DNA of 63,613 nucleotides, counting the filler, from Bacteroidales bacterium (GTDB taxonomy: Bacteria; Bacteroidota; Bacteroidia; Bacteroidales; CAIWKO01), in the NCBI GenBank assembly GCA_035389045.1. It is 4 parts of 4 records of this genome, joined end to end, with 100 filler letters (N's around TTAATTAATTAA, not from the genome) between each part and the next. Parts side by side here need not be neighbours in the genome. Positions count along the whole stretch, not along the records: positions 59,646 to 63,613 come from DAOORA010000124.1; 3 more parts are not named here. One strand, given 5' to 3'. The position numbers and the translations under genes are program-made. The first letter of the stretch is position 1. Every line of letters starts with the position of its first letter. This document shows, one piece after another, positions 1-63,613 of this stretch. The notes under the pieces were generated by a model. The model was not told the origin of the DNA. It was given only the letters and a program-made list of their open reading frames with translations, and made no database searches.

Positions 1-68
1 TTGAGCGGGTTAAAAGAAAGGTGCTGAATCCAACCGATACATTAATAAATCTTGAATTTTGCATACAG

Positions 69-89
69 GCACGCGTTGCAAACGCGAGC
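69..89. repeat. REP-like short palindrome (GC-A-CGCGTT-GCA-AACGCG-A-GC)
   Basis: Imperfect inverted repeat just downstream of xdhB; resembles the Bacteroidota GCACG..TTGCAAA..CGCGC extragenic palindromes as recalled, not searched. Confidence 0.4.
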
Positions 90-145
90 GCACACCGGAT
101 ATTGACAAATTCTGCACTATTCCGGCACCACTTCTGTTTCAAATC

Positions 146-2494
146 TCATTTTTTATTTCTGATATTTTCCACAGCCAGCGCTATTTTTTCATTAGTGGCC
201 GGAATTGGCAGATCGGGATCGGTTTGATGGTTTCCGGCAGCGGCCACCGCATAACGCAGCGCCATCCAAACCGAAAAAGCCAGAATGAAAGGAGGCTCGC
301 CTACCGCCTTGCTTTTACGGATCGTATTGTAATTGGCAGCATTTTCGAGCAAGTGAATGTTGAATATTTCCGGAATGTCCTGCACCGTGGGAATCTTATA
401 AGTATCCGGTGAACAGGTCAGCAGCCGGCCGGTATCGTCCCACTTTATTTCTTCGGTAGTGATCCATCCAACGCCCTGGATAAATGCCCCGCAAACCTGC
501 CCCATATCTATGGGTTTGTTCAGGCTGTCGCCCACATCATGAAGGATGTCTGCCCTGATGAGTTTATGCGACCCGGTGAGCACATCCACTTCCACTTCAG
601 CCACTGCCATCCCGTAAGAAAAATAATGAAAAGGTTTTCCTCTCCCTTTTTCTCTGTCGAAATAGATATCGGGAGTCTTATAAAACCCTGTCGCGCTGAG
701 GCTTATCTGACTGATATACGCCTTTTCTACCAGTTCCGGGAACGGTATGGAACATTGCGGAAACTTAGAATCAAAGACACTGTTTTCGCTGAATATGATC
801 CTTTTTTCGTCAATTTTACTTACCGCATATTTATTTTTTATTGTTGCAGCAGCCAGGGCTGTCAGTCGTGATTTCAGCGTGTCAACCGCATTTTTTACGG
901 CGGCGCCGTTCAGGTCCGATCCGCTTGATGCCGCTGTTGCCGAGGTATTCGGGACCTTGGACGTATTAGTCGCATTGACTTTAATGTATCCTGCAGATAT
1001 ACCGAGTTCAGCGGCAGCAATATGTCGCATTTTGGTATACAGCCCCTGCCCCATCTCGGTTCCGCCATGGTTGACGAGTACGCTGCCATCGCGGTAGATA
1101 TTTACCAGGGCGCCTGCCTGGTTAAGAAAAGATGTGGTGAAGGATATACCAAACTTAACAGGAGTCAATGATATTCCCCTTTTTATGTATTTACTCGTTT
1201 TGTTGAACAGGTCTATGGCTTTTTTTCTTTTTTCGTATTCAGCGCTTTTTACGATCTGAGTATAAATTTTTTGCAACCTGATGTTTTCGACCTTCTGATG
1301 ATAAGGGGTAATATTGCCGGAATAGTCCGTATAGAAGTTTTTCAGCCTGATCTCCGCAGCGTCTTTTTTCAAAAACCTGGCTATACGGTCCATGGCATGT
1401 TCGATGACCGCAATGCCCTGCGGGCCTCCGAAACCGCGGAATGCGGTATTTGAAAAATGGTTGGTACGCCAGGCCGTGGCAGTAATTGAAACATCGGGAA
1501 TATAATAAGCATTGTCGGCATGAAGCATCGCACGTTCCAATATCGCCATACTGAGGTCTGCGGCATGGCCGGCGTCCGCATTAAGGTCAACGGTGTAGGC
1601 GGTGATGGTTCCCTCGTCATCAAAACCTATGGTGTACGTTGACCAGAACGGATGCCTTTTCCCCGTGATCTTTTGATCATCGTCACGGAAGAGATGGATC
1701 ATGACGGCATGGCCCGTTGCCCTTGCCAGCAGCGCTGCCCAGGCGGCCACATGGTTACCCTGTGTTTCCTTCCCTCCGAAACCGCCACCCATACGCTTCA
1801 CCTCACAGACCACTTCATTTTTTGAAACTCCAAGGACTTCGGCCACGATGGCCTGAGTTTCCGCAGGATTCTGGCTCGAGGCATATACCATCATTTCGCT
1901 CCCTTCGCCGGGTACACATAATGCCGACTGTGTTTCAAGATACCATTGTTCCTGTGCCCCTGTGTATAGTTCCCCGGACAGGCTGTGCCTGGATTTTGAC
2001 AAGGCTTTTTTTACATCACCCCGTTCTATCTTTCGTGTGGGCGCAATTTTGCTGTCTGCGGCCATCGCACTTTTAATATCAAGAAGAGGTTTAAGGGGTT
2101 TGTACGAAATCTTTACCAGCTTTTCGGCTTCGATAGCTATGTCTTCGCTTTCAGCAGCAATAAGTACCACGGCCTGGCCTATGGCATTCACTTCTTTTAC
2201 TGCAAGGCATGGCTCGTCGTGAGCCACAGGACCCATCTGGTTTTCGCCTGGGATATCTCTATACGTCAACACGGCATGAACACCTTTAACCATCCCGGCC
2301 TCACTCACATCAACACGGAGGATCTCTGCACGGGCATGAGAGCTGTATACCACTCTTCCGTAAAGCGTTTGCCCGCTCACCTCCATATCGTTCACATAAA
2401 CGGCCTTTCCGGTTGCATGCAATTCTGCACTGTCATGGTACAGATACTTTTCTGAAGTATTTTTCATGTTATTTTCTGGAAGTTGTTTCTTCAT
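146..2494 (-). CDS. xdhB: Xanthine dehydrogenase molybdopterin-binding subunit
   Basis: Motifs GGGFGGKE, AFRGFGGPQG, HGGTEMGQG and SKAVGEPP (catalytic Glu); likely true start is ATG at 2467, just after the xdhA stop. Confidence 0.95.
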   Translation of the reverse strand: MKKQLPENNMKNTSEKYLYHDSAELHATGKAVYVNDMEVSGQTLYGRVVYSSHARAEILRVDVSEAGMVKGVHAVLTYRDIPGENQMGPVAHDEPCLAVKEVNAIGQAVVLIAAESEDIAIEAEKLVKISYKPLKPLLDIKSAMAADSKIAPTRKIERGDVKKALSKSRHSLSGELYTGAQEQWYLETQSALCVPGEGSEMMVYASSQNPAETQAIVAEVLGVSKNEVVCEVKRMGGGFGGKETQGNHVAAWAALLARATGHAVMIHLFRDDDQKITGKRHPFWSTYTIGFDDEGTITAYTVDLNADAGHAADLSMAILERAMLHADNAYYIPDVSITATAWRTNHFSNTAFRGFGGPQGIAVIEHAMDRIARFLKKDAAEIRLKNFYTDYSGNITPYHQKVENIRLQKIYTQIVKSAEYEKRKKAIDLFNKTSKYIKRGISLTPVKFGISFTTSFLNQAGALVNIYRDGSVLVNHGGTEMGQGLYTKMRHIAAAELGISAGYIKVNATNTSKVPNTSATAASSGSDLNGAAVKNAVDTLKSRLTALAAATIKNKYAVSKIDEKRIIFSENSVFDSKFPQCSIPFPELVEKAYISQISLSATGFYKTPDIYFDREKGRGKPFHYFSYGMAVAEVEVDVLTGSHKLIRADILHDVGDSLNKPIDMGQVCGAFIQGVGWITTEEIKWDDTGRLLTCSPDTYKIPTVQDIPEIFNIHLLENAANYNTIRKSKAVGEPPFILAFSVWMALRYAVAAAGNHQTDPDLPIPATNEKIALAVENIRNKK

Positions 2495-3908
2495 AAAATT
2501 TTAATAATAGGTTACGGGCGGCGATACGGCGAAATTCCTCGCCGGAACGGGCATCCGACAGGGGCGTAAATTCTTTATACAGCCGTTCCGCTGCTTTTTC
2601 CACTACCGATGGCAACCATTTCTTCCCCAAAAGATATTTCTCGGTATTCACGGCACGCCGGGTAGTGGCAGCCATGCCGCCATAAACCAGTACAATGTCC
2701 TTCACGGTTTTATCTTTACTGTCCAGCTCCAGCCTGAATCCCGCACTGCATGTGGAAATATCAAGGTCTTTTCGTTTTGAGACTTTATAGGAAGCGATGA
2801 TCTGCCCCTTGGCAGGAAAAGGAATACCGACAGAAACAATGATTTCATCTTTCTTCAGATCGGTAGTTCGGTAGCCTTTAATAAAATCACATAACTTTAT
2901 CACACGCGAACCTTTTTTGCCGTACAAAGCTACCACGGTATCATAAGCCATCAATACCGGCAGCGAATCGCCAATGGGTGAGGCAGAGCCTATGTTGCCG
3001 CCAACGGTAGCCATGCTCCTGATTTGCTTCGAACCAAAAACACTAAGCATCTTGTGCAGGGCCGGAAACTTTTTCTCTGTTGCCATTTTGAGTTGCTCCA
3101 TCGTAATACCTGCGCCCACCGAAAGACTTTCCTTTGTTTCTGTAATGGTTTGAAGTTCCTTAACCGAAGAAATATCGATAATTTCGGGCAACAATTCATG
3201 TTTTTTGGAAACCCTGAGCCCGGTATCGGTATTCCCGGAAACTATCAGAGCGGAAGGATATCTGCTTTTCAGATCAAGGGCTTCAGAGATGGTAAAGGGT
3301 TTATAATAACGCTGACCTTTTGTTTTGATAACAATAGTTTCCGTGGAATTAATCTGTTGCAGTAATTTTACCGTTTGTTTTTCTTTAGAACTGAAGATGT
3401 CTTTTTCCCTGTTGCTGCAGGCTCTTTCAGCAGCTTCAATAATTGGCACATACCCTGTACAACGGCAGAGGTTACCGGTAACAGCATCACGAATCACTTC
3501 TTTATCAGCTTTCAGTGTGCTTTTGTACAAAGCAAACAACGACATTACAAATCCCGGAGTGCAAAAACCGCATTGTGAGGCATAAACTTCCACCATGGCT
3601 TTCTGAACGGGGTGTAAGCCCCCTTTGGCATCCGCCAGGTTTTCAACAGTGATGAGTTGTTTTCCATGTATCATTGGCAGAAAAATAAGACAACTGTCCA
3701 CCGCATAATAGGCAAGACGGCTTCCATCCTGTTCGGCAAGCACCACGGTACAAGCCCCGCAGTCGCCTTCGCCGCAGCCTTCTTTAACGCCTTTATACCC
3801 GTTCAGCGCCCTGAGGTATTTCAGTACACTGGTGGTAGGGCGGAATTCCGAATTATTGAAATCTATCTCCTGAATTTTATCATTAAATACAAAGCTGACT
3901 TTGTTCAT
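2469..3908 (-). CDS. xdhA: Xanthine dehydrogenase small subunit (two [2Fe-2S] + FAD)
   Basis: KEGCGEGDCGAC, QCGFCTPGF and GNLCRCTGY motifs; FAD domain ATVGGNIGSASPIGD. Confidence 0.95.
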   Translation of the reverse strand: MNKVSFVFNDKIQEIDFNNSEFRPTTSVLKYLRALNGYKGVKEGCGEGDCGACTVVLAEQDGSRLAYYAVDSCLIFLPMIHGKQLITVENLADAKGGLHPVQKAMVEVYASQCGFCTPGFVMSLFALYKSTLKADKEVIRDAVTGNLCRCTGYVPIIEAAERACSNREKDIFSSKEKQTVKLLQQINSTETIVIKTKGQRYYKPFTISEALDLKSRYPSALIVSGNTDTGLRVSKKHELLPEIIDISSVKELQTITETKESLSVGAGITMEQLKMATEKKFPALHKMLSVFGSKQIRSMATVGGNIGSASPIGDSLPVLMAYDTVVALYGKKGSRVIKLCDFIKGYRTTDLKKDEIIVSVGIPFPAKGQIIASYKVSKRKDLDISTCSAGFRLELDSKDKTVKDIVLVYGGMAATTRRAVNTEKYLLGKKWLPSVVEKAAERLYKEFTPLSDARSGEEFRRIAARNLLLKFYEETTSRK

Positions 3909-3909
3909 A

Positions 3910-4674
3910 TTATTTATTTAAACAGTTTTTTACGTCAATTAGTTTTGCGATGATGCTTATTGCTATTTCTTCGGGTGTTTCGGCGTTGAACTTGATCCCT
4001 ATCGGCATATCAACACGATCGGTCTCGGTATGGGAGAAGCCTTCATTTTCGAGCATATGTTTGCGGGCCAGGGCCACTTTTCGCTGACTTCCTATCATGC
4101 CAAGATAGGCAAAAGGCTTTCTGGCTAGTTTGATCAGGATATTCTCATCGTACTCGTGCCTGGGTGTTACAATGACAATAAAAGTATTTGCTGTGAACCG
4201 GGCTTTTTCAATAGCGGCAAAGTATTCTTCACATATACAATGGTAAGGTGAAGCGTCAAATTCATTAAAAATACCTTCCCGCTGATCAAAGATCGTGACA
4301 CGGAATCCAAAATCCAGGGCATAACGTGCCACCACACGGCCTATATGCCCTGCGCCGAAAATATATAAATCCAGGCTGCTTTTTATGGGTTCAAAATATA
4401 TTTCAACAGTGCCGCCGCATTGCATGGCCAGGTCTTCTTCGAGTTCATATGTTTTTTTCAGCGGGACACCGTTTCTTAAAACCTCTAAAGCGTCAGCAAT
4501 GACCTGAAATTCGATACTGCCGCCTCCGATAGTTCCGATGATCTTACGATCAGGTAATACGATCATTTTTGACCCGGCTTTCCGGGGAGAAGATCCCGCA
4601 GTTTCAGTAATAATGCAAAGAACCACTTCTTCATTCTGACTGATAAGTTCTGATAATTGTGTATATATATTCAT
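3910..4674 (-). CDS. xdhC: XdhC/CoxI family Moco-insertion accessory protein
   Basis: GSSPRKAGSKM, GTIGGG, MQCGG, IFGAGH, YLGMIGS and PEEIAISI motifs; next to xdhAB. Confidence 0.92.
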   Translation of the reverse strand: MNIYTQLSELISQNEEVVLCIITETAGSSPRKAGSKMIVLPDRKIIGTIGGGSIEFQVIADALEVLRNGVPLKKTYELEEDLAMQCGGTVEIYFEPIKSSLDLYIFGAGHIGRVVARYALDFGFRVTIFDQREGIFNEFDASPYHCICEEYFAAIEKARFTANTFIVIVTPRHEYDENILIKLARKPFAYLGMIGSQRKVALARKHMLENEGFSHTETDRVDMPIGIKFNAETPEEIAISIIAKLIDVKNCLNK

Positions 4675-4708
4675 TATTGTATAAAATCTGATTCAAAAAT
4701 AATCATTT

Positions 4709-5947
4709 TCAACACATTCTTACATCAAAACCTGCTTTTTTGAGATCGTCAAAATAGGAAGGATAGGACTTGACGACACAATCAGCGTCTCTGAGCAGGA
4801 CTTTATATCCAAGCAACGACAAAGGCGCCAGCGCCATCGCAATACGATGGTCATTGTAAGTATTACAAACAATATTTTTTGCTGCTGATAATTTGCCTGA
4901 TTTTTCGACATGCAACATATCGTTATTGTTGGTGGAAAAATGAAACCCAAATCTTTCAAGTTCTGCCACCATAGCTGCTACACGATCGGATTCTTTCCAT
5001 GCCAGGTTGCGAAGCCCGGAGAAACTGCATCTTACGTTTAATGCCGCAGCTGAAACCAGCAAAGCAGGAAAGAGATCCGGGCTATGAAACATATCTAATC
5101 CCGCAGCGAAAGGTTTATTATGATCATTTCTTATGATGACCGAGTTGTTCAAAAAGGTAGTCCGAACCGCAAAATCCGTGAAAATATCACATAAGGCTGC
5201 ATCGCCCTGCAAAGAATCATGTTGCAAGCCTGAGAGTTCAATTTCCGCTTCCTCAGCCAGTGCAGCTATCTCGTACCAGAAGGCTGCTGCAGACCAGTCT
5301 GCTTCAACAACACAATCACAACCCTTGTATGGCTGAGGTTTAACTAGTATTGTATCATCCTGCCATTTGCAACTGATCCCGGACCTTTTCATCAGACCCA
5401 GCGTCATATCAATGTATGGCCGGGAGGCAATATTATTTTTGAGTTTTAATTCCAGTCCATCAGGCAGCACAGGCGCAATAAGCAGCAAAGCTGAAACAAA
5501 CTGGCTGCTGACGCCGGCATCAATTATGACCCGTGCTCCATGCAACGGCTTTCCGTCAATAATCAGGGGAGGATATCCTTTTTCTGCCACATACTGAATT
5601 TCAGCCCCTAAGTTGTTCAATGCATCAACCAGTGGGCCGACAGGGCGCTTTTGCATACGCGCAGAACCGGTAAGTACACGTTTTCCCGGTGTGACAGCAA
5701 AAAGCGCAGTGAGCAGGCGGAACGGAGTGCCTGCATCAGCGGCATCAAACACCTCCCGGTCATGGAGATTTCGGAGACATTCCTGAAGTACCAATGTATC
5801 ACCTGAGTCCGACAGATTATCAATCCGGAAACCATCCCTGCAAAGATATTGGATTACCAGCAGGCGGTTACTTATGCTCTTTGAAGAAGGCAGCGTAACA
5901 GAACTCCTGATCTTTTTCGATTTTATTTCTACCAGCGCATCAGACAT
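4709..5947 (-). CDS. aroA: 3-phosphoshikimate 1-carboxyvinyltransferase (EPSP synthase)
   Basis: LPSSKSISNR, SSQFVSALL, KESDR and DHRIAMA motifs. Confidence 0.95.
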   Translation of the reverse strand: MSDALVEIKSKKIRSSVTLPSSKSISNRLLVIQYLCRDGFRIDNLSDSGDTLVLQECLRNLHDREVFDAADAGTPFRLLTALFAVTPGKRVLTGSARMQKRPVGPLVDALNNLGAEIQYVAEKGYPPLIIDGKPLHGARVIIDAGVSSQFVSALLLIAPVLPDGLELKLKNNIASRPYIDMTLGLMKRSGISCKWQDDTILVKPQPYKGCDCVVEADWSAAAFWYEIAALAEEAEIELSGLQHDSLQGDAALCDIFTDFAVRTTFLNNSVIIRNDHNKPFAAGLDMFHSPDLFPALLVSAAALNVRCSFSGLRNLAWKESDRVAAMVAELERFGFHFSTNNNDMLHVEKSGKLSAAKNIVCNTYNDHRIAMALAPLSLLGYKVLLRDADCVVKSYPSYFDDLKKAGFDVRMC

Positions 5948-6006
5948 TGACCTTCAGCAATTTAAAAAGTTGTAAATCGCAAATACACAAATCCCTATAA
6001 AGCATA

Positions 6007-7068
6007 TTACAGCAGATTATTATAGAACACAAGGGAATCTGCGATCAGTTTTTCGTCAATAAAATTATCCGTTTTAGCTTCCCCAATGCTGCTGAGCAAT
6101 GTAAAATTGATCTTTTGCCCGGAATTTTTTTTGTCATTTCTGATAAATTCCATGATCCCGGTGGCATCAGCTTTGAACTTTCTGGTCAGGGTTAAACGGA
6201 ATATCTTATAAATTACTTCGTCTAATTCAGCACCTGAAAGTAACTTTTTCTTTTTGGACAACCAGGCTTCGCAAACCATGCCAATAGCCACGGCTTCGCC
6301 ATGAAGCAAGGGTTTTTTATCGTTCATCAGTGAAGATGACTCAACGGCATGGCCGATGGTATGGCCGAAACTCAGTTTTTTTCGTACGTTTTTTTCCAGA
6401 GGATCATCCTGCACGATCTTATCTTTCAGTTTGACAGCCTCTTGTATCAGGTCAGTACGATCAATAATATCCCTGATATCACGCAGTTTAAGGTCTTGCC
6501 AGAGTCGTTTATCAGAGATGAGCGCAATCTTCAGCAACTCAGCACACCCTGACCTTATATGTCTTTCAGGCAGTGTTCTCAGAAATTCCGGATCGATATA
6601 TGTTTTCTCAGCAAACGAGAAACTGCCTATAATATTTTTCAGTCCATTATAATCCAGGCCTGTTTTGCCGCCGATGGAGGCATCTATCATACCCAGCAGG
6701 GTGGTTGGTACATTACAGAAAGAAATTCCCCTTTTGTACGATGAAGCCGCAAAACCGCCCAGATCGGTGATGACGCCTCCGCCAAGGTTAACCAGTAAAG
6801 AACACCGGTCGGCATGATAGGTTATTAGTTTTAACCAAATCTTATTACAACTTTCAAAGTTTTTATTTTTTTCACCGCTTTTAACCATTATCTGCCGGGC
6901 ATTATCAAGGACGGGAAAATCTTCCAGCAGCTTCTTTTTGCAGTATTTTTCAGTATTTTCATCCAATACGATAAAAATACTGCAATGCGCTGCTGATTTC
7001 TCTTCCAGGTATTTCCTGAAATCTTCTTTTTCAGCCGCTGCAAAAAGGTAAGTCGGATTTTTCATCAT
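6007..7068 (-). CDS. aroB: 3-dehydroquinate synthase
   Basis: GGGVITDLGGF, PTTLLGMIDASIGGKTG, FGHTIGHAVE and HGEAVAIG motifs. Confidence 0.95.
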   Translation of the reverse strand: MMKNPTYLFAAAEKEDFRKYLEEKSAAHCSIFIVLDENTEKYCKKKLLEDFPVLDNARQIMVKSGEKNKNFESCNKIWLKLITYHADRCSLLVNLGGGVITDLGGFAASSYKRGISFCNVPTTLLGMIDASIGGKTGLDYNGLKNIIGSFSFAEKTYIDPEFLRTLPERHIRSGCAELLKIALISDKRLWQDLKLRDIRDIIDRTDLIQEAVKLKDKIVQDDPLEKNVRKKLSFGHTIGHAVESSSLMNDKKPLLHGEAVAIGMVCEAWLSKKKKLLSGAELDEVIYKIFRLTLTRKFKADATGIMEFIRNDKKNSGQKINFTLLSSIGEAKTDNFIDEKLIADSLVFYNNLL

Positions 7069-7096
7069 ATAAGCAGGAATATGATCACCTTGGATA

Positions 7097-7123
7097 CAAA
7101 GTTATGAATGTTTTGTAATTTTG
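7097..7123. promoter_or_regulatory. Divergent Bacteroidota sigma-A -7 boxes (TAnnTTTG) for aroB and rubrerythrin
   Basis: TAACTTTG on the minus strand at 7097-7104 and TAATTTTG on the plus strand at 7116-7123, each about 30 bp before a start codon. Confidence 0.55.
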
Positions 7124-7156
7124 TTTTATAAAGAAACACAATAAACTATTACAAAT

Positions 7157-7729
7157 ATGAGCATTAAAGGTACACAGACTGAAAAAAACCTGCTAAAAGC
7201 CTTTGCCGGCGAGTCGCAGGCCAAAGCCCGTTATACTTTTTTTGCCAAACAGGCAAAAAAAGACGGTTATGAACAGATTTCCGAAATATTTACGATTACT
7301 GCCATGCAGGAAGAATGTCACGCCAAGATATTTTTTCGTTTTCTGGAAGGCGGACCTGTTGAGATCACGGCCACATATCCTGCAGGCTCCATCAGTTCCA
7401 CAGACAACAACCTGATATCAGCTGCCAACGGCGAAAACGAAGAATGGACGGAGTTATATCCCTTATTTGCTCAGATTGCTGCTGAAGAGGGCTTCCCGAA
7501 AATCGCAACCGCGTTTAAACTCATTGCCAAGATTGAAGCTGAGCATGAAGCCCGCTTTCTGAAACTATTAAGAAACGTTGAAGACAACAGGGTTTTTGAA
7601 AGCGATGAAGAACAAGAATGGGTATGCCGTAAATGCGGTTATGTGCACAAAGGCAAAAAAGCTCTTGAAAACTGTCCGGTTTGTGCGCATCCAAGAGCAT
7701 ATTTTGAGTTGAAGGCTATGAATTATTAA
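7157..7729 (+). CDS. rbr: Rubrerythrin
   Basis: NLLKAFAGESQA, ExxH diiron motifs and C-terminal rubredoxin-like WVCRKCG...CPVC. Confidence 0.95.
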   Translation: MSIKGTQTEKNLLKAFAGESQAKARYTFFAKQAKKDGYEQISEIFTITAMQEECHAKIFFRFLEGGPVEITATYPAGSISSTDNNLISAANGENEEWTELYPLFAQIAAEEGFPKIATAFKLIAKIEAEHEARFLKLLRNVEDNRVFESDEEQEWVCRKCGYVHKGKKALENCPVCAHPRAYFELKAMNY

Positions 7730-7876
7730 TTTAACTCCTGCACATCAGCACATAGGGCACCGCTTACATGGCCTGTGTTTTACGCCTATACCAATGGCAT
7801 ACAAAAAACGGTAATAAAAATAAATAAGTTCCGTTAAATTTATTTTTTTATTAATTATCTATTTATATTTGCTAAT

Positions 7877-8374
7877 ATGAAGATGTCTTCAAAAACAGCA
7901 CAACAGGAACAAATAATCACTATATCGCAAAGCATGAAAGAAGTTGGTGTGTTCCGCTATTTTATCGGTGGCTTTGTGATTTTAGCAGGCGCGCTTTTTA
8001 TTTTTATTGAAATGTACCTGGCAGGTATCTCCATCCTGTTCATTGGCTTGCTTCTTATCGGCTGGTGCTCAAAAGCAATTTTCGACAACAACAAGAAAGT
8101 ATTGATACACAAGACAGGTCTTTTCACCCCTTTCATTCCTCTGAGAAAAAAATCCATAGAAGGCGCGACGGCAGTTATTCTTAAAACGATAACGACAAAA
8201 CACAAAGGTTTTGGCCAAACGATATCCACAAAGTCAACCACTTACCGGATAGACCTGGAAATACCTACAGGATCCATCAACATCGACAGCCTTGATGATA
8301 AAAAAAAGGCCGGTTATTATTCCTCTGAAATAGCGAAACTTCTTAATGTTGAACTAAAGCAGATCGAGCAGTAA
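7877..8374 (+). CDS. Hypothetical membrane protein (two N-terminal TM helices + soluble domain)
   Basis: 165-aa ORF with a hydrophobic hairpin; TATATTTG -7 box at 7864-7871. Confidence 0.7.
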   Translation: MKMSSKTAQQEQIITISQSMKEVGVFRYFIGGFVILAGALFIFIEMYLAGISILFIGLLLIGWCSKAIFDNNKKVLIHKTGLFTPFIPLRKKSIEGATAVILKTITTKHKGFGQTISTKSTTYRIDLEIPTGSINIDSLDDKKKAGYYSSEIAKLLNVELKQIEQ

Positions 8375-8440
8375 TCTTTCGCCAATACTGCAAACACATT
8401 CTCTTTATAAAATTGACCAGGTCGTTTTTGCGGGCGCTAA

Positions 8441-11302
8441 TCATTTACCGCACATCAGCACATACGGGCATAATAAACAGTTGTCTGTATTCTCCGTCTG
8501 AACAAAATCATCAGAAGGATCAAAAAGCCGCATCAGCAGGTCTCTGAGCAAATCTTCAAAATCGGCCAGCTGATCGTTTCCTATTGATTCTATATGTCTG
8601 GATCTTGTATTTTCAGGGTCTTCGTAGTAAAACACGTTTTTCACGCCGTCCTCAATATTTCTGAAACTCCACACGCCGCATTGCTGCTCCGTATATTGGT
8701 TTTCAGGGTTTTCCCTGTTGAACAGCCACCAATACAGAAGCAACTGAAAACAATAATCATTTTTATATTCCTGTTGATCGTTCAGTAAACCGGCAATATT
8801 GAAATTTTTACCCGCTGTGTTGCCGGATTTATAGTCTATGATCTGTAATCTATCACCAATCAGGTCTATCCTGTCCGCAAAACCTTTCAGCAGTATCTGT
8901 TTCACAAAGCTATCGGCAGGCAATTCAAGAGCATAATGAAGATCTTTCTCCGTAAATAAAACTTTATGCAGAATATGGTTCTCACGGTTCTCTTTTACGA
9001 TATCCCGTTGTACTTCAAGGAATTTCCGCAGGTAATCCTTTATCACATTATAAATCAGGAAATTCTTCCCGCTCATGCGGTCGTATGATTTTGGAAGGTC
9101 TTTTTCAAAATTTACCCTAAGTATTTCCTCATATGTTTTTAAAAATCCATCAATAATATCCTCAGTCAGTTCCTTCCCGATAAATGAAGTAAATAATTGG
9201 TCGAGCACTGCATGAATATGGTCACCAAATTCTTTGCTGTCTATGGTTTCGGTTATTTCTTCATTTTCCCATATTCCGGCCACATAACTAAAATAATATT
9301 GCAGTCCGCATTTTCTGAAAACATTAAGCGCAGAGGGTGAAAGCCCTTTTTCTGCAAGCTCCCTGAGCCTTTCGAGGATTTCTTCGTCTTTTTTTATGAT
9401 GATCGGTTGGGGCAAACTCTTCTCCGGTGGAAATGTCACAAACATTTCTTTTATCGTTATTAAAGGATTTTTCTCAGGTAATTCATAGGTCAGCTGGTTG
9501 ATAAAACGGCTCTTTTCGCCGCCGCCCATATCATCGGCCTGTGTGTTGTAAACAAGATATATCCTTTTGCTTCGTTGCATGATGTGATAGAAATGGTAGG
9601 CAAAAATCTCCTCGTTTTGCTTGTACGTCGGCAGGCTTGAATCAACACGTATCCCATGAGGAATGAACGAGGTGGCTGATCTGGCTTTGGGCAGCACACC
9701 CTCATTGACTGACAATAAAAACACCGTATCAAAATCCAGCGTGCGGGTTTCCAGCATTCCCATGATCTGTAAACCATCAAGAGGCTCACCCGCAAAAGGA
9801 ACTGTGGTCTGCGAAACAAACTGAGTGAACATTACATGGAGGGTTTGTACAGTAAGCTGAATATCTGCCGACTCACAGGCCGATTGGATGCGCGAAAGGA
9901 TTTTCAGGGCTGAGAACAGAAATTCGGCATCCAGACCTTGTTTTACAAATATAGTCTGCTTGATAAAATCAATAAACTCCGTCAGACATCTGATTGCAGG
10001 TAAACCTTGCTGATGCCAGGGAACAAAAAGATTGTCAACGGCTTCGGATACCGGATTTATACTCTTTGAAAGCAGGTTATGAATTTCTTTGCGGGTGTAA
10101 AAAATCCGCTCCTGCCCTTTCAGTATTGATAGCAGGCTGCCCTTGCTGCCTGCCGCCGTAATAAAAAAAGCATGATTAAACAGTTTTTGAAGGTCTTTGT
10201 AATAAAACAATGGTTCTAAAGCATTTTTAAATTTGCGGAAACGTTCCGAATTTTCATGCAGGTCAAACAATATCTCTATAAAATTATAAACCGATGAAAG
10301 CCTCATGGGATATCCCATAGTAATATTAAATTTATCAATGCTATCGGGAACCGAATTCAACATGGGAATTAAAAGATTTTCCTCATTTAAAACCACAGAA
10401 ATCTGTTCGCTGCTGATGCCTTCTTCCAGCAGGGAATTTATTTCCTCTGCCGCATATTTTGCTTGTCCTGTTTTTCCTGCCACCGCCACGATGGTGATGC
10501 TTTTTTCCTGTGTCGCAAGATCATTATCGATCCAATGTTTTTTTTGCAGATTCCACTTACCGAGATATTTCCGGATGAAATTCCCGGCTTCCTGCACCGT
10601 ATCATTGATATAGTATTCATCACCGTCCCAAAGCAATTCGGCTTTTCCCTTCTCATAAAAACAATTAACGACAAATTCTTCCGAAGCGCTCAGGGCATTG
10701 AGTCCTGCAAAAACAACAACAGTATGCCGGTTAAGCAGTTCATCCGATTCGTTCAGCCTGCCGGTAAGATGTCTGCAGGCCATACCGTAGGTAGCCATGC
10801 GGGCAGCCTTCATTCGTGCTGTAAAATCAAGATAAATATCGTGAAGCATCCCGTAAAACTCCAGGTAGTTCTTCTGAAAATCGCTCAGAGGCTTACGGTC
10901 AAGAGCCCATAATGCAAGGTTTTTATCTTCTTTTAAATAAGAAAAAACAAATTTTGCATCAGCCAGGTGCTGATCAAGCTCATCAAAATCCTGCAACAAT
11001 TTATTACCCCAGTTCAGAAATTCATCGAAGCTCTCCGCTTGTGATTTTTTTACAGTGGAATAGCTTTTGTATAATTCCATCAAAGAAATGAAATCGTCGG
11101 CCAGGTTCAATCCCGACAGGCCGATAATAAAATCCTGTATTGAAGAGATCTTTGGCAGAAAAACAGGCTTTTCAATGACCTCTGAAACGTGTTTCCTCAG
11201 AAAAAGCCCGGCACGGCGGTTAGGAAGTATTATTTGTAATTCACCGAAATTATCGGCATATTTATCGAAAAGATACCCGGCAGTTTTCCTGAGAAATTCC
11301 AT
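8441..11302 (-). CDS. PD-(D/E)XK nuclease family protein, AddB-like (inactive helicase + nuclease + Fe-S staple)
   Basis: IILPNRRAG, MGMLETRTLDF, LSPSALNVFRKC, GFADRID...IIDYKSG, QLLLY and C-terminal CxxCxxxxxC. Confidence 0.85.
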   Translation of the reverse strand: MEFLRKTAGYLFDKYADNFGELQIILPNRRAGLFLRKHVSEVIEKPVFLPKISSIQDFIIGLSGLNLADDFISLMELYKSYSTVKKSQAESFDEFLNWGNKLLQDFDELDQHLADAKFVFSYLKEDKNLALWALDRKPLSDFQKNYLEFYGMLHDIYLDFTARMKAARMATYGMACRHLTGRLNESDELLNRHTVVVFAGLNALSASEEFVVNCFYEKGKAELLWDGDEYYINDTVQEAGNFIRKYLGKWNLQKKHWIDNDLATQEKSITIVAVAGKTGQAKYAAEEINSLLEEGISSEQISVVLNEENLLIPMLNSVPDSIDKFNITMGYPMRLSSVYNFIEILFDLHENSERFRKFKNALEPLFYYKDLQKLFNHAFFITAAGSKGSLLSILKGQERIFYTRKEIHNLLSKSINPVSEAVDNLFVPWHQQGLPAIRCLTEFIDFIKQTIFVKQGLDAEFLFSALKILSRIQSACESADIQLTVQTLHVMFTQFVSQTTVPFAGEPLDGLQIMGMLETRTLDFDTVFLLSVNEGVLPKARSATSFIPHGIRVDSSLPTYKQNEEIFAYHFYHIMQRSKRIYLVYNTQADDMGGGEKSRFINQLTYELPEKNPLITIKEMFVTFPPEKSLPQPIIIKKDEEILERLRELAEKGLSPSALNVFRKCGLQYYFSYVAGIWENEEITETIDSKEFGDHIHAVLDQLFTSFIGKELTEDIIDGFLKTYEEILRVNFEKDLPKSYDRMSGKNFLIYNVIKDYLRKFLEVQRDIVKENRENHILHKVLFTEKDLHYALELPADSFVKQILLKGFADRIDLIGDRLQIIDYKSGNTAGKNFNIAGLLNDQQEYKNDYCFQLLLYWWLFNRENPENQYTEQQCGVWSFRNIEDGVKNVFYYEDPENTRSRHIESIGNDQLADFEDLLRDLLMRLFDPSDDFVQTENTDNCLLCPYVLMCGK

Positions 11303-11303
11303 G

Positions 11304-12773
11304 TTATTTTTTTATTGCTATTGTTTTTAAACTGTAATATTCGGCATAATCCCTGTTTATCCAATAGGATGTATCCGATTGTATGTCCGTAAAAAATATG
11401 GTTTGCGGTATACTTTGTAATGCATCAGCCTGCAGATCAAGATTTCCGGTATTTGTGGCCTCCTTAATCTTTATATACCGGGATTCCATTTCTGTTTTAT
11501 ATCCGGCCACCTTAAAAAACAAATCATAGTATGCCCGCGTAATGTTGTTCCTGAAATAATACTTCCCGCCTGGCTCCTTAAAGAAATCGGATATGGCAAA
11601 AAGTACGATGCAAACCAGCAATATTCTTTTCAATATATCGGGAAAAACAGGTATTGTGATTTTTTTTCGTACAAAAAAATGACAAAGATTAACCATGTTG
11701 ATGAACCATAACATCATAAAAACAAAAGAAATCAGGGCATGGACGCGCACAGGCGGATTGATCCCCATGCTCAGAAACCCCGGAATGTATAACACTACCA
11801 GTGTCAGCAGAGAAAACACAGACAGTACCCAAGGATTTATCAGGTACCGGTAACGAATACTATTTTTCCGTATCACCTGAACAATAAAAGGAATAACAAT
11901 GATGGTAAGCAATACAAAGGGCGGGCTTTGAAAATGCAATCCGAGCATTTTAGCCACAGCGATGCATGAGCTGATGATGCTCTGCACGTAATTCATTGAC
12001 CCTGAAAAAACCGACATGCGGACATAATTGCCCGGCGCCAGTATCTCAGCGAATGCGAATACCAGTGCATATACGAGTACTAAAGTCATCGTAATTGAGA
12101 TTTTTCGGTTGACATAGGTACTTCCGGACCAAAACAGTAGAAGTATGCCACAGATCAAAACCATGCTGATTTCATTAAGTCCTATGATGACAAAAGCAAG
12201 TAAAATCAACAGGATGGCAAGAGGTATCTTATGTTTCCGGGGACTGTGTATAATCCTGATGAGAATTGCCAGAAAAAATAAGGTAAAAGCATTTGCCAGC
12301 AGATATTCCACACCTGCCGGATACCAGTAGATACCTTCACCGGTTGATGGAAATGTGTTGATATACAACACAAAAAATACAAGCGAAAACAAAAACATTT
12401 CCTGCTTCTTCAGAAAACTATTCAGCAGTGTGCAAAAAAAATAATAACCAGAGAGAAATAGCAACGTCAGTAGCACCGGCGGAATCATTCGGTATATAAT
12501 TATACATCTCAGTGGGTTAAGTGCTTCGAGGAAGTTAGCCGAATAACGCCCTGTCCAGTTCAGATAAATGTATTTCTGGTATGCAAAGTAACCATGTTGC
12601 TGTGTTAAATTAAAAACACTGTAATCGTCAGCAGAGGGATAAACAAAAAAAGACAGAAAAAATAAAGGGGCTATCAGGATCAGCAATAGAATTATCCAGA
12701 AATATAGACTGTTTAGAATTTTCATTATAAATAAAAACCAAAAATAATCATTTCCGCTAAATTGAAAAAACAC
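11304..12773 (-). CDS. Polytopic membrane protein, DUF6056-like (putative GT-C fold glycosyltransferase)
   Basis: More than 10 hydrophobic segments; N-terminal loop PSADDY...YLNWTGRY; LAPGNYVR motif. Confidence 0.65.
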   Translation of the reverse strand: MFFQFSGNDYFWFLFIMKILNSLYFWIILLLILIAPLFFLSFFVYPSADDYSVFNLTQQHGYFAYQKYIYLNWTGRYSANFLEALNPLRCIIIYRMIPPVLLTLLFLSGYYFFCTLLNSFLKKQEMFLFSLVFFVLYINTFPSTGEGIYWYPAGVEYLLANAFTLFFLAILIRIIHSPRKHKIPLAILLILLAFVIIGLNEISMVLICGILLLFWSGSTYVNRKISITMTLVLVYALVFAFAEILAPGNYVRMSVFSGSMNYVQSIISSCIAVAKMLGLHFQSPPFVLLTIIVIPFIVQVIRKNSIRYRYLINPWVLSVFSLLTLVVLYIPGFLSMGINPPVRVHALISFVFMMLWFINMVNLCHFFVRKKITIPVFPDILKRILLVCIVLFAISDFFKEPGGKYYFRNNITRAYYDLFFKVAGYKTEMESRYIKIKEATNTGNLDLQADALQSIPQTIFFTDIQSDTSYWINRDYAEYYSLKTIAIKK

Positions 12774-12877
12774 CTCGTGATCTAACCTGAAACCGCACAG
12801 CGTGTTGCATTCTAATCATAACGATTAACTCTCGACTTAACAAATAAATGGTAAATAAATATATTAAAAAGCCGGTT

Positions 12878-14092
12878 TTATTTCAGCTTTGCCGCAATAA
12901 ATCCAGTTGTCCAGGCACACTGAAAATTATATCCTCCGGTAATGCCATCAATATCAAGTATTTCACCCGCAAAATACAGGTTCCGGCAAACCCGGCTCTG
13001 CATGGTTTTCATGTCAATACTACCCAGGCTGACACCTCCGCAGGTCACAAATTCTTCTCGGAAAGTTGTCTGCCCTTTAACGGAATAAACGTCGTTGGTA
13101 AGCACACTGCTTAGCTGGTTCATCCCTTTTCTGCCCAGCCCTCCCCACGTCATTTTTCCTGAAAGTCCGCATTTTTCAACCAGATAATTCCACAACCTTG
13201 CCGGTAATGCATATGGTCGGTAGTTAGATATAATTTTATCGGTATGTATTGCAGCGATGCATTTTAACTCATTTGACACCGTATCGTTATTTCGTTCGTT
13301 AACCCAGTTCACCTGAATTTTAAAATCATATCCCTTTTCATGTAATATCCTAGCTCCGTAAGATGACAGATTTATAACCGCCGGCCCGCTCATGCCCCAG
13401 TGCGTGATGAGCAAAGGCCCTTCCGACTTCAGGTTGGTTCCCTGTATGCTCACCATAGTGTTTTCAACCACAACACCCATCAGGCAGGTAACAGGCTCAT
13501 CAGGCATATTAAAAGTAAACAGGGAAGGCACAGGATCTGAAATCTCATGGCCCAGATTTTCCAGCCACAGCAAACCGCTTTTCCGGGGGGAACCTCCGGT
13601 GGTCACGATCACCTTATCAAAAATCAGCGGGGAGGATCCATCCTTTTCGAATATCACTTCCAGACTGTTTTCCACCGGCCTGACAGCTTTGATGCCGGCA
13701 CCTTTTCTGATTTCAATACCCATACGTTTCGTTTCCCTATAAAAACAATCAATAATGCTTGATGAACTTTGTGATGCCGGAAAGACACATCCGTCATCCT
13801 GAATAACCAATGGTACACCCCTCACCTCAAACCAGCTCATTACATCATTGTTGTTAAAAACATGAAAGATCTTTTTCAGATTTCTGCCTCCGCGGGGATA
13901 GCCATCACATAACTCATCGACAGTACTGCAGGCATGGGTTACATTACATCTCCCGCCTCCGGAGATTTTCACTTTGTACAATACCCGCTGCAATTTTTCG
14001 AAAATTACTACTTCGGCAAACGGGAAGTTCTCTTTAACGGCTAAAGCCGAAAAAAAACCCGCTGCGCCACCGCCAATGACCGCTATTTTCAC
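12878..14092 (-). CDS. HI0933/BaiN family NAD(P)/FAD-dependent oxidoreductase
   Basis: IGGGAAG, KVKISGGGRCNVT, LITHWGMSGPA and GEILDIDGITGGYNFQ motifs. Confidence 0.92.
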   Translation of the reverse strand: MKIAVIGGGAAGFFSALAVKENFPFAEVVIFEKLQRVLYKVKISGGGRCNVTHACSTVDELCDGYPRGGRNLKKIFHVFNNNDVMSWFEVRGVPLVIQDDGCVFPASQSSSSIIDCFYRETKRMGIEIRKGAGIKAVRPVENSLEVIFEKDGSSPLIFDKVIVTTGGSPRKSGLLWLENLGHEISDPVPSLFTFNMPDEPVTCLMGVVVENTMVSIQGTNLKSEGPLLITHWGMSGPAVINLSSYGARILHEKGYDFKIQVNWVNERNNDTVSNELKCIAAIHTDKIISNYRPYALPARLWNYLVEKCGLSGKMTWGGLGRKGMNQLSSVLTNDVYSVKGQTTFREEFVTCGGVSLGSIDMKTMQSRVCRNLYFAGEILDIDGITGGYNFQCAWTTGFIAAKLK

Positions 14093-14292
14093 GTATTAAT
14101 ATTTCAGATTCTTTTGCAATATTAATAAACTCTCAGGAACCCCGGCAAATATTTTCAAACTATGGCATAAACCACCCTGCATCGTCTTGTCACTACATTC
14201 ATCTGAGCTCATGAAATATAGAGAACAACCTGATTTACAGCATTTCGCTGCAAAACGATACCGTAGAGAGATAAAAAGATCAACTGTCCGGA

Positions 14293-17200
14293 TCAATGAA
14301 TCAAATTCAATAGTATTGATTTTGACTGATCTTTTCCGGTAAATTCCAACTTAAATGCATACATACCTGCAGGCAGGTCCTTGCCTGAAAACACTAAAGT
14401 GTGATTTCCACTGCTCTGCAATGCATTCACAAGTTCAGACACCATTTCTCCAATTGCATTATACACACTTAGCCGAACGGTTCCGTTATCAGGAATAGCG
14501 TATGATAAAGTGACCTCGCCATTGAATGGATTAGGATGTCCGGCAAAAACAAATCCATCCGTGCTATTGTTGCCCCGGACAAATATTCTGGGCATTATCA
14601 GATAAGCTTCATCATTCTCCTGTCCATACTGGTTGCCTATTATGCCCGTTCCCGACAGTTCAAATTCTATTTCCCCTGCATCATGATTTTTCAGCGGGCT
14701 GAAGCCTAATGTTATAATTTCATCATTTGCCGCAACATCAAAGTGATTTGTGGTAGCAAAAACCACCCTTATGACGCCGTTTTCATCTGTTACGAGGAGA
14801 TCGTTATCATCAGCGATGATCTCCTCCAGTGAAGGATTGATCTTTACTGTTCCGTTTTTATCTGTGGTATTAGGCATAGTGACCCTTACGAGTTTGAATT
14901 TATCAGTTGGGTAACTTAATTCCAGTCCCATGGCCGAGAATTCATTCATTTTTGTGCTCATACGCAAGGGAATTTCAAAATAGGCGGCATCATTCACGGT
15001 AATATACTCATCCGAACGGAAAATGATATCAGCGGGTATTGACTTAACTCCGCTCCAGTTATCCGCAGAATCGCGGTATTTGCTGCTTGAAGCATTATAA
15101 TCACCGTAGCAGATCGTTTTCAGGTCAACAACCAAGCCCGTAGCAGCAACGATTATGACCGTATCCAAAGCCACCCAGTTGCCTTTCGGGAAGTTTCTGA
15201 GCGGATTGTATGGCGCACCAATCTTTGCTTTGATCCTTGAAATATCTATGGCATTTATCGCTGAATTATTATCAACATCGCCGGCTTTCTTATATTTTGC
15301 TGAGAAATTCCTGGAGGGATCAGTAATCGTATCTACTCCAATATAATACTTAAGCATGGTTACATCTATCGCATCTATTCCATTGCCGGCCTGCATGCTG
15401 TCGGCGGTGTATTTATCATAGGAAAGGATGTATTCTCCATTCGGAATGCTTGTGAATTCATAAAATCCGTGTACATCACTGGTATCCCGGGCCAATTCAA
15501 CTCCGTCATATAATGATCTGAGTATAACGATAACGTTATCGATATTGTAAATTGCAGGATTATAAGTCGGAGGATTAGGTGCGGGGTTGCCTGCATTGGC
15601 CTTGCCTGCATAACGTGTCCTGCCGCCGATGGCAGCTCCGGGAGGATTTACCGTGACATTAAACAGGCAATGCGCTACATTTCCGCATGAATCCATTGCC
15701 ATCCAGTCGATTGTTGTAAGCCCCAGCGGAAGCGCCATACCTGCCAGAGTACTATCACCATTGAGAGAATTATAAGGAATTACTTTACAACAAATATCAA
15801 AGCAATCCAACGGATCAAATTCATCGCCAACAACCGTATAGATAAGGTCGGCCGGGTTGGCCGTTCTGATCTGGTCGGGCGGACAAGCGATCAGGGGAGG
15901 CATCAGATCAACAATAGTAAAAGTGGCTGTGGTCTCCGATTTATTTCCGCAAATATCCGTTGCTGTAAAAGTCACTGTTGCATAACCTGTTTTTCCACAA
16001 GTATAAGTAAAACCAGTATAATTATTGCTCCAAAAGACCGTATCAAGTGTAGAGTCGGCAACAGCGCCACCATTAGATTCGAGCCATGTATTCAATTGTG
16101 CCATATTTATAAGGGGATCACACATGACAACCATATCCTGTGCAGGTGATACGATAAGTGAATCTCTATACGGACAAGGATCGGGCACGGCAATCAAATT
16201 GGCTGTATTTGGAAAGAAAGCAATAGCCAGTGAGGCCGGATTGTTCAAAAAGCCTAAGCCATAAAAATTTAAAGGATTTCCCTCATAATCATAGCGTATC
16301 ATACCCGGAAGGCCTATCATGTAGTCGCTCCCCCCCACTGCATACAATCCATGGTGGTCAACCATTTGCATATCGTTGAAATTCATAATCGGGTCTTCGA
16401 TAAAATAAGGATGTCCGTTATGCGGAATCAATTGGCCATCAATAGTAAAAGTGTATATCCTGTGATTCCCGGTACTAGCCACCCAGACATTCCACCAGGA
16501 ATCCACAAAAATTCCTTCGGGGTCATTTAAATGTGGAAGCCCGAAAGCACCATGATGACTTCCGGTACCCATATCAAGGCTGGTATTAAAGCGATAAACC
16601 TGCCGGGTTGCACTATCGGTTACAAAAATATCATAGATGGTCCCGTCCGAATATAAACATTGCCGAGGTTTGTTACGAAAGACTGCTACATCTGTCGGAC
16701 GGAAATTCAATATCATCAGGAAATATTCCCCCATCAGCATAAAATCAGCGTTATATCGTAGTACATGTCCCCGGGCAGCCACAAATATTTCACCTGTTTC
16801 CTTGTCAATATCGATACCTTTTGGATCTATCAACTCAGGACCTGAATACATATTTATCAGTGTACCGGCCTGATTATAAACTCGTATCTGGTCGTTATAA
16901 GGCAAATCTTCGGTAATGTAAATATTACCGTTACCGTCGAATGCTGTTGCTGTGGGATTGCCCGGAATCATTTCCAGGTTATTAATCAGTACCGAATGAC
17001 TAAAATCACTCTGATAGGTAAGGACAGGAAAATTATTACCCGGGTCAGCAATGGCAATCAATCCGCTGTCGAATTTGCAGGGAACTTTTTCTTTGTACCA
17101 CATAAACTCAGGATTTAAACCCCAACCTTTTGAACCGACCACAATATAAGTCCCATCAGAACGGCGGATCTTTAGAAAAATAGTATCACCCTTCCATATC

Positions 17201-17763
17201 ACCCGTTCGCCGGCATGTGTAACGCCATGAGCACCCATCTCTTCTTCCTCGGCAGTAATGCCGTTTTCATGTGCATCTTCATAGGTCAGGCTATCCCTCA
17301 CCGATGTAAATACTTCTGTTATCTCGTGCATCAGCACCATATCCGGTGTGAATCCGTTGGAATCATTAACATTTCCCATATTTTCAAGATCATCAATATC
17401 TATCAGCTGCGTTCCTGTAGAAACCCCGCCAACACCGGGCTGAAAGCCCCCAAGAAAAACCTGGGGACTATTATCAACTATCTGAAGTGTGACACTGACT
17501 GATGTATCGTTAATCATGTTCCTTAACCGCGTCGCTGAAGCATTGCCTCCGGTATCAATAGACATGACGCCGGTGGTTGTGTCAATGGTGACCGTAGTTC
17601 CAAGTGATTTCGATAACCAGTCAGCCAATTCCTTCTGCTGATCAGGAGTCCCCTGAACTTTGACTTCCGCATAAGAATTAATGCTGATAAGCCCTATAAT
17701 AGCAGCAAATAGTGCTATTAGAATAACAATGTTTTTAATAATTGTGTAATTTGAATGGTTCAT
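14293..17763 (-). CDS. Secreted multidomain T9SS type A cargo (peptidase-like head, NHL propeller, HYR-like, dockerin-like, cohesin-like, CTD)
   Basis: Signal peptide; MHEITE...AHE; NHL-like P.GI.VD repeats; GDVDNNSAINAID; C-terminal HPNPFN...VYNAIGEMV...LPAGMY. Confidence 0.8.
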   Translation of the reverse strand: MNHSNYTIIKNIVILIALFAAIIGLISINSYAEVKVQGTPDQQKELADWLSKSLGTTVTIDTTTGVMSIDTGGNASATRLRNMINDTSVSVTLQIVDNSPQVFLGGFQPGVGGVSTGTQLIDIDDLENMGNVNDSNGFTPDMVLMHEITEVFTSVRDSLTYEDAHENGITAEEEEMGAHGVTHAGERVIWKGDTIFLKIRRSDGTYIVVGSKGWGLNPEFMWYKEKVPCKFDSGLIAIADPGNNFPVLTYQSDFSHSVLINNLEMIPGNPTATAFDGNGNIYITEDLPYNDQIRVYNQAGTLINMYSGPELIDPKGIDIDKETGEIFVAARGHVLRYNADFMLMGEYFLMILNFRPTDVAVFRNKPRQCLYSDGTIYDIFVTDSATRQVYRFNTSLDMGTGSHHGAFGLPHLNDPEGIFVDSWWNVWVASTGNHRIYTFTIDGQLIPHNGHPYFIEDPIMNFNDMQMVDHHGLYAVGGSDYMIGLPGMIRYDYEGNPLNFYGLGFLNNPASLAIAFFPNTANLIAVPDPCPYRDSLIVSPAQDMVVMCDPLINMAQLNTWLESNGGAVADSTLDTVFWSNNYTGFTYTCGKTGYATVTFTATDICGNKSETTATFTIVDLMPPLIACPPDQIRTANPADLIYTVVGDEFDPLDCFDICCKVIPYNSLNGDSTLAGMALPLGLTTIDWMAMDSCGNVAHCLFNVTVNPPGAAIGGRTRYAGKANAGNPAPNPPTYNPAIYNIDNVIVILRSLYDGVELARDTSDVHGFYEFTSIPNGEYILSYDKYTADSMQAGNGIDAIDVTMLKYYIGVDTITDPSRNFSAKYKKAGDVDNNSAINAIDISRIKAKIGAPYNPLRNFPKGNWVALDTVIIVAATGLVVDLKTICYGDYNASSSKYRDSADNWSGVKSIPADIIFRSDEYITVNDAAYFEIPLRMSTKMNEFSAMGLELSYPTDKFKLVRVTMPNTTDKNGTVKINPSLEEIIADDNDLLVTDENGVIRVVFATTNHFDVAANDEIITLGFSPLKNHDAGEIEFELSGTGIIGNQYGQENDEAYLIMPRIFVRGNNSTDGFVFAGHPNPFNGEVTLSYAIPDNGTVRLSVYNAIGEMVSELVNALQSSGNHTLVFSGKDLPAGMYAFKLEFTGKDQSKSILLNLIH

Positions 17764-18058
17764 AATGATTCCTCCATATTAAAATTGTATTTATAACACT
17801 TCATTTTACATGTGGTAATAAATTCAACATATCGAATATACCATTTCGTATATATAACTAAATGTTAATGTACATATTAGTTTGTACAAATTTAAACATA
17901 TATTAGTTTAAAAACAAATTTTTAACAAAACATTATTTTAATTAAATCAAACAGGAAATGAATCATGACACAATTCCTTGTATAGAGATTACAAGAACTT
18001 TAAGCAAAAAAATCGTTGCTATGGATTTTATCCAGCGTTTTAGAAACCTGAAGTTGTT

Positions 18059-18778
18059 TTATTCACCGAAAAAGATCTTCTCAGCCTCCCCTATGCGCTC
18101 CGGCTTACCGATATCAAACCACAGAGCATTATCGTTGTATACCACAATTTTATGATCTTCAGCAATATCCAGGTACAGGTCGGTAAGCGAGAATTTCCCT
18201 TTTTTGGTACAGACTCTGAATATTTCAGGATTAAGCATCTGAATACCGCTGAATGCGGCTTCGGTAAGTTTTTCCCCGTAGCGCACCACGATTTTTTCGC
18301 CTTTTGCTTTGTTTATCCACCCGCACAGCACCTGATTTTTATCAATCAGAAGATAACGGGCAGTATCTCGTTTTTTTACAACCAGCGTAGCTAATGATTT
18401 AATACGGGAGTGATACATTTCTAGTCTATGAAGATCGGTTTTGGAAAGCACATCAACATTATGCACCAGAAAGGGTTTGCCGTCGTCAAAAAAATAAGAG
18501 GCTTTCATCAGGCCGCCTCCCGTATCGAGTAAGGCATCGCGTTCGTCAGAAACCTCAATACGTATCCCGAAATTTTTATTTTGCTTCAGAAAATCTATGA
18601 TCTGTCCTGCAAAATGATGTACATTGATGATTATCTCAGAGATTCCAAAACATTTCAGATTTTCTATCACATGTTCAATCATGGGTTTCCCGTTGACAAG
18701 CACCAGGGCTTTGGGTTTATCTTCAGTAAGTTTTCCCAGTCGGGTACCCTTCCCCGCGGCTAATATCATTGCTTTCAT
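18059..18778 (-). CDS. Nucleotidyltransferase, MurU-like (MurNAc-1-P uridylyltransferase)
   Basis: MKAMILAAGKGTRL...KPKAL, LLDTGGGL and WFDIGKPE; overlaps the AmgK-like gene by 4 bp. Confidence 0.85.
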   Translation of the reverse strand: MKAMILAAGKGTRLGKLTEDKPKALVLVNGKPMIEHVIENLKCFGISEIIINVHHFAGQIIDFLKQNKNFGIRIEVSDERDALLDTGGGLMKASYFFDDGKPFLVHNVDVLSKTDLHRLEMYHSRIKSLATLVVKKRDTARYLLIDKNQVLCGWINKAKGEKIVVRYGEKLTEAAFSGIQMLNPEIFRVCTKKGKFSLTDLYLDIAEDHKIVVYNDNALWFDIGKPERIGEAEKIFFGE

Positions 18779-20208
18779 GGTACTGATTTTTGTTCATTAT
18801 GATTCAGAACGATTTCCACATCGAAGGATTTTTTAACAAATTTAGCAAGACGTTCAGCAAAATATACCGAGCGATGCTGCCCTCCGGTACAACCGAAACT
18901 CACCGTAAGACCGCTAAAACCCCTCGCGAGATAGTTCTCCAACGAGTGCTCAATAAGCCGGCTTACATTTTCGAAGAATATCTCCGTTTCATGCTTTATT
19001 TCAAGGTATTCAATCACCGGCCGGTCTTTGCCGTTAAGGTCTTTGAATTCATCATACCTGCCAGGGTTAGGCAGTGCACGGCAATCGAACACAAAGCCGC
19101 CTCCATGCCCGCTTAAATCGGCCGGATAGCCTTTTTTAAATGAAAAACTGTTTATGTATACCGTGAGTTTCTCAGGTTTTTCATAGGCATATTTATTCAA
19201 GTGTCCGGCTTCAACTATTTGTCTGAAAACATCCGAAAGGGCATCCGTTTTTACCGGCAACGTAATATTTTCAATGATCCATCTGAGGTTGGCCACCGCA
19301 TAAGGTATGCTCTTCAGAAAATGTAATTTTTTCTCATAATATCCCCGGAAGCCATAAGCTCCCATAGCCTGCATGATACGTATCAGGACAAAGCCGTAAT
19401 AGTGCGTAATGAACTCACTTTTATTAACAGATACCCTCTTACTGAGTTCTTCTATGTAATATTCCAGAAGATCTTCCCGCACCTGCTGGGGAATATCAGC
19501 TTTGGCATCATACAACAAAGAAGCCACATCATATTGCAGCGCACCCTTGCGGCCACCCTGATAATCAATAAAATATAGCTTTTCATCAAAGATCATAATG
19601 TTGCGCGACTGAAAATCACGGTACATAAAATGGTCCGAACCGGCTGTCAGCAAATAATCCGTAAAAACATTAAAATCATCCTCGAGCTTTTGCTCGTCAA
19701 ATCCTATCTGAGCCAGCTTCAGAAAATAATATTTGAAATAATTCAGGTCCCACATCATGGACTGCTTATCGAAAGCGTTACGGGGATAACAAACGGAATA
19801 ATCCAAATCACCGGACGCATCAAGCTGAAAACGAAGTAAATGATCCAGCACATTTTTATACAGAGTACGTGTGTTTTGAGAGAAACCCTCATCACGATGA
19901 CGTTCAAGATTGAAAAAAAGCGTTTCGTCACCCAGGTCCTCAAGGAGGTAAAGATCATGAACCTTGTCTTCACAAAATATCTTCGGAACAGGAAGTTTGT
20001 ATTTTTCAAAATGCCTGGTAAAAGATAAAAAAGCGGCGTTTTCCTTTTTGTCGGTGTTATAGGCAGCAAGAACTTTATGCTTTGCGGAGATAACCCTGAA
20101 ATAAATCCTGCTTGACCCTGAAGAAGGTAACTGACAGATATTCAGTGGTAGCTCATTAAAACAATAATTAAAAAGAGCAGTAATATTATACAACAGGTCT
20201 TCCTTCAT
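18775..20208 (-). CDS. AmgK-like anomeric sugar kinase (APH fold) fused to a RapZ C-terminal domain
   Basis: SGSSRIYFR, YRDFQSRNIM and IDYQG kinase motifs; C-terminal SFSFKKGYP...FDCRALPNPG...GCTGGQHRSV. Confidence 0.85.
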   Translation of the reverse strand: MKEDLLYNITALFNYCFNELPLNICQLPSSGSSRIYFRVISAKHKVLAAYNTDKKENAAFLSFTRHFEKYKLPVPKIFCEDKVHDLYLLEDLGDETLFFNLERHRDEGFSQNTRTLYKNVLDHLLRFQLDASGDLDYSVCYPRNAFDKQSMMWDLNYFKYYFLKLAQIGFDEQKLEDDFNVFTDYLLTAGSDHFMYRDFQSRNIMIFDEKLYFIDYQGGRKGALQYDVASLLYDAKADIPQQVREDLLEYYIEELSKRVSVNKSEFITHYYGFVLIRIMQAMGAYGFRGYYEKKLHFLKSIPYAVANLRWIIENITLPVKTDALSDVFRQIVEAGHLNKYAYEKPEKLTVYINSFSFKKGYPADLSGHGGGFVFDCRALPNPGRYDEFKDLNGKDRPVIEYLEIKHETEIFFENVSRLIEHSLENYLARGFSGLTVSFGCTGGQHRSVYFAERLAKFVKKSFDVEIVLNHNEQKSVP

Positions 20209-20226
20209 ATACGTATTTAATGTTTA

Positions 20227-20265
20227 CAAACTTACATAAAAACATGACAGTTTTAACTAAATTTG
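20227..20265. promoter_or_regulatory. Divergent TAnnTTTG -7 boxes
   Basis: TAAGTTTG on the minus strand at 20227-20234 and TAAATTTG on the plus strand at 20258-20265, between divergent genes. Confidence 0.5.
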
Positions 20266-20298
20266 CACGAAATTATGACAAGTGAGTTTTTATTTTCT

Positions 20299-20656
20299 AT
20301 GAAAAAAGTACTCCTGATAGCTACAAACTCGGAAAAAAAACCCTATCCGGTGCCTCCCATCGGACTAAGTATTGTAGCACAGAGTATTGAAAAAGACTAT
20401 GAGGTGAGGGTTTACGACGCCATGTTTGATGAAGGGACGTCATTACCCGAAATCGTCAATTCGTTCAGACCTGATTATATAGGCTGCAGCATCAGAAATG
20501 TAGATTCCATGTCGGTTGAAGCGCCCGAATTCTTTCTTGAACCGATCCATGAAAACATCATCAAACCCTTAAAAAGTCTCACCCATGCCCCGATCATCCT
20601 TGGTGGCAGCGGATACAGCATTTTTCCCTACGAGATACTTGATTATTTCGGTTTAG
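20299..20656 (+). CDS. Cobalamin-binding domain protein (probable B12-dependent radical SAM), 3'-truncated by the contig gap
   Basis: PYPVPPIGL, PDYIGCSIRNVD and IILGGSGYSIFP motifs; runs into Ns. Confidence 0.75.
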
Positions 20657-20756
20657 NNNNNNNNNNNNNNNNNNNNNNNNNNNNNNNNNNNNNNNNNNNN
20701 TTAATTAATTAANNNNNNNNNNNNNNNNNNNNNNNNNNNNNNNNNNNNNNNNNNNN
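20657..20756. other. Artificial contig linker (Ns + TTAATTAATTAA)
   Basis: 100-nt N run containing a six-frame stop linker at 20701-20712. Confidence 0.98.
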
Positions 20757-20757
20757 C

Positions 20758-21027
20758 GACCGCCGCGCCAAATCCAGTGCAGCGTATATCGTAAGCCAGG
20801 GTATTGATCCCAGCCGTATCACAGGTAAAGGTTATGGCGAATACCAGATGCTCGTAAACTGCCCGTGCGAAGGCGCACAAAAATCAAGCTGTTCCGAAGA
20901 AGAACACCAGCTCAACCGGCGCACAGAGTTTAAGGTAACCGGCTTTGTAAAAGGTGTTGGAAATGTAGACATGAAAAGTGAAAAAGGCACCAACATACGG
21001 ACTGATCCCAAGCCAGCAAACAAATGA
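20758..21027 (+). CDS. OmpA-family protein, C-terminal fragment (5'-truncated by the gap; not in the ORF track)
   Basis: Manual translation DRRAKSSAAYIVSQGIDPSRITGKGYGE...CPCE...CSEEEHQLNRRTEFKV...*. Confidence 0.88.
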   Translation, partial: DRRAKSSAAYIVSQGIDPSRITGKGYGEYQMLVNCPCEGAQKSSCSEEEHQLNRRTEFKVTGFVKGVGNVDMKSEKGTNIRTDPKPANK

Positions 21028-21050
21028 CAGGGTAAATAAATACTAACAGG

Positions 21051-21085
21051 CTACCCCGCCCATTACTGAGCGGGGTAGTTTTTTT
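21051..21085 (+). terminator. Rho-independent terminator
   Basis: CTACCCCGC / GCGGGGTAG stem followed by T7, downstream of the OmpA fragment. Confidence 0.8.
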
Positions 21086-21214
21086 CCATGTCATCAAAAA
21101 GCATTGTAATTGTAAAAAATAAAAACAATGTGTTCATATTTCATTTATTTTTACCGGTTCTTATGCCTGTCCATGGCTTTATGAAAGCTATCAGCCATAA
21201 TTAATAAAACTTTT

Positions 21215-23665
21215 ATGAAAAAAATATCATTTTTTCTCTTCACACTGATAATCAATACGGCCACATATGCACAGGTTTGGCCGGCGACAACAGCAGGACG
21301 CTGGACTTTTGATAATCCATCGGATTTGTTACATGCAACGGTAGGTACTGACCTCGTACTCACGGGTACTCAAAGCGCCGTTACAGGGTCTGCCTCTGGC
21401 GATGGTGCAGTGGCTATTGATGTGGGAAGTTATTATACCTGTTCACATGGCATACCTGCCAACGGAGGCGGTTCTTATGTCAATGAGTACTCTTTATTGT
21501 TTGACATTATGATTGACAACCCGAAGGAATTCCATTGTCTGTACCAGACAAACCAGAGCAACAGCAACGATGGCGAAGTATTTATTAATCCCAACAGCCA
21601 GCTTGGAATTTCTGCAACAGGTTATACTGGTTTTTCATTAAAAGCTTTTAACTGGTACCGGATAGTCATCACGGTGGATCTGGGCAGCAGTTTGCGTTAC
21701 TATATTGATGGCAAACTGGTACTTGAGGGTGTAAGCCAGTCCCTGAACGGAAATTTCTCTTTGGATCCTAATGTGCTTTTCTTTGCCGATGAAAATGGTG
21801 AAGACAATATGATCTATGTTTCGCAGGTTGCCATTTTCAGCGCACCGCTTACTGCTTCTGAAGTATACGGACTCGGAGGATTTCATTCTTCAAACATCAC
21901 TCCCTATCTTCAAACACCGACGGTCAATTCCAATTATATCAGCTGGAACTCTTATGACACCATTTCTTCTATTGTTCAGTACGGGGTTACTCCCGGCATG
22001 GGATCGTCAGCTACAGGCTCTTTTGAGGATATCGGGAGCAATCCGACCATCAACCGCTGGCATACCGTCAAACTAACAGGCTTATCAGCTGACACACGTT
22101 ATTATTATCGTTGTATCAGTGGTACGGATACCTCTGCCGTTTATGCATTCCATACGCCGCCCTATCCGGGTACAGCAGGAAAACATATCCGGTTTGCCAA
22201 AATCGGCGATACGCAAACGAACACACTCACAAGTACTGCAATTATTGATACTATTGTTTATATTTATGAGCAATTGTATGGGCCCGACTGGTACGACTCC
22301 GTTAGTTTTATCATGCATTCAGGTGATATTATGGAGTGGGGATGGGAATTGGGACGATTTATGAATGAACATTTCAATCCTTTGTCAGGTTTGTCACCCT
22401 ACATTTCAACTATGATCTCTATCGGGAATCATGAAAGCGAAAGCGACTATTACTATCAGTTTATGAAATACGATGACCTCGCCGGTTACGCTGAAAAATA
22501 CTACAGTTTTGACCTCGGAAACTGCAGATTTATTGCTCTGAACACCAGCGGAACGTATAACCTTACTCCACAGAAAAACTTCCTTCAGGACCGCCTGTCC
22601 GACGCAAATTCAAACCCTGATCTGGACTTTGTTTTCGTCTGCAATCACCAGCCGGGACATAGTGAATTGTGGCCGGATGGAAACACGGCTTATGTGCTGG
22701 ATAGTCTTTATCCGCTGGAAGCGGCATGTCCCAAGATGGTGATGACAACTCACGGACATTCACATAATTATGAGAGGGGAGCGATCAGAGGTACACATAC
22801 CGGTAACTGGGATTTCTGGGAAGTATTGTCTGGTGGCGGTGGTGGCGCCCTCGATCGCTGGAACATGTATTCAAACCAGACGGACTATCCCGAAATACAG
22901 AAATCGCTGGATCATTATAATTTTATCCTTCTAGATATTGACATGTCATCCAAAACCGTTTTCTCAACCATGTACAGCCTAGGTAATCCTGATAAACCAC
23001 GCAACCTGGAAGTCATGGACAAGTGGCACCGTATTCTCAACCAGCCTGCACCGGATAAGCCCTTTGCTATCTCTCCTGAGTTATACGCTTCCCCTTATCC
23101 GACACTCACAGCATCGGCATTTTCTGGCATGGACACACTCATGTCCTCAGAGTTTCAAATAGATCTGGCAAGCGGTGATTTCAGCAATCCCCTTTTAGAC
23201 GTTACAGGAGATGTTGACAATTACTACGGAGATTCGGGCTCACCTTTTTATAACCCGGTGAACTTGTATGCCGGAATGGATCTGACAAAATTCACCGTTC
23301 CATCCGGAGTGTTGTCGGCAGGCCAATCGTATAAATGGCGCATGCGTTATCGTGATAAAAATATACGGTGGAGCGACTGGTCCGATACCCTTCAGTTTAT
23401 GGTCACTCCCGTCGGGATTACGGATAATTATATTGAGGGATCATTCGAAGCATATCCCAATCCCAATAACGGGGATTTTATGGTATTGCTGCCTCAATAT
23501 ACAAGCTCTCTGAGCATTTTCAATTCATCCGGGCAGTTGGTATGGAAAACAGAAAGCTCTTTTCAATCCGTTATGAATATCAACTTATCTGAAGATGGAT
23601 TATATTTCGCAATTGCAAATACAAACGAAACGACTTATACAAGAAAAATCATTGTCTGCCGGTAA
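21215..23665 (+). CDS. T9SS-secreted purple acid phosphatase-like metallophosphoesterase (LamG-like + Fn3 + MPP + CTD)
   Basis: Signal peptide; GDTQ, HSGD, IGNHE and HGHSHNYER motifs; YPNPNNG...GLYF CTD. Confidence 0.85.
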   Translation: MKKISFFLFTLIINTATYAQVWPATTAGRWTFDNPSDLLHATVGTDLVLTGTQSAVTGSASGDGAVAIDVGSYYTCSHGIPANGGGSYVNEYSLLFDIMIDNPKEFHCLYQTNQSNSNDGEVFINPNSQLGISATGYTGFSLKAFNWYRIVITVDLGSSLRYYIDGKLVLEGVSQSLNGNFSLDPNVLFFADENGEDNMIYVSQVAIFSAPLTASEVYGLGGFHSSNITPYLQTPTVNSNYISWNSYDTISSIVQYGVTPGMGSSATGSFEDIGSNPTINRWHTVKLTGLSADTRYYYRCISGTDTSAVYAFHTPPYPGTAGKHIRFAKIGDTQTNTLTSTAIIDTIVYIYEQLYGPDWYDSVSFIMHSGDIMEWGWELGRFMNEHFNPLSGLSPYISTMISIGNHESESDYYYQFMKYDDLAGYAEKYYSFDLGNCRFIALNTSGTYNLTPQKNFLQDRLSDANSNPDLDFVFVCNHQPGHSELWPDGNTAYVLDSLYPLEAACPKMVMTTHGHSHNYERGAIRGTHTGNWDFWEVLSGGGGGALDRWNMYSNQTDYPEIQKSLDHYNFILLDIDMSSKTVFSTMYSLGNPDKPRNLEVMDKWHRILNQPAPDKPFAISPELYASPYPTLTASAFSGMDTLMSSEFQIDLASGDFSNPLLDVTGDVDNYYGDSGSPFYNPVNLYAGMDLTKFTVPSGVLSAGQSYKWRMRYRDKNIRWSDWSDTLQFMVTPVGITDNYIEGSFEAYPNPNNGDFMVLLPQYTSSLSIFNSSGQLVWKTESSFQSVMNINLSEDGLYFAIANTNETTYTRKIIVCR

Positions 23666-23706
23666 CGTTTCCGAAATAGTTTTCCGGCATAAATACGTAT
23701 GATTAC

Positions 23707-23748
23707 AACGGGAGCGCCGGCCAAAAGGCCGGCGCTCCCGTTTTCTTT
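23707..23748. terminator. Strong hairpin terminator between convergent genes
   Basis: Perfect 16-bp stem AACGGGAGCGCCGGCC-AAAA-GGCCGGCGCTCCCGTT followed by a T-rich tail. Confidence 0.85.
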
Positions 23749-23788
23749 TGCTCAGGCTTTATCCAAAGTCGTGCCTGAACCACAACAG

Positions 23789-24847
23789 CTACTTTTTCTT
23801 AGATACCTTTTTGTCCGTTGTTTTTTTATCAAACAGTTTTGTCCATTCGTATTTTTTTCGCCTGCTCCAGTCTCCTTTATGATAGAGATAGCTGGCGATC
23901 AGCGGAACAACCGTTGTAGCTTCGGCATAAACCATTTGTTCGTAAACCGTATCAACTTTTCCCCATGAGGATGCCTCTTTGAGCGTGGAACTGGAACATG
24001 CTCCGTCACGTACATCGGCAACAGTGATCTGTATGGCATATTTATGCATCGGGACATCAAAACCCAGAACTTCAGCACATACAACAGTATCCTGCGTGAA
24101 ATTTTTCGGGACGCCGCCGCCAACCATAAATAAACCGCTAGACTTTGCAGCCATCTTTATTTTTGTCAGTTCCAGGAAGTCCTTCACCGAATCAATACTG
24201 ACATGGCTTTCGGGGTTTTCCCACTGGTGTTTACCCAGTCCGAAACCTGCACTGCTGTCGCTGAAAGCAGGGCAGAAAATAGGAACATTATTTTCATAAC
24301 ATACCTGAACCAGCGAATCTTTTTTCTTCGCGTGTTTGGTAAGGTATTTCCCCATTTCCCAAATAAATTCCCGTGAAGAATACGGTCGGTGTTCCAATGT
24401 ATTAGCTATTTCATAAACTGCATTATCGCATGCCTGTAATTGTTCTTCATCGATAAACGTATCATAAATACGGTCGATGTAAAGGCCGCGCAGCATACTG
24501 TCGTCTATCCACGGAGTACCTTTGTAATGTTTGAAACCAAGGGCTTCAAAGAAATCCATATCAACGATGGAGGCGCCGGTAGCAACAACCACGTCGATCA
24601 TTTTATTTTTCACCATGTCCACATATACCTGCATACATCCTCCGGCACTGGTACTGCCGGCCAGTGTCAGCATGATCGTGCAATCCTTGTCTTTAATCAT
24701 CCGGTCGAAAATATCCGCGGCAACAGCGGTATCCCGTGAAGTGAATGACATATCACGCATGGCATTGATAACAGAGGTAGTGTCTACCTTTTTTATATCA
24801 AAATGCTTGATGGTTTCTTTTAACAGGTCTTTCTTTTTTAATTTCAT
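23789..24847 (-). CDS. Deoxyhypusine synthase-like protein (probable homospermidine synthase, SpeY type)
   Basis: IDRIYDT, PIFCPAFSDSSAG, GGGVPKNF, DGACSSSTLKEASSWGK; downstream of agmatinase. Confidence 0.88.
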   Translation of the reverse strand: MKLKKKDLLKETIKHFDIKKVDTTSVINAMRDMSFTSRDTAVAADIFDRMIKDKDCTIMLTLAGSTSAGGCMQVYVDMVKNKMIDVVVATGASIVDMDFFEALGFKHYKGTPWIDDSMLRGLYIDRIYDTFIDEEQLQACDNAVYEIANTLEHRPYSSREFIWEMGKYLTKHAKKKDSLVQVCYENNVPIFCPAFSDSSAGFGLGKHQWENPESHVSIDSVKDFLELTKIKMAAKSSGLFMVGGGVPKNFTQDTVVCAEVLGFDVPMHKYAIQITVADVRDGACSSSTLKEASSWGKVDTVYEQMVYAEATTVVPLIASYLYHKGDWSRRKKYEWTKLFDKKTTDKKVSKKK

Positions 24848-24852
24848 GATAT

Positions 24853-25707
24853 TTATTTTTTATTGAATTTGTAACTCAGGATTTTATAGATAAGTTTGGA
24901 AGCAAAGAAATCGGGGGCTTTATCAACCTTATTGGGACAAAGTTCTACCACATCAAAACCGACGATATTGCATTTTTTATTCACTTTGCGTATCATCTCA
25001 AGTACCTCATACCAGAACAGGCCACCCGGCTCGGGAGTCCCTGTAGAGGGCATGACCGAAGGGTCGAATACATCCAGGTCGATCGTGATATATACGTTTT
25101 CTGAAAGAAGTTTTACTGCTTTGTCCATCCATCCGGGAGTTTTCATTCGCTCTTCAGCAAAGAAAACCCGGCTTTTTGTAATATACTTCTTTTCATCGAC
25201 ATCCATACTCCTGATGCCCACCTGTACCAAAGGGCAAAATTCCACGGCACGCGACATAGCACAAGCATGGTTATACCGACTGCCCTCGTATTCCGGGCGC
25301 AAATCAGAGTGCGCGTCAAACTGAAGTACCGTAAGCTTTTCATAAGTTTCCGCATAAGCCTGAATTACTCCAACGCTGACTGAGTGTTCTCCCCCCAGAG
25401 TTACCAAAAACTTACCGTCCGAAACATATTTCAGCGCATTTAAATAAACTGCCGCTGTCATTTTTTCGGGACCCGACTTTTCGGTAACCGGCCTGGCAGT
25501 ATGTATCCCGTTTTTGTATACTTCGCTGTCAGTTTCAATATCATACAACTCCATATTAGCTGAAGCTTCAAGTATTGCTGCGGGTCCTTTGTCAGCCCCT
25601 TTGATCCATGTACTGGTGCCATCATAAGGAACTGGCATAACTACAATTTTTGACCTTTTAAGATCAGTAAGTGTAACAGGGATACCTCCGAAATTTGATG
25701 TTGACAT
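24853..25707 (-). CDS. speB: Agmatinase
   Basis: GGEHS, FDAHSDLR, DLDVFDPSVMPSTGTPEPGG and DVVEL ureohydrolase motifs. Confidence 0.92.
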   Translation of the reverse strand: MSTSNFGGIPVTLTDLKRSKIVVMPVPYDGTSTWIKGADKGPAAILEASANMELYDIETDSEVYKNGIHTARPVTEKSGPEKMTAAVYLNALKYVSDGKFLVTLGGEHSVSVGVIQAYAETYEKLTVLQFDAHSDLRPEYEGSRYNHACAMSRAVEFCPLVQVGIRSMDVDEKKYITKSRVFFAEERMKTPGWMDKAVKLLSENVYITIDLDVFDPSVMPSTGTPEPGGLFWYEVLEMIRKVNKKCNIVGFDVVELCPNKVDKAPDFFASKLIYKILSYKFNKK

Positions 25708-26017
25708 TCGATAAAAATTTAGGCAAAATTACTAAATTAAGACTACAACCAAAAATCAGAGTAAGGTACCTGAACCTTTTTGTCAAAAACTTGAAATAAT
25801 TCATAGATTTTCTTATTTTTGAACTTAATTTACAGTCATTTATAATTATGCCATAACAACTTTGATCAGGCGGGTGCCTGCCGTTATTTGAAAAGATTTG
25901 TACCCGATCAAGGGTAGTCCGTGGATTATAAAGGTGTGCATTTCACAAATTTTGAAATAATTATTAACTAAAAGTGCGAAACTTTTAACCCTAAAAATAA
26001 CAGGATATCAACAACAA

Positions 26018-26275
26018 ATGAAATTTATTCCTATAACTGCAGAATGTCATTCAGGATACAAAGCCGATGAATATCCGGTTTGTTTCTTTTGGAATAACCG
26101 CAGGTTTCCCATTAAAGAAATTGCAGACCACTGGTATCAGGCAAATCCTGACCCCGGATGGCCAGTTGCTGATTATTTTAAAGTCAGTACAGATGATAAT
26201 CATTTCTACATCCTCAAACATGAATTGGCCAATGACCAGTGGTTTTTAGCATCTTCTGATGAAACACTTATCTGA
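26018..26275 (+). CDS. Small conserved protein, DUF6504-like
   Basis: ECHSGYKADEYPVCFFW...IKEIADHW...YFKV...YILKH...W pattern. Confidence 0.65.
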   Translation: MKFIPITAECHSGYKADEYPVCFFWNNRRFPIKEIADHWYQANPDPGWPVADYFKVSTDDNHFYILKHELANDQWFLASSDETLI

Positions 26276-26283
26276 TTTAAAAT

Positions 26284-27828
26284 GTGATTATTAGATTAAT
26301 TAATATGAATATATTTAAACTGATTTTATTTTTTATTATTATAGATATCAATCTGCCTTGTACTGTGGCACAGTCGCCGTTATGGTATCTTACACGCGGC
26401 ATCAGCGGCCAGTCAGATGAGGCCTGGGGTGTGGATGCTGACAGCGCCGGCTGCCTTTACTGGGCAGTTGAAGAAAAGAATCAGTGGCCGCACTGGTACT
26501 ACAATATTATTTTATATAAAATTGAGCCTGATGCGCAGCAGGTCTGGCAAAGCAACTCATGGGGATGGACCTATAACGAACTCGCCTTTATTGTAAAAGT
26601 TCATGGAAATAAACTAATCATTGGCGGACGGATCGATTCCAGCGCTTCCTTGAACGGAACCGGAGGAAATGCACTTTTGCTGACTGCCCATGCCAACGAT
26701 GGAAGTTTTGACTGGAATTATGTCTACGACCAAGGCGTTGGTTATGAAGAAATTGACGGAATAATACCGCAACCCGATGGAATTTACATCGCGGGCTGGA
26801 CTCAGAGCCCGGAAAAAGACACTATCTCAGGTACCATGAACATGGATTTTCTGATCCAGAAAGTTGATCACTCAGGGCAACCGATCTGGTCAACCATATA
26901 CGATTATGACAGTCTTGGAAGGTTCGATGGTGAAAACGGACACATAGCCATGGACCACAATTTTATCTTTGCTGCCGCCCATGTCAACCGGACGAATATT
27001 GCCACCCTCGACGGACAGATGGCGCTGGTATGTTTCAATCGTTCAAACGGAGCCTATCAGTGGAATGTTACCTGGGGCGGTTCATCCTTTGACGACGGAC
27101 TGGGGATGACGATGAGCGCCGATTCAATGCTTTATATAGTAGGCTATACCGGAAGTTTTGGCAACGGATTGCAGGTTTTTCTGAACAAATACTCACGTAC
27201 AGGACAGTTGCAGTGGAGCCGGTTGTGGGGTGGCGCCGGAGGTGATATTTCCCGTTCGGTAGTTGCTGATGATGACAGCATCATCTATGTTGTGGGCACA
27301 ACACCAAGCTACGGGAATGGAGGCAAGGACATATTTGTCCTGAAATATGATTCGGCCGGAATACTGCTCGATTCGATCATCTGGGGCGGATCGTACCATG
27401 AGGTGGCACATGATGCCATACTTTCAGGCGACTACCTGTATATTACAGGAACCACGGAAAGTTTTGGAAACGGCTTGTCGGACGGACATAAAACAGATGG
27501 CCTGCTTATAAAAATCAACGGAAGAAAAATGCTGGCCCCTGATACGATATCAACACTCATAAAAAAAAATGACATACAGAATTCTGTCGTCTGTATTTAT
27601 CCGAATCCTTTCTCCGATAAGGCAATATTGCATTTTACACAACCCTTGTCCGATGCAGACCTTATTGTATATAACACACTTGGGCAGGAAGTAAAACAAT
27701 ATACAGGAATTTCAGGACTTGCACTTACGATTTACCGTGACCGCTTAAAAAGCGGGCTATACTTTTTCCGTCTGTCACAGGAAAAGAAAATAATATCAAC
27801 ATCCTATTTTATGATCACTGATAATTAA
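26284..27828 (+). CDS. T9SS type A cargo with beta-propeller repeats (SBBP-like)
   Basis: Repeated WGG..xD / YIxGxT.SFG units; YPNPFS...VYNTLGQEV...SGLYF CTD. Confidence 0.8.
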   Translation: MIIRLINMNIFKLILFFIIIDINLPCTVAQSPLWYLTRGISGQSDEAWGVDADSAGCLYWAVEEKNQWPHWYYNIILYKIEPDAQQVWQSNSWGWTYNELAFIVKVHGNKLIIGGRIDSSASLNGTGGNALLLTAHANDGSFDWNYVYDQGVGYEEIDGIIPQPDGIYIAGWTQSPEKDTISGTMNMDFLIQKVDHSGQPIWSTIYDYDSLGRFDGENGHIAMDHNFIFAAAHVNRTNIATLDGQMALVCFNRSNGAYQWNVTWGGSSFDDGLGMTMSADSMLYIVGYTGSFGNGLQVFLNKYSRTGQLQWSRLWGGAGGDISRSVVADDDSIIYVVGTTPSYGNGGKDIFVLKYDSAGILLDSIIWGGSYHEVAHDAILSGDYLYITGTTESFGNGLSDGHKTDGLLIKINGRKMLAPDTISTLIKKNDIQNSVVCIYPNPFSDKAILHFTQPLSDADLIVYNTLGQEVKQYTGISGLALTIYRDRLKSGLYFFRLSQEKKIISTSYFMITDN

Positions 27829-28116
27829 GATAGTTTGTTGAAACATATTAAAAAGACAATCAGCTATTAAAACACAATTACCCTATTAGCAGATTTCCGG
27901 TAAGTGTTTCGGGGGATGTTCTTACAGGCAAACCACAAAAATTTTACGAAAAGCAAAAAGTGTAAAGGTTACTTTTATTTATCAGATATTAACATTCTGT
28001 ATATGTTGAGGTAAAGTGTATTCCACCTTTACCTGTAACCAAACAATATTGCAAGGATGCAAATGTCCCTGGAAATGTATGATAATTTGCTACCTTTGTT
28101 TTCAATTTAAAAACCG

Positions 28117-28845
28117 ATGCAGCAAAAAAACATCGAAGTATGCTTCTCTCCTGCCCTGATTGATAATTATGACATTAAGGATAAAAATGTCGTGCTCATC
28201 GATGTTCTCAGAGCTACCTCTACCATCTGCACCGCTTTTGCCTGGGGTATAAAAGAGATCATACCTGTGGCATCGGAAGAGGAAGCACAGGCATATAAGA
28301 CCAAAGGATTTATTGTCGCCGGAGAACGTGACGGGAAAGTGCTGAGTTTCGCAGATCTTGGAAACTCTCCGTTTAATTTTATGAACGATAAAATAAAAGA
28401 CCAGTCGATAGTATTCTGCACCACCAATGGTACAAAAGCAATAAATGCTGCTAAAAACGCGCTACGGCTCGTTGTTGGTTCTTACCTCAACTTTTCATCC
28501 GTAGCAAACTATCTTGAAAAAGATAATCATGATGCATTGCTGTTATGTTCCGGATGGAAAAACAAATTTTCCATAGAGGACATGCTTTTTGCCGGGTCTT
28601 TATGCTACAGACTTATTGCAAGGAAATATTTCCAAACGGATGATGACGCAGCGATTGTCTCTGTTGATATGTGGAATAATGCAAAGAATGATCTTCTTAA
28701 ATACGTTGATAAAAGCGATCACTGTAAACGCCTTAAAAAATTAGGTTATAACGAGGATATCGAATATTGTCATACCTTTGACACGACCGATACATTACCC
28801 GTATTTACGGAAAATAAAATTATCGATACAAATGAAAATATTTAA
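28117..28845 (+). CDS. comB: 2-phosphosulfolactate phosphatase family protein
   Basis: VLIDVLRATSTI, AGERDG, LGNSP, TTNGT and IEDMLFAG motifs; TACCTTTG box at 28091-28098. Confidence 0.9.
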   Translation: MQQKNIEVCFSPALIDNYDIKDKNVVLIDVLRATSTICTAFAWGIKEIIPVASEEEAQAYKTKGFIVAGERDGKVLSFADLGNSPFNFMNDKIKDQSIVFCTTNGTKAINAAKNALRLVVGSYLNFSSVANYLEKDNHDALLLCSGWKNKFSIEDMLFAGSLCYRLIARKYFQTDDDAAIVSVDMWNNAKNDLLKYVDKSDHCKRLKKLGYNEDIEYCHTFDTTDTLPVFTENKIIDTNENI

Positions 28846-29818
28846 AAATATACTGTTTATTTTTCTGACATCTGCGCTCATAATCCATCACTCTGAAAAA
28901 GTTAATGCTTTCGGATTTTTTGCACATAAAAAGATCAACCGTATGGCCGTATTTGCATTGCCACCGCAAATGATCACTTTCTTCAAAAAACATATTGATT
29001 ACCTCACCGAACATGCTATCGATCCCGACAAACGTTCGCGGGGAGTCATCGGCGAAGATGTGAAACACTATATTGATATTGAGATGTATGGTGATAAACC
29101 CTTTGAAAATCTTCCAAAATTCTGGAAAGCTGCAGTGGAAAAATACACGGAGGATACCTTACAGGAATACGGTATAAACCCATGGTGGACAAACAAAATG
29201 TACTTTTCTTTAATACAGGCTTTTAAAGACGAAGACTTTGACAAAATACTTTATATGGCTGCCAATCTTGGTCATTATATCGCCGATGCCTGCACCCCGT
29301 TACACACATCCGCTTTTTATGATGGAAAGATCCCGGAACAGAAAGGCATACACGCATTCTGGGAAACACGTATCCCGGAGCTTTTCGCGGACAATTATAA
29401 CTTTTTTGTCGGTCGGGCAGAATACATTGACAAACCCTATGAATTCATCTGGCAACTTATTGCAGAGAGTCATGCAGCGGTTGATACCATTTTTACCGTT
29501 GAAACGGACCTGCGAAAAAATTATCCGGAAGATGCCCAATTTGTTTACGATGAAAAGGGTACCGTGATAAAAAAACAGTTCTCAAAAAAATATTGTGATG
29601 AATTTAACAAGAGAACGAACAACATGGTCGAACGCCGCATGCAGCGGGCTGTTTATGCCGTCACAAGTCTTTGGTATACTGCATGGGTAAATGCCGGACA
29701 ACCTGACCTGAGCCGGCTCGAAAACAAAGAAATATCTCAGGAACACAAAAAAGAACTTGAAGAAATCGATAAAATGTGGAAAACCGGCAAACCTATCGGA
29801 AGACCAAATCCCGAATAA
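28832..29818 (+). CDS. Zinc-dependent phospholipase C / S1-P1 nuclease family protein
   Basis: Signal peptide, then (F)GFFAH, HAIDPD, HYID, GHYIADACTPLH and IHAFWE zinc ligands. Confidence 0.85.
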   Translation: MKIFKNILFIFLTSALIIHHSEKVNAFGFFAHKKINRMAVFALPPQMITFFKKHIDYLTEHAIDPDKRSRGVIGEDVKHYIDIEMYGDKPFENLPKFWKAAVEKYTEDTLQEYGINPWWTNKMYFSLIQAFKDEDFDKILYMAANLGHYIADACTPLHTSAFYDGKIPEQKGIHAFWETRIPELFADNYNFFVGRAEYIDKPYEFIWQLIAESHAAVDTIFTVETDLRKNYPEDAQFVYDEKGTVIKKQFSKKYCDEFNKRTNNMVERRMQRAVYAVTSLWYTAWVNAGQPDLSRLENKEISQEHKKELEEIDKMWKTGKPIGRPNPE

Positions 29819-30189
29819 CAGAAACAGCCTTAAAGACATCCTGAAACTAACCCGGAAATCGAATTTTTAACAACCTCCATTCTTACTTCTTAATACATCA
29901 TTGTTCGATAAAGATTGTAGTAATGGACATTTTTCAGGATAAAAATTAAGCCTCAATCCTTATAATAAAACTGTCTTTTTTTTCGATCGGTTATAAATTT
30001 CAATCCCTTTCCGTCATTCCATCCGGCAGTGTACGGTCATAAAATCTGTCATGACTAAACTGTACAGTCAGATTTTTATATGTCATGAATGATGACACTA
30101 TACTCATAAATATTTGTTAAAAGCGTTCTGTCGTTTGTCTGAAAACCTTATATTCTGTATGTTTGTCATTAATTTTAAATCTTCAGCAA

Positions 30190-32244
30190 ATGAAATTTAC
30201 AAACTTATTATCTATGGGTTTAATTGTGTTAGTAGCTGGTTCTTGCGGCAACAATAAAAAAGAAGCTGAAAACCATGAAAAACAAGATACTTTTAAGTAT
30301 AAAACTGAACAATTCGCAGATGTCAAGATTTTACGTTATCAGGTTCCCGGGTTTGACAAACTTACGCTTAAACAAAAAAAACTCCTGTATTTTCTGAGCC
30401 AGGCAGCACTCTGTGGACGTGATATTACTTACGACCAGAACTTCAGATACAACCTGGCTATACGCCGGACCCTGGAAGCCATTGTAGACAAATATACCGG
30501 TGACCGTACCACTCCCGAATGGGGAAAATTTATCACATATACCAAAAGGGTATGGTTCAGCAATGGCATTCACCATCATTATTCTACTGACAAATTCATT
30601 CCTGAATTTTCTAAAGAATATTTCAAAGAACTTGTGAAAAATGCTACCGGCGGACAATTTCCCCTGGAAAAAGGAGAAAATACCGATCAGTTACTCGACA
30701 GGATCATTCCCATTATGTTCGATGCTGATTTATTTTCCAAACGTATCAATCTGGATCCCTCAAAAGATCTGATTACCACCTCAGCATGTAATTTTTACGA
30801 AAATGTAACCCAAAAAGAAACCGAAGATTTTTATAAAAATATCATTGATGAAAAATCAGAAACTCCGATATCATACGGATTGAATTCAAAACTGGTCAGA
30901 GAAAACGGCAAAATCACGGAAAGGACTTATAAAACAGGCGGAATGTATTCGCAGGCCATTGAAAAAATTACATATTGGCTCGAACAGGCCAAAGAAGTCG
31001 CTGAAAATGAAAATCAGAAAGCTGGACTTGAAAAACTTATTGAATATTATAAAACCGGCGATCTGAAAACCTGGGATGATTTTAATGTTTTATGGGTCAG
31101 GGATCTGGAATCTGATATTGATTATGTGAACGGTTTCATCGAAGTCTATGGTGATCCAATGGCTATGAAGGCAACCTGGGAAGCTGTCGTGAATTTCAAA
31201 GATACCGAGGCCACAAAACGAGCCGAAACCATCAGCATGAATGCACAGTGGTTCGAAGAAAACTCACCTGTTGACCCCCGCTTCAAAAAGGACAAAGTCA
31301 AAGGGGTGAGTGCAAAAGTGATCACAGTGGTCCAGCTTGGTGGCGATTGCCATCCCAGTACCCCGATAGGCATCAACCTGCCCAATGCCCGCTGGATAAG
31401 AAAACAGCATGGTTCCAAATCGGTAACCATGGACAATATTATGTACTCATACGACCAGTCTTCGCTGGGAAGCGGTATGCTGGAAGAATTCTGTTATTCA
31501 CCCGAAGAAATAGAACGGTCAAAAAAATACGGATATCTGGCCGGAAACCTGAATACTGATCTGCACGAATGTCTAGGGCATGGTTCAGGGCAACTGCTTC
31601 CAGGCATTAGTGCGGATGCTCTTAAAAACTATCATTCAGCCATCGAAGAAGCACGTGCCGACCTTTTTGCTTTATACTTTATAATGGATCAAAAATTGGT
31701 CGACCTGAAACTTATGCCCAGCTTTGATGTTGCAAAGACAGAATATGATACTTACATCCGCAATGGCCTGATGACACAACTGGTCAGGATAGAACTGGGC
31801 AAAAATATTGAACAGGCTCACATGCGAAACCGTCAGCTTATTGCCAGATGGGTCTATGAAAAAGGAGAACCCGGTAAAGTAATAGAAAAAAAGATACGTG
31901 AAGGAAAAACATTTTTTGTCATCAACGACTATATTAAGCTCCGTTCGCTTTTTGGCGATCTGCTTAAAGAAATACAACGTATTACTTCCGAAGGGGATTT
32001 TAATGCGGGAAAAGAACTAGTGGAAAAATATGCCATAAAGATCGACCCTGTGTTACACAAAGAAGTAAAAGAACGTTACGAAAAACTAAAGCTGGCACCT
32101 TATGCGGGTTTTATCAACCCTGTTTTAGTGCCCGTAATGAAAAACAATGAGATCATTGATATAAAAATAGAATATCCGTCAGACTTCACTACACAAATGA
32201 TGAACTATTCAAAGAATTATTCGTTTCTGCCAAATATTAATTAA
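30190..32244 (+). CDS. Dipeptidyl peptidase III (M49) lipoprotein
   Basis: HECLGH zinc motif, EEARADL, GINLPN; lipobox AGSC (ORF track starts at 30163). Confidence 0.92.
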   Translation: MKFTNLLSMGLIVLVAGSCGNNKKEAENHEKQDTFKYKTEQFADVKILRYQVPGFDKLTLKQKKLLYFLSQAALCGRDITYDQNFRYNLAIRRTLEAIVDKYTGDRTTPEWGKFITYTKRVWFSNGIHHHYSTDKFIPEFSKEYFKELVKNATGGQFPLEKGENTDQLLDRIIPIMFDADLFSKRINLDPSKDLITTSACNFYENVTQKETEDFYKNIIDEKSETPISYGLNSKLVRENGKITERTYKTGGMYSQAIEKITYWLEQAKEVAENENQKAGLEKLIEYYKTGDLKTWDDFNVLWVRDLESDIDYVNGFIEVYGDPMAMKATWEAVVNFKDTEATKRAETISMNAQWFEENSPVDPRFKKDKVKGVSAKVITVVQLGGDCHPSTPIGINLPNARWIRKQHGSKSVTMDNIMYSYDQSSLGSGMLEEFCYSPEEIERSKKYGYLAGNLNTDLHECLGHGSGQLLPGISADALKNYHSAIEEARADLFALYFIMDQKLVDLKLMPSFDVAKTEYDTYIRNGLMTQLVRIELGKNIEQAHMRNRQLIARWVYEKGEPGKVIEKKIREGKTFFVINDYIKLRSLFGDLLKEIQRITSEGDFNAGKELVEKYAIKIDPVLHKEVKERYEKLKLAPYAGFINPVLVPVMKNNEIIDIKIEYPSDFTTQMMNYSKNYSFLPNIN

Positions 32245-32364
32245 TTTGAAAGTAATATATGGATAAATGAACATTTTTTATTTTCTTTTAAAAAAATATT
32301 ATAAATTTGTGGTCGAAATTATTCTATATTTCGTAAGATTAATTATTAACCAAAACAAACAACT

Positions 32365-34236
32365 ATGAAAAAAGTATTATTTTTAATTTTGGCTGTAACC
32401 ATTGCATTTGCTGCAAATGCTCAGAAACACCAGCCGTCTCCGCTACTCAAAGAACGGGCAAAAACAATTCTTGATATCGGGGTGTCATCTAATCATGGCC
32501 CGCTGAAGCCAGCTACACTTACTGATTCCAAAGCCATCGACAGAATCCCGTTCGGTTCATCACTTAACATGCTGACGCTGACGGCTACTGAAGCAAACAC
32601 CTGTGTGTACAATAAGGATCTGGATTATCTGATGTTCACTCACCGTGCTGGCGGCGCCTATGGCGGCAGCAGCGGAGACATCCGTTGTCATTTTACGCCC
32701 TATGTCGGAGCAACAGCCATTGACTCTGTAGAGTTTATCCACCAGGGAACCAACCTCATGAGGTATCCCGGAGGCGTTATCTACAATCCTGCAGGCAACA
32801 CCGATCCTGCCAATGCCTATGCGATCATCACAGGCCCCTGCACCAATGGAAGCGGATGGGTAAACAATTATTTCTGCAGCCAGAAACTTGATGGCTCGTC
32901 TATCAAATTTCATTTTGAAGCTCTTAACGATACGTTCAGACCTCCTTACGTAAACCTTACAGCATGCGACGGCGGTAAAATAAAAGCTGCCGGCCTGAAC
33001 GCAACAGTTGGCGGGTTATTCTATTTCAAGAATGGACAGATACAAGGCGATTCCGTAGCCTGGTCTACTGACTATATGTTCATCAATAGCTATCAGACTA
33101 GACACTTTTCAAACGACACCACACCCTGGGCGTTTTCCCCTTATATGGCTTTCTCAAAAGACGGCATGACCGGCTATTTCTATGTAATGGCGCTGGAAGC
33201 CACCGATGATATGCTGGCTAACGGTCCAAGACCGGTAGTATGGAAAACTATTGATGGCGGCCTCACCTGGAATAAAATGGCAATACCCAACCTGAGTACC
33301 ATGTCCGCAAAAATGAAGAGTGTGCTTAAACCCATAAGAAGCACCTTAGAATTGGATTCCAGCTTATTTGTGTACCGCCCGGGTATTATGTCGGGAGCTA
33401 CCGTTGAAGAAACCAATTTCCCCGGTGTTGTTGATATGAATGGCAACCTGCATATTGCTGTCAATGTGGAAGGTATGTACTCCAACCATCCCGACAGTTT
33501 GTTTTATACTTATGCCTACAACATGTGGAACATGTTTGATCTGCATACCACCTCTACCGGCTGGGATATTGAGCTTGTAGATACTATCCATGCGGGTATT
33601 GATAAAGGCGTAGTTTTATCAGATCAGTACCTGGATCACAGTTTCCATGTAGCACGTAATGAAGCCGCTGACAAGATTTTCTTCATGTGGACGGATACCG
33701 ACCTGGATACAGCCAACTACATGCCCGACATTCACGCCAGAATGTTTGATGTTACTGCCGGAACTTTTCATGCTTCTAACAAACTGACCAGCCAGTCTGA
33801 TTATTATTTGTTTAATGCCGCTCACGATGTTGTTGATAACAACAACGGCACGTATTATCTTCCGGCTACTTTTGCCGTTATCAACGGTAGTGACACCGAT
33901 GCTGAACCGACACATCATTTCATCAAAGGAATGATTTATCCTATTCCGACCGGCATCAATGAAAACGAAAACGCTGTGACTATCAATAATGTTTCGGTCA
34001 ATCCGAATCCTGCCATTGACTATGTAAATGTTGACTTCAAAATCGACAGGCCGGCCAATGTAAAAGTTTCTGTATATAACCTGCTTGGCAAAGAAGTGTT
34101 AAGCAAAAACTATGGAAAACAGGCTGCAGGAGCAAGCAGAGTAAAATTAAACACCTCTGATTTCAGCTCTGGTATTTATTTCTTTACAGTTCAGGCTGGT
34201 AACGAAAGAATTACCAAAAAAGTTGTTATTGAATAA
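32365..34236 (+). CDS. T9SS type A cargo protein with a BNR/Asp-box, function unknown
   Basis: Signal peptide; WKTIDGGLTWN Asp-box; NPNPA...VYNLLGKEV...SSGIYF...TKKVVIE CTD. Confidence 0.8.
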   Translation: MKKVLFLILAVTIAFAANAQKHQPSPLLKERAKTILDIGVSSNHGPLKPATLTDSKAIDRIPFGSSLNMLTLTATEANTCVYNKDLDYLMFTHRAGGAYGGSSGDIRCHFTPYVGATAIDSVEFIHQGTNLMRYPGGVIYNPAGNTDPANAYAIITGPCTNGSGWVNNYFCSQKLDGSSIKFHFEALNDTFRPPYVNLTACDGGKIKAAGLNATVGGLFYFKNGQIQGDSVAWSTDYMFINSYQTRHFSNDTTPWAFSPYMAFSKDGMTGYFYVMALEATDDMLANGPRPVVWKTIDGGLTWNKMAIPNLSTMSAKMKSVLKPIRSTLELDSSLFVYRPGIMSGATVEETNFPGVVDMNGNLHIAVNVEGMYSNHPDSLFYTYAYNMWNMFDLHTTSTGWDIELVDTIHAGIDKGVVLSDQYLDHSFHVARNEAADKIFFMWTDTDLDTANYMPDIHARMFDVTAGTFHASNKLTSQSDYYLFNAAHDVVDNNNGTYYLPATFAVINGSDTDAEPTHHFIKGMIYPIPTGINENENAVTINNVSVNPNPAIDYVNVDFKIDRPANVKVSVYNLLGKEVLSKNYGKQAAGASRVKLNTSDFSSGIYFFTVQAGNERITKKVVIE

Positions 34237-34253
34237 CCTGATTTTATTAAATT

Positions 34254-34285
34254 AAAAACCCGGTGCCTTTGTACCGGGTTTTTTT
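34254..34285 (+). terminator. Rho-independent terminator
   Basis: AAAAACCCGGTGC-CTTT-GTACCGGGTTTTTTT. Confidence 0.8.
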
Positions 34286-34313
34286 ATTCTCTATTTTTGT
34301 CAAAAAAATATTT

Positions 34314-35714
34314 ATGAAAATTACATTTTACGGCGCCGCAAAAGAAGTAACCGGTAGCAAACATCTGATCACTACCGGTGATGGAAAGAAAATTCTCCTC
34401 GACTGCGGAATGTTCCAGGGCAAAGGCGAAGAAACTGATAAAATGAACCGCCAGATGGGCTTTGACCCCCATGAAATTGATTATATCATCCTCTCACACG
34501 CCCATATTGACCATTCAGGGCTTATTCCTTACGCGGTGAAAAATGGCTTCGCAGGAATGATTATTTGTACACATGCAACCCGTGACCTCTGCGCCATCAT
34601 GCTCCAGGATTCAGGCAGGATACAGGAACATGATACACGGACTTTTAATAAAAAACTGACGCGGCAGGGACTGCCTCCGGCAGAACCAATTTATACTGCC
34701 GAAGACGCACAGGAAAGCATGCAACATTTTGTCAGTATAGGTTATAATCAGAAATTCCGCGTTACGGATAATGTCACACTTACCTTTACGGATAACGGAC
34801 ATATACTCGGCAGTTCAGCGATCAACCTGAAAATAAAAGAAAATGACCGTGTCATTAATTTCTGCTATACCGGAGATATTGGCCGGCAGACCAACAGTAT
34901 TTTAAAAACGCCACAGCCCTTTCCGCAGGCTGATGTAATTGTTACTGAATCAACCTACGGTAACCGTATGCACGACATACGCAAAGAAGTCAACAATAAA
35001 CTGCTTAAAGTGGTTGTCGACACCTGTGTCCGCAAAAAAGGCAAACTCATCATTCCTTCATTCAGTGTCGGGCGAACACAGGAGGTGGTATATGCTCTTA
35101 ATCAGCTTGAAACGCAGGGACGGCTGCCAAAAGTAAGAACCTTCGTGGACAGTCCGCTGTCTGTCAACGCTACAAACATCTACCGTATGCACCCCGAGTG
35201 CTTCAACAAAGACATGCTCCAGACCATGGAAAAAGACCCTGATCCTTTCGGATTCAACCAGTTGATTTATGTCCAGTCTTCGGAAGATTCCAAAAAAATC
35301 AATGACCTCAAAGAACCCTGCATCATCATTTCCTCCTCGGGCATGATGGAGGCCGGACGTGTGAAACATCATCTGGCAAACAACATCTCCAACCCGGATA
35401 ATACCGTCCTGATCGTCGGTTATTGTGAACCCTCAACGCTGGGCGCAAAAATAAAGCGCGGCGATAAAGAAGTTTCCATACACGGCAACAAATATGAAGT
35501 TAAAGCCGACATCGTGTCACTGGAAGAATTCAGTGCCCATGGCGATTATGCTGAAATGATCGTTTACCTGAGCTGCCAGGATAAGAAACAAATCCGGAAG
35601 ATTTTTCTGGTTCATGGCGAAGAACAGGTATTAACCGATTATAAGAAAACCCTGGAAGAAAATCTTTTCTCAAATATTGTCATTGCCGAAAAAGCTGTTG
35701 AATACGAAATCTAA
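34314..35714 (+). CDS. MBL-fold beta-CASP ribonuclease (YSH1/CPSF-like)
   Basis: GAAKEVTGS, LLDCG, SHAHIDHSG, GHILGS, TGDIG, ESTYG, FSAHGD and LVHGE motifs. Confidence 0.92.
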   Translation: MKITFYGAAKEVTGSKHLITTGDGKKILLDCGMFQGKGEETDKMNRQMGFDPHEIDYIILSHAHIDHSGLIPYAVKNGFAGMIICTHATRDLCAIMLQDSGRIQEHDTRTFNKKLTRQGLPPAEPIYTAEDAQESMQHFVSIGYNQKFRVTDNVTLTFTDNGHILGSSAINLKIKENDRVINFCYTGDIGRQTNSILKTPQPFPQADVIVTESTYGNRMHDIRKEVNNKLLKVVVDTCVRKKGKLIIPSFSVGRTQEVVYALNQLETQGRLPKVRTFVDSPLSVNATNIYRMHPECFNKDMLQTMEKDPDPFGFNQLIYVQSSEDSKKINDLKEPCIIISSSGMMEAGRVKHHLANNISNPDNTVLIVGYCEPSTLGAKIKRGDKEVSIHGNKYEVKADIVSLEEFSAHGDYAEMIVYLSCQDKKQIRKIFLVHGEEQVLTDYKKTLEENLFSNIVIAEKAVEYEI

Positions 35715-35777
35715 TAGATCCATAGTCGAATCAATTCACCCCATTCCCCCATTTACCCCTTTAACGTTCTGATATTC

Positions 35778-35928
35778 TAACTATTTAACTATTTAACTAT
35801 TAACTATTTAACCATTAACTATTTGATTATTTGACCATTAACTATTTGACCATTAACTATTTGACTATTAACTATTTGACTATTTGACTATATGACTATT
35901 TGACTATTTGACTATTGATTAATAACTA
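35778..35928. repeat. Degenerate 7/8-bp tandem repeat (T[AG]ACTATT / T[AG]ACCAT), about 19-20 units
   Basis: Direct reading; lies between convergent genes and abuts the stop codon of the SBP gene. Confidence 0.92.
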
Positions 35929-37569
35929 CTCCCCTTTCCTCACCTTCTTCAAGCTTAGCAGATTCATAGGATTACTACCAAGTCCGCTAATATTTTTATG
36001 TGTAAACCGCATCACTACATCGTAATATAGCACAACAAAAGGCGCTTCTTCAATCAAAACACTGTCCATTTCGGAATACAATATATATCTCAGACTGTCA
36101 TTGGTAGTCTGCCTGGCTTTTTCGAAAAGCTGATCAAAGCGGGAATTTGAAAAATGTGTATAGTTTGGACCTTTCGGGCAGAAATTTTTCGAATAAAACA
36201 AAGCAAGATAATTTTCCATATCAGGGTAATCAGCAATCCAAGAAGCCCTGAAAAAGCTGACTTTTGATTTGGCGACCATCTCCCGCAAGGTGGCAGGGGG
36301 ATTGACATCCACCCTGATCTTTATGCCGATTTCGCCCAGCTGATGCTGCAGGTATTCACACAGATCCAGATAACCGGATGTTGTGGACAAAGTGATCTCG
36401 GGCAATCCTTTACCGCCGGGGTAGCCTGCTTCGGCCAGCAGTGCCTGGGCTTTCGCAGGATCATACGTGTAACCTTTTACCGCTGCTGTATCATGCGCGG
36501 GCATACCAACAGGAACCATGCCGTATATGCCGGGTGTTCCCAGGCTGTTACGCAGATACCTTATCATCTTACGCCGGTCGAAGCCATAATTTATAGCCTT
36601 CCTGACTTCCTTTTTAAGCAATGGATTGTCTTTGTTTTCAGGTAAAGAGCCGTCAATCAGGAATCCTAAATACTCCGTGTTGAGATAGGGCTGTACCTGC
36701 ATGACGATACGGTCCTGATACTTTTTATTCAGCTCACCGCTTTTGGTGATTAGTTCATCAATGTAGCTCGGAGCCACGCCCGACATAAAATCAAGGTTCC
36801 CGCGGATAAACTCCAGAAATGACGATTGCTTGTCAACAACAAACGATACAGATACCGCATCCAGATAAGGCAGCCGGGAGCCATTTTCTGTTTCAAAATA
36901 GTTTTTGTTTTTTACCAGTATCAGCCGTTGGCTTTCTTTCCACAGCTTCAGCATGAACGGGCCGGTGCCAACGGGGTGTGAACGGAAATCTTTCCCGTAG
37001 AGATCCACAGCTTCATATGGGATCACCGAGCAATATTGCATCCCGAGCAGGCTCAAGAAAGGCGGAAACGGCTGCCGGAGCCGGATAATGAATGTAGTGT
37101 CGTTTGGCGCCGAAAAACTTCCTCTCCCATCTTCAGATCTCGCCACATCATTGAATATCCATGCACCCGGTGAGGCCACCTTGTCATCAAGTATCCGGCT
37201 AAAACTAAACACAAAATCTGCTGCGACCACCCGGCGTCCTCTGCCCGAAGGAAAAACAGCGTCATCGTGAAAAAAAACATCATCACGCAAAGAAAAGGTA
37301 TAGCTGAGGCCGTCATCCGAAATTATCCACGATTTTGCTATACATGGTTTTATGTGCATAGAATCATCAGGCTGTACCAGGCTATTGTATAACTGATTAC
37401 ACACCCAGATATGTGCCTGGTCTTTGGCAAATGCCGGATCCAGCGTCATTATCCCCGCTGATTCGTTATAACGGAAAACCGTGCGTGTTTCTTTCTCCTT
37501 TTTGGTATTGCCGCATGAAAAAAAGCAAAAAACCATAAAAACAACAACAGCTTTGATAACTGATTTCAT
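35926..37569 (-). CDS. ABC transporter substrate-binding lipoprotein, family 5 (peptide/nickel)
   Basis: Lipobox FSC; TLDPA, HPVGTGPF, VRKAINYGFDR, YDPAKAQALLAEAGY and WIADYPD motifs. Confidence 0.9.
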   Translation of the reverse strand: MKSVIKAVVVFMVFCFFSCGNTKKEKETRTVFRYNESAGIMTLDPAFAKDQAHIWVCNQLYNSLVQPDDSMHIKPCIAKSWIISDDGLSYTFSLRDDVFFHDDAVFPSGRGRRVVAADFVFSFSRILDDKVASPGAWIFNDVARSEDGRGSFSAPNDTTFIIRLRQPFPPFLSLLGMQYCSVIPYEAVDLYGKDFRSHPVGTGPFMLKLWKESQRLILVKNKNYFETENGSRLPYLDAVSVSFVVDKQSSFLEFIRGNLDFMSGVAPSYIDELITKSGELNKKYQDRIVMQVQPYLNTEYLGFLIDGSLPENKDNPLLKKEVRKAINYGFDRRKMIRYLRNSLGTPGIYGMVPVGMPAHDTAAVKGYTYDPAKAQALLAEAGYPGGKGLPEITLSTTSGYLDLCEYLQHQLGEIGIKIRVDVNPPATLREMVAKSKVSFFRASWIADYPDMENYLALFYSKNFCPKGPNYTHFSNSRFDQLFEKARQTTNDSLRYILYSEMDSVLIEEAPFVVLYYDVVMRFTHKNISGLGSNPMNLLSLKKVRKGE

Positions 37570-37807
37570 AACTGCACATTAACGCCTCAAATATATTATT
37601 ATTATTGACACTGAATGATAATAAACCATCTTATAATAAACAAAAGCTTGTTAACATAATTCTATGATCATAAGAAATTGAAATAACAGAAAGTCAAGTG
37701 AGTGTCGAGATATAAGAAGATTTTTAGCTTAATAAAATATTTCGCCTGACCACAGAGATGGTTTTAAATATCACTTTCTGAATAACTCACACAAATAAGA
37801 CTGCGTG

Positions 37808-38893
37808 TTATTCTTCAGCAGTCACGAGTTGTGCCTGAAACTTCTCAATAAGAATATCATCGTAATAATCGGATTTATACATGAGGTTTTTAAGCAGTTC
37901 ACATCCGGTATCGGTGGAAAGATCATCCTCAAATGAGATGAAAGACAACATGATCGCCTGATTGTTCACACTAAAGACAAGGCTTTCACTTTCGTAATTC
38001 TCTTTAAGAAGATATTCGTAAACATGAATGATGTTTTCTTTAGGCAGGTTGCACAGCCAGGCATCAGCAACTATAAAATGCGTTTCGGGATTGTACATGA
38101 TCTTTATTTTGGCGCTGCCATGTTCCAGTTCCCAGGTATTGAGTCCGATCCGGGTTTCTTTTACATTGATTCCCAGCTTACTAAGTATCTGTTCCACCTT
38201 ATAGGCTGCCCCTGCAGGAATATAGGGCTGAGGGTGGAGTATTTTCAGGTCGATCTCAGCGCCGCAGTTAGAGCAATAGGTTCCATCGATCAGGCTTTCT
38301 GTGAGTATTTTTTTGCACGATTTGCAACGGACGGCTTTCTGATTGCCAAGCCTGGCATATTCATCGAGTACTTCCTGTAAATACCTGGATGGCAAGGAAA
38401 ACCCAAGACTTTCGCCCTGTTCAATGATAAAGGTATTCACGCCGACAACCTCTCCGTTCATATTTACCAGCGGTCCGCCACTGTTACCGGGATTTATTGC
38501 GGCATCGATCTGTATATAACTGATCTCATTGTAAAGCCGGCTGGCTTGCGAAACAATACCCTTAGTGGCTGTATATTTTAATCCGTATGGGTGCCCAATA
38601 GCTATTATATTATCGCCTTCGGTCAAAGGTACAGATGAAATCGCAGCAGATTCCATATCAATACATGAAGGCGGCTGTATAAATGCCAGGTCGTACAAAG
38701 GATCAAAATAGACAACTCTCGCTGTTGTCTTTTTAAAACCTTTGCCGCTGATCACCACCTCATCATTACCGGCAATAACATGATAATTGGTGACGAACAG
38801 GTGTTTTTCCTTATGGTAGAATCCGGTTCCACTGCCATAGGGTGTAGCAATCTGGATGATTATTCTTTTATAAAGGTCAATGATCTCGCTCAT
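37808..38893 (-). CDS. Cytoplasmic trypsin-like (HtrA-type) serine protease + zinc ribbon + YbjN/CesT-like domain
   Basis: GSGTGF, TNYHV, DLA and DAAINPGNSGGPL (triad); CKSC...CSNC; no signal peptide and no PDZ domain. Confidence 0.85.
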   Translation of the reverse strand: MSEIIDLYKRIIIQIATPYGSGTGFYHKEKHLFVTNYHVIAGNDEVVISGKGFKKTTARVVYFDPLYDLAFIQPPSCIDMESAAISSVPLTEGDNIIAIGHPYGLKYTATKGIVSQASRLYNEISYIQIDAAINPGNSGGPLVNMNGEVVGVNTFIIEQGESLGFSLPSRYLQEVLDEYARLGNQKAVRCKSCKKILTESLIDGTYCSNCGAEIDLKILHPQPYIPAGAAYKVEQILSKLGINVKETRIGLNTWELEHGSAKIKIMYNPETHFIVADAWLCNLPKENIIHVYEYLLKENYESESLVFSVNNQAIMLSFISFEDDLSTDTGCELLKNLMYKSDYYDDILIEKFQAQLVTAEE

Positions 38894-40224
38894 ACTTTTG
38901 AATAATTTAAATAAGTCAATTCATTTAAGTACGTATATAAAAACTCGTTTAATGAGGTGTAATTGATGTTTGCGGTGATTATCGCCAATTTAGGGTATTC
39001 ATTTATGTACCTGGCGGTCACGGTTTCGATCTCCTTTTCAATTAATGCTTTGTTAAACGTATTATTGGAAGTGTCGTATAAGCAACGGGCGGCTCCCATC
39101 TCGCTGAAAAACCCGGGTTGCAACACCATGTAAGCAATTTTCAGATATTCGCTGCTGGCCGGGAAAAGACCGTAGTAAAACAATGAATAGCCGATCATCC
39201 ATTCATAAATAGCCGTGACGATATGGTCATGCCGGTTATCATAATACCATTTGGTGTTTTTAAATTCATTGAGAATAAACTCATAAAACTGCTGATGCGT
39301 GGTAGCGGGGACGTATCCGAACGTGTTTTTTGCATCGTACAAACACCTGAAAAAGTATTCTTTTTCTTTGCACTGCAAAGCCCGGAACTCATCCATCATC
39401 AAGCGGTTTTTTTCAAGGGTGCTTTTGTTGTCTTTCGCATTGTATATTGCATTGATCTTGTCAATATCATTAAAAAAGTTACCCTGTGGCAGCAGCAGAT
39501 AATCTATCCTGAATAAAAGGCCCAGGAGCATATAAGAAATTCCACCGGAAAGGGCAGCTTCATCCATGCCGGCTATCTTATCCAGGGTCTCGCTGATCCA
39601 TAGTTGCAGGTATTTGTATTTTATTTCTTTTACCGTTTCGGATAAATCCAGAATATGTTCACGATCCACAGCATGAAGCGAATCAAACTCACCAACCAGC
39701 ATATCGTCCATCTTATCCGATTTCAATGCAAGCTCCCGTAATGAATAATAAATCTTGTTCGGAGAGGCATCGATAGTTTTACTGTCGGTTTTAAGAAATA
39801 TGATATCGTCTTTTATCGCAAAACGGCTGTACTGTAATATAAAGTTCATGTTGATCAGCTTCCGTAAAAAAGCCACACTAAGTCTGTCGAACCGGGCGAT
39901 GCGCGATTGCGCTGAAAAAGTGTTCATATCCGCCCTGCCTCTGATGATCTTGGAACCTTGTACCAGGTCAAACTCAAGTTCATTTCCATTACGCCTGACT
40001 TTTATGTTGTTCGTGTCAGGATCGTTCATGTACTGTAAAAGGATTTCGAAAGAATCAATGTACTTTTTCTGGAGATAAAAATCCTGAGCCCTGGTCCAGC
40101 ATGACAGTTGAACAGATGACTTGTTCACCCCGCTATACCGGCCTACAGCAACATTTTGGGCAGAACTGCCTGCCCCCTCATCTTTACCGGCCTGATTTAA
40201 AAAGACTTTTTTAAAAAATGACAT
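38890..40224 (-). CDS. Hypothetical protein with a YbjN-like domain, translationally coupled to the protease
   Basis: 444-aa ORF with ATGA overlap; segment QGSK...LRKLINMNF..YSRFAI...DKMDDMLVGEF. Confidence 0.7.
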   Translation of the reverse strand: MSFFKKVFLNQAGKDEGAGSSAQNVAVGRYSGVNKSSVQLSCWTRAQDFYLQKKYIDSFEILLQYMNDPDTNNIKVRRNGNELEFDLVQGSKIIRGRADMNTFSAQSRIARFDRLSVAFLRKLINMNFILQYSRFAIKDDIIFLKTDSKTIDASPNKIYYSLRELALKSDKMDDMLVGEFDSLHAVDREHILDLSETVKEIKYKYLQLWISETLDKIAGMDEAALSGGISYMLLGLLFRIDYLLLPQGNFFNDIDKINAIYNAKDNKSTLEKNRLMMDEFRALQCKEKEYFFRCLYDAKNTFGYVPATTHQQFYEFILNEFKNTKWYYDNRHDHIVTAIYEWMIGYSLFYYGLFPASSEYLKIAYMVLQPGFFSEMGAARCLYDTSNNTFNKALIEKEIETVTARYINEYPKLAIITANINYTSLNEFLYTYLNELTYLNYSKV

Positions 40225-40287
40225 ATACGATTAATTTAATATTTTATTCCGAATATGAAATCAGCCCCGAAAGTTATTTTTAATTGA

Positions 40288-40387
40288 NNNNNNNNNNNNN
40301 NNNNNNNNNNNNNNNNNNNNNNNNNNNNNNNTTAATTAATTAANNNNNNNNNNNNNNNNNNNNNNNNNNNNNNNNNNNNNNNNNNNN
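40288..40387. other. Artificial contig linker (Ns + TTAATTAATTAA)
   Basis: N run with linker at 40332-40343. Confidence 0.98.
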
Positions 40388-40799
40388 AGCTGCCCGCTGT
40401 CACCACATCACTGTATGTTGCCTCTATGCCTGTGGAACAATTATCCCATTCGTCCGTGACATCACCGACATGCAAGACGCTGACATCATAAGTGCAGGCA
40501 GAATCGGTAGATATGGTGATATCGGCAGGCGCCGTGAATACCGGCAAGGTAGTATCCTGTACCGTAATCACCTGTATTTGGCTGGCAGCCGCATTGCCGC
40601 AATTATCTGTAAGCGACCAGGTACGCGTAATTACATACGTGCCTTCGCAGCTGCCCGCTGTCACCACATCACTGTATGTTGCCTCTATGCCTGTGGAACA
40701 ATTGTCCCATTCGTCCGTGACATCACCCACATGTAATACACTGACATCATAAGTGCAGGCAGAATCGGTAGATATGGTGATATCGGCAGGAGCCGTAAA
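40388..40799. repeat. Intragenic tandem repeat, 261-bp period (87-aa HYR-like units)
   Basis: 40388-40538 is near-identical to 40649-40799; the differences seen are synonymous. Confidence 0.9.
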
Positions 40800-43700
40800 G
40801 ATCGGCATTGTATTGTCAAAAATACTGATGGTTTGCATGCAACTCGCAGAATTACCCGCTAAATCTCTGACAGTAAAAACACGAGAAACAAGGATAGGGC
40901 AATTGCCACTTTGTGAATCCTGATAAGAATAATAAACGATCCCGCAAAAGTCAGTGACTAAGCCACCGGATTGAGAAAATTGAATATCATTAATTTCCTG
41001 CAAATTTTCAGAGTATATCAGATTTGTTATCACATCGGTAGCGCATCCCGCAATTGAATAATTCTGAGGGCATACCAGTAATGGCGGGGTCGTATCAGTA
41101 ATTATCCCTACTGTTGCCAAAAGAGGCTCTAAAATTTCACAGTCACCGGCAAGTTCATTATCTCTGACATTTATTAGATATGAACCCGGTGCCAGACCGG
41201 AAATGGTCACCATTGAATTACCTGCGCCAAACGGTAGCCATGGACCATTGTCTAATGTATATTCGAAATTATGAGAAGTTGCTGAGGATTGTGCTGTAAT
41301 AATAATTGATCCGTTATCAAGCGAACAGGTTATATCATTTACGCTGTCTATTTCTGCAGCTATACCTTCAACTACCGAGGTAAATTCACAGGTTTCACGG
41401 GCAGATGAACCGGATACCAGGTTAAAAGTAGCCGTATATACGAGTGAACTGTCTCCAACGGGAAAAAAGCCGGGAAGCGGACCCGTTACATTAAATTCGA
41501 TACCTTCAGCACAAGTTCCATCATCCAATAACAATCCATCAAAATAAATATTATCTACCCTGCATTGACTATCCCCGTTTCCGCTAAAGACAAATTTCAA
41601 TCTGTAAGAGCCATCTGAAAAAGATGAAGGAAGATAAATCGTATAACTATCTGTATGATCTACATGTGTACTATCTGCAAATATTTCGGTGCCGCCAGAT
41701 ACCAGATAAAGTGACCATGTAAAATCATTTCCCTGCGGGCAAATAATGTCCATGTCAACATTCATAGGAGGTTCAAGGTAAACCAGGGGTGAGATAATAT
41801 ACGGATCACCGGTACCTGCCGGCAGCCATAAATCCACCATGCCGGAATTAACCTCTACCCTTTGTACCCTGTTAAAATCCCAACACGACCATTTGTTTTC
41901 GGGCAGTTCAAACATCATTATAAATTGATGTTCTCCACTTATGCAAGTAAGATCAAAAGCAGGAAGTTCCCAGTCAAGAAATGAGCCCGGGATACCATCA
42001 ACGATTGTATCAGCACATTTCGTTATATCGTTCGGGCAGCCGGTCATGACTATTGAATTATCATTAATGATAATGTCGGTAGATGCGATGTTTGTGCAAT
42101 AGCCATCACTGATAGTGACTGTATATGTACCGCTATCCTGCACGTCAGATCCGACAATCACCGGATTTTGCAAATCAGAAAGAAATCCATCCGGTCCTGT
42201 CCAGCTCCAGAAGGTTGCTGTCCCACCCGTTTCAAACAAATAAATATTGCTGCCCAGACATACGGGGGAATTACTTGAAACAGATATATCAATAGGTACC
42301 ACATAGATTGTTTGTGACGTAAAAGATTCATTTCCGCAGGCATCGGCAACCCCATATGTTCTGGTTACCGTATAACTGATAGCGGAAACAGAATCAGAAA
42401 TAACATCCCCGGCATGAAGCACAGTAATTTCATTGCAATTGTCTGTGGCAACGATCGCATTGATATCCGGAGGAGGAATGGTTGCCGCGCAATTCACAAT
42501 GGTATCAGGAGGTGTAAATGTAATAACAGGAGCTGTGGTGTCGTCAATGATATATGTAAATGTCCAGAATCTTTCATTTATTTCGCAGTCCAGATACCGC
42601 CATTTAAAAATGACCTTCCCATCACAATAGATGGTATCCGGGATCATTTCATATCCGAGATACGTATAGACTACCGTGTCGCCGCATGCATCAACAAAAG
42701 CCGGCGGGACAGGCCTGATGGTATCCATGATGCATTGAACTATTGTTGCTTCATTGATGATATAAGAAAGAAAATTCTTTTTTCCACACGAATCGGTGAC
42801 GATAAGTTTAATGATAGTGTGCGTAAGCGTGTCGGGTGCATGATAATCTGTAGGATTACATGTGTCGCATGAAAAAGTACCTTCGGAAGCGTACCACTGA
42901 TAATGGTAAGGTGGTTTGCCTCCGCTTGCAACAGCGCTTACGGGATAAGACATACCCGGGGATATATTATCGGGAATGTTAACATTGGAAAAATGGAGTT
43001 GTTTCATATTACCTACCAGCAGGCAGTAATTCAAATATGCCCTTTGTGCTGCGATGTGTGCCGGAGTAGTACCAACAATTGTATGTGCGGGTTCGTAAAA
43101 AATGAATCCTGTTGTACCGAAAGCCGGACCATATGCGAGTATTGCAGCTGCATTAGGATAGATATACGGAACATCAGGGTTGGGAGCCGTATTAACAAAA
43201 TTAGGATCCCAGACCGATACCGTGGTTGTACTCCTCCATCCGCCAGCCGTAGTATCAGGAATATAGATCCGTTCTGAACCATTGTTTATTGCACCATCCA
43301 AAATACCTATGAACTGCATTATAGGGTCCCCGTGATTCGAATAACTGTACGGAGGCGTGCCGTCGATATGATCTCCCCAAGGCACCAAACCTGTAGTGCT
43401 CAGGAAATTAAATCCGCAATAATCAGGTGCATCCGCTTCAATCGCGCTTACCGCATGGCAGTTGATCCATAAATAGCCGTCATTCATCACGTAATTATAC
43501 AAGGCATCTTTTAAATTCTGAGACCAGTTCTGAGGGTCGGCATGAGGCAATGCGTAAAAATCATTACAGCCGGTCAGATATGTCGGATCTGCCCCCAGAG
43601 TATAGGAAGAAGTAGGAATTTCTGCATAGGTATAAATAGGCTCTACTTTATCATCATTGGCCTCATCCATAATAGCCAGCGGCCAACTTGTGAGTCGCCT

Positions 43701-44168
43701 GTATATAGGAGCCGTAAAAGAATGCATGACCGGGCCGTAGACTACAACGCCTTTTGCTATCCATATATTCAACGTAGCCAGTACAGATGGTGTAATCTGG
43801 TTTGCTTCAATAATGAACGAGCCACCCCTGAACGGATATCCATCAGCATAAAAATCAATTCCGTCTTTAACTTTTAAAGAATCTATCGCCCAGTTTACCG
43901 GCACATAATCAAAATTAAGTAATTGAAAAACAAGCCCATATGGTTTCAGCCCGTTGGCAACAGTCTGTGGCGTAACTCCCATATTTATGATATATGAACC
44001 TGGTGCAAACGTTGCTGCCGGATATTGCCCAAAGGACTTGTTTATTGTAAAAGCAAATATTGAACATAATACTAATGTTTTTAATAAAACCAAAATATAT
44101 GAAACAGAAAAACCTGTACAGCATTTTTCTGTTATTTTTTTAAAAATAATAAAATAAAAAGTTTTCAT
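40388..44168 (-). CDS. Large repetitive surface protein/adhesin with HYR-like and Ig-like repeats, 3'-truncated by the gap
   Basis: Signal-like N terminus; repeated DTTxP...DNC...TRTW..TDxCGN..Q.ITV units; WTGPDGF Ig-like module; runs into Ns. Confidence 0.85.
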
Positions 44169-44333
44169 ATTAATATTTTATTAAATCAGTGTATGTCTAT
44201 TTTTTAAAGATTGAGTCCATGATTATTCAATTACTATCAGCAGATTACACAATATTTTAATATTAATTACATTATTAAAGTATAAATGTAGTATAATGGT
44301 AGTTTATTATAAATAAGTACAACGCTAAATTTC

Positions 44334-44373
44334 ATTAGTGTTTCACTAATTTTTTTATTAGTGAAACACTAAT
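44334..44373. promoter_or_regulatory. Nested palindrome: two 7-3-7 sites forming a perfect 17-bp inverted repeat (putative operator)
   Basis: ATTAGTG-TTT-CACTAAT-T6-ATTAGTG-AAA-CACTAAT upstream of the adhesin gene. Confidence 0.65.
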
Positions 44374-44731
44374 TTAACATTATATTAAAAGAAATTAATC
44401 AAAAATGTTGAGATGAAATTTAAATCATTCAGGATAGTTAATATTTAAAATTTTTAATATTTAACTACGACATATTAAAAAGCGATTGAACGAGTTCAGG
44501 ATGAAATCTGGATATAGTAATGGTTATGCTTAAGGATTAACTTTTGGTGGTCAAAGTGAGATACACTATTGGGTCATTACAGATATTGCATCGGTATAAA
44601 TATTTTTTCTATCAACTTTTTGGCGTTAAAGCCGGGCACAGTTATATCGAATCACTTTCAAACATTGTTTTAGAAATTGTTTCTTAATGGTATCAAAAAA
44701 AACAAATCAGAAATGGAACAGATTGGTGTAA

Positions 44732-45403
44732 CTACAGATCACAGAGTTTATTCTTAATGGCATATTTTACTAGGTCAACATAAGATTTAAGATTCAGTTT
44801 TAATATCATATTTGATTTATGGGTTTCAACTGTACGCAGGCTGATATATAATTTTTCTGAGATTTCCTTGTTTGAATTTCCTTCTGCAAACAATTTGAGT
44901 ACCTGTAATTCTCTTTTGGATAGAATTTTTTTATCAGGTTCTTTTCCATTCAGGAATTTGCCCTGAAAATCAATTTCGGATTTCAGTCCCGACACAATGG
45001 TGTTGGCGACCTCCGTATTAAAATAGTTTTTATTGGATATCAGGTGATTTATGGCCGTCATCAGTTCCTCATTGGTAGCATTCTGTTTCATTAAAAAGCC
45101 GTTAGCTCCGGCATTTACAGCGTCCTGGATATATTCGCCGGAAGCAAACATAGATAAAATAAGTATTTTGGATGTTAATTGATATGCTTTTATTTTCTTG
45201 ATCAATTCCAGTCCGCTCATATCCGGGAGCATAATATCTGTAATGATAATATCAGGTTTATGTTTTATTGCAGCCTCAAAGGCCTCCTTACAGGTCAGAC
45301 AAGTTCCGCAAATCGAGATATTGCTTTCTCCGGAAAGCATTTTGTGAATACCATCCAAGATTATCTGATGATCATCCACTAATAATACCTTAATAATTTT
45401 CAT
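44732..45403 (-). CDS. NarL/LuxR-family response regulator
   Basis: LLVDDH, ITDIMLPDMSG receiver; LSKRELQVL...GNSNKEISEKLYISLRTVETH HTH. Confidence 0.95.
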   Translation of the reverse strand: MKIIKVLLVDDHQIILDGIHKMLSGESNISICGTCLTCKEAFEAAIKHKPDIIITDIMLPDMSGLELIKKIKAYQLTSKILILSMFASGEYIQDAVNAGANGFLMKQNATNEELMTAINHLISNKNYFNTEVANTIVSGLKSEIDFQGKFLNGKEPDKKILSKRELQVLKLFAEGNSNKEISEKLYISLRTVETHKSNMILKLNLKSYVDLVKYAIKNKLCDL

Positions 45404-45408
45404 AACGG

Positions 45409-48400
45409 TTATTTTGGAATTTTTATCATTATCACTGTACCGGAATTCATACCGGACTCAATATTCAATTCGCCATTTAATAATAAAGTCCTCTGACGCA
45501 TATTGGACAAGCCACTACCCTTGGATGTATCACTATTACCCCGGTTGAAACCAATACCATTATCCTCAATCAGAATAAGTACATTTTCTTCTTTTTCGAT
45601 GAGTGCCAGTTTTGCTAAGGAGGCATTTGAATGTTTTGCGATATTATTTAGACCTTCCTGCACTATTCTGTATATATAGAAAGCTTTTTTCTCCGATATA
45701 TGGTCAAAATCTCCTAAAACTGAATAATCAAATTCTATCTTATTGTTTTCGACAAACTGTTTACAGAGCATGGACAGTGAGGCAGTCAGCCCGATGTTGG
45801 ATAATATGGTTGGGCTGACATTCATTGACATGGATCTTATCTCTTCAATTACTTCCCTGAATTCCGTTTTAACTTCATTGATGGTCCTGCGCGTTTCCTC
45901 CAGTTCACATTTCGTTGAGTTTTCGAGTTTTATTTTTATTCCGGCAAGCCGTTGACCAAGTCCGTCATGCAATTCCATTGATAATCGCTGTCGCTCCAAT
46001 TCCTGCCCATCGATCAGGGCGGACATCACCTTACGACGTTCCTTTTCAAGACGGGCTTCTGCTTCTATTTTTTCTGTAATATCACGCGAAACGCATTGAA
46101 CGCTGTTAATTTTTCCTTTTTCATCCCTGATAAATAATAGCTTGGTATCAAGCCAGATAATTTCTTTGTTTTTTTTCTTTATCCGGCACATGAACCCCCG
46201 GCTGGGAGACTTTTTTAACAACATATCCCTGATAATTTCCCTGATTCTGTGTATATCCTCATCCACAATAAAATGGGAAATCTTTCTACCAATGACCTTT
46301 CCGGGCACATATCCCAAATGGTCACAAGCAGAATCATTTACATACAAAATCTTACCGGACCTGTCAATAACCGATAAGGCATCTACCATATTCTGAGCCA
46401 GCAACCTGTATTTTTCCTCACTGTCTTTTAAGGCTGTTTCCGTTTGTTTACGCATTACTGATGTTCCAATATGCATTGCTATGCCTTCGAGGTACTGAAT
46501 AACCTCATTGGTAAATCGTCCTTTTCTCTTATCGTACAAATGAATCATGCCAACCGTTTTGTCATTCATCCTGACCGGTACCAGCGCCACAGAAGCATAT
46601 CCCCGGTGGAAACAGGTTTTTCGGTTATAACAACTGCTGTCCCCTTCAGCAGGCAAATCAGTGTAAAGCTCAGCATCATTGGTCCAGAAACTGCCGTTAA
46701 ATAAACAACTTTTATCACCATGGAGGGTTTTTCCATGAAGAACGAGATCGCAATAACATCCGGAAAATTTGTTGTCAATATTTTTCTTATGTTTAGGGCC
46801 TTTTGCGTCATCTTTAAATGGAAACTTTTTTGCCGGAAATAAATTTCCGGAAAAACCGATTTGCTCATAAAAAAGATTATCATCACCTTCCTGGAGGCAA
46901 ATGCCTGCTGCATCAAATCTCAGCCTTGAATGCATGGTCCTCAGAATACGCTGAATTGCTTCACGGAATCCTATCTGTTCATTAAGTATCTGGAGTACCT
47001 CCCTGCTCAGTTCTCCATATATTTCTGCAAGTTTTTTCACAGTGATATCTGTGGTAATCCCACGGATCTTTTTAATGATGAATTGCTCATCCCGCACAAT
47101 GAACATAGATATCCTGCCAAAACCCTTGGTGTTATCTTTCCTTATATATTCAATCTCCATCTCCACCTTGTCCCTTAAATTATTATAATTCTTTTTATGA
47201 AGCTGGATCATACCCTGCCGAAACTCGTCCCGGATCATTTTGGCTGACTCGGGCGTCAGATAATCTTCAGGTTTCTGGCACATGTGTTCTTCAACCGTAT
47301 AACCCAGAAACTTCACGATCGAAGGAGAAACATATTCCATTTTAAATTTCCCATCCATTATCCAAAGAATATCGTCGGTATTTTCAACAATAAACTGATA
47401 TTTCTTTTCACTTTCTGAAAGCGCTTTCTCGGCCTTTATCCGGTCTGTTATATCCCTTATGATGCTTATCACGGCATAAGGTTCATCATATTCGTTTTTG
47501 ATCACTGATGAATTTACTTCAATAGGAAATTCACTTCCATCCTTATGCAAAGCAACATATTTCTGATTTTGCATGGATTCTCCCATTATTCTTTTCAGAA
47601 AATTCGATCGCATCCGTTCGCGATCCCCGGGAGCAATAAAATCTACAATGTTTGTATCGATATAGTTTATATCTTCCTCAGCATAACCGAATATTTTGAA
47701 ATTATTTTTATTTGACGCCATGGGAAAGCCTTTAAGATCAGACATTAATATGCCATCAGGCGAGGTGTCGAAAAGCGAACGGTACAGTTTAGCATTCATA
47801 TGTAGTTCTTCTTCAACGACCAGGCGCTGCAAAACCACTGATGTCTGGTTTACCAGGTTTTCCAAAATCCCGATGTTCAGAATAGGATGATCATGCTTAA
47901 TCAGGATATGGATTCCACCAAATAATTCGTCTCCGAAGGAAAAACCCATTGTACAGATCTTTTTCACCCGCAACATAGTTTCCATTTTATCACATGTGCC
48001 TCTATCCGGAAAATGAGCCAGTAAGAAATGAATAATGTTGTCGCGTGTTTCGAAAAATTTCATTTTTTTAAGATCCTTCATCTCATCAGAAGAATAGTTT
48101 GAAGTGATTGTTTCATTAGTAAAAGGGTCAAAACCAAAAAGCCGGGAGATCCTCTTCCTGAATTTGCTAATTCCATCAATATATTTAAAAATAAAGGTCT
48201 TGCTGTTGTGATTATAGGCTGTTACAAAAACATAACTGTCCGGCACATTTTCAAATATCTTCTGTCCGGCATATTGGAAAACATCATCAAGTTTAGTCAG
48301 GCTTAACAGTTTCAGCGAAAATCCGTAAACAAGTTTTTGCGCAGCCATGTTCATGTCCATTTCTTTTTCGGCTGCCTGCCTCTCCCCGGCCTTGTTTTTT

Positions 48401-48591
48401 AGCTCACGATGCAGGCCATTTACATTTCTGTTGCAGAGGCTATGATGTTCATCCTTCGGTTTCATCCTTCGTTCGGCTTTACGACGCGCTGCCTGCTCTT
48501 CATTTGACAGTTCCGTATGCTCAACTATCTCTGACCTAAGCGCCTGTTGTTGAATTTTTTTTTGACCTTCTGATTCTTTTTTACGCATCAT
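45409..48591 (-). CDS. Cytoplasmic multi-PAS/GAF sensor histidine kinase (HisKA_3 type)
   Basis: Three PAS/PAC units (RDITDR, TDITVK, RDITEK), a GAF segment, ERQRLSMELHDGLGQ, QEGLNNIAKHS and DNGIGF. Confidence 0.92.
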   Translation of the reverse strand: MMRKKESEGQKKIQQQALRSEIVEHTELSNEEQAARRKAERRMKPKDEHHSLCNRNVNGLHRELKNKAGERQAAEKEMDMNMAAQKLVYGFSLKLLSLTKLDDVFQYAGQKIFENVPDSYVFVTAYNHNSKTFIFKYIDGISKFRKRISRLFGFDPFTNETITSNYSSDEMKDLKKMKFFETRDNIIHFLLAHFPDRGTCDKMETMLRVKKICTMGFSFGDELFGGIHILIKHDHPILNIGILENLVNQTSVVLQRLVVEEELHMNAKLYRSLFDTSPDGILMSDLKGFPMASNKNNFKIFGYAEEDINYIDTNIVDFIAPGDRERMRSNFLKRIMGESMQNQKYVALHKDGSEFPIEVNSSVIKNEYDEPYAVISIIRDITDRIKAEKALSESEKKYQFIVENTDDILWIMDGKFKMEYVSPSIVKFLGYTVEEHMCQKPEDYLTPESAKMIRDEFRQGMIQLHKKNYNNLRDKVEMEIEYIRKDNTKGFGRISMFIVRDEQFIIKKIRGITTDITVKKLAEIYGELSREVLQILNEQIGFREAIQRILRTMHSRLRFDAAGICLQEGDDNLFYEQIGFSGNLFPAKKFPFKDDAKGPKHKKNIDNKFSGCYCDLVLHGKTLHGDKSCLFNGSFWTNDAELYTDLPAEGDSSCYNRKTCFHRGYASVALVPVRMNDKTVGMIHLYDKRKGRFTNEVIQYLEGIAMHIGTSVMRKQTETALKDSEEKYRLLAQNMVDALSVIDRSGKILYVNDSACDHLGYVPGKVIGRKISHFIVDEDIHRIREIIRDMLLKKSPSRGFMCRIKKKNKEIIWLDTKLLFIRDEKGKINSVQCVSRDITEKIEAEARLEKERRKVMSALIDGQELERQRLSMELHDGLGQRLAGIKIKLENSTKCELEETRRTINEVKTEFREVIEEIRSMSMNVSPTILSNIGLTASLSMLCKQFVENNKIEFDYSVLGDFDHISEKKAFYIYRIVQEGLNNIAKHSNASLAKLALIEKEENVLILIEDNGIGFNRGNSDTSKGSGLSNMRQRTLLLNGELNIESGMNSGTVIMIKIPK

Positions 48592-48777
48592 GAGGTTTAT
48601 CTATGCTTTGAATAATGATTATGAAAAACATTAATAATCCATATAAGTTGCCGGATTTTTTCATGTCAGCGAGCAACATTTCATTTCTAACCGAAATATT
48701 TTTCCTTATGACATTTTCCGCAGTACATATAAAAAACTCACAAACAAATATATGATTTTTTTTCTAATATCAGTTTT

Positions 48778-49305
48778 TTATCTTTGATTTTCTTCCTGTT
48801 CAGAAAAAAAATCAGAAAATTGATCAAAACTCTTTATCACAAAGTCTGCGTCCGGGAAAAAAGCATTGATGTTTCTTTCATTAAAAAAAATGGTAAGCAT
48901 ACCGGATGCTTTTGCACCACTGATATCTGTTTCATAGATATTACCAATCATAACGCAGTTCTCCGGAAGCACTCCGATATGGCTGGCAATTGAAGTAAAA
49001 AAACGGGGATCGGGTTTTTGGTATCCGAGATCTTTTGAAGAAAAAAAATACTGAAAATATTTCCCGGCGCCAATGCGTTCCAGAGCCTTAATCATGTCTT
49101 TTGTGTCCGAAGCTCCTGCATTGGTAGCTATTACCATCATGTATTTCTTATAGAATTTTTCAAGTATTCGTTCAACACCGGGGATCCATTCTACTCTGTC
49201 CCAGTATGCCATTGGTCCGGATTTTTCAGGAAAGTCACGCATCACAGTATCGCCCCAGTCAAAAATCAAGGCTTTTATATCTCTATTATACATATTTGAT
49301 CTCAT
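48778..49305 (-). CDS. HAD-superfamily hydrolase
   Basis: IFDWGDT, ATNA, KPDPRFF and MIGN...DI.GA motifs. Confidence 0.88.
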   Translation of the reverse strand: MRSNMYNRDIKALIFDWGDTVMRDFPEKSGPMAYWDRVEWIPGVERILEKFYKKYMMVIATNAGASDTKDMIKALERIGAGKYFQYFFSSKDLGYQKPDPRFFTSIASHIGVLPENCVMIGNIYETDISGAKASGMLTIFFNERNINAFFPDADFVIKSFDQFSDFFSEQEENQR

Positions 49306-49339
49306 CGGGTAAAATGCAATTCTTTCTGAGCACCCATTT

Positions 49340-50281
49340 TCAATGTAACAGGTTACAGTTTATTCCAAGCCAGTCTGAAATATTATTATAAACCTCTGTT
49401 CGGTTCAACTCGTTCAGCATTTCATGCCGCCCTTTGGGATATAACGTCAGCGTGGTATTTGAAAATCCTCTGTTGTTCAGAAAGGCATACATTTTTTTGG
49501 GACTTTTTGAAAAGTTTCCAACAGGGTCTTCTTCGCCCGAAAAAACAAGTACAGGCAGCTTTTTGTTCACATTTTGATACAAACCAGGCTGGTGGATATA
49601 TTTTAATAACCTGAATAGTTCCCGGAAAAATGAAGACGTCCCTACCCAGCCGCAAAAAACATCCCCGGTGTATTTTTTACAAATCACCTCATCTCTGCTA
49701 AGCCAGTCAAAAGGTGTTTTGTTAGGCTTGAATTTCTTGTTGAAAGCTCCAAACGACAGACCATCCAACAATTTACTGCGTTTTTTTTCACCCGCGAAGA
49801 AACTTTGCATTTTTGCAACAAGCAAACCGAAATTAAGCAAAACTGCAGGATGCCATGCAGTACCGGATAATATTATTCCGGAAATTGTTTCCGGGTATTT
49901 ATTCAAATATGCCCGGGTGTAAAACGATCCCATACTGTGCCCCAGCATAACTACCGGTAAACCGTTATAAGTCTGGCGGATATGATAGTTTAATAGATGC
50001 ATGTCGGATAGCACACGCTGCCATTTGTTTTCACCTGCAAAAAAACCTGTATTTTCAACAGTTACGGCTGTTTTCCCATGTCCCCTGTGATCGTTGACAA
50101 AAACCGCATAACCTGCCGCCACCATATACCGGGCAAAATCCTGATACCGGGCGCCATGCTCGGCCATGCCATGGGCAATCTGAATAACACCTTTGGCTTC
50201 CCCTGCAACGTCAGGAGCCCATGAATAGATAAATAATTCAACATTATCTTCCGCTCTGAGAATAAACGTTTCTGTTTTCAT
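49340..50281 (-). CDS. Alpha/beta hydrolase, lysophospholipase (PldB-like)
   Basis: AHGMAEH, DHRGHG, GHSMG nucleophile and RHEMLNE; start set at ATG 50281. Confidence 0.9.
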   Translation of the reverse strand: MKTETFILRAEDNVELFIYSWAPDVAGEAKGVIQIAHGMAEHGARYQDFARYMVAAGYAVFVNDHRGHGKTAVTVENTGFFAGENKWQRVLSDMHLLNYHIRQTYNGLPVVMLGHSMGSFYTRAYLNKYPETISGIILSGTAWHPAVLLNFGLLVAKMQSFFAGEKKRSKLLDGLSFGAFNKKFKPNKTPFDWLSRDEVICKKYTGDVFCGWVGTSSFFRELFRLLKYIHQPGLYQNVNKKLPVLVFSGEEDPVGNFSKSPKKMYAFLNNRGFSNTTLTLYPKGRHEMLNELNRTEVYNNISDWLGINCNLLH

Positions 50282-50282
50282 A

Positions 50283-50969
50283 TCATGTGTACATAAAACC
50301 TGCAAATAAAAATAACTGGGCATTGATATAGGTCGCCATAATCCATAAATTGGCATACCGCACCGGACGCCTGAAACTATCAAATGCCAGTATCGTATCA
50401 GATACAACGAAAAAAACGGCGCCCAAAAACTCCACTACACTGAATCGGTTGAAATTGGCAATCATATTAACAAAACATAAAAAACTAACCGTAAGCAGCA
50501 CCATGACATACACAAGCACCGGGATTTTCATCTCATTAAGAAATCTATATAACTTCAAATATATCATGGCTCCGAAAACAAGAAAAACAAGGGACGCTGC
50601 TAATGCCGGCACCGTATACCCCACGTCATTTACCTGGTTCTTAACAATAAAAATGACATATAATACCTGCATGATCATAAAAAAAGCCAGCCCGCAAATG
50701 AAAAATAATTTCTTTTGAGGCCATATCAGAAACACATCACCCAGAAATGCAAATAATAATGCAAAAACAAGAACAAGCTTCACGTCCGGGCAGTTCAATA
50801 CATAATAAATTGCCAGAACGGGCATCAGCACAGGCTTGGTAACCGGCACCCATCTGGTTTTATTAAAACCCCAGGCCATAAGGTTTCCGACAGCAGCAGT
50901 AGCAAAAATGATCAGTAGCACAATATTGGCAAAAAGTTTGCTATCCATATTTCTTATATTAATGAACAA
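50283..50969 (-). CDS. Lysoplasmalogenase (YhhN/TMEM86 family) membrane protein
   Basis: TKPVLMP, FLGDVFL, GLAFF, FVVSDTILA and IMATY..AQ motifs. Confidence 0.88.
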   Translation of the reverse strand: MFINIRNMDSKLFANIVLLIIFATAAVGNLMAWGFNKTRWVPVTKPVLMPVLAIYYVLNCPDVKLVLVFALLFAFLGDVFLIWPQKKLFFICGLAFFMIMQVLYVIFIVKNQVNDVGYTVPALAASLVFLVFGAMIYLKLYRFLNEMKIPVLVYVMVLLTVSFLCFVNMIANFNRFSVVEFLGAVFFVVSDTILAFDSFRRPVRYANLWIMATYINAQLFLFAGFMYT

Positions 50970-51047
50970 ATGTATTAATAATCCTTTAAATCTGTATTTA
51001 TTAATGTCATTTTAATTAACTTTGTGTTAAACTAAATTTCCTCTGTA

Positions 51048-53279
51048 ATGGTCAGAAACTGGTATCTGATAATTTTGCTTATTATTTCTGACGGTTTTCT
51101 GTTTTCAGTATATTCACAGGTGGTAGTAATCAACGAAGTTTGCACCAGCCCCGCTTCAGGGGCAACGGGTTCTTCGATCAATGCCAATTCATTATACAAT
51201 ATGAGCAGTACCGAGCAACCTCCCGAAAACAGGGAATGGATTGAATTGTATAATCCCCATCCCTGTAACAGCGCGGATATCAGCTGCTATACCCTTGCAT
51301 CCAATATGCTACAGCCTTCTTCCCCTGACGATGTCCCCAACTGGGGGGCCTTTACGTTTCCTTCCGGAACCATAATTCCTCCACTGGGATTTATTATCGT
51401 CGGAGGAAACAATTCCAGTGTGCCTGTACTTGATTTTAACACCACATATTACAGACAAACCACTTTTGGCGTACAGTACCTTGATGGTGATGATAACCGA
51501 TGGTTTCTTCGTGATGAATATGGATGGATAGCGCTGTACAATCCAGCTGGCGCTCCTGTGGATGCCGTTTACTGGGATGCTTACGGAAACGCCTCCAACT
51601 TATTCTATCAGACCGAATATTCGCATAATGTAATTACGACAACATCCTGTAGTGGCACACAATCATTATCTGCCGCACGCAACATAGCAGGCATCGAATA
51701 TATCGGCATGTGCAGCCCCGGCACCGACGTATCGTTTCAAAGAATCACCGATGGAAGTGCCACCTGGTTCAGTGGCCCTGTAACAGCTACCGCACGCCAT
51801 TGCAATGGGCCATGTGTCACACCGCCTGTGCTGACATCCGTCGTTCAGAATGAGAGCTGTGCCGGAAACGATGGCAGCATCACCATTAATATACAGGATG
51901 GACACAGCGGGCCATACACGATCACCTGGATGCAACCGGCAGGACTGCACACCAGCACCATAAGTAACCTCAGTGCAGGTACCTATATTGTCCAGGTGGC
52001 AGATGCTTACAATTGTTTCATTGTTTATGACACCATCGTCATCACGTCCATACCCGACCCGGCAGTAACCTTCACCAACATCATCAATGAATCATGCGGA
52101 TCCGGCAACGGCTCTTTGGAAGCTGTGGTCAGCAACGGAAATCTTCCAATCAATTATCATTGGGACAATCCGGGTTCGGGAAATACAGCATCACTCCATA
52201 ATCTGTCGGCAGGCACCTACAACGTAACTATTACAGATAGTTATGGCTGCACAGCAACTAACACCGTCACACTGATTAATTTCTCAGGTCCGGAACTCAG
52301 CATCGAGAGTGTTCAAAACGAACTCTGCAGCGCTGCCAACGGTGCTGTCTATACCATAGTCACAGGCGGGTCACCACCTTTCAGCTTTATATGGAATTCA
52401 TCACCGGTGCAGAACGGACAACATCTGATCCATGTCCATGAAGGTCACTATACCGTGACTATAACAGATATCAATAATTGCAGTGCCACTGCCGATACTG
52501 TTATCACCAACGTCCCTCCTCCCGTAATGTTGTTCAGCCATATTCAGGCTGACACATGCCGGAAACAAACCGGGGCTGCAACCATCACCATCAGCGGAGG
52601 GCATCCGCCATACAACTGCTTGTGGAGCGCTGATTCAATGAATAATAATACCTTTATCACACACCTTTCGGAGGGTGCCTACCAGGTTTCGGTCACCGAC
52701 AGTTTTTGTACCGTAACGGCATCATTCTCTGTTCCGCTCATACCGGGACCCAAAGCAGATTTTACTTTATATCCGCCGGTAACAACCATTGATGACCCTG
52801 TGTTCCGTTTCACAGATTGCTCCACCGGGATCATCAGCAACTGGCTTTGGAATTTTGGAGACAACAGCACCAGCACCATTAAAAATCCATACCATTCCTA
52901 CGATGCGATAGGCAAATATAATATCACCCTGACTATTTTCAACCAGTCAGGATGCCTTGATTCCATCACAAAAACGGCGATTGTTTTTGACAGGACCACC
53001 TTGTTTGTTCCGAACTGTTTTACACCCAATGGTGATGGTATTAATGATTATTTTTATGTCGCCGGGCAGAACGTCACTGATTTTGCGATTTTTATTTTCA
53101 ACCGCTGGGGAGGGCTTGTTTATCATTCAGATGATCTCAGCTGCCGGTGGGACGGTACATTTAAAGGCGCCGTGGTTCCCGAAGATGTTTATACATGGCT
53201 GATAAATTACTCGGAAGACTGGGGAGGTATGTTTTCTTTACCGAAAAGCAAAAAAGGAACCCTCACTGTTGTTAGATAA
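51048..53279 (+). CDS. T9SS type B cargo: lamin-tail domain + SprB repeats + PKD + gliding motility-associated CTD
   Basis: VVINEV...EWIELYN; repeated C...G...NLSAGTY.V.VTD; WNFGD; PNCFTPNGDGINDYF...IFNRWG...WDG. Confidence 0.88.
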   Translation: MVRNWYLIILLIISDGFLFSVYSQVVVINEVCTSPASGATGSSINANSLYNMSSTEQPPENREWIELYNPHPCNSADISCYTLASNMLQPSSPDDVPNWGAFTFPSGTIIPPLGFIIVGGNNSSVPVLDFNTTYYRQTTFGVQYLDGDDNRWFLRDEYGWIALYNPAGAPVDAVYWDAYGNASNLFYQTEYSHNVITTTSCSGTQSLSAARNIAGIEYIGMCSPGTDVSFQRITDGSATWFSGPVTATARHCNGPCVTPPVLTSVVQNESCAGNDGSITINIQDGHSGPYTITWMQPAGLHTSTISNLSAGTYIVQVADAYNCFIVYDTIVITSIPDPAVTFTNIINESCGSGNGSLEAVVSNGNLPINYHWDNPGSGNTASLHNLSAGTYNVTITDSYGCTATNTVTLINFSGPELSIESVQNELCSAANGAVYTIVTGGSPPFSFIWNSSPVQNGQHLIHVHEGHYTVTITDINNCSATADTVITNVPPPVMLFSHIQADTCRKQTGAATITISGGHPPYNCLWSADSMNNNTFITHLSEGAYQVSVTDSFCTVTASFSVPLIPGPKADFTLYPPVTTIDDPVFRFTDCSTGIISNWLWNFGDNSTSTIKNPYHSYDAIGKYNITLTIFNQSGCLDSITKTAIVFDRTTLFVPNCFTPNGDGINDYFYVAGQNVTDFAIFIFNRWGGLVYHSDDLSCRWDGTFKGAVVPEDVYTWLINYSEDWGGMFSLPKSKKGTLTVVR

Positions 53280-53436
53280 CGAAAACATCCGTCAAAACCG
53301 CTCTTCCCATCTGAAAAAATCTCTAACAGTCATGTTCGCAAGTAGTTTCAGCGGACATTAAATAATAACACACAAAAAACAATACGGTAAGCTTTTTTTT
53401 CCGAAATTTGCACCCGTTTTTAAAAAAATTACCTTC

Positions 53437-54987
53437 ATGATAACACTAGGTTCGCACGATCTCACACTAGAGGAAATTTACCGTATTCTGTTCCATAAGG
53501 AAGAAATTGAACTCAGCAATGACTCCCTGCAGCGGGTTCGTAACTGCCACGATTTTCTGAAAGATTTCAGCAAAGATAAAGTCATTTACGGTATCAATAC
53601 CGGCCTGGGGCCAATGGCTCCCTATAAAATCGAAGAAGAAAAACGGTCACAATTTCAATATAATGCCATCCGTTCACATTGTTCAGGGTGCGGAGACCCA
53701 TTGCCTGACAAATTTGCAAAGGCAGCCATGTTGTCGCGCCTGAATACTCAGCTACGTGCATATTCCGGTATACATCCCGAAGTGGTGGAACTGCTCACTC
53801 TGCTCATCAATAAAAATATTTCTGCGGTTATTCCTGAACATGGCGGTGTTGGCGCCAGCGGCGACCTGGTGCAATTGGCACACCTGGCGCTGACGCTTAT
53901 TGGCGAAGGCGATGTGTGGTATAAAGGCAGGATCACTCCTACTCCTGAAGTCTTTGCCGCAGAACACATAACACCTATTTCTATTCATATCAGAGAAGGA
54001 TTATCCCTGATAAACGGAACCTCTGTGATGACCGGTATAGGCGTTATCAACCAGATGAATGCCTATAACCTTCTCAACTGGTCCATATTTGCATCCTGCC
54101 TGATCAATGAGATTGTCGGCTCTTATGACGATCATTTTTCGCACGAACTGAACACCGTAAAACGCCATAAAGGACAGGATATAATTGCAGGTTATATGCG
54201 TAATATACTCTCGGGCAGCAAACTGATACGCAAGCGCCATGAACACCTTTTCGGACGGGAGTTTAAAGAAAACATCCTTGCTGATAAGGTACAGGAATAT
54301 TATTCGTTGCGCTGCGTGCCACAAATTCTTGGTCCGGTATACGACACACTGGTCAACAGCGAAGAAATACTTATCAAAGAGTTTAATTCTGTGAATGACA
54401 ACCCCATCGTAGACATTGAAAATGAGAATATCTTTCACGGCGGCAATTTCCATGGAGATTACGTTTCGCTTGAGATGGACAAGATCAAGATCGTCATGAC
54501 CAAGCTTTCAATGCTTGCAGAACGTCAGTTGAACTACCTGCTGAATCCGAAACTTAACGATCTGCTCCCTCCTTTTGTGAACCTGGGCACGTTAGGGTAT
54601 AATTTCGGCATGCAGGGCGTTCAGTTCACAGCTACGTCGAGCGTTGCTGAAAACCAGACGCTTTCGTTTCCTATGTATGTGCACAGCATCTCCTGTAATA
54701 ACGATAATCAGGATATTGTCAGCATGGGGACCAATTCGGCTCTTATTACCAAACGGGTGATCAGCAACACCTATGATGTGCTGGCAATAGAACTCATCAC
54801 ACTGATACAGGCCATTGATTATCTGAAATACCAGGACAACATGTCGGGTTACACCCGGTTCATATACGATAAGCTAAGAGAACTGGTGCCCGCTTTTGCC
54901 GAAGACACTACCAAATCAAAAGACATCAAAGCGATAAGGAAGTTCATGCAAAATTACCGTCTGAGGCCGGAAATATCACTGCCGTGA
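53437..54987 (+). CDS. MIO-dependent aromatic amino acid ammonia-lyase (HAL/PAL/TAL family)
   Basis: YGINTG, GASGDL (ASG MIO), REGLSLINGT, YSLRCVPQ, DNP, GGNFHG and NQDIVSMG motifs. Confidence 0.92.
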   Translation: MITLGSHDLTLEEIYRILFHKEEIELSNDSLQRVRNCHDFLKDFSKDKVIYGINTGLGPMAPYKIEEEKRSQFQYNAIRSHCSGCGDPLPDKFAKAAMLSRLNTQLRAYSGIHPEVVELLTLLINKNISAVIPEHGGVGASGDLVQLAHLALTLIGEGDVWYKGRITPTPEVFAAEHITPISIHIREGLSLINGTSVMTGIGVINQMNAYNLLNWSIFASCLINEIVGSYDDHFSHELNTVKRHKGQDIIAGYMRNILSGSKLIRKRHEHLFGREFKENILADKVQEYYSLRCVPQILGPVYDTLVNSEEILIKEFNSVNDNPIVDIENENIFHGGNFHGDYVSLEMDKIKIVMTKLSMLAERQLNYLLNPKLNDLLPPFVNLGTLGYNFGMQGVQFTATSSVAENQTLSFPMYVHSISCNNDNQDIVSMGTNSALITKRVISNTYDVLAIELITLIQAIDYLKYQDNMSGYTRFIYDKLRELVPAFAEDTTKSKDIKAIRKFMQNYRLRPEISLP

Positions 54988-55120
54988 GCAGTTACGATAT
55001 CCCTCTGTACCATCAGCGAAGGTTTCTTTTTGCTACCTGTCTGCTTTCGCAATCCTTCCCTTGAGAGAAAGCAATTATTGTGATAAAGGAAACTTTATTA
55101 GAGGTTACTGTCAGCCCTTA

Positions 55121-56224
55121 TCAGAAAGGAAAATCATAACCTTTTATTTCCAACTCTTCAGTCAGTTTTATAATATCTTTCTGAAGTGATTCGTTTACCG
55201 GAACGCCTTTTTCTTTCCTTTCCAACCACACATAATATTCCTTTTCGCCGGCCGTAAAAATACGTTCCTGCCCGGGCATCTTTTTCGAAGCCCGCAATTC
55301 ACGAAGGATATCGCCTGAAATTTTTTTAAATTCCTCAGGATCAGTAAATGCATTGATGTCTATGGCTATAAAAAAGTGGCCGAGGGGATACGGTATCTTT
55401 TTTCCGTCTTGCAGCCCGAGAAGCATCTTCATGTAACTTCCGCTCTGTAAGGCCGCGGAAAGAATTTCCACCACCGTAGCATACCCATAACCTTTGTACC
55501 CTGCTGTATCTTCGCCCACCCCTCCCAGCGGGGTCAGGGCGGCTTTTTCGGCGATAAGGTCTTTCAGGACTTCCTGTGCATTGGTTTTGGATTCACCGTT
55601 TTCGTTTATAACCCACCCTTTTGGTAAATCCTTACCCTTGCGGGCATATAACTCGATTTTTCCACGCTGGCTCACCGAGGTGGCACAGTCAAGCATAAAA
55701 GGGAAATCCTCATCGGTGGGCATGGCAAATGTCAGGGGATTGGTACCCAGCATATTCTCTACACCAAATGTCGGTGCGATAGATGGCCGGGCATTGGTGC
55801 CGGTGATACCGATCATATTACTCTTTGCGGCCATCAGCGCATAATAGCCGGCAATACCATAATGTGTCGAATTACGAACAGCGACCATACCCATGCCGTA
55901 CTTTTTGGCTTTTTCAATAGCCATCTGCATGGAACGTTTGGCAATCACATGCCCCATGCCGTTGTGTCCGTCGACAACCGCCGTGGTCAGGCTTTCGCGG
56001 ACAATCTCAAACTGTGTCACAGGATTTAATATTCCATCTTTGATGCGGTCGTAATAAATAGGTTTCAGCCGGTTAAAGCCGTGTGAGTCAATCCCTAATT
56101 TATCGGCTGTGATCAGCACATCGGCACATGTTTTTGCATCTTCATCAGGCACTCCAGCCCTGATGAGGACATCAACCATAAAACGTTCCATGGTCACAAA
56201 ATCGACGTAGATAATTTTTTCCAT
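55121..56224 (-). CDS. Ldh_2 family oxidoreductase (malate/L-lactate/sulfolactate dehydrogenase-like)
   Basis: GIDSHG, VRNSTHYG, GTNPL, LDCATS and GYKGYG motifs. Confidence 0.9.
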   Translation of the reverse strand: MEKIIYVDFVTMERFMVDVLIRAGVPDEDAKTCADVLITADKLGIDSHGFNRLKPIYYDRIKDGILNPVTQFEIVRESLTTAVVDGHNGMGHVIAKRSMQMAIEKAKKYGMGMVAVRNSTHYGIAGYYALMAAKSNMIGITGTNARPSIAPTFGVENMLGTNPLTFAMPTDEDFPFMLDCATSVSQRGKIELYARKGKDLPKGWVINENGESKTNAQEVLKDLIAEKAALTPLGGVGEDTAGYKGYGYATVVEILSAALQSGSYMKMLLGLQDGKKIPYPLGHFFIAIDINAFTDPEEFKKISGDILRELRASKKMPGQERIFTAGEKEYYVWLERKEKGVPVNESLQKDIIKLTEELEIKGYDFPF

Positions 56225-56320
56225 TTTATATAATTTATGATTATTTAATCTATATTATAACTGTTATAACTTAAACCGACAACTTTTAACGGACTAAAAG
56301 GTATCGAAATGTGCAGCCGG

Positions 56321-56950
56321 TTATTTAGGAAACTTAAAATAGGTCATATAAATCGTTATCGTTTTGTTTTTCCCTGTGTAAATAAATTTTGTCTGACTAT
56401 AATTCGGGGGACCTAAATTTGTTGCCACATTATTTGAAAAGCCATAACCTTCGAGAGGTATATTCAACTGGTTCTTGTTCAGCAATCCGTTTTTATCCTC
56501 ATCATGAAAAACAGCCACCGTATATATCCCTTTGGGTACGGAATCGAAAGGCACCAGCATACTGGCAGCGGTTACCGGCAAAATAGCCCCTCTGAACACC
56601 GGGCCATTATTGATAAAACTTGCATAACTGTTAAAAACAGCCACATTTATGGTTCCAATAATTTTATTTATATTTTTAATAAAAACACTTAGGTTTCCGT
56701 GTAATGAATCAAAAACCATATTGGTATCCCTGGTATTCGCAAAAATATTAGGCTGTACAGGAATACCTCCTATGGTCATATTTTTACTAATTACAGAATC
56801 AATTTTGGGTATTTTTAGATTGGGCGGTAGCGGCACTCCCACCGGATTATCCGGATTGGTATCATTCGGATTATTAGGATTAAACTGACCGTAAGATAAA
56901 ACATGTAAAAAAAGTAAAAAAAGAAATATTTGCAACGGCTTTTTCATCAA
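56321..56950 (-). CDS. DUF2141 family secreted protein
   Basis: G.YTVAVFHDEDKNGLL...IPLEGYGFSNN...GPPNY; N-terminal N/P-rich linker. Confidence 0.8.
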   Translation of the reverse strand: MMKKPLQIFLFLLFLHVLSYGQFNPNNPNDTNPDNPVGVPLPPNLKIPKIDSVISKNMTIGGIPVQPNIFANTRDTNMVFDSLHGNLSVFIKNINKIIGTINVAVFNSYASFINNGPVFRGAILPVTAASMLVPFDSVPKGIYTVAVFHDEDKNGLLNKNQLNIPLEGYGFSNNVATNLGPPNYSQTKFIYTGKNKTITIYMTYFKFPK

Positions 56951-56981
56951 ACTGAGCGAATTTTTTTACAAAATTATGAAT

Positions 56982-57743
56982 TTATACCGTTATTTTCAAA
57001 CCGTCGAAAGCAAAATGAACATTTTCGGGCAATAGCTTTTCAATTTCTTCATGTTTTCCCATATAGTGGCTTATGTGTGTCAGGTAAGCTTTACGGGGTT
57101 TCAGTTCACTGATCAAAAATAATGCCTGTTCGAGATTGTAATGAGAATAATGCACCTTGGTTCGTAAAGCATTTACCACCAGAACATCCAGCCCTGTCAT
57201 TTTCTTCTTTTCTTTGGGGGCAATATCGCTGGCATCGGTCATGTATGCAAAATTACCAATACGGTAACCGAAAATCTTCAGAAAATAGTGTATAGCTTCT
57301 ATTGGTATTATTTCACTATTACCTATGCAGAAAGGCTTATTGGTAATCGTATGCTGAACCATCTGCGGGATTCCGGGATATTTATTTTTACTGAACGCAT
57401 AATTGAATTCTTTTTTTATGATACGCTGAACCGAGGCCCGGGCATAAATATCCATTGCACATTTCTGCATAAAATTGTAGGCCCTGATATCGTCAAGGCC
57501 GGCTATATGGTCTTTATGCTCATGGGTTAACAACACTGCATCAAGTTTTTTCACATGTTCACGTAACATTTGCTGACGAAAATCAGGACCGGTATCAATA
57601 ACGATGGTCTGTCCTGCAGTCTCAATCAGCGCGGATGATCTCAGCCGTTTATCACGTGCATCATCCGAAGTACATGTGGAACAATTACATGTGATAACAG
57701 GAACTCCCTGTGAAGTTCCCGTCCCAAGAAAGGTGATTTGCAT
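56982..57743 (-). CDS. MBL-fold hydrolase, PhnP/YycJ-like
   Basis: FLGTGTSQGVP..C.C..C, RLRSS, DTGPDFRQQ, THEHKDH and THISH motifs. Confidence 0.9.
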   Translation of the reverse strand: MQITFLGTGTSQGVPVITCNCSTCTSDDARDKRLRSSALIETAGQTIVIDTGPDFRQQMLREHVKKLDAVLLTHEHKDHIAGLDDIRAYNFMQKCAMDIYARASVQRIIKKEFNYAFSKNKYPGIPQMVQHTITNKPFCIGNSEIIPIEAIHYFLKIFGYRIGNFAYMTDASDIAPKEKKKMTGLDVLVVNALRTKVHYSHYNLEQALFLISELKPRKAYLTHISHYMGKHEEIEKLLPENVHFAFDGLKITV

Positions 57744-57829
57744 TATTAAACAGTAATAGGTTTTGTTTCAGAAAGCACTTTTTTAAAAGAGTTACAAATA
57801 TAATTTTTTAATTTTACACCAAATTAATA

Positions 57830-58354
57830 TTGATTCAAATGAACACATCCTTTGAACCAACCGCGGTTTTCAAATTAGATGAAAATGTTTTTGAACTGCT
57901 CGATAAAGACTGGATGCTGGTAACGGCAGGCATCATGGGCAATTATAATATGATGACCGCTTCGTGGGGCGGCATGGGCATTTTATGGCATAAACCCGTG
58001 GCTTTTATCTTTATACGTCCGCAGCGCCATACCTATGGATATGCAGAAAAATATCATAATCTCACTCTTACTTTTTTTCATGAAAAATACCGCAGCATAT
58101 TAAAAACCTGCGGCACAAAATCGGGAAAGGAAATAGATAAAATGAATATCAAAGGCCTTACACCGCTTGAAACTACAGACGGTGCTGTGGCTTTTGAGGA
58201 GGCCCGGCTGGTGCTTGAGTGCCGGAAGTTGTATTATGACGATATCAAGCCGGCACATTTTATCATAAGTGATATTAATGATAATTATCCCATCAAAGAC
58301 TACCACCGCATGTATATCTGCGAAATAACAAAAGCATATATGAAAAAACAATAA
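57830..58354 (+). CDS. Flavin reductase-like FMN-binding protein
   Basis: WMLVTAG...NMMTASWGG, IRPQRHT, CGTKSG and DYHRMYI motifs. Confidence 0.88.
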   Translation: MIQMNTSFEPTAVFKLDENVFELLDKDWMLVTAGIMGNYNMMTASWGGMGILWHKPVAFIFIRPQRHTYGYAEKYHNLTLTFFHEKYRSILKTCGTKSGKEIDKMNIKGLTPLETTDGAVAFEEARLVLECRKLYYDDIKPAHFIISDINDNYPIKDYHRMYICEITKAYMKKQ

Positions 58355-58545
58355 ATAATGCCACCTGGCAATAAAAAGAACAAATACTTGAATAATTGGC
58401 AATTAAATGTTCCATACGGTCACTATGATTTTATTGTTCCTGGCCAGAAAACGCTCAAAGAAGTCATATGCGGCTGAGTTCACTTTTCATTTTGACTACG
58501 GTATACTTGCAAAAAGACATTCATGCCACCCTTAACATATGATTT

Positions 58546-58914
58546 ATGGAACATCAGGAAATTTACACCCGGCTTAAAAATATGATTCAGAAATACGCTC
58601 CTCCTTTGTCGGTAAAAACAGAAACCAACGATCGGTATGAACTGTATACAAAAAAAAATGTTGAGCTTAACGGAAAAAAATACGATGAGTTTTTTTTTGG
58701 GAGTATCATACTAAAATCACAATACATTGGTTTTTATTTCATGCCGATATATATTTACCCGGAACTTTTAATAGACGTTCCCGAAACATTGAAAAAATTA
58801 CAGACCGGCAAATCTTGTTTTCATATTAAAAAATATGAACAATCCATATTTAATGCCATTTCTGATCTCATAGAGACCGGATTTGATGCGTATAGAAAAA
58901 ATAATTTGATATAA
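58546..58914 (+). CDS. DUF1801/YdhG-like small protein
   Basis: FFGSIILKSQYIGFYFMPIY...LKKLQTGKSCFHIK pattern. Confidence 0.7.
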   Translation: MEHQEIYTRLKNMIQKYAPPLSVKTETNDRYELYTKKNVELNGKKYDEFFFGSIILKSQYIGFYFMPIYIYPELLIDVPETLKKLQTGKSCFHIKKYEQSIFNAISDLIETGFDAYRKNNLI

Positions 58915-58934
58915 TTGTAAAAAACCGATCCGCT

Positions 58935-59495
58935 ATGCTTGACGCTATACGAAAGTATTTTTGGAATGCCGAGATACAGAAAAAACTCCCCAAAGTGATA
59001 CGGAGCAAACAGATCATTCACCCGTCTGCTGCAAAAAGCATCGGGATATTATATAAAGTCGGTGAAGAAAAGGATTATCTGATTGTTACTGATTTTTTCA
59101 GCCGGCTGCAAAACGAGAAAAAAGAAGTTCGCACGCTGGGGTGGATCAACCTTAAAGACCCTCCCCACTATTGTTACCCGAGGCTGATGTACGATTATAT
59201 CACCAAACGCAACATCAACTGGTTTGGCAAACCTTCGGGTGAAAAGATCAACGACTTCATAAACAAGGATTTTGACATACTGCTAAATATTGACACCTCG
59301 GATAACCCTTCTCTGACTTATGCTGCAGCCCTTTCAAAAGCCAGATTAAAAGTCGGTAAATATTCAGAAAAAAATAAAGATTATTACGATCTGATGATCT
59401 CGCTGGACAAACCTCCCGAGGTCACCGAACTTATCGAACAAATGATGACGAATATTGCCATGTTCGCCAATAAAACTATTCGTCAGGAAGTTTAG
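58935..59495 (+). CDS. Conserved Bacteroidota hypothetical protein (DUF6913-like)
   Basis: INWFGKP...FINKDFDILLN...SKARLKVG...YDLMI pattern. Confidence 0.7.
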   Translation: MLDAIRKYFWNAEIQKKLPKVIRSKQIIHPSAAKSIGILYKVGEEKDYLIVTDFFSRLQNEKKEVRTLGWINLKDPPHYCYPRLMYDYITKRNINWFGKPSGEKINDFINKDFDILLNIDTSDNPSLTYAAALSKARLKVGKYSEKNKDYYDLMISLDKPPEVTELIEQMMTNIAMFANKTIRQEV

Positions 59496-59545
59496 AAATT
59501 GTTTTGATTTTATCTTTTCATATCTTTATGCGTCTTTTTTGCTGC

Positions 59546-59645
59546 NNNNNNNNNNNNNNNNNNNNNNNNNNNNNNNNNNNNNNNNNNNNTTAATTAATTA
59601 ANNNNNNNNNNNNNNNNNNNNNNNNNNNNNNNNNNNNNNNNNNNN
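59546..59645. other. Artificial contig linker (Ns + TTAATTAATTAA)
   Basis: N run with linker at 59590-59601. Confidence 0.98.
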
Positions 59646-59888
59646 ATAACGTTTGTGTTGCTGTATGTGCTGCAATATATACTATGTTCTAATTGTGGCA
59701 GCAACCCATTTTCTGCCTATAAATGTGCTTAATATCAATAAATTACATTTTATACTTTTACAATTTCTATTCATATTTTCTTTCCATCGCTTACTCAAAT
59801 AAATAATAATTTTCCGGAGTCATTAATTTATACTTCACAAACTGTGGCAGCAATCTCATTTTTTAGTATAAAAGCATTAATAATCAAG
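59646..59888 (-). repeat. Direct-repeat cluster ending in a GTT core; putative recombination (attI-like) site
   Basis: Minus strand TTGCTGCCACA at 59843-59853 and 59694-59704, TTGCAGCACA at 59666-59675, CAGCAACACA at 59654-59663, then AACGTTAT at the contig end. Confidence 0.5.
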
Positions 59889-59891
59889 TTT

Positions 59892-61400
59892 TTAAGTTTT
59901 TATATCCATATTATCCAGAGGACTTTTAATCTGTTCCATTCCTTTATGGGTAATATGAGTATATATTTCTGTGGTTTTACTTGAACTATGCCCCAGCAGC
60001 TCTTGTATATACCTTAAATCTGTCCCTCTTTCCAGCAAATGGGTTGCAAAACTATGTCTCAACGTATGTACAGTTGCTTTCTTCATAATTTTTGCATTAG
60101 TACACGCTCTTCTGAAAACATGCTGTATGCTGCTCTCAGAATATTGCTCGCCCCGCTGTCCTTCAAAAAGCCACATCTTTGGTTGGTATTGCTTAAAATA
60201 TTCTCTCAAAATTAATAATAACTTTTCCGATAACAAGCTATTTCTGTCTTTTTTTCCTTTGGCTCCTTTAATAATAATTGCTTTGCGGCGGCTGTCGATA
60301 TCAGCGATCTTTAGGTTTGTTAACTCGCTGATCCTTAGTCCTGCCGAATAAATGGTCAATAGTATGGCTTTATGTTTCAGATTCGTAACGCTGTTTATTA
60401 TTTGTTTTACTTCTTCTTCACTAAGCACCGTCGGCAATATCCTTTCCTTAAATGGCCTGTCAATAGTTATGTATGGCAATTTCTTACTATTACAAACTTT
60501 TTCATAGTAAAATTTTATGGCATTGATTGCCTGGTTTTGAAACGAAACCGAAATTTTTCTTTTTTCAAAAAGGTACAGAAGGTAACTTTTAATATCGTCC
60601 TCTGTTATCTCGTTCAGTTCTTTCTTGCTGTAATAATTAATAAAATCAGAAAATGCAACAGTATAGGTTCGGATGGTATTATCGCTGTATCTTTTTAATT
60701 TGAGTTTTTCAATATATTCATCAGGGCATTTCCTTTCGTTTCCATATTTTTTAAGTTCTTTTTTGTTGAACCCCTTTGTATTGATAAAATGGGTCTCTAT
60801 CTGATAATTAAAATTTTTGAAATAGTACTCAATTTCTTCCTTGATGTGTTGTGAGTAGGGGAAGCTCCAGTGTTTTTGGTTTTTATCCCAAAAATAATAG
60901 GGGATGGTCTTCATTTTTGCAATATGCGTTTTGCTGAACGGAAACCTGAGTATAATCTTCCGGTAATCAATTATTTCGATTTTGATAATCCTGATTTTTT
61001 GATTTTCATTATTGATTTCAGAAACAGGTAAAGATGATTTTTCTGTCATCGCGCTCTCTAATTGCGAATCATCAAACTTTGAGGCACTTCCTTCATCAGA
61101 TAATCCTGCATCTGAAATCTGTCTTTTGGCATTTGGTTCTTGAAACTTTGAATTTGGATATTCATCCTTCTTAAAGATAGCCGTAGTGTCCAAAAATGCT
61201 ATGCCTTTGAATAGCCTGAACAGTTCTTTTAAATTATCTCTGTTGTTGGCTATGTGCCAGTTTTCAAGAGTACTACTAAACGTCGCACCCTTTACTTTTT
61301 TTATAAGTGCAATAAGCTCAACATCATACGGAAACAGAACCAGCAGCCGCTCCGCCCCGCGATGATTTACCGGTTTTAATACGATCGTTTTCATCCTCAA
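59892..61400 (-). CDS. Tyrosine recombinase (XerD/integron-integrase-like) with a long N-terminal extension
   Basis: SAM-like domain YSDNTIRTY...QNQAINAIKFYY; catalytic YSAGLRISE, KGKKDR, HTLRHSFATHLLE, LLGH and TTEIYTH; probable start ATG 61394. Confidence 0.93.
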   Translation of the reverse strand: MRMKTIVLKPVNHRGAERLLVLFPYDVELIALIKKVKGATFSSTLENWHIANNRDNLKELFRLFKGIAFLDTTAIFKKDEYPNSKFQEPNAKRQISDAGLSDEGSASKFDDSQLESAMTEKSSLPVSEINNENQKIRIIKIEIIDYRKIILRFPFSKTHIAKMKTIPYYFWDKNQKHWSFPYSQHIKEEIEYYFKNFNYQIETHFINTKGFNKKELKKYGNERKCPDEYIEKLKLKRYSDNTIRTYTVAFSDFINYYSKKELNEITEDDIKSYLLYLFEKRKISVSFQNQAINAIKFYYEKVCNSKKLPYITIDRPFKERILPTVLSEEEVKQIINSVTNLKHKAILLTIYSAGLRISELTNLKIADIDSRRKAIIIKGAKGKKDRNSLLSEKLLLILREYFKQYQPKMWLFEGQRGEQYSESSIQHVFRRACTNAKIMKKATVHTLRHSFATHLLERGTDLRYIQELLGHSSSKTTEIYTHITHKGMEQIKSPLDNMDIKT

Positions 61401-61494
61401 AATGACTTACAAACATAAAAAATATTTCCATATCAACAAATTCTTTTTGAAAAAATTTTTATAACATAACATTTTATCTCCCAACCAATCCCCC

Positions 61495-61552
61495 CGGTGG
61501 CTGAGCGAAGTCGAAGCCACCGCTGCTATAGCTGAGGCCCTCGAAGACACCG
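61495..61552. repeat. REP-like palindrome pair (GCTGAG-N4/5-TCGAAG family)
   Basis: CGGTGGCT-GAGCGAAGTCGA-AGCCACCG hairpin at 61495-61522 plus a degenerate second copy GCTGAGGCCCTCGAAGACACCG at 61531-61552. Confidence 0.65.
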
Positions 61553-61826
61553 TTCCAAATCAGAAAAAACAATACAATACTTTGTATTTCAAAAATAAAT
61601 TTGTATTTTTACACAAGCCAGGAAGTGTGATTTGTTTAAGCCTCATTCAGAACACACCATCAGCACAGCAAAAAATTTCAGTGGCGTACGGAGTGGCTTG
61701 TTCCGTTTAGGTTTTTTTACCCTGAAATAAATACCGGCTGCTTCCGGAAATCATTCGGGATCATTAGCGGACATAATAAGATCCGGCAGCAATAACGATA
61801 GGATTGTTTTACAAAAAAAGACACGC

Positions 61827-63359
61827 ATGAAAACAGAAAATTCATTTATTTACAAACCACGAAAGTTTTCTTCTATCGAATTATGGAAGAATGTCACAGC
61901 AAAAGAATGGTACGATCCTGACTGGCAGGTAAGGAATACGGTCAGAAACATAGAACAGTTGCAAAAGGTCATAAAACTAAATCCTTACCAGGCCGGTGAA
62001 ATACAAAAGGTTATCTATGAACTCAAAAATCAGGGAAAAGACACCCTGCGGATCTCGCCTTATTATGCTTCACTTATGCAGGAAGATCCATTTCATCCGG
62101 TAATGCTTCCCGGCGAAAAATCTGAAAAGAGAATTGACCCTGTTTTTTGGCAAAGTGTGCCTACACCGGCTAATTTATTATTTCCTGATACAGGGTTAGA
62201 AGGCGCCATGCACGAAAGTTCGCGGAGTTATGGAGCTGCATATCAGCGCTATCCGAACCGGGTCGCTCTTTTTGTAGCTGAAAATACAAGTTGTGCATCA
62301 TATTGTGTTCACTGTCAGAGAGCAAAATCGTTAGACTGTTCAGTAGATGTGAACAGCACTGAAATAAACAAAGGTTTGTTCTATATAACATTTAATAAAA
62401 ACATCGACGAAGTACTTGTTACAGGGGGTGATGCGCTGATGATCAGCAAAAAACGTTTGCAATACATTCTCGAAGAGTTAAGCCGGATACCGCACATAAG
62501 GGTAATCAGAATCGCTACCAGAGTTCCTGTGGTTTTGCCGATGGGAGTAACCGATGAACTGCTGAGATTAATCCGGACCTCCTCCAATAAATATAATAGG
62601 GGTATTGATAAGAACGTCTATTTCATGACACATGTCAATCACTATCAGGAAATTACTGAAGAACTGATGAAAGCTGTGAAAAAAATTCACAGGTATGGTT
62701 TTACGGTAAGAAATCAAACCGTATTGCTGAATCATGTTAACGATTATTATAAAACCCTGGCAGAAACATTCCGCAGGATGTTCTGGATCGGCATACATCC
62801 CTATTATTTGTTGCAGTGTCATAAAGAAAAAGGTATTGTTCATTTCATCACGCCGATACAAATAGGAAAAATATATATGAAACATTTGCAGGGGTGGATA
62901 TCCGGGATAACAATACCGCGATATGCTGCAAATATTGAAGGCGGTGGCGGAAAAATTCTTTTAATGCCTTCAGGACATGATACATTGAATACCGGGATTG
63001 GCATTGATGACAAAATATCAGAAAGTTATGCAACCGTATTTACTTGGGATAGCAGAAAAATTTTCCGTTACGAAGCACTTGGAAGAGCATCGAAGGAAGA
63101 ATATGAAAATGGTGTGAAAATAATGGATGCTTTTATAGGCCGGAAGGGGGTATTTCTTCCTAAACTAATAATCATAGACAAAAAAGGTAAACATATTGAA
63201 ACCACCAACAGAACCAAACTTCCGTACATCGAAAAAATGAAAAAGTCTGCACTGTTGGAATATGAATTATTCGACACGAAAATGCCACTGACTAACCCAC
63301 AAGATATTGAATATGAAATTGAAAATCAATTCATAAAATCTAAATACAACACAAAATAA
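61827..63359 (+). CDS. KamA-family radical SAM/PLP 2,3-aminomutase-like protein (substrate uncertain)
   Basis: W.D..WQ..N, RYPNRV, CASYCVHCQR (CxxxCxxC), TGGDAL, RIATRVPVVLP, NQTVLL, PYYL and GGGGK PLP lysine. Confidence 0.9.
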   Translation: MKTENSFIYKPRKFSSIELWKNVTAKEWYDPDWQVRNTVRNIEQLQKVIKLNPYQAGEIQKVIYELKNQGKDTLRISPYYASLMQEDPFHPVMLPGEKSEKRIDPVFWQSVPTPANLLFPDTGLEGAMHESSRSYGAAYQRYPNRVALFVAENTSCASYCVHCQRAKSLDCSVDVNSTEINKGLFYITFNKNIDEVLVTGGDALMISKKRLQYILEELSRIPHIRVIRIATRVPVVLPMGVTDELLRLIRTSSNKYNRGIDKNVYFMTHVNHYQEITEELMKAVKKIHRYGFTVRNQTVLLNHVNDYYKTLAETFRRMFWIGIHPYYLLQCHKEKGIVHFITPIQIGKIYMKHLQGWISGITIPRYAANIEGGGGKILLMPSGHDTLNTGIGIDDKISESYATVFTWDSRKIFRYEALGRASKEEYENGVKIMDAFIGRKGVFLPKLIIIDKKGKHIETTNRTKLPYIEKMKKSALLEYELFDTKMPLTNPQDIEYEIENQFIKSKYNTK

Positions 63360-63554
63360 AAGCCATCTTTCAGACATAAAAATAGTAAGTTGTGTCTAAG
63401 TTAATTTCAGTCTCAAAGTTTGACACACCCTAACCCCAATGCTGCAAGGTCAACGATCCGTCTGGACGGTGATCCATGTGATGCAAAACCCGTAGTACCC
63501 GACGCCTTATTCCAGAGACTTATCTAACTCAATCTCCCAGTATCCCAAGCTGAC

Positions 63555-63613
63555 AATATCCCAATCTCCCAATCTCCCAATCTCCCAATCTCCCAATCTC
63601 CCAATCTCCCAAT
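63555..63613 (+). repeat. 8-bp tandem repeat (AATCTCCC)n, six perfect copies + one variant, runs off the window end
   Basis: Direct reading; degenerate copies also at 63531-63548. Confidence 0.95.

Follow-up and report, generated by a model that had tools for sequence, protein, structure and literature searches.

An Xer-like recombinase lacking the IntI-specific insertion lies beside an attI-like site at a probable integron-like cassette platform in a Bacteroidales genome

The window analysed here is a stretch of 63,613 nucleotides (nt) composed of 4 contigs of one Bacteroidales MAG, with N..TTAATTAATTAA..N linkers between them. The genome measures 4.46 Mb and is 96.3% complete. One of its contigs, C124 (window 59646-63613; 3,968 nt), carries a tyrosine recombinase gene followed on the 3′ side by an attI-like site, which starts 39 nt past the recombinase stop and ends 246 nt past it at GTTAT (59646-59650), where the contig itself ends. 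The other end of C124 breaks at a tandem repeat. The gene and the site comprise the following features.

59892..61394, minus strand: tyrosine recombinase gene, 500 amino acids (aa) from ATG, or 502 aa from a TTG at 61400.
61164..61394, minus strand: N-terminal module 1, HARP/DRD/UvsW-N-like, of beta-beta-alpha-beta-beta-alpha-beta order in a predicted model.
60780..60992, minus strand: N-terminal module 2, with the same fold as module 1 in the predicted model, and a weak Pfam HARP match.
60489..60719, minus strand: SAM-like core-binding domain (residues 228-304), profile match SAM_4.
59949..60428, minus strand: catalytic domain (residues 325-484), Phage_integrase domain match.
59843..59888, minus strand: distal 45-nt direct repeat, ending in TTGCTGCCACA (59843-59853).
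59694..59738, minus strand: proximal 45-nt direct repeat, ending in TTGCTGCCACA (59694-59704).
59666-59675, minus strand: short variant TTGCAGCACA.
59654-59663, minus strand: short variant CAGCAACACA.
59657..59675, minus strand: inverted pair TTGCAGC...ACAGCAAC, its right arm CAGCAAC (59657-59663) being the putative left box of the core.
59651-59656, minus strand: spacer ACAAAC, in which AAC is 59651-59653.
59646-59650, minus strand: putative crossover box GTTAT.

A database search showed that an identical 500-aa protein is already on record. Pfam assigns the recombinase a Phage_integrase domain (4.2e-40) and SAM_4 (5.8e-19), and the columns of R356, K381, H445, R448, H471 and the Y480 region are invariant among 19 aligned homologues. 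Its best NCBIfam match is NF040815 (XerA), at 223.8 bits against a cut-off of 220 and over residues 227-489 only; the scores for XerC (186.7 bits, cut-off 335.15) and XerD (190.9 bits, cut-off 329.6) fall below their thresholds. TIGR02249, the IntI model, also stays below its cut-off (219.7 bits versus 265), matching in two stretches between which profile positions 181-237 are skipped. In an alignment with IntI4 (2a3v), 14 residues of the query (402-415) stand opposite 57 residues of the chain (181-237), and the alignment with the XerA structures 5hxy and 4a8e is contiguous. The 2a3v alignment and the TIGR02249 gap thus agree with the first-pass annotation, made from the sequence alone, that the enzyme lacks the IntI-specific additional domain (the I2 helix region, between the beta-hairpin and the HxxR motif): it is an Xer/IntI-like ‘simple’ recombinase without that insertion. 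A quick tree, in which the deep forks are not resolved, places 12 canonical IntI proteins in a clade (99*) that excludes this family, and 20 of the 21 rows of the recombinase family group together at 84. The family may be sister to the IntI clade, a relation with which this tree is compatible.

The N-terminal region is predicted to contain two modules, with block mean pLDDT values of 87-90 for module 1 (model residues 1-70) and 84-93 for module 2 (model residues 141-200). Module 1 aligns with the N-domain of T4 UvsW (Z 6.8, rmsd 2.2 over 62 residues) and with the HARP domain of SMARCAL1 (Z 4.5, rmsd 1.7 over 49 residues), both at middling Z; module 2 aligns with UvsW (Z 6.3) and the XPB DRD (Z 5.7-5.8). 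All Z values lie below 8, and UvsW-N and the XPB DRD (Z 5.7-6.8) rank above HARP. The HARP structure 4o66 is found by Foldseek with a probability of 0.95 and an E value of 0.09 (Z 4.5 over 49 residues), and a Foldseek search of the PDB with the N-terminal model gave no match at E ≤ 0.001. The Pfam HARP profile (PF07443) matches weakly at residues 153-185 (21.7 bits, gathering cut-off 25). Module 2 is the part common to shorter array-linked relatives (~360-400 aa), whose alignment begins at about residue 130. The HARP-like modules cannot be indispensable, since the N-terminal extension is very short or missing in some relatives linked to arrays (L032, 331 aa; L127, a gene of 286 aa; both as stop-to-stop frames). 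PF22823, a family listed for homologues, is MrpR_C_cat and has no match anywhere in the genome; it was set aside.

Downstream of the stop, two imperfect direct repeats of about 45 bp had been described in the first-pass annotation, together with shorter variants and then AAC and GTTAT at the contig stop; the repeats are present, as is the rest at 59646-59675. The two units share 35 identities over 47 aligned columns, and self-alignment of the 246-nt intergenic region reaches a best score of 25, compared with 13.7 ± 2.2 for dinucleotide shuffles, none of 300 reaching 25. Indels between the copies hid the 45-nt repeat from a repeat finder; local alignment brought it out. Of the 11 copies of the 11-mer TTGCTGCCACA in the 4.46-Mb genome, 2 are at the attI-like site. 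The two direct repeats are probably accessory binding sites, and crossover would take place between G (59650) and T (59649). The repeat motif of the site, GCTGCCACA, resembles the 3′ arm GCAGCCACA of attC sites found elsewhere in the same genome.

The site is conserved in relatives. Relatives that are 63-100% identical keep the core ...CA(A/G)CACAA(A/T)C|GTT(A/G), which lies 100-250 nt beyond the stop, while the flanks diverge; the core is found at loci L087-L094, L097, L101, L104 and L105. At 63-90% protein identity, the repeat motif and the core persist and the remaining spacer has diverged. Four aligned platforms all share an invariant ATTG.TGCCACA in the proximal repeat, and all four keep GCAGCA.CACAA.CGTT. 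The distal repeat motif is present in L088 and L091, and L094 has one copy, in the proximal position; the direct repeats upstream of the core are lineage-specific (TTGCTGCCACA, AATAACACCAA and AAATAGTCCCAA). Platforms that are identical upstream part at the core, L088 and L089 directly after GTTAGC, and L094 and L097 after GTTA. With C124, L088 and L089 have just 1,837 nt in common, and the homology ends at GTTA. The contigs of L013 and L022 end likewise at GTT or GTTA. Among 64 family loci, 19 have a contig end within the first 400 nt after the stop and 3 have one within the last 400 nt before the start (binomial p = 9e-4), and 6 family genes are cut at the 5′ end and 1 at the 3′ end.

Beyond the site, relatives carry cassette arrays on the same strand, with attC-type hairpins of about 130 nt between cassettes. 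At the 3′ site of each cassette, the start is complementary to the opening bases of that same cassette, the hallmark of integrons. Among close relatives, GTTAGCG is answered by CGCTAAC in L088 and GTTATGC by GCATAAC in L105, each 7-mer being a unique match, and L093 and L101 hold three successive cassettes that obey the rule, again with unique 7-mers. We sampled 20 genomes chosen solely for a family match on a long contig, regardless of arrays. Chains of at least two cassettes, starting within ~700 nt of the 3′ end of the gene, were found in 11 of them and chains of at least four in 7; 4 of the 20 loci had no chain and 5 had one cassette only. Among 200 random 10.3-kb pieces of the window’s own genome, chains of at least two occurred in 2 and chains of at least four in none. 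One-cassette chains are uninformative, because 83 of the 200 random pieces give one too. The reversed and the opposite-strand sequences each give chains of at least two in 5 of 20 cases; palindromic arrays stay palindromic when treated in this way, so the random genome pieces were taken as the null. The expectation that homologous loci would have arrays downstream is thus borne out. In a rule-free hairpin scan, in which the four variable bases of R′ of site i were compared with R″ of site i+1, the ends were complementary in 43 of 61 adjacent pairs versus 32 of 409 non-adjacent pairs. Such complementarity is expected only of cassette ends that pair with each other when the cassette is excised or folded; it implies pairing, not strandedness.

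Cassettes that obey the same rule are also present in the window’s own genome, where cassettes bounded by TAAC...GTTA had been foreseen. They are bounded by NNNNAAC...GTTNNNN hairpins and stand on C29 and C43, contigs that are not joined to C124 in the assembly. On the reverse complement of C29, GTTACCA at 349 pairs with TGGTAAC at 2005, GTTGTAT at 2130 with ATACAAC at 3910, and GTTATGC at 4039 with GCATAAC at 4967; C43 begins within an attC site and then has GTTATGC at 91 with GCATAAC at 1021. An nhmmer search pointed to further attC-like sites on C16, C93, C46, C1, C2 and C116. A generic hairpin scan of the genome showed no excess (179 matches versus 286 in the reversed sequence), and the attC-like sites of this genome are picked out solely by the sequence-family and rule-based tests. 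RNAalifold on a MAFFT alignment of 21 sites returned 8 pairs only, because the arms are out of register in the alignment, and nhmmer was used in place of a covariance model. All 7 attC-like sites folded with RNA parameters favour the bottom strand. Of 4 sites folded with DNA parameters, 3 favour it by minimum free energy (MFE), the other folding slightly better on the top strand, and all 4 favour it by z-score. No Rfam match was found in the window or in three arrays. Cassette content is varied and accessory: PF00144 serine hydrolases, T9SS-tailed proteins, a type IIG restriction–modification (R-M) enzyme, NERD, Imm33-like and DUF4160/DUF2442 proteins, and a nucleotidyltransferase.

A continuation of C124 was sought among the other contigs of the MAG, which gave only chance matches of 13-15 nt and no 18-mer; the 15-mer matches on C26 fall in the coding sequence of Ig-like repeats and were rejected as chance. 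The 92 nt by which L087 runs past the end of C124 are absent from the MAG. Logan contigs from 4 runs were compared with a metagenome contig that extends 92 nt past the break, and (AC)G|TTATGG is the exact point at which the graph branches. The contig that carries the recombinase in run X1 has a depth of 32.8 and ends 28 nt past the G, and from 2 nt before the G onward the depth is 141.8, placing the first cassette at 4.3 times the depth of the recombinase. A second upstream partner of the first cassette, seen in X1, X2 and X4, ends like the attC sites of the window’s own genome (...GCGAAAGCAGCCACTGT-AC|GTTATGG), and four records in X4 add at least three more loose-end contexts, whose junctions lie no more than 2 nt from the G. 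The branching that had been suggested at the break is therefore real, but it consists of several upstream partners and not of several continuations behind attI: among the loose ends listed, none is an alternative continuation behind the window’s own attI. For this reason, variation at that attI rests on the relatives and on the multiple partners of the cassette, and the break is best explained by a first cassette that occurs in several contexts or copies.

These depths also bear on a sceptical reading, that an AT-rich intergenic region with fortuitous repeats happens to meet a low-coverage break. Coverage does not fall at the break but rises from 32.8 to 141.8, contig ends favour the 3′ side (19 versus 3), no shuffle in 300 reaches the repeat score, and the motifs are kept in relatives down to 63% identity. 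The region is indeed AT-rich, C124 is short (3,968 nt) with its other end at a tandem repeat, and single ‘cassette’ chains turn up in 83 of 200 random pieces; coincidence is nonetheless refuted as far as the data go, and we give it almost no weight.

Intergenic palindromic repeats are common in bacteria, and the ~130-nt palindromes might be REP/MITE-like repeats spread by some other route, the recombinase then being an ordinary Xer at a dif-like site or an island integrase ending at the break. XerA as the best NCBIfam match (223.8 versus 220 bits) would suit this explanation, as would the dif-like short palindromes that precede GTT in relatives including L018, L034 and L039. The genome, however, already has two further Xer-like genes of ~312 aa each, and REP/MITE spread predicts no complementarity between the ends of a cassette, which is found in 43 of 61 adjacent versus 32 of 409 non-adjacent pairs. 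Nor does it predict that identical platforms should diverge exactly after G|TT, or that one cassette should have several upstream partners at G|TT. We consider it very unlikely.

A further question is which enzyme moves the cassettes. The window’s own genome (96.3% complete) has no TIGR02249 match over the cut-off and hence no canonical IntI by this measure. Among the 74 genomes of families f2-f17 of our phylum sample, which are rows of the same order or the same class, 48 carry a member of the recombinase family and 1 carries a canonical IntI. TIGR02249 exceeds its cut-off in 90 of 301 genomes of the phylum sample, and 9 of the 12 canonical IntI loci looked at have chains of at least two cassettes near the gene. 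The arrays could in principle be built and shuffled in trans by another enzyme, for instance a canonical IntI whose gene lies elsewhere or arrives on a mobile element, with the Xer-like gene as no more than a conserved neighbour at the array head, for example a resolvase or regulator. Canonical IntI does exist in the same phylum (90/301), with divergent arrays whose attC architecture is the same (9/12), classical integrases recombine diverse attC sites according to the accessible part of PMC4889954, and the recombinase is missing an insertion held to be essential. We nevertheless judge action in trans improbable: canonical IntI is absent from this genome and found in 1 of 74 in f2-f17, families in which arrays are frequent; the distance from the recombinase stop to the first site is always ~40-250 nt; the lineage-specific repeats change with the recombinase lineage; and the recombinase and its site move as a unit into another context.

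The locus is thus likely to be the integrase-plus-attI end of a chromosomal integron-like cassette platform of a type common in the window’s class, and the graph, the cassettes of the same genome and the homologous loci support the earlier reading of a cassette-capturing system that starts at the break. In the mechanism we propose, the attI-like core would consist of the left box CAGCAAC, the spacer ACAAAC and the right box G|TTAT, and cassettes would be inserted between G and TT and read in the direction of the recombinase gene. Each cassette ends in an imperfect palindrome of ~130 nt of attC type (NNNNAAC-A ... C-GTTNNNN), whose first four bases are complementary to the first bases of the same cassette after GTT. 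The recombinase would catalyse exchange between attI and attC and between attC sites, presumably on a folded single strand. The presence of the first cassette in several contexts would account for the contig stopping at the crossover, and further cassettes of the same organism lie on C29 and C43. The enzyme would work without the I2 helix insertion of classical integron integrases; its N-terminal HARP/DRD-like modules, or the core domains alone, may recognise the folded sites, the direct repeats or both.

A broader proposal, towards which we lean slightly, is that this is a second kind of integron: an Xer-like integrase lineage that never had I2, or can do without it, captures and shuffles attC-type cassettes, maybe reads folded DNA through N-terminal HARP/DRD-like modules, and forms the main cassette platform of a large bacterial class in which surveys based on IntI see almost no integrons. 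The field defines integrons by the IntI-specific domain, and surveys find them through it (accessible parts of PMC4889954 and PMC9024848). In the portions available of PMC7790495 and PMC4792948, acquisition of the I2 helix is held to be the step that enabled recombination of single-stranded attC sites, and the available text of a 2024 preprint counts Bacteroidota among clades ‘previously found without any integrons’. In the literature covered, with subscription journals and supplements outside its scope, no insertion-less integrase family with cassette arrays is described; the per-taxon tables of the IntegronFinder papers may list CALINs for such taxa. If the family is a working integrase, I2 is not required for cassette capture, and a large reservoir of mobile cassettes would have been overlooked in environmental and wastewater bacteria, including defence genes, secreted proteins and beta-lactamase-fold serine hydrolases. 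MAG assemblies of such organisms would then break systematically at these loci, and the family would offer a natural experiment in the recognition of folded DNA by a tyrosine recombinase through another route.

The platform resembles classical integrons (IntI1, VchIntIA/IntI4) in having an Xer/IntI-kind recombinase beside attI, accessory direct repeats, a G|TT crossover, mostly same-strand arrays, ...AAC / GTT... palindromes, complementary cassette ends and accessory content. It differs from them in that the recombinase has no IntI-specific insertion (TIGR02249, 219.7 versus 265), has extra N-terminal HARP/DRD-like modules and belongs to a family that a quick tree, its deep forks not resolved, does not nest among the canonical IntI proteins, that gene and cassettes point the same way with attI 3′ of the gene, and that the cassettes are larger (~0.6-3 kb). 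The position of the site 3′ of the integrase gene, which the first-pass annotation had set against classical integrons, is correct here but not the unusual part. Archaeal integrons and the ‘inverted’ integrons of Treponema and others already provide examples of arrays 3′ of the integrase, as the accessible parts of PMC4889954 and 10.1101/2022.02.06.479319 report, and so it is the enzyme, not the orientation, that is unusual: the integrases of those integrons carry the IntI-specific additional domain, as far as the available text of 10.1101/2022.02.06.479319 describes, whereas the recombinase here does not. The attC clusters without integrase described in the part of PMC4889954 at hand are the class to which IntI-based tools would assign these arrays, if the sites were seen, but here a cognate-looking recombinase heads the array. 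With XerA, XerC and XerD and their dif sites, the enzyme shares a two-domain core without the insertion, and NF040815 is just over its cut-off; unlike them, it has an N-terminal extension of 225 residues, its XerC and XerD scores are far under the cut-offs, and its adjacent site precedes variable cassettes in a genome that has two other Xer-like genes.

The source metagenome-assembled genome comprises 135 contigs (4.46 Mb, 96.3% complete), four of which (C72, C73, C74 and C124) make up the 63.6-kb window. They are joined by N runs (N..TTAATTAATTAA..N at 20657–20756, 40288–40387 and 59546–59645), and sequences on either side of a joint are thus not adjacent in the cell. The recombinase and the site that follows it lie wholly on C124 (window 59646–63613; 3,968 nt), so the contig break at 59646 is a genuine one. 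The features are:

59892–61394, minus strand: tyrosine recombinase of 500 amino acids, from its open reading frame and domain matches
59843–59853 and 59694–59704, minus strand: TTGCTGCCACA, the terminal part of each of two direct repeats of about 45 nt

At its opposite end (63533–63613), C124 stops in a CTCCCAAT tandem repeat. L087, a metagenome contig of identical sequence, runs from C124 through a repeat region of about 470 nt into C101, another contig of this genome (99.9% over 5,313 nt), which makes C124 part of this organism's chromosome. The genome has just one copy of the recombinase gene and the following 254 nt, which means that the break does not mark the end of a multi-copy insertion sequence. 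Divergent from the recombinase, 61827–63359 encodes a 510-residue KamA-family radical SAM protein (TIGR00238, 233.5 bits versus a cut-off of 199) that scores below the lysine, glutamate and arginine 2,3-aminomutase equivalog cut-offs and has a C-terminal extension of about 130 residues.

Over the 246 nt 3′ of the recombinase stop, the coding strand carries, in order, the two direct repeats, TTGCAGCACA, CAGCAACACA and AAC-GTTAT, at which the contig ends. The repeats, described in the first-pass annotation, stand well above chance: they share 35 identities over 47 aligned columns, and the self-alignment score of the region is 25, compared with 13.7 ± 2.2 in dinucleotide shuffles, of which 0 of 300 reach 25. 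We read the core of this putative attI as a left box CAGCAAC, a spacer ACAAAC and a right box G|TTAT(NN), and the points of divergence between relatives, together with the cassette ends, place the predicted exchange between G and TT. The left box recurs in inverse form, as GTTGCTG, within the direct repeats, whose GCTGCCACA resembles the GCAGCCACA arm of attC sites elsewhere in the genome; they are thus likely to be extra binding sites, as in the attI of classical integrons (attI1), which has such sites as repeats. The only 15-mer match to the attI core, on C26 (34500–35700), is a chance one, lying in the coding motif (..TATQTVT..) of a large protein's tandem Ig-like repeats.

The stretch is present in 24 sequencing runs, all as Logan contigs rather than raw reads, and four runs were compared with L087:8900–9847, in which the G of GTT is position 9751. 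In run X1, possibly the source sample, the recombinase contig (depth 32.8) stops at 9778, a 692-nt contig (depth 141.8) begins at 9749, and a third piece has different sequence (...GCGAAAGCAGCCACTGT) leading into 9749. The identical junction occurs in X2 and X4, and the end of this piece matches the 3′ arm of the genome's own attC sites. X4 holds three more loose-end contexts (four records) joined at 9750–9751. The branch point of the graph thus falls precisely at (AC)G|TTATGG. Relative to the platform, the first cassette has a several-fold higher abundance, and several different sequences precede it, which explains the contig break; such abundance and multiple upstream partners are what a mobile cassette looks like. 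The check for alternative continuations first proposed at 59646 thus recovered a branch and several upstream partners of the first cassette, and no alternative sequence behind attI was found among the loose ends listed from the Logan contigs of these four runs.

Among relatives at 19 metagenome loci, those that retain the site (63–100% identical) place the same boundary. In them, the core ...CA(A/G)CACAA(A/T)C|GTT(A/G) lies 100–250 nt past the stop, and the direct repeats upstream of it differ by lineage (TTGCTGCCACA, AATAACACCAA or AAATAGTCCCAA); a few relatives (such as L096, L098 and L100) have an open reading frame immediately after the stop and no clear core. Contig pairs that are identical upstream split right after GTTAGC (L088 and L089) or GTTA (L094 and L097). 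With C124, L088 and L089 have only 1,837 nt in common, namely the recombinase gene, about 80 nt 5′ of it and the site as far as GTTA, beyond which their genomic context differs. Homology to L088, a 90%-identical platform, ends near 61480, and a GC-rich hairpin (GGTGGCT...AGCCACC, 61483–61530) between the divergent recombinase and KamA-like genes thus lies at the 5′ limit of the conserved recombinase–attI module. More distant relatives in named genomes have a GTT(A/G)NNN box 40–250 nt past the stop, often after a short palindrome, and two other contigs stop exactly at ...GTT and ...GTTA. In the 64 loci of the family, the contig end lies less than 400 nt 3′ of the stop in 19 cases and less than 400 nt 5′ of the start in 3 (p = 9e-4). 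Truncation affects the 5′ end of six genes and the 3′ end of one.

Long loci carry, 3′ of the site, same-strand open reading frames separated by imperfect palindromes of about 130 nt (NNNNAAC-A...C-GTTNNNN). The start of each cassette is complementary to the start of its own 3′ site: a cassette beginning G|TTATCT ends in a site beginning AGATAAC, G|TTGTGC pairs with GCACAAC, and so on. The close relatives L088, L093/L101 (three consecutive cassettes) and L105 obey this rule, every 7-mer being a unique match, as do Aquiflexum, Algoriphagus, Flavobacterium, Algibacter, a Flavobacteriaceae isolate and an Ignavibacteriota metagenome-assembled genome. Array L105 also contains a DDE transposase (4744–6336), and L034 has an exact duplicate of a cassette start (119 nt; 9197–9315 and 11432–11550), with which the contig ends.

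The downstream arrays anticipated at homologous loci are common. Among 20 genomes with a family match on a complete or long contig, picked without regard to arrays, chains of at least two cassettes beginning within about 700 nt of the gene end occur in 11 and chains of at least four in 7, compared with at least two cassettes in 2 of 200 random 10.3-kb pieces of the window's own genome. One-cassette chains (5 of the 20; 4 more have no chain) are meaningless, because exactly one cassette is found in 83 of the 200 pieces. When sites were instead taken from a hairpin scan alone (14 arrays), independently of the rule, the four variable bases of the 3′ box (R′) of one site and the 5′ box (R″) of the next were complementary in 43 of 61 adjacent pairs versus 32 of 409 non-adjacent pairs. 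Such co-variation over more than 1 kb would be expected only if the ends pair in an excised or folded unit, which is the signature of integron cassettes. [quoted passage not shown]

The window's own genome also holds AAC...GTT-bounded cassettes, of the kind that the first-pass annotation proposed to look for. The reverse strand of C29 opens with a partial cassette and an attC (R′ GTTACCA at 349), followed by three cassettes, with ordinary genes beyond:

rc(C29), GTTACCA 349 to TGGTAAC 2005: cassette A
rc(C29), GTTGTAT 2130 to ATACAAC 3910: cassette B
rc(C29), GTTATGC 4039 to GCATAAC 4967: cassette C, its closing site at 4967 having a degenerate R′

C43 opens inside an attC (GTTATGC 91 to GCATAAC 1021), and its cassette shares a 3′ end with cassette C. 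A hidden Markov model of 12 sites found more copies on C16 (three), C93, C46, C1, C2 and C116. Outside the recombinase contig, C29:41251–49250 (L106), C43:1–1153 and C16:32129–36686 carry arrays or attC-like sites, the three C16 sites forming a CALIN-like cluster within a 75-kb contig. Among the products encoded by cassettes are a PF00144 serine hydrolase, T9SS-tailed proteins, a type IIG restriction–modification enzyme, NERD, Imm33-like and DUF4160/DUF2442 proteins and a nucleotidyltransferase. One array contains an insertion sequence. Beta-lactamase-fold PF00144 hydrolases (E 5e-49 to 7e-59) occur as cassettes in three independent arrays (L106:4114–5814, in this genome; L018:10413–11912; L034:10179–11372).

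The recombinase has Phage_integrase and SAM-like core-binding Pfam domains in residues 227–490. Against NCBIfam models, it scores 223.8 bits with XerA (NF040815), just above the cut-off of 220, and 219.7 with the canonical integron integrase model TIGR02249, below the cut-off of 265 and in two stretches; it falls far below the XerC and XerD cut-offs. IntI4 (2a3v) has 57 residues (181–237) where the recombinase has 14 (402–415), whereas its alignment to XerA structures is contiguous. The recombinase lacks the IntI-specific insertion, as first noted. Some homologues are named 'site-specific tyrosine recombinase/integron integrase' by NCBI, a name that derives from NF040815 and not from any array study. 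Residues 1–225 are modelled as two modules of the same fold (beta-beta-alpha-beta-beta-alpha-beta; block mean pLDDT 84–93 over most of each) with a disordered linker. Their best matches are the T4 UvsW N-domain (Z 6.8 and 6.3) and the XPB damage-recognition domain (Z 5.7–5.8), followed by SMARCAL1 HARP (Z 4.5, rmsd 1.7 over 49 residues, Foldseek probability 0.95) and MutS domain I (Z 4.5); a weak Pfam HARP match (21.7 bits versus 25) points in the same direction. The resemblance to domains that read DNA structure, at middling Z values, is a lead rather than a result. The modules cannot be essential everywhere, because an N-terminal extension is nearly absent from some of the relatives linked to arrays (open frames of 331 residues in L032 and 286 in genome G234).

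We propose that the exchanges at G|TT would be the work of the recombinase, with attC reacting as a folded strand and the N-terminal modules helping to read folded DNA or the repeats. The divergence of relatives after GTTA, the arrays and the end-complementarity support the interpretation, already put forward as a cassette-capturing platform, that integrase and attI in the window form the head of an integron-like platform, the array of which probably begins at the contig break.

Integron surveys require the IntI-specific domain (PMC4889954; 10.1101/2022.02.06.479319); another account records for Bacteroidetes only In0 elements and one complete integron, in Salinibacter (PMC9024848), and a 2024 preprint lists Bacteroidota among the clades earlier found without integrons. 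A literature search over the main texts of openly accessible papers returned no account of this recombinase family with cassette arrays.

In the window's own genome, no protein matches TIGR02249 above its cut-off; the best is the recombinase itself, with the insertion positions skipped. Among 301 genomes of the phylum, the family (E ≤ 1e-50) occurs in 111, a count that includes plain Xer-like proteins of about 280 residues from other classes, two of which (L121 and L122) have no array. Canonical IntI (TIGR02249 above cut-off) occurs in 90, almost all outside the window's class. In families f2–f17 of this sample, whose listed rows share the window's order or class, 48 of 74 genomes have the recombinase family and 1 of 74 has canonical IntI, f18–f20 (0 of 7) being left out of this tally. 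At 12 canonical loci (L132–L143; 330–500 bits), chains of at least two cassettes lie near the gene in 9, most on the 5′ side (divergent), and the attC sites, about 90–125 nt (~121 nt), share the architecture of those in recombinase-family arrays. A quick tree unites the 12 canonical IntI in one clade (99*) that leaves out the recombinase family; 20 of 21 family rows group together at 84, and the window's recombinase falls in a starred 12-row clade with array-bearing members, the deep forks being unresolved. The phylum thus has classical integrons as well as the window's type, a system that would work like an integron although its recombinase does not qualify as an IntI.

Follow-up and report, generated by a model that had tools for sequence, protein, structure and literature searches.

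Which amino acid does a KamA-family aminomutase act on when both aspartates that bind lysine have been replaced? The question is raised by a gene in a 63,613-nucleotide stretch of Bacteroidales DNA (the window), in which contigs are joined by runs of N; the gene lies on one of them, 3,968 bp long, beside an integrase gene (Table 1). We call it the HN gene after His332 and Asn369, which occupy the positions of Asp293 and Asp330 of lysine 2,3-aminomutase (LAM). Sources label proteins of its clade 'lysine 2,3-aminomutase'. To our knowledge, only few specificities have been established for radical-SAM/PLP aminomutases, namely lysine (in two stereochemistries), glutamate and arginine.

Table 1. Features of the HN gene and its surroundings, in window coordinates.
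Feature	Position	Strand	Basis or remark
KamA-family radical SAM/PLP aminomutase gene, His/Asn (HN) clade	61827..63359	+	510-aa ORF
Met128 (EAM-type) and Gln140 in QRYP motif (Arg in EAM, His in LAM)	62208..62246	+	
CxxxCxxC [4Fe-4S]/SAM motif (C156, C160, C163), EAM-type Gln164, alpha-carboxylate Arg165	62292..62321	+	
His332 codon, position of LAM Asp293 and EAM Lys	62820..62822	+	
Asn369 codon, position of LAM Asp330 and EAM Asn	62931..62933	+	
Lys376 codon, PLP Schiff-base lysine (GGGGK)	62952..62954	+	aligned with LAM K337
Clade-specific C-terminal extension, residues 410-510, Cys-free	63054..63356	+	structural alignment to LAM stops at model residue 409
Upstream intergenic region or leader, 426 nt	61401..61826	+	weak terminator-like hairpin at 61688..61706
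Divergent neighbour, tyrosine recombinase/integrase (context only)	59892..61400	-	Pfam Phage_integrase 4.2e-40 and N-terminal SAM-like domain

Profile searches place the protein in the KamA family and in none of its named subfamilies. It passed the general model (TIGR00238, 233.5 bits against a cut-off of 199.2) and failed the models for AblA/LAM (TIGR03820, the best-scoring specific model, 266.6 against 525.4), glutamate 2,3-aminomutase or EAM (TIGR04368, 248.1 against 650, where the true member P0152 scores 693.1), EpmB (TIGR03821, 165.8 against 369.3) and arginine 2,3-aminomutase (TIGR04468, 199.7 against 600). EpmB (YjeK) and arginine 2,3-aminomutase share its superfamily core and cofactor motifs. 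HMMER alignment to LAM of C. subterminale (PDB 2a5h, E 1.2e-58) sets H332 opposite D293, N369 opposite D330 and K376 opposite K337 in the printed chain numbering, with identical spacings of 37 and 7 residues, and restores no aspartate. Positions were checked by script for C156, C160 and C163 (in CASYCVHC), R165, H332 (in QCHK), N369 (in ANIEGGGGK) and K376. The preliminary description had called the CxxxCxxC motif, the carboxylate arginine two residues past the third cysteine and the PLP lysine intact and had placed His and Asn at the two LAM aspartates; script and alignment bear out both statements. Furthermore, all 13 columns that are invariant among 60 family sequences are present; the three cysteines and R165 are invariant in 60/60, and K376 is nearly so (90% or more). 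By family, fold and motif integrity the product is predicted to be a catalytically intact radical-SAM PLP amino-acid 2,3-aminomutase.

The fold is that of LAM. An AF2 model of the full-length protein (pLDDT 88.4) aligns with 2a5h in VIA-align at Z 43.4 and an rmsd of 1.6 Å, with 35% identity over 339 residues. Likewise, a Foldseek search with this model reaches LAM, the only solved relative, at E 1e-29. Along with the fold, the HN protein shares with LAM the CxxxCxxC motif, the arginine and the PLP lysine; it differs in lacking both aspartates, an AblB partner and the tail cysteines. All five LAM-type sequences compared carry a three-Cys cluster 38-46 residues past the PLP lysine, whereas the 134 residues that follow K376 contain zero cysteines, in agreement with the tail first described as free of a Zn-type cluster. 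Tyr307 aligns with Cys268 of LAM. We take Cys268 to be a Zn ligand in LAM and the tail cluster to be its Zn site. Within the C-terminal extension M433, F436 and N461 are conserved throughout the clade. Residues 383-510 modelled alone by AF2 without an alignment gave a pLDDT of 67.7 and a secondary structure at odds with the full-length model, and the last 128 residues, used as an Atlas query, gave an uninformative top score of 0.77.

The likely substrate was sought in the side-chain pocket. According to the SFLD paper, Lys and Asn of EAM stand in for the Asp pair of LAM and bind glutamate. The EAM signature is M128-R140-Q164-K332-N369-W407 and the HN protein reads M-Q-Q-H-N-W, so that Met128, Gln164, Asn369 and Trp407 are common to both, while Gln140 and His332, both neutral and polar, replace the basic Arg and Lys of EAM. 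Four of these six positions are kept in 6/8 HN representatives. Among 128 other representatives, 109 have none of the signature positions, 17 have one, one has two and one has three. Gln164 is found in all six K/N (EAM-type) representatives, and Thr takes its place in 75 of 103 D/D representatives. The pocket thus resembles that of EAM, with neutral residues at the two basic positions; with both lysine-binding aspartates replaced it would be unable to bind lysine in the usual way. Position 140 is a putative substrate contact. Because the pocket is EAM-like yet neutral at the Lys and Arg positions, we infer a glutamate-sized substrate ending in a carboxylate or, as a better fit, a carboxamide. 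Glutamate itself is still a live candidate, since four of six signature positions are shared, and the earlier proposal of 'probably a new substrate' is to that extent not established. Aspartate, also proposed at that time, drops out by our own reasoning: a 2,3-amino shift on aspartate gives back aspartate.

EAM of the Clostridia type resembles the HN protein in several respects. The two share a radical SAM/PLP 2,3-aminomutase core, their key residues carry nearly equal numbers, the second side-chain position is Asn in both, and neither has a C-terminal Cys cluster. In contrast, the HN protein has His for the substrate-binding Lys and Gln for the Arg of the RRYP motif; EAM ends ~40 residues past the PLP lysine, whereas the HN protein carries an extension of ~100 residues, and the two fall apart in the tree.

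The HN residues mark a discrete clade. H332, N369 and K376 are invariant in 120/120 homologues of 73-80% identity, and His and Asn are likewise invariant in the 8/8 clade members found among 142 family representatives, down to about 31-45% identity; the pair is therefore not a matter of chance. In a quick, unrooted tree the 13 HN rows form a monophyletic group (SH-aLRT 99, stem 0.57) outside the K/N (EAM) clade, which groups with D/D sequences. The HN and EAM clades are not sister groups, and the shared signature may therefore be convergent or ancestral. HMMER scores are 311-561 bits within the clade and 205 or less outside it. A phylum-wide sample of 400 genomes yielded no further HN gene besides the window's own, and when distant clade members served as seeds for a scan of metagenomes, the HN genes recovered were all of Bacteroidales type, the other hits belonging to other KamA families. 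The host organisms live anaerobically in digesters and activated sludge, with relatives of Paludibacter, Mariniphaga or Prolixibacteraceae among them, and the clade is essentially confined to anaerobic Bacteroidales. One related genome, G021, holds a canonical LAM together with an HN gene, the LAM sequences inspected being from other genomes. With both cut-offs failed, both aspartates gone, a clade of its own outside K/N and a LAM coexisting in G021, the original view, which placed the protein neither with LAM nor with standard EAM, is sustained. Our literature search, which did not extend to the family analysis of Tunckanat et al. 2022, found no described H/N clade and no Bacteroidales aminomutase osmolyte.

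The window's own locus is sparse. A metagenome contig of 100% identity (L090) extends it and shows the HN gene alone, with the integrase on one side and a repeat-rich spacer on the other. The G+C content of the gene (0.381 against 0.41 for the genome) is unremarkable, so that composition gives no hint of recent transfer. The leader folds no better than its shuffles (z-score +0.99), giving no sign of structured RNA. Rfam searches of the contig (permissive) and of nine related loci (gathering mode) returned one tRNA and no riboswitch, neither a Na+ nor a c-di-AMP riboswitch being found upstream of the HN genes. It had been noted that no ablB, epmA or kamDE is adjacent. This is true, though near-empty as a statement on a contig of this size; the weight falls on searches of the whole genome (96.3% complete), in which AblB (TIGR03827) is absent, EpmA does not exceed its cut-off (top hit 240 against 286.9 bits, in a 583-aa frame) and no second KamA paralogue occurs. 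No Kam partner adjoins the HN gene on the contig or its L090 extension. The genome encodes seven genes of osmotic type in 4.46 Mb; OtsAB, GH15, a K-Cl-cotransporter-like (KCC-like) gene and the membrane protein TM12 (see below) are all absent from it.

The strongest functional clue comes from salt and osmotic-stress operons of relatives, invisible in the window alone. Salt or osmotic neighbours occur at 16/81 genome HN loci and 5/12 metagenome HN loci, compared with 1/68 loci of other KamA genes, an imperfect control in that these loci span many phyla and the search HMMs derive from proteins of Bacteroidales. The partners are Na+/H+ antiporters, the KCC-like gene, MscS, OtsAB, a trehalase-like GH15, Usp and HPF, and in several lineages they are co-oriented with the HN gene at gaps of 0-50 nt. 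Thus, locus L076 reads KamA, KCC-like, MscS, GH15 and OtsAB (948.6 against a cut-off of 634); L031 reads Na+-pyrophosphatase, KCC-like, KamA, MscS and GH15; L042 reads AraC, HPF, KamA, GH15 and OtsAB; and L059 reads AraC, Usp, Usp, KamA, TM12 and NhaD. TM12, an unannotated membrane protein, lies 11-25 nt upstream of the HN gene in six loci; it has no match in Pfam (E up to 5) or NCBIfam, and Atlas puts it among Na+/H+ antiporters (0.99). On the HN tree the osmotic association requires nine changes, at least five of them forced. The remaining 65/81 genome loci have no osmotic neighbour. Another synteny, found in 27/81 loci and silent on salt, comprises a PQQ-propeller/metallophosphatase, DUF937, an OmpA-like protein and a convergent aldehyde:ferredoxin oxidoreductase. 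At some loci peptidases or an amidohydrolase adjoin the HN gene, an arrangement that catabolism fits equally.

Since the HN gene often sits in salt or osmotic-stress operons of relatives, its product is probably a β-amino-acid osmolyte. Our best reading, which we put forward tentatively and at somewhat short of even chances, is a non-lysine 2,3-aminomutase of an uncharacterised Bacteroidales clade that would make a β-amino-acid compatible solute from glutamate or glutamine; we infer substrate, product and osmotic role alike. By the chemistry expected from LAM and EAM, a [4Fe-4S] cluster on C156, C160 and C163 would cleave SAM to a 5'-deoxyadenosyl radical. Arg165 would anchor the substrate, held as an aldimine to the PLP on Lys376, and a 1,2-amino shift would turn it into the β-amino acid. 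L-glutamate or L-glutamine would in this way yield β-glutamate or β-glutamine, to serve as compatible solute under salt or osmotic stress.

Such a role has precedents. The methanogen glutamate 2,3-aminomutase of Tunckanat et al. 2022 reportedly carries an N-terminal extension. According to the title and a preprint that cites the work, that enzyme supplies β-glutamate for salt tolerance, the very role proposed here (Tunckanat et al., Biochemistry 2022). Another report names aminomutase-made β-lysine and β-glutamate as osmolytes, with methanogen AblA making an osmolyte precursor, and β-glutamine as an osmolyte of Methanohalophilus (PMC1224877). Furthermore, ablA and eam appear in a list of genes linked to Na+ riboswitches, where EAM stands with the osmoprotectant genes (PMC9337991).

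A more specific proposal holds that the clade is a glutamine 2,3-aminomutase. It would form β-glutamine, a neutral compatible solute, directly, and in the anaerobic Bacteroidales its regulation would be shared with Na+ extrusion, K+/Cl- uptake, MscS and trehalose synthesis. On this view, His for Lys and Gln for Arg would have adapted an EAM pocket that takes a carboxylate to a carboxamide. We regard this as an unlikely case, and we know of no glutamine 2,3-aminomutase activity described so far.

Three other explanations have to be weighed against the osmolyte reading. The enzyme could catalyse the first step of amino-acid fermentation on a peptide-derived substrate, like KamA in lysine fermentation, as the anaerobic hosts from digesters and activated sludge would allow. 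The neighbours in question are an M19 dipeptidase (two loci), an M24 Xaa-Pro aminopeptidase (two loci), an S9 peptidase, an amidohydrolase and the convergent aldehyde:ferredoxin oxidoreductase at 27/81 loci. Nevertheless, the peptidases vary by lineage, the oxidoreductase gene is on the opposite strand, and the tight co-directional operons are the salt and osmotic ones. No HN locus contains β-amino-acid processing enzymes (aminotransferase or dehydrogenase, CoA-transferase, ammonia-lyase), whereas the genuine LAM locus L083 has an adjoining KamB. We judge fermentation improbable, if worth keeping in mind. That the β-amino acid goes into a cell-envelope component, a lipid or a secondary metabolite, or that the extra C-terminal domain recognises a larger substrate, would agree with a clade-specific extension of ~100 residues of unassigned fold and with an OmpA-domain protein as immediate neighbour in 22/81 loci, in two arrangements (17 upstream, 5 downstream). 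OmpA-domain genes are common, though, and this cluster was grouped by domain alone; no NRPS/PKS, ligase or acyltransferase recurs beside the gene, and the alpha-carboxylate Arg165 and a pocket of the free-amino-acid type are conserved. We consider an envelope product or larger substrate quite improbable.

Finally, the enzyme could still be a LAM that binds the epsilon-amine differently. LAM is the top specific model and the sole solved relative, but its score is half of the cut-off and the Asp pair is replaced in every clade member. G021 has both a canonical LAM and an HN gene in its genome, and neither AblB, an EpmA above cut-off nor an adjacent Kam partner accompanies the gene in the window's genome. 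Lysine is therefore a very improbable substrate.

An HN clade with a residue code of its own would add a specificity to the radical-SAM/PLP aminomutases or else a second, independent mode of glutamate binding. Its members may be recognised by the M-Q-Q-H-N-W signature together with the C-terminal extension, and the widespread 'lysine 2,3-aminomutase' annotation of HN proteins would be corrected. If true, the osmolyte reading would identify, for the anaerobic Bacteroidales, a compatible solute together with the gene for its biosynthesis; these bacteria are major inhabitants of digesters, sludge and sediments, in which performance is limited by salt and ammonia stress.

The aminomutase gene encodes a radical SAM/PLP protein that passes, among the models scored, only the general KamA model (233.5 vs a cut-off of 199.2). 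The models for lysine 2,3-aminomutase (LAM; AblA, 266.6 vs 525.4), glutamate 2,3-aminomutase (EAM, 248.1 vs 650), arginine aminomutase (199.7 vs 600) and EpmB of EF-P beta-lysylation (165.8 vs 369.3) all fail; missing both the AblA and EAM cut-offs agrees with the preliminary description, which had called the protein neither a LAM nor a standard EAM. A script located the key residues C156, C160, C163, R165, H332, N369 and K376. Query residues 17-382 were aligned by HMMER with C. subterminale LAM (2a5h, the only solved relative; E 1.2e-58), pairing His332 with Asp293, Asn369 with Asp330 and Lys376 with Lys337. The alignment, checked for Asp at both sites, did not restore it: His332 and Asn369 stay. 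Thus the reported His/Asn at both lysine-binding Asp positions was borne out, as were the intact CxxxCxxC (C156/C160/C163), the Arg after the third Cys (R165), the PLP lysine (K376) and a C-terminal part without a Cys cluster, there being no Cys past Lys376. LAM-type sequences (5/5) carry a three-Cys cluster 38-46 residues past the PLP lysine; EAM-type sequences (2/2) have short, Cys-free tails. The LAM Cys268 column holds Tyr307 in the query, and in the LAM structure the tail-cluster cysteines and Cys268 have a Zn role. Superposing the AF2 model (pLDDT 88.4) on LAM gave Z 43.4 and an rmsd of 1.6 Å over 339 residues. Because this match, which spans model residues 12-409, ends there, residues 410-510 are a predicted added module. 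Judged from sequence, the gene is predicted to encode an intact aminomutase whose substrate is not lysine.

Among 1,957 relatives scored by a word-indexed search, the top 120 are all about 495-559 aa long and 73-80% identical, come mostly from Bacteroidales MAGs where the source is named, and bear the database names 'KamA family radical SAM protein' or 'lysine 2,3-aminomutase'; all 120 keep His/Asn. Against a library of 50%-identity representatives, bit scores of 561, 381, 378, 364 and 311 are followed by a drop to 205 or less, a gap that sets the His/Asn proteins apart as a discrete clade (H/N). Residue pairs in 142 aligned representatives were D/D (103), H/N (8), K/N (6) and other (25), the eight H/N representatives being exactly the clade members, down to 31-45% identity. 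In a 47-row tree from a quick ML run, 13 H/N rows fell on one branch (SH-aLRT 99, stem 0.57) and four K/N rows on a second (88), inside D/D sequences. The K/N representative P0152 clears the EAM cut-off (693.1 vs 650), and members of its cluster are named glutamate 2,3-aminomutase. Elsewhere in the family the two side-chain positions hold K/S, S/T, N/N, M/A, E/D, D/E and more (P0139, P0194, P0203, P0174 and others), a variety that suggests further unassigned specificities.

We defined signature columns as invariant in the six K/N representatives and below 10% in the 103 D/D representatives. Six qualify (M128, R140, Q164, K332, N369 and W407, query numbering), all within the well-aligned motifs DP[ML]xE, [QRH]RYP, C[QT]R, QC[HKD], [ND]xxGGGGK and TW[DE]. 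The H/N clade reads M-Q-Q-H-N-W, keeping four of six; the two basic residues, R140 and K332, are replaced by neutral polar Gln and His. This pattern occurs in 6/8 H/N representatives, while P0156 keeps two signature residues and the fragment P0142 two of the three it covers. Among 128 control representatives that are neither H/N nor K/N, 109 have no signature residue, 17 have a single one, one representative has two and another has three. The SFLD paper states that two aspartates bind lysine in LAM, that EAM has a conserved Lys and Asn at those positions, tied to glutamate binding, and that the network of the PLP-dependent aminomutase subgroup has unannotated clusters. We infer a glutamate-sized pocket that would have lost its positive charges; a carboxamide (glutamine) should fit it no worse than a carboxylate would (glutamate, if His is protonated). 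Residues 128, 140 and 407 are putative substrate contacts.

Since the gene lies on a 3,968-bp contig and the window joins separate MAG contigs, adjacency arguments within it reach one neighbour only, a tyrosine recombinase. The metagenome contig L090 is 100% identical across all 3,968 bases and extends 7.6 kb beyond. There the gene is followed by 1.2 kb of tandem repeats, which explain the contig break, and then by genes for a 739-aa protein, a DnaJ-domain protein, DapF, GNAT and YceG; a Pfam search of the 739-aa protein found no family, and none of these genes is an obvious partner. The repeats comprise CAATCTCC x16, ATCGTCCT x22 and 141/274-nt higher-order units across about 760 nt. The 426-nt upstream leader gave no Rfam match and folds no better than shuffles.

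Coordinates and gene orders (window positions unless a locus is named)
Feature	Position	Strand	Remarks
Aminomutase ORF	61827..63359	+	510 aa; sole ORF there
N runs	20657-20756, 40288-40387, 59546-59645		contig joins
Contig C124	59646..63613		3,968 bp; bears aminomutase gene
Tyrosine recombinase	59892..61400	-	divergent; only in-window neighbour
Terminator-like hairpin + T run	61688-61706	+	in 426-nt upstream region; weak, 3 G-C pairs
Repeat-rich spacer	about 63530-63613, on into L090:3977-4937		C124 stops inside
739-aa protein	L090:4980-7199		next gene downstream in the organism; N-terminal hydrophobic segment
TM12	L006:6787-7986, L080:6786-7979, L059:9560-10759		and 7 further loci
Histone-deacetylase-family gene	L038:1763-3511		23 nt upstream of H/N gene
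D/D-type KamA homologue of G018	L086:400-2772		478 vs AblA cut-off 525
Locus L076			KamA, K-Cl-cotransporter-like permease (23-nt overlap), MscS, trehalase-like GH15, bifunctional OtsAB
Locus L031			Na+-translocating pyrophosphatase, KCC-like gene, KamA (gap 4), MscS, GH15
Locus L042			AraC, HPF, KamA (overlap 4), GH15 (gap 16), OtsAB
Locus L059			AraC, Usp, Usp, KamA (gap 3), TM12 (gap 44), NhaD

ORFs were called in 81 loci (L001 and 80 from named genomes), and the 920 ORFs were clustered. The common synteny (27/81 loci) comprises a metallophosphatase/PQQ-propeller gene, DUF937, OmpA-like genes, KamA and a convergent aldehyde:ferredoxin oxidoreductase. A second recurrent set, different in kind, consists of salt/osmotic genes, as in L076 (OtsAB, 948.6 vs cut-off 634), L031, L042 and L059. 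Using HMMs built from these neighbours and counting a locus with at least one such gene, we found an osmotic neighbour in 16/81 H/N genome loci, in 5/12 H/N metagenome loci (several duplicating genome loci) and, in the same scan, in 1/68 loci of other KamA-family genes; across the 4.46 Mb of the window's entire genome there are 7 such genes. Nine changes, at least five of them forced by starred branches, are needed to explain the association on a tree of 90 H/N proteins, so it was not inherited as a single block; a 36-row clade lacks it.

The conserved multipass membrane protein TM12 (397 aa) frequently shows translational coupling to the H/N gene and lies 11-25 nt upstream of it in six loci. 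Neither Pfam, searched up to E 5, nor NCBIfam gave a match for TM12; the Atlas groups it with 'sodium:proton antiporter family' clusters (0.99). Homologues occur in 38/201 genomes of the order, 6/15 H/N-positive and 32/186 H/N-negative, as plain counts of kin that are not independent, and TM12 adjoins the H/N gene in two positive genomes (G192 and G091). The histone-deacetylase-family gene (acetyl-amine amidohydrolase type) of L038, also near in L044, hints at a possible solute-deacetylase link.

Within the genus, an EAM-model search found the 510-aa type in 5/18 genomes and did not find it in several that are 96-98% complete. The H/N gene occurs in 15/201 genomes (14/167 genera) of an even sample of the order and in 0/400 other genomes of a phylum-wide sample. 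The window's own genome has one KamA-family gene; a search of it found no AblB and no EpmA above the cut-off. G021 carries both a canonical LAM and the H/N gene. In G018, a genome of the same family, the D/D-type homologue adjoins a D-Ala-D-Ala-ligase-like ATP-grasp gene, and the two may form a beta-lysine ligation pair.

The predicted role with the best support is the making of a beta-amino-acid compatible solute, with glutamate or glutamine as the putative substrate. The Roberts review (PMC1224877) lists beta-glutamate and N-epsilon-acetyl-beta-lysine as osmolytes, describes the beta-isomer pool as metabolically static and reports that Methanohalophilus accumulates beta-glutamine. The Na+-riboswitch paper PMC9337991 lists ablA and eam as osmoprotectant genes associated with Na+ riboswitches, and a preprint cites a methanogen EAM for salt tolerance. 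Against osmolyte synthesis, osmotic neighbours are lacking from most H/N loci, the window's copy is isolated next to an integrase, and an Rfam search of its contig and related loci found no riboswitch. Peptidase neighbours in a few H/N loci also count against it, as they would fit a catabolic role.

We did not find the H/N clade, or an aminomutase-made osmolyte in Bacteroidales, described in the literature covered, most subscription papers lying outside that coverage; the cluster may already appear in the family analysis of Tunckanat 2022 or its supplements. The finding is no surprise in kind, and is of interest to enzymologists and to researchers on osmoadaptation of anaerobes.
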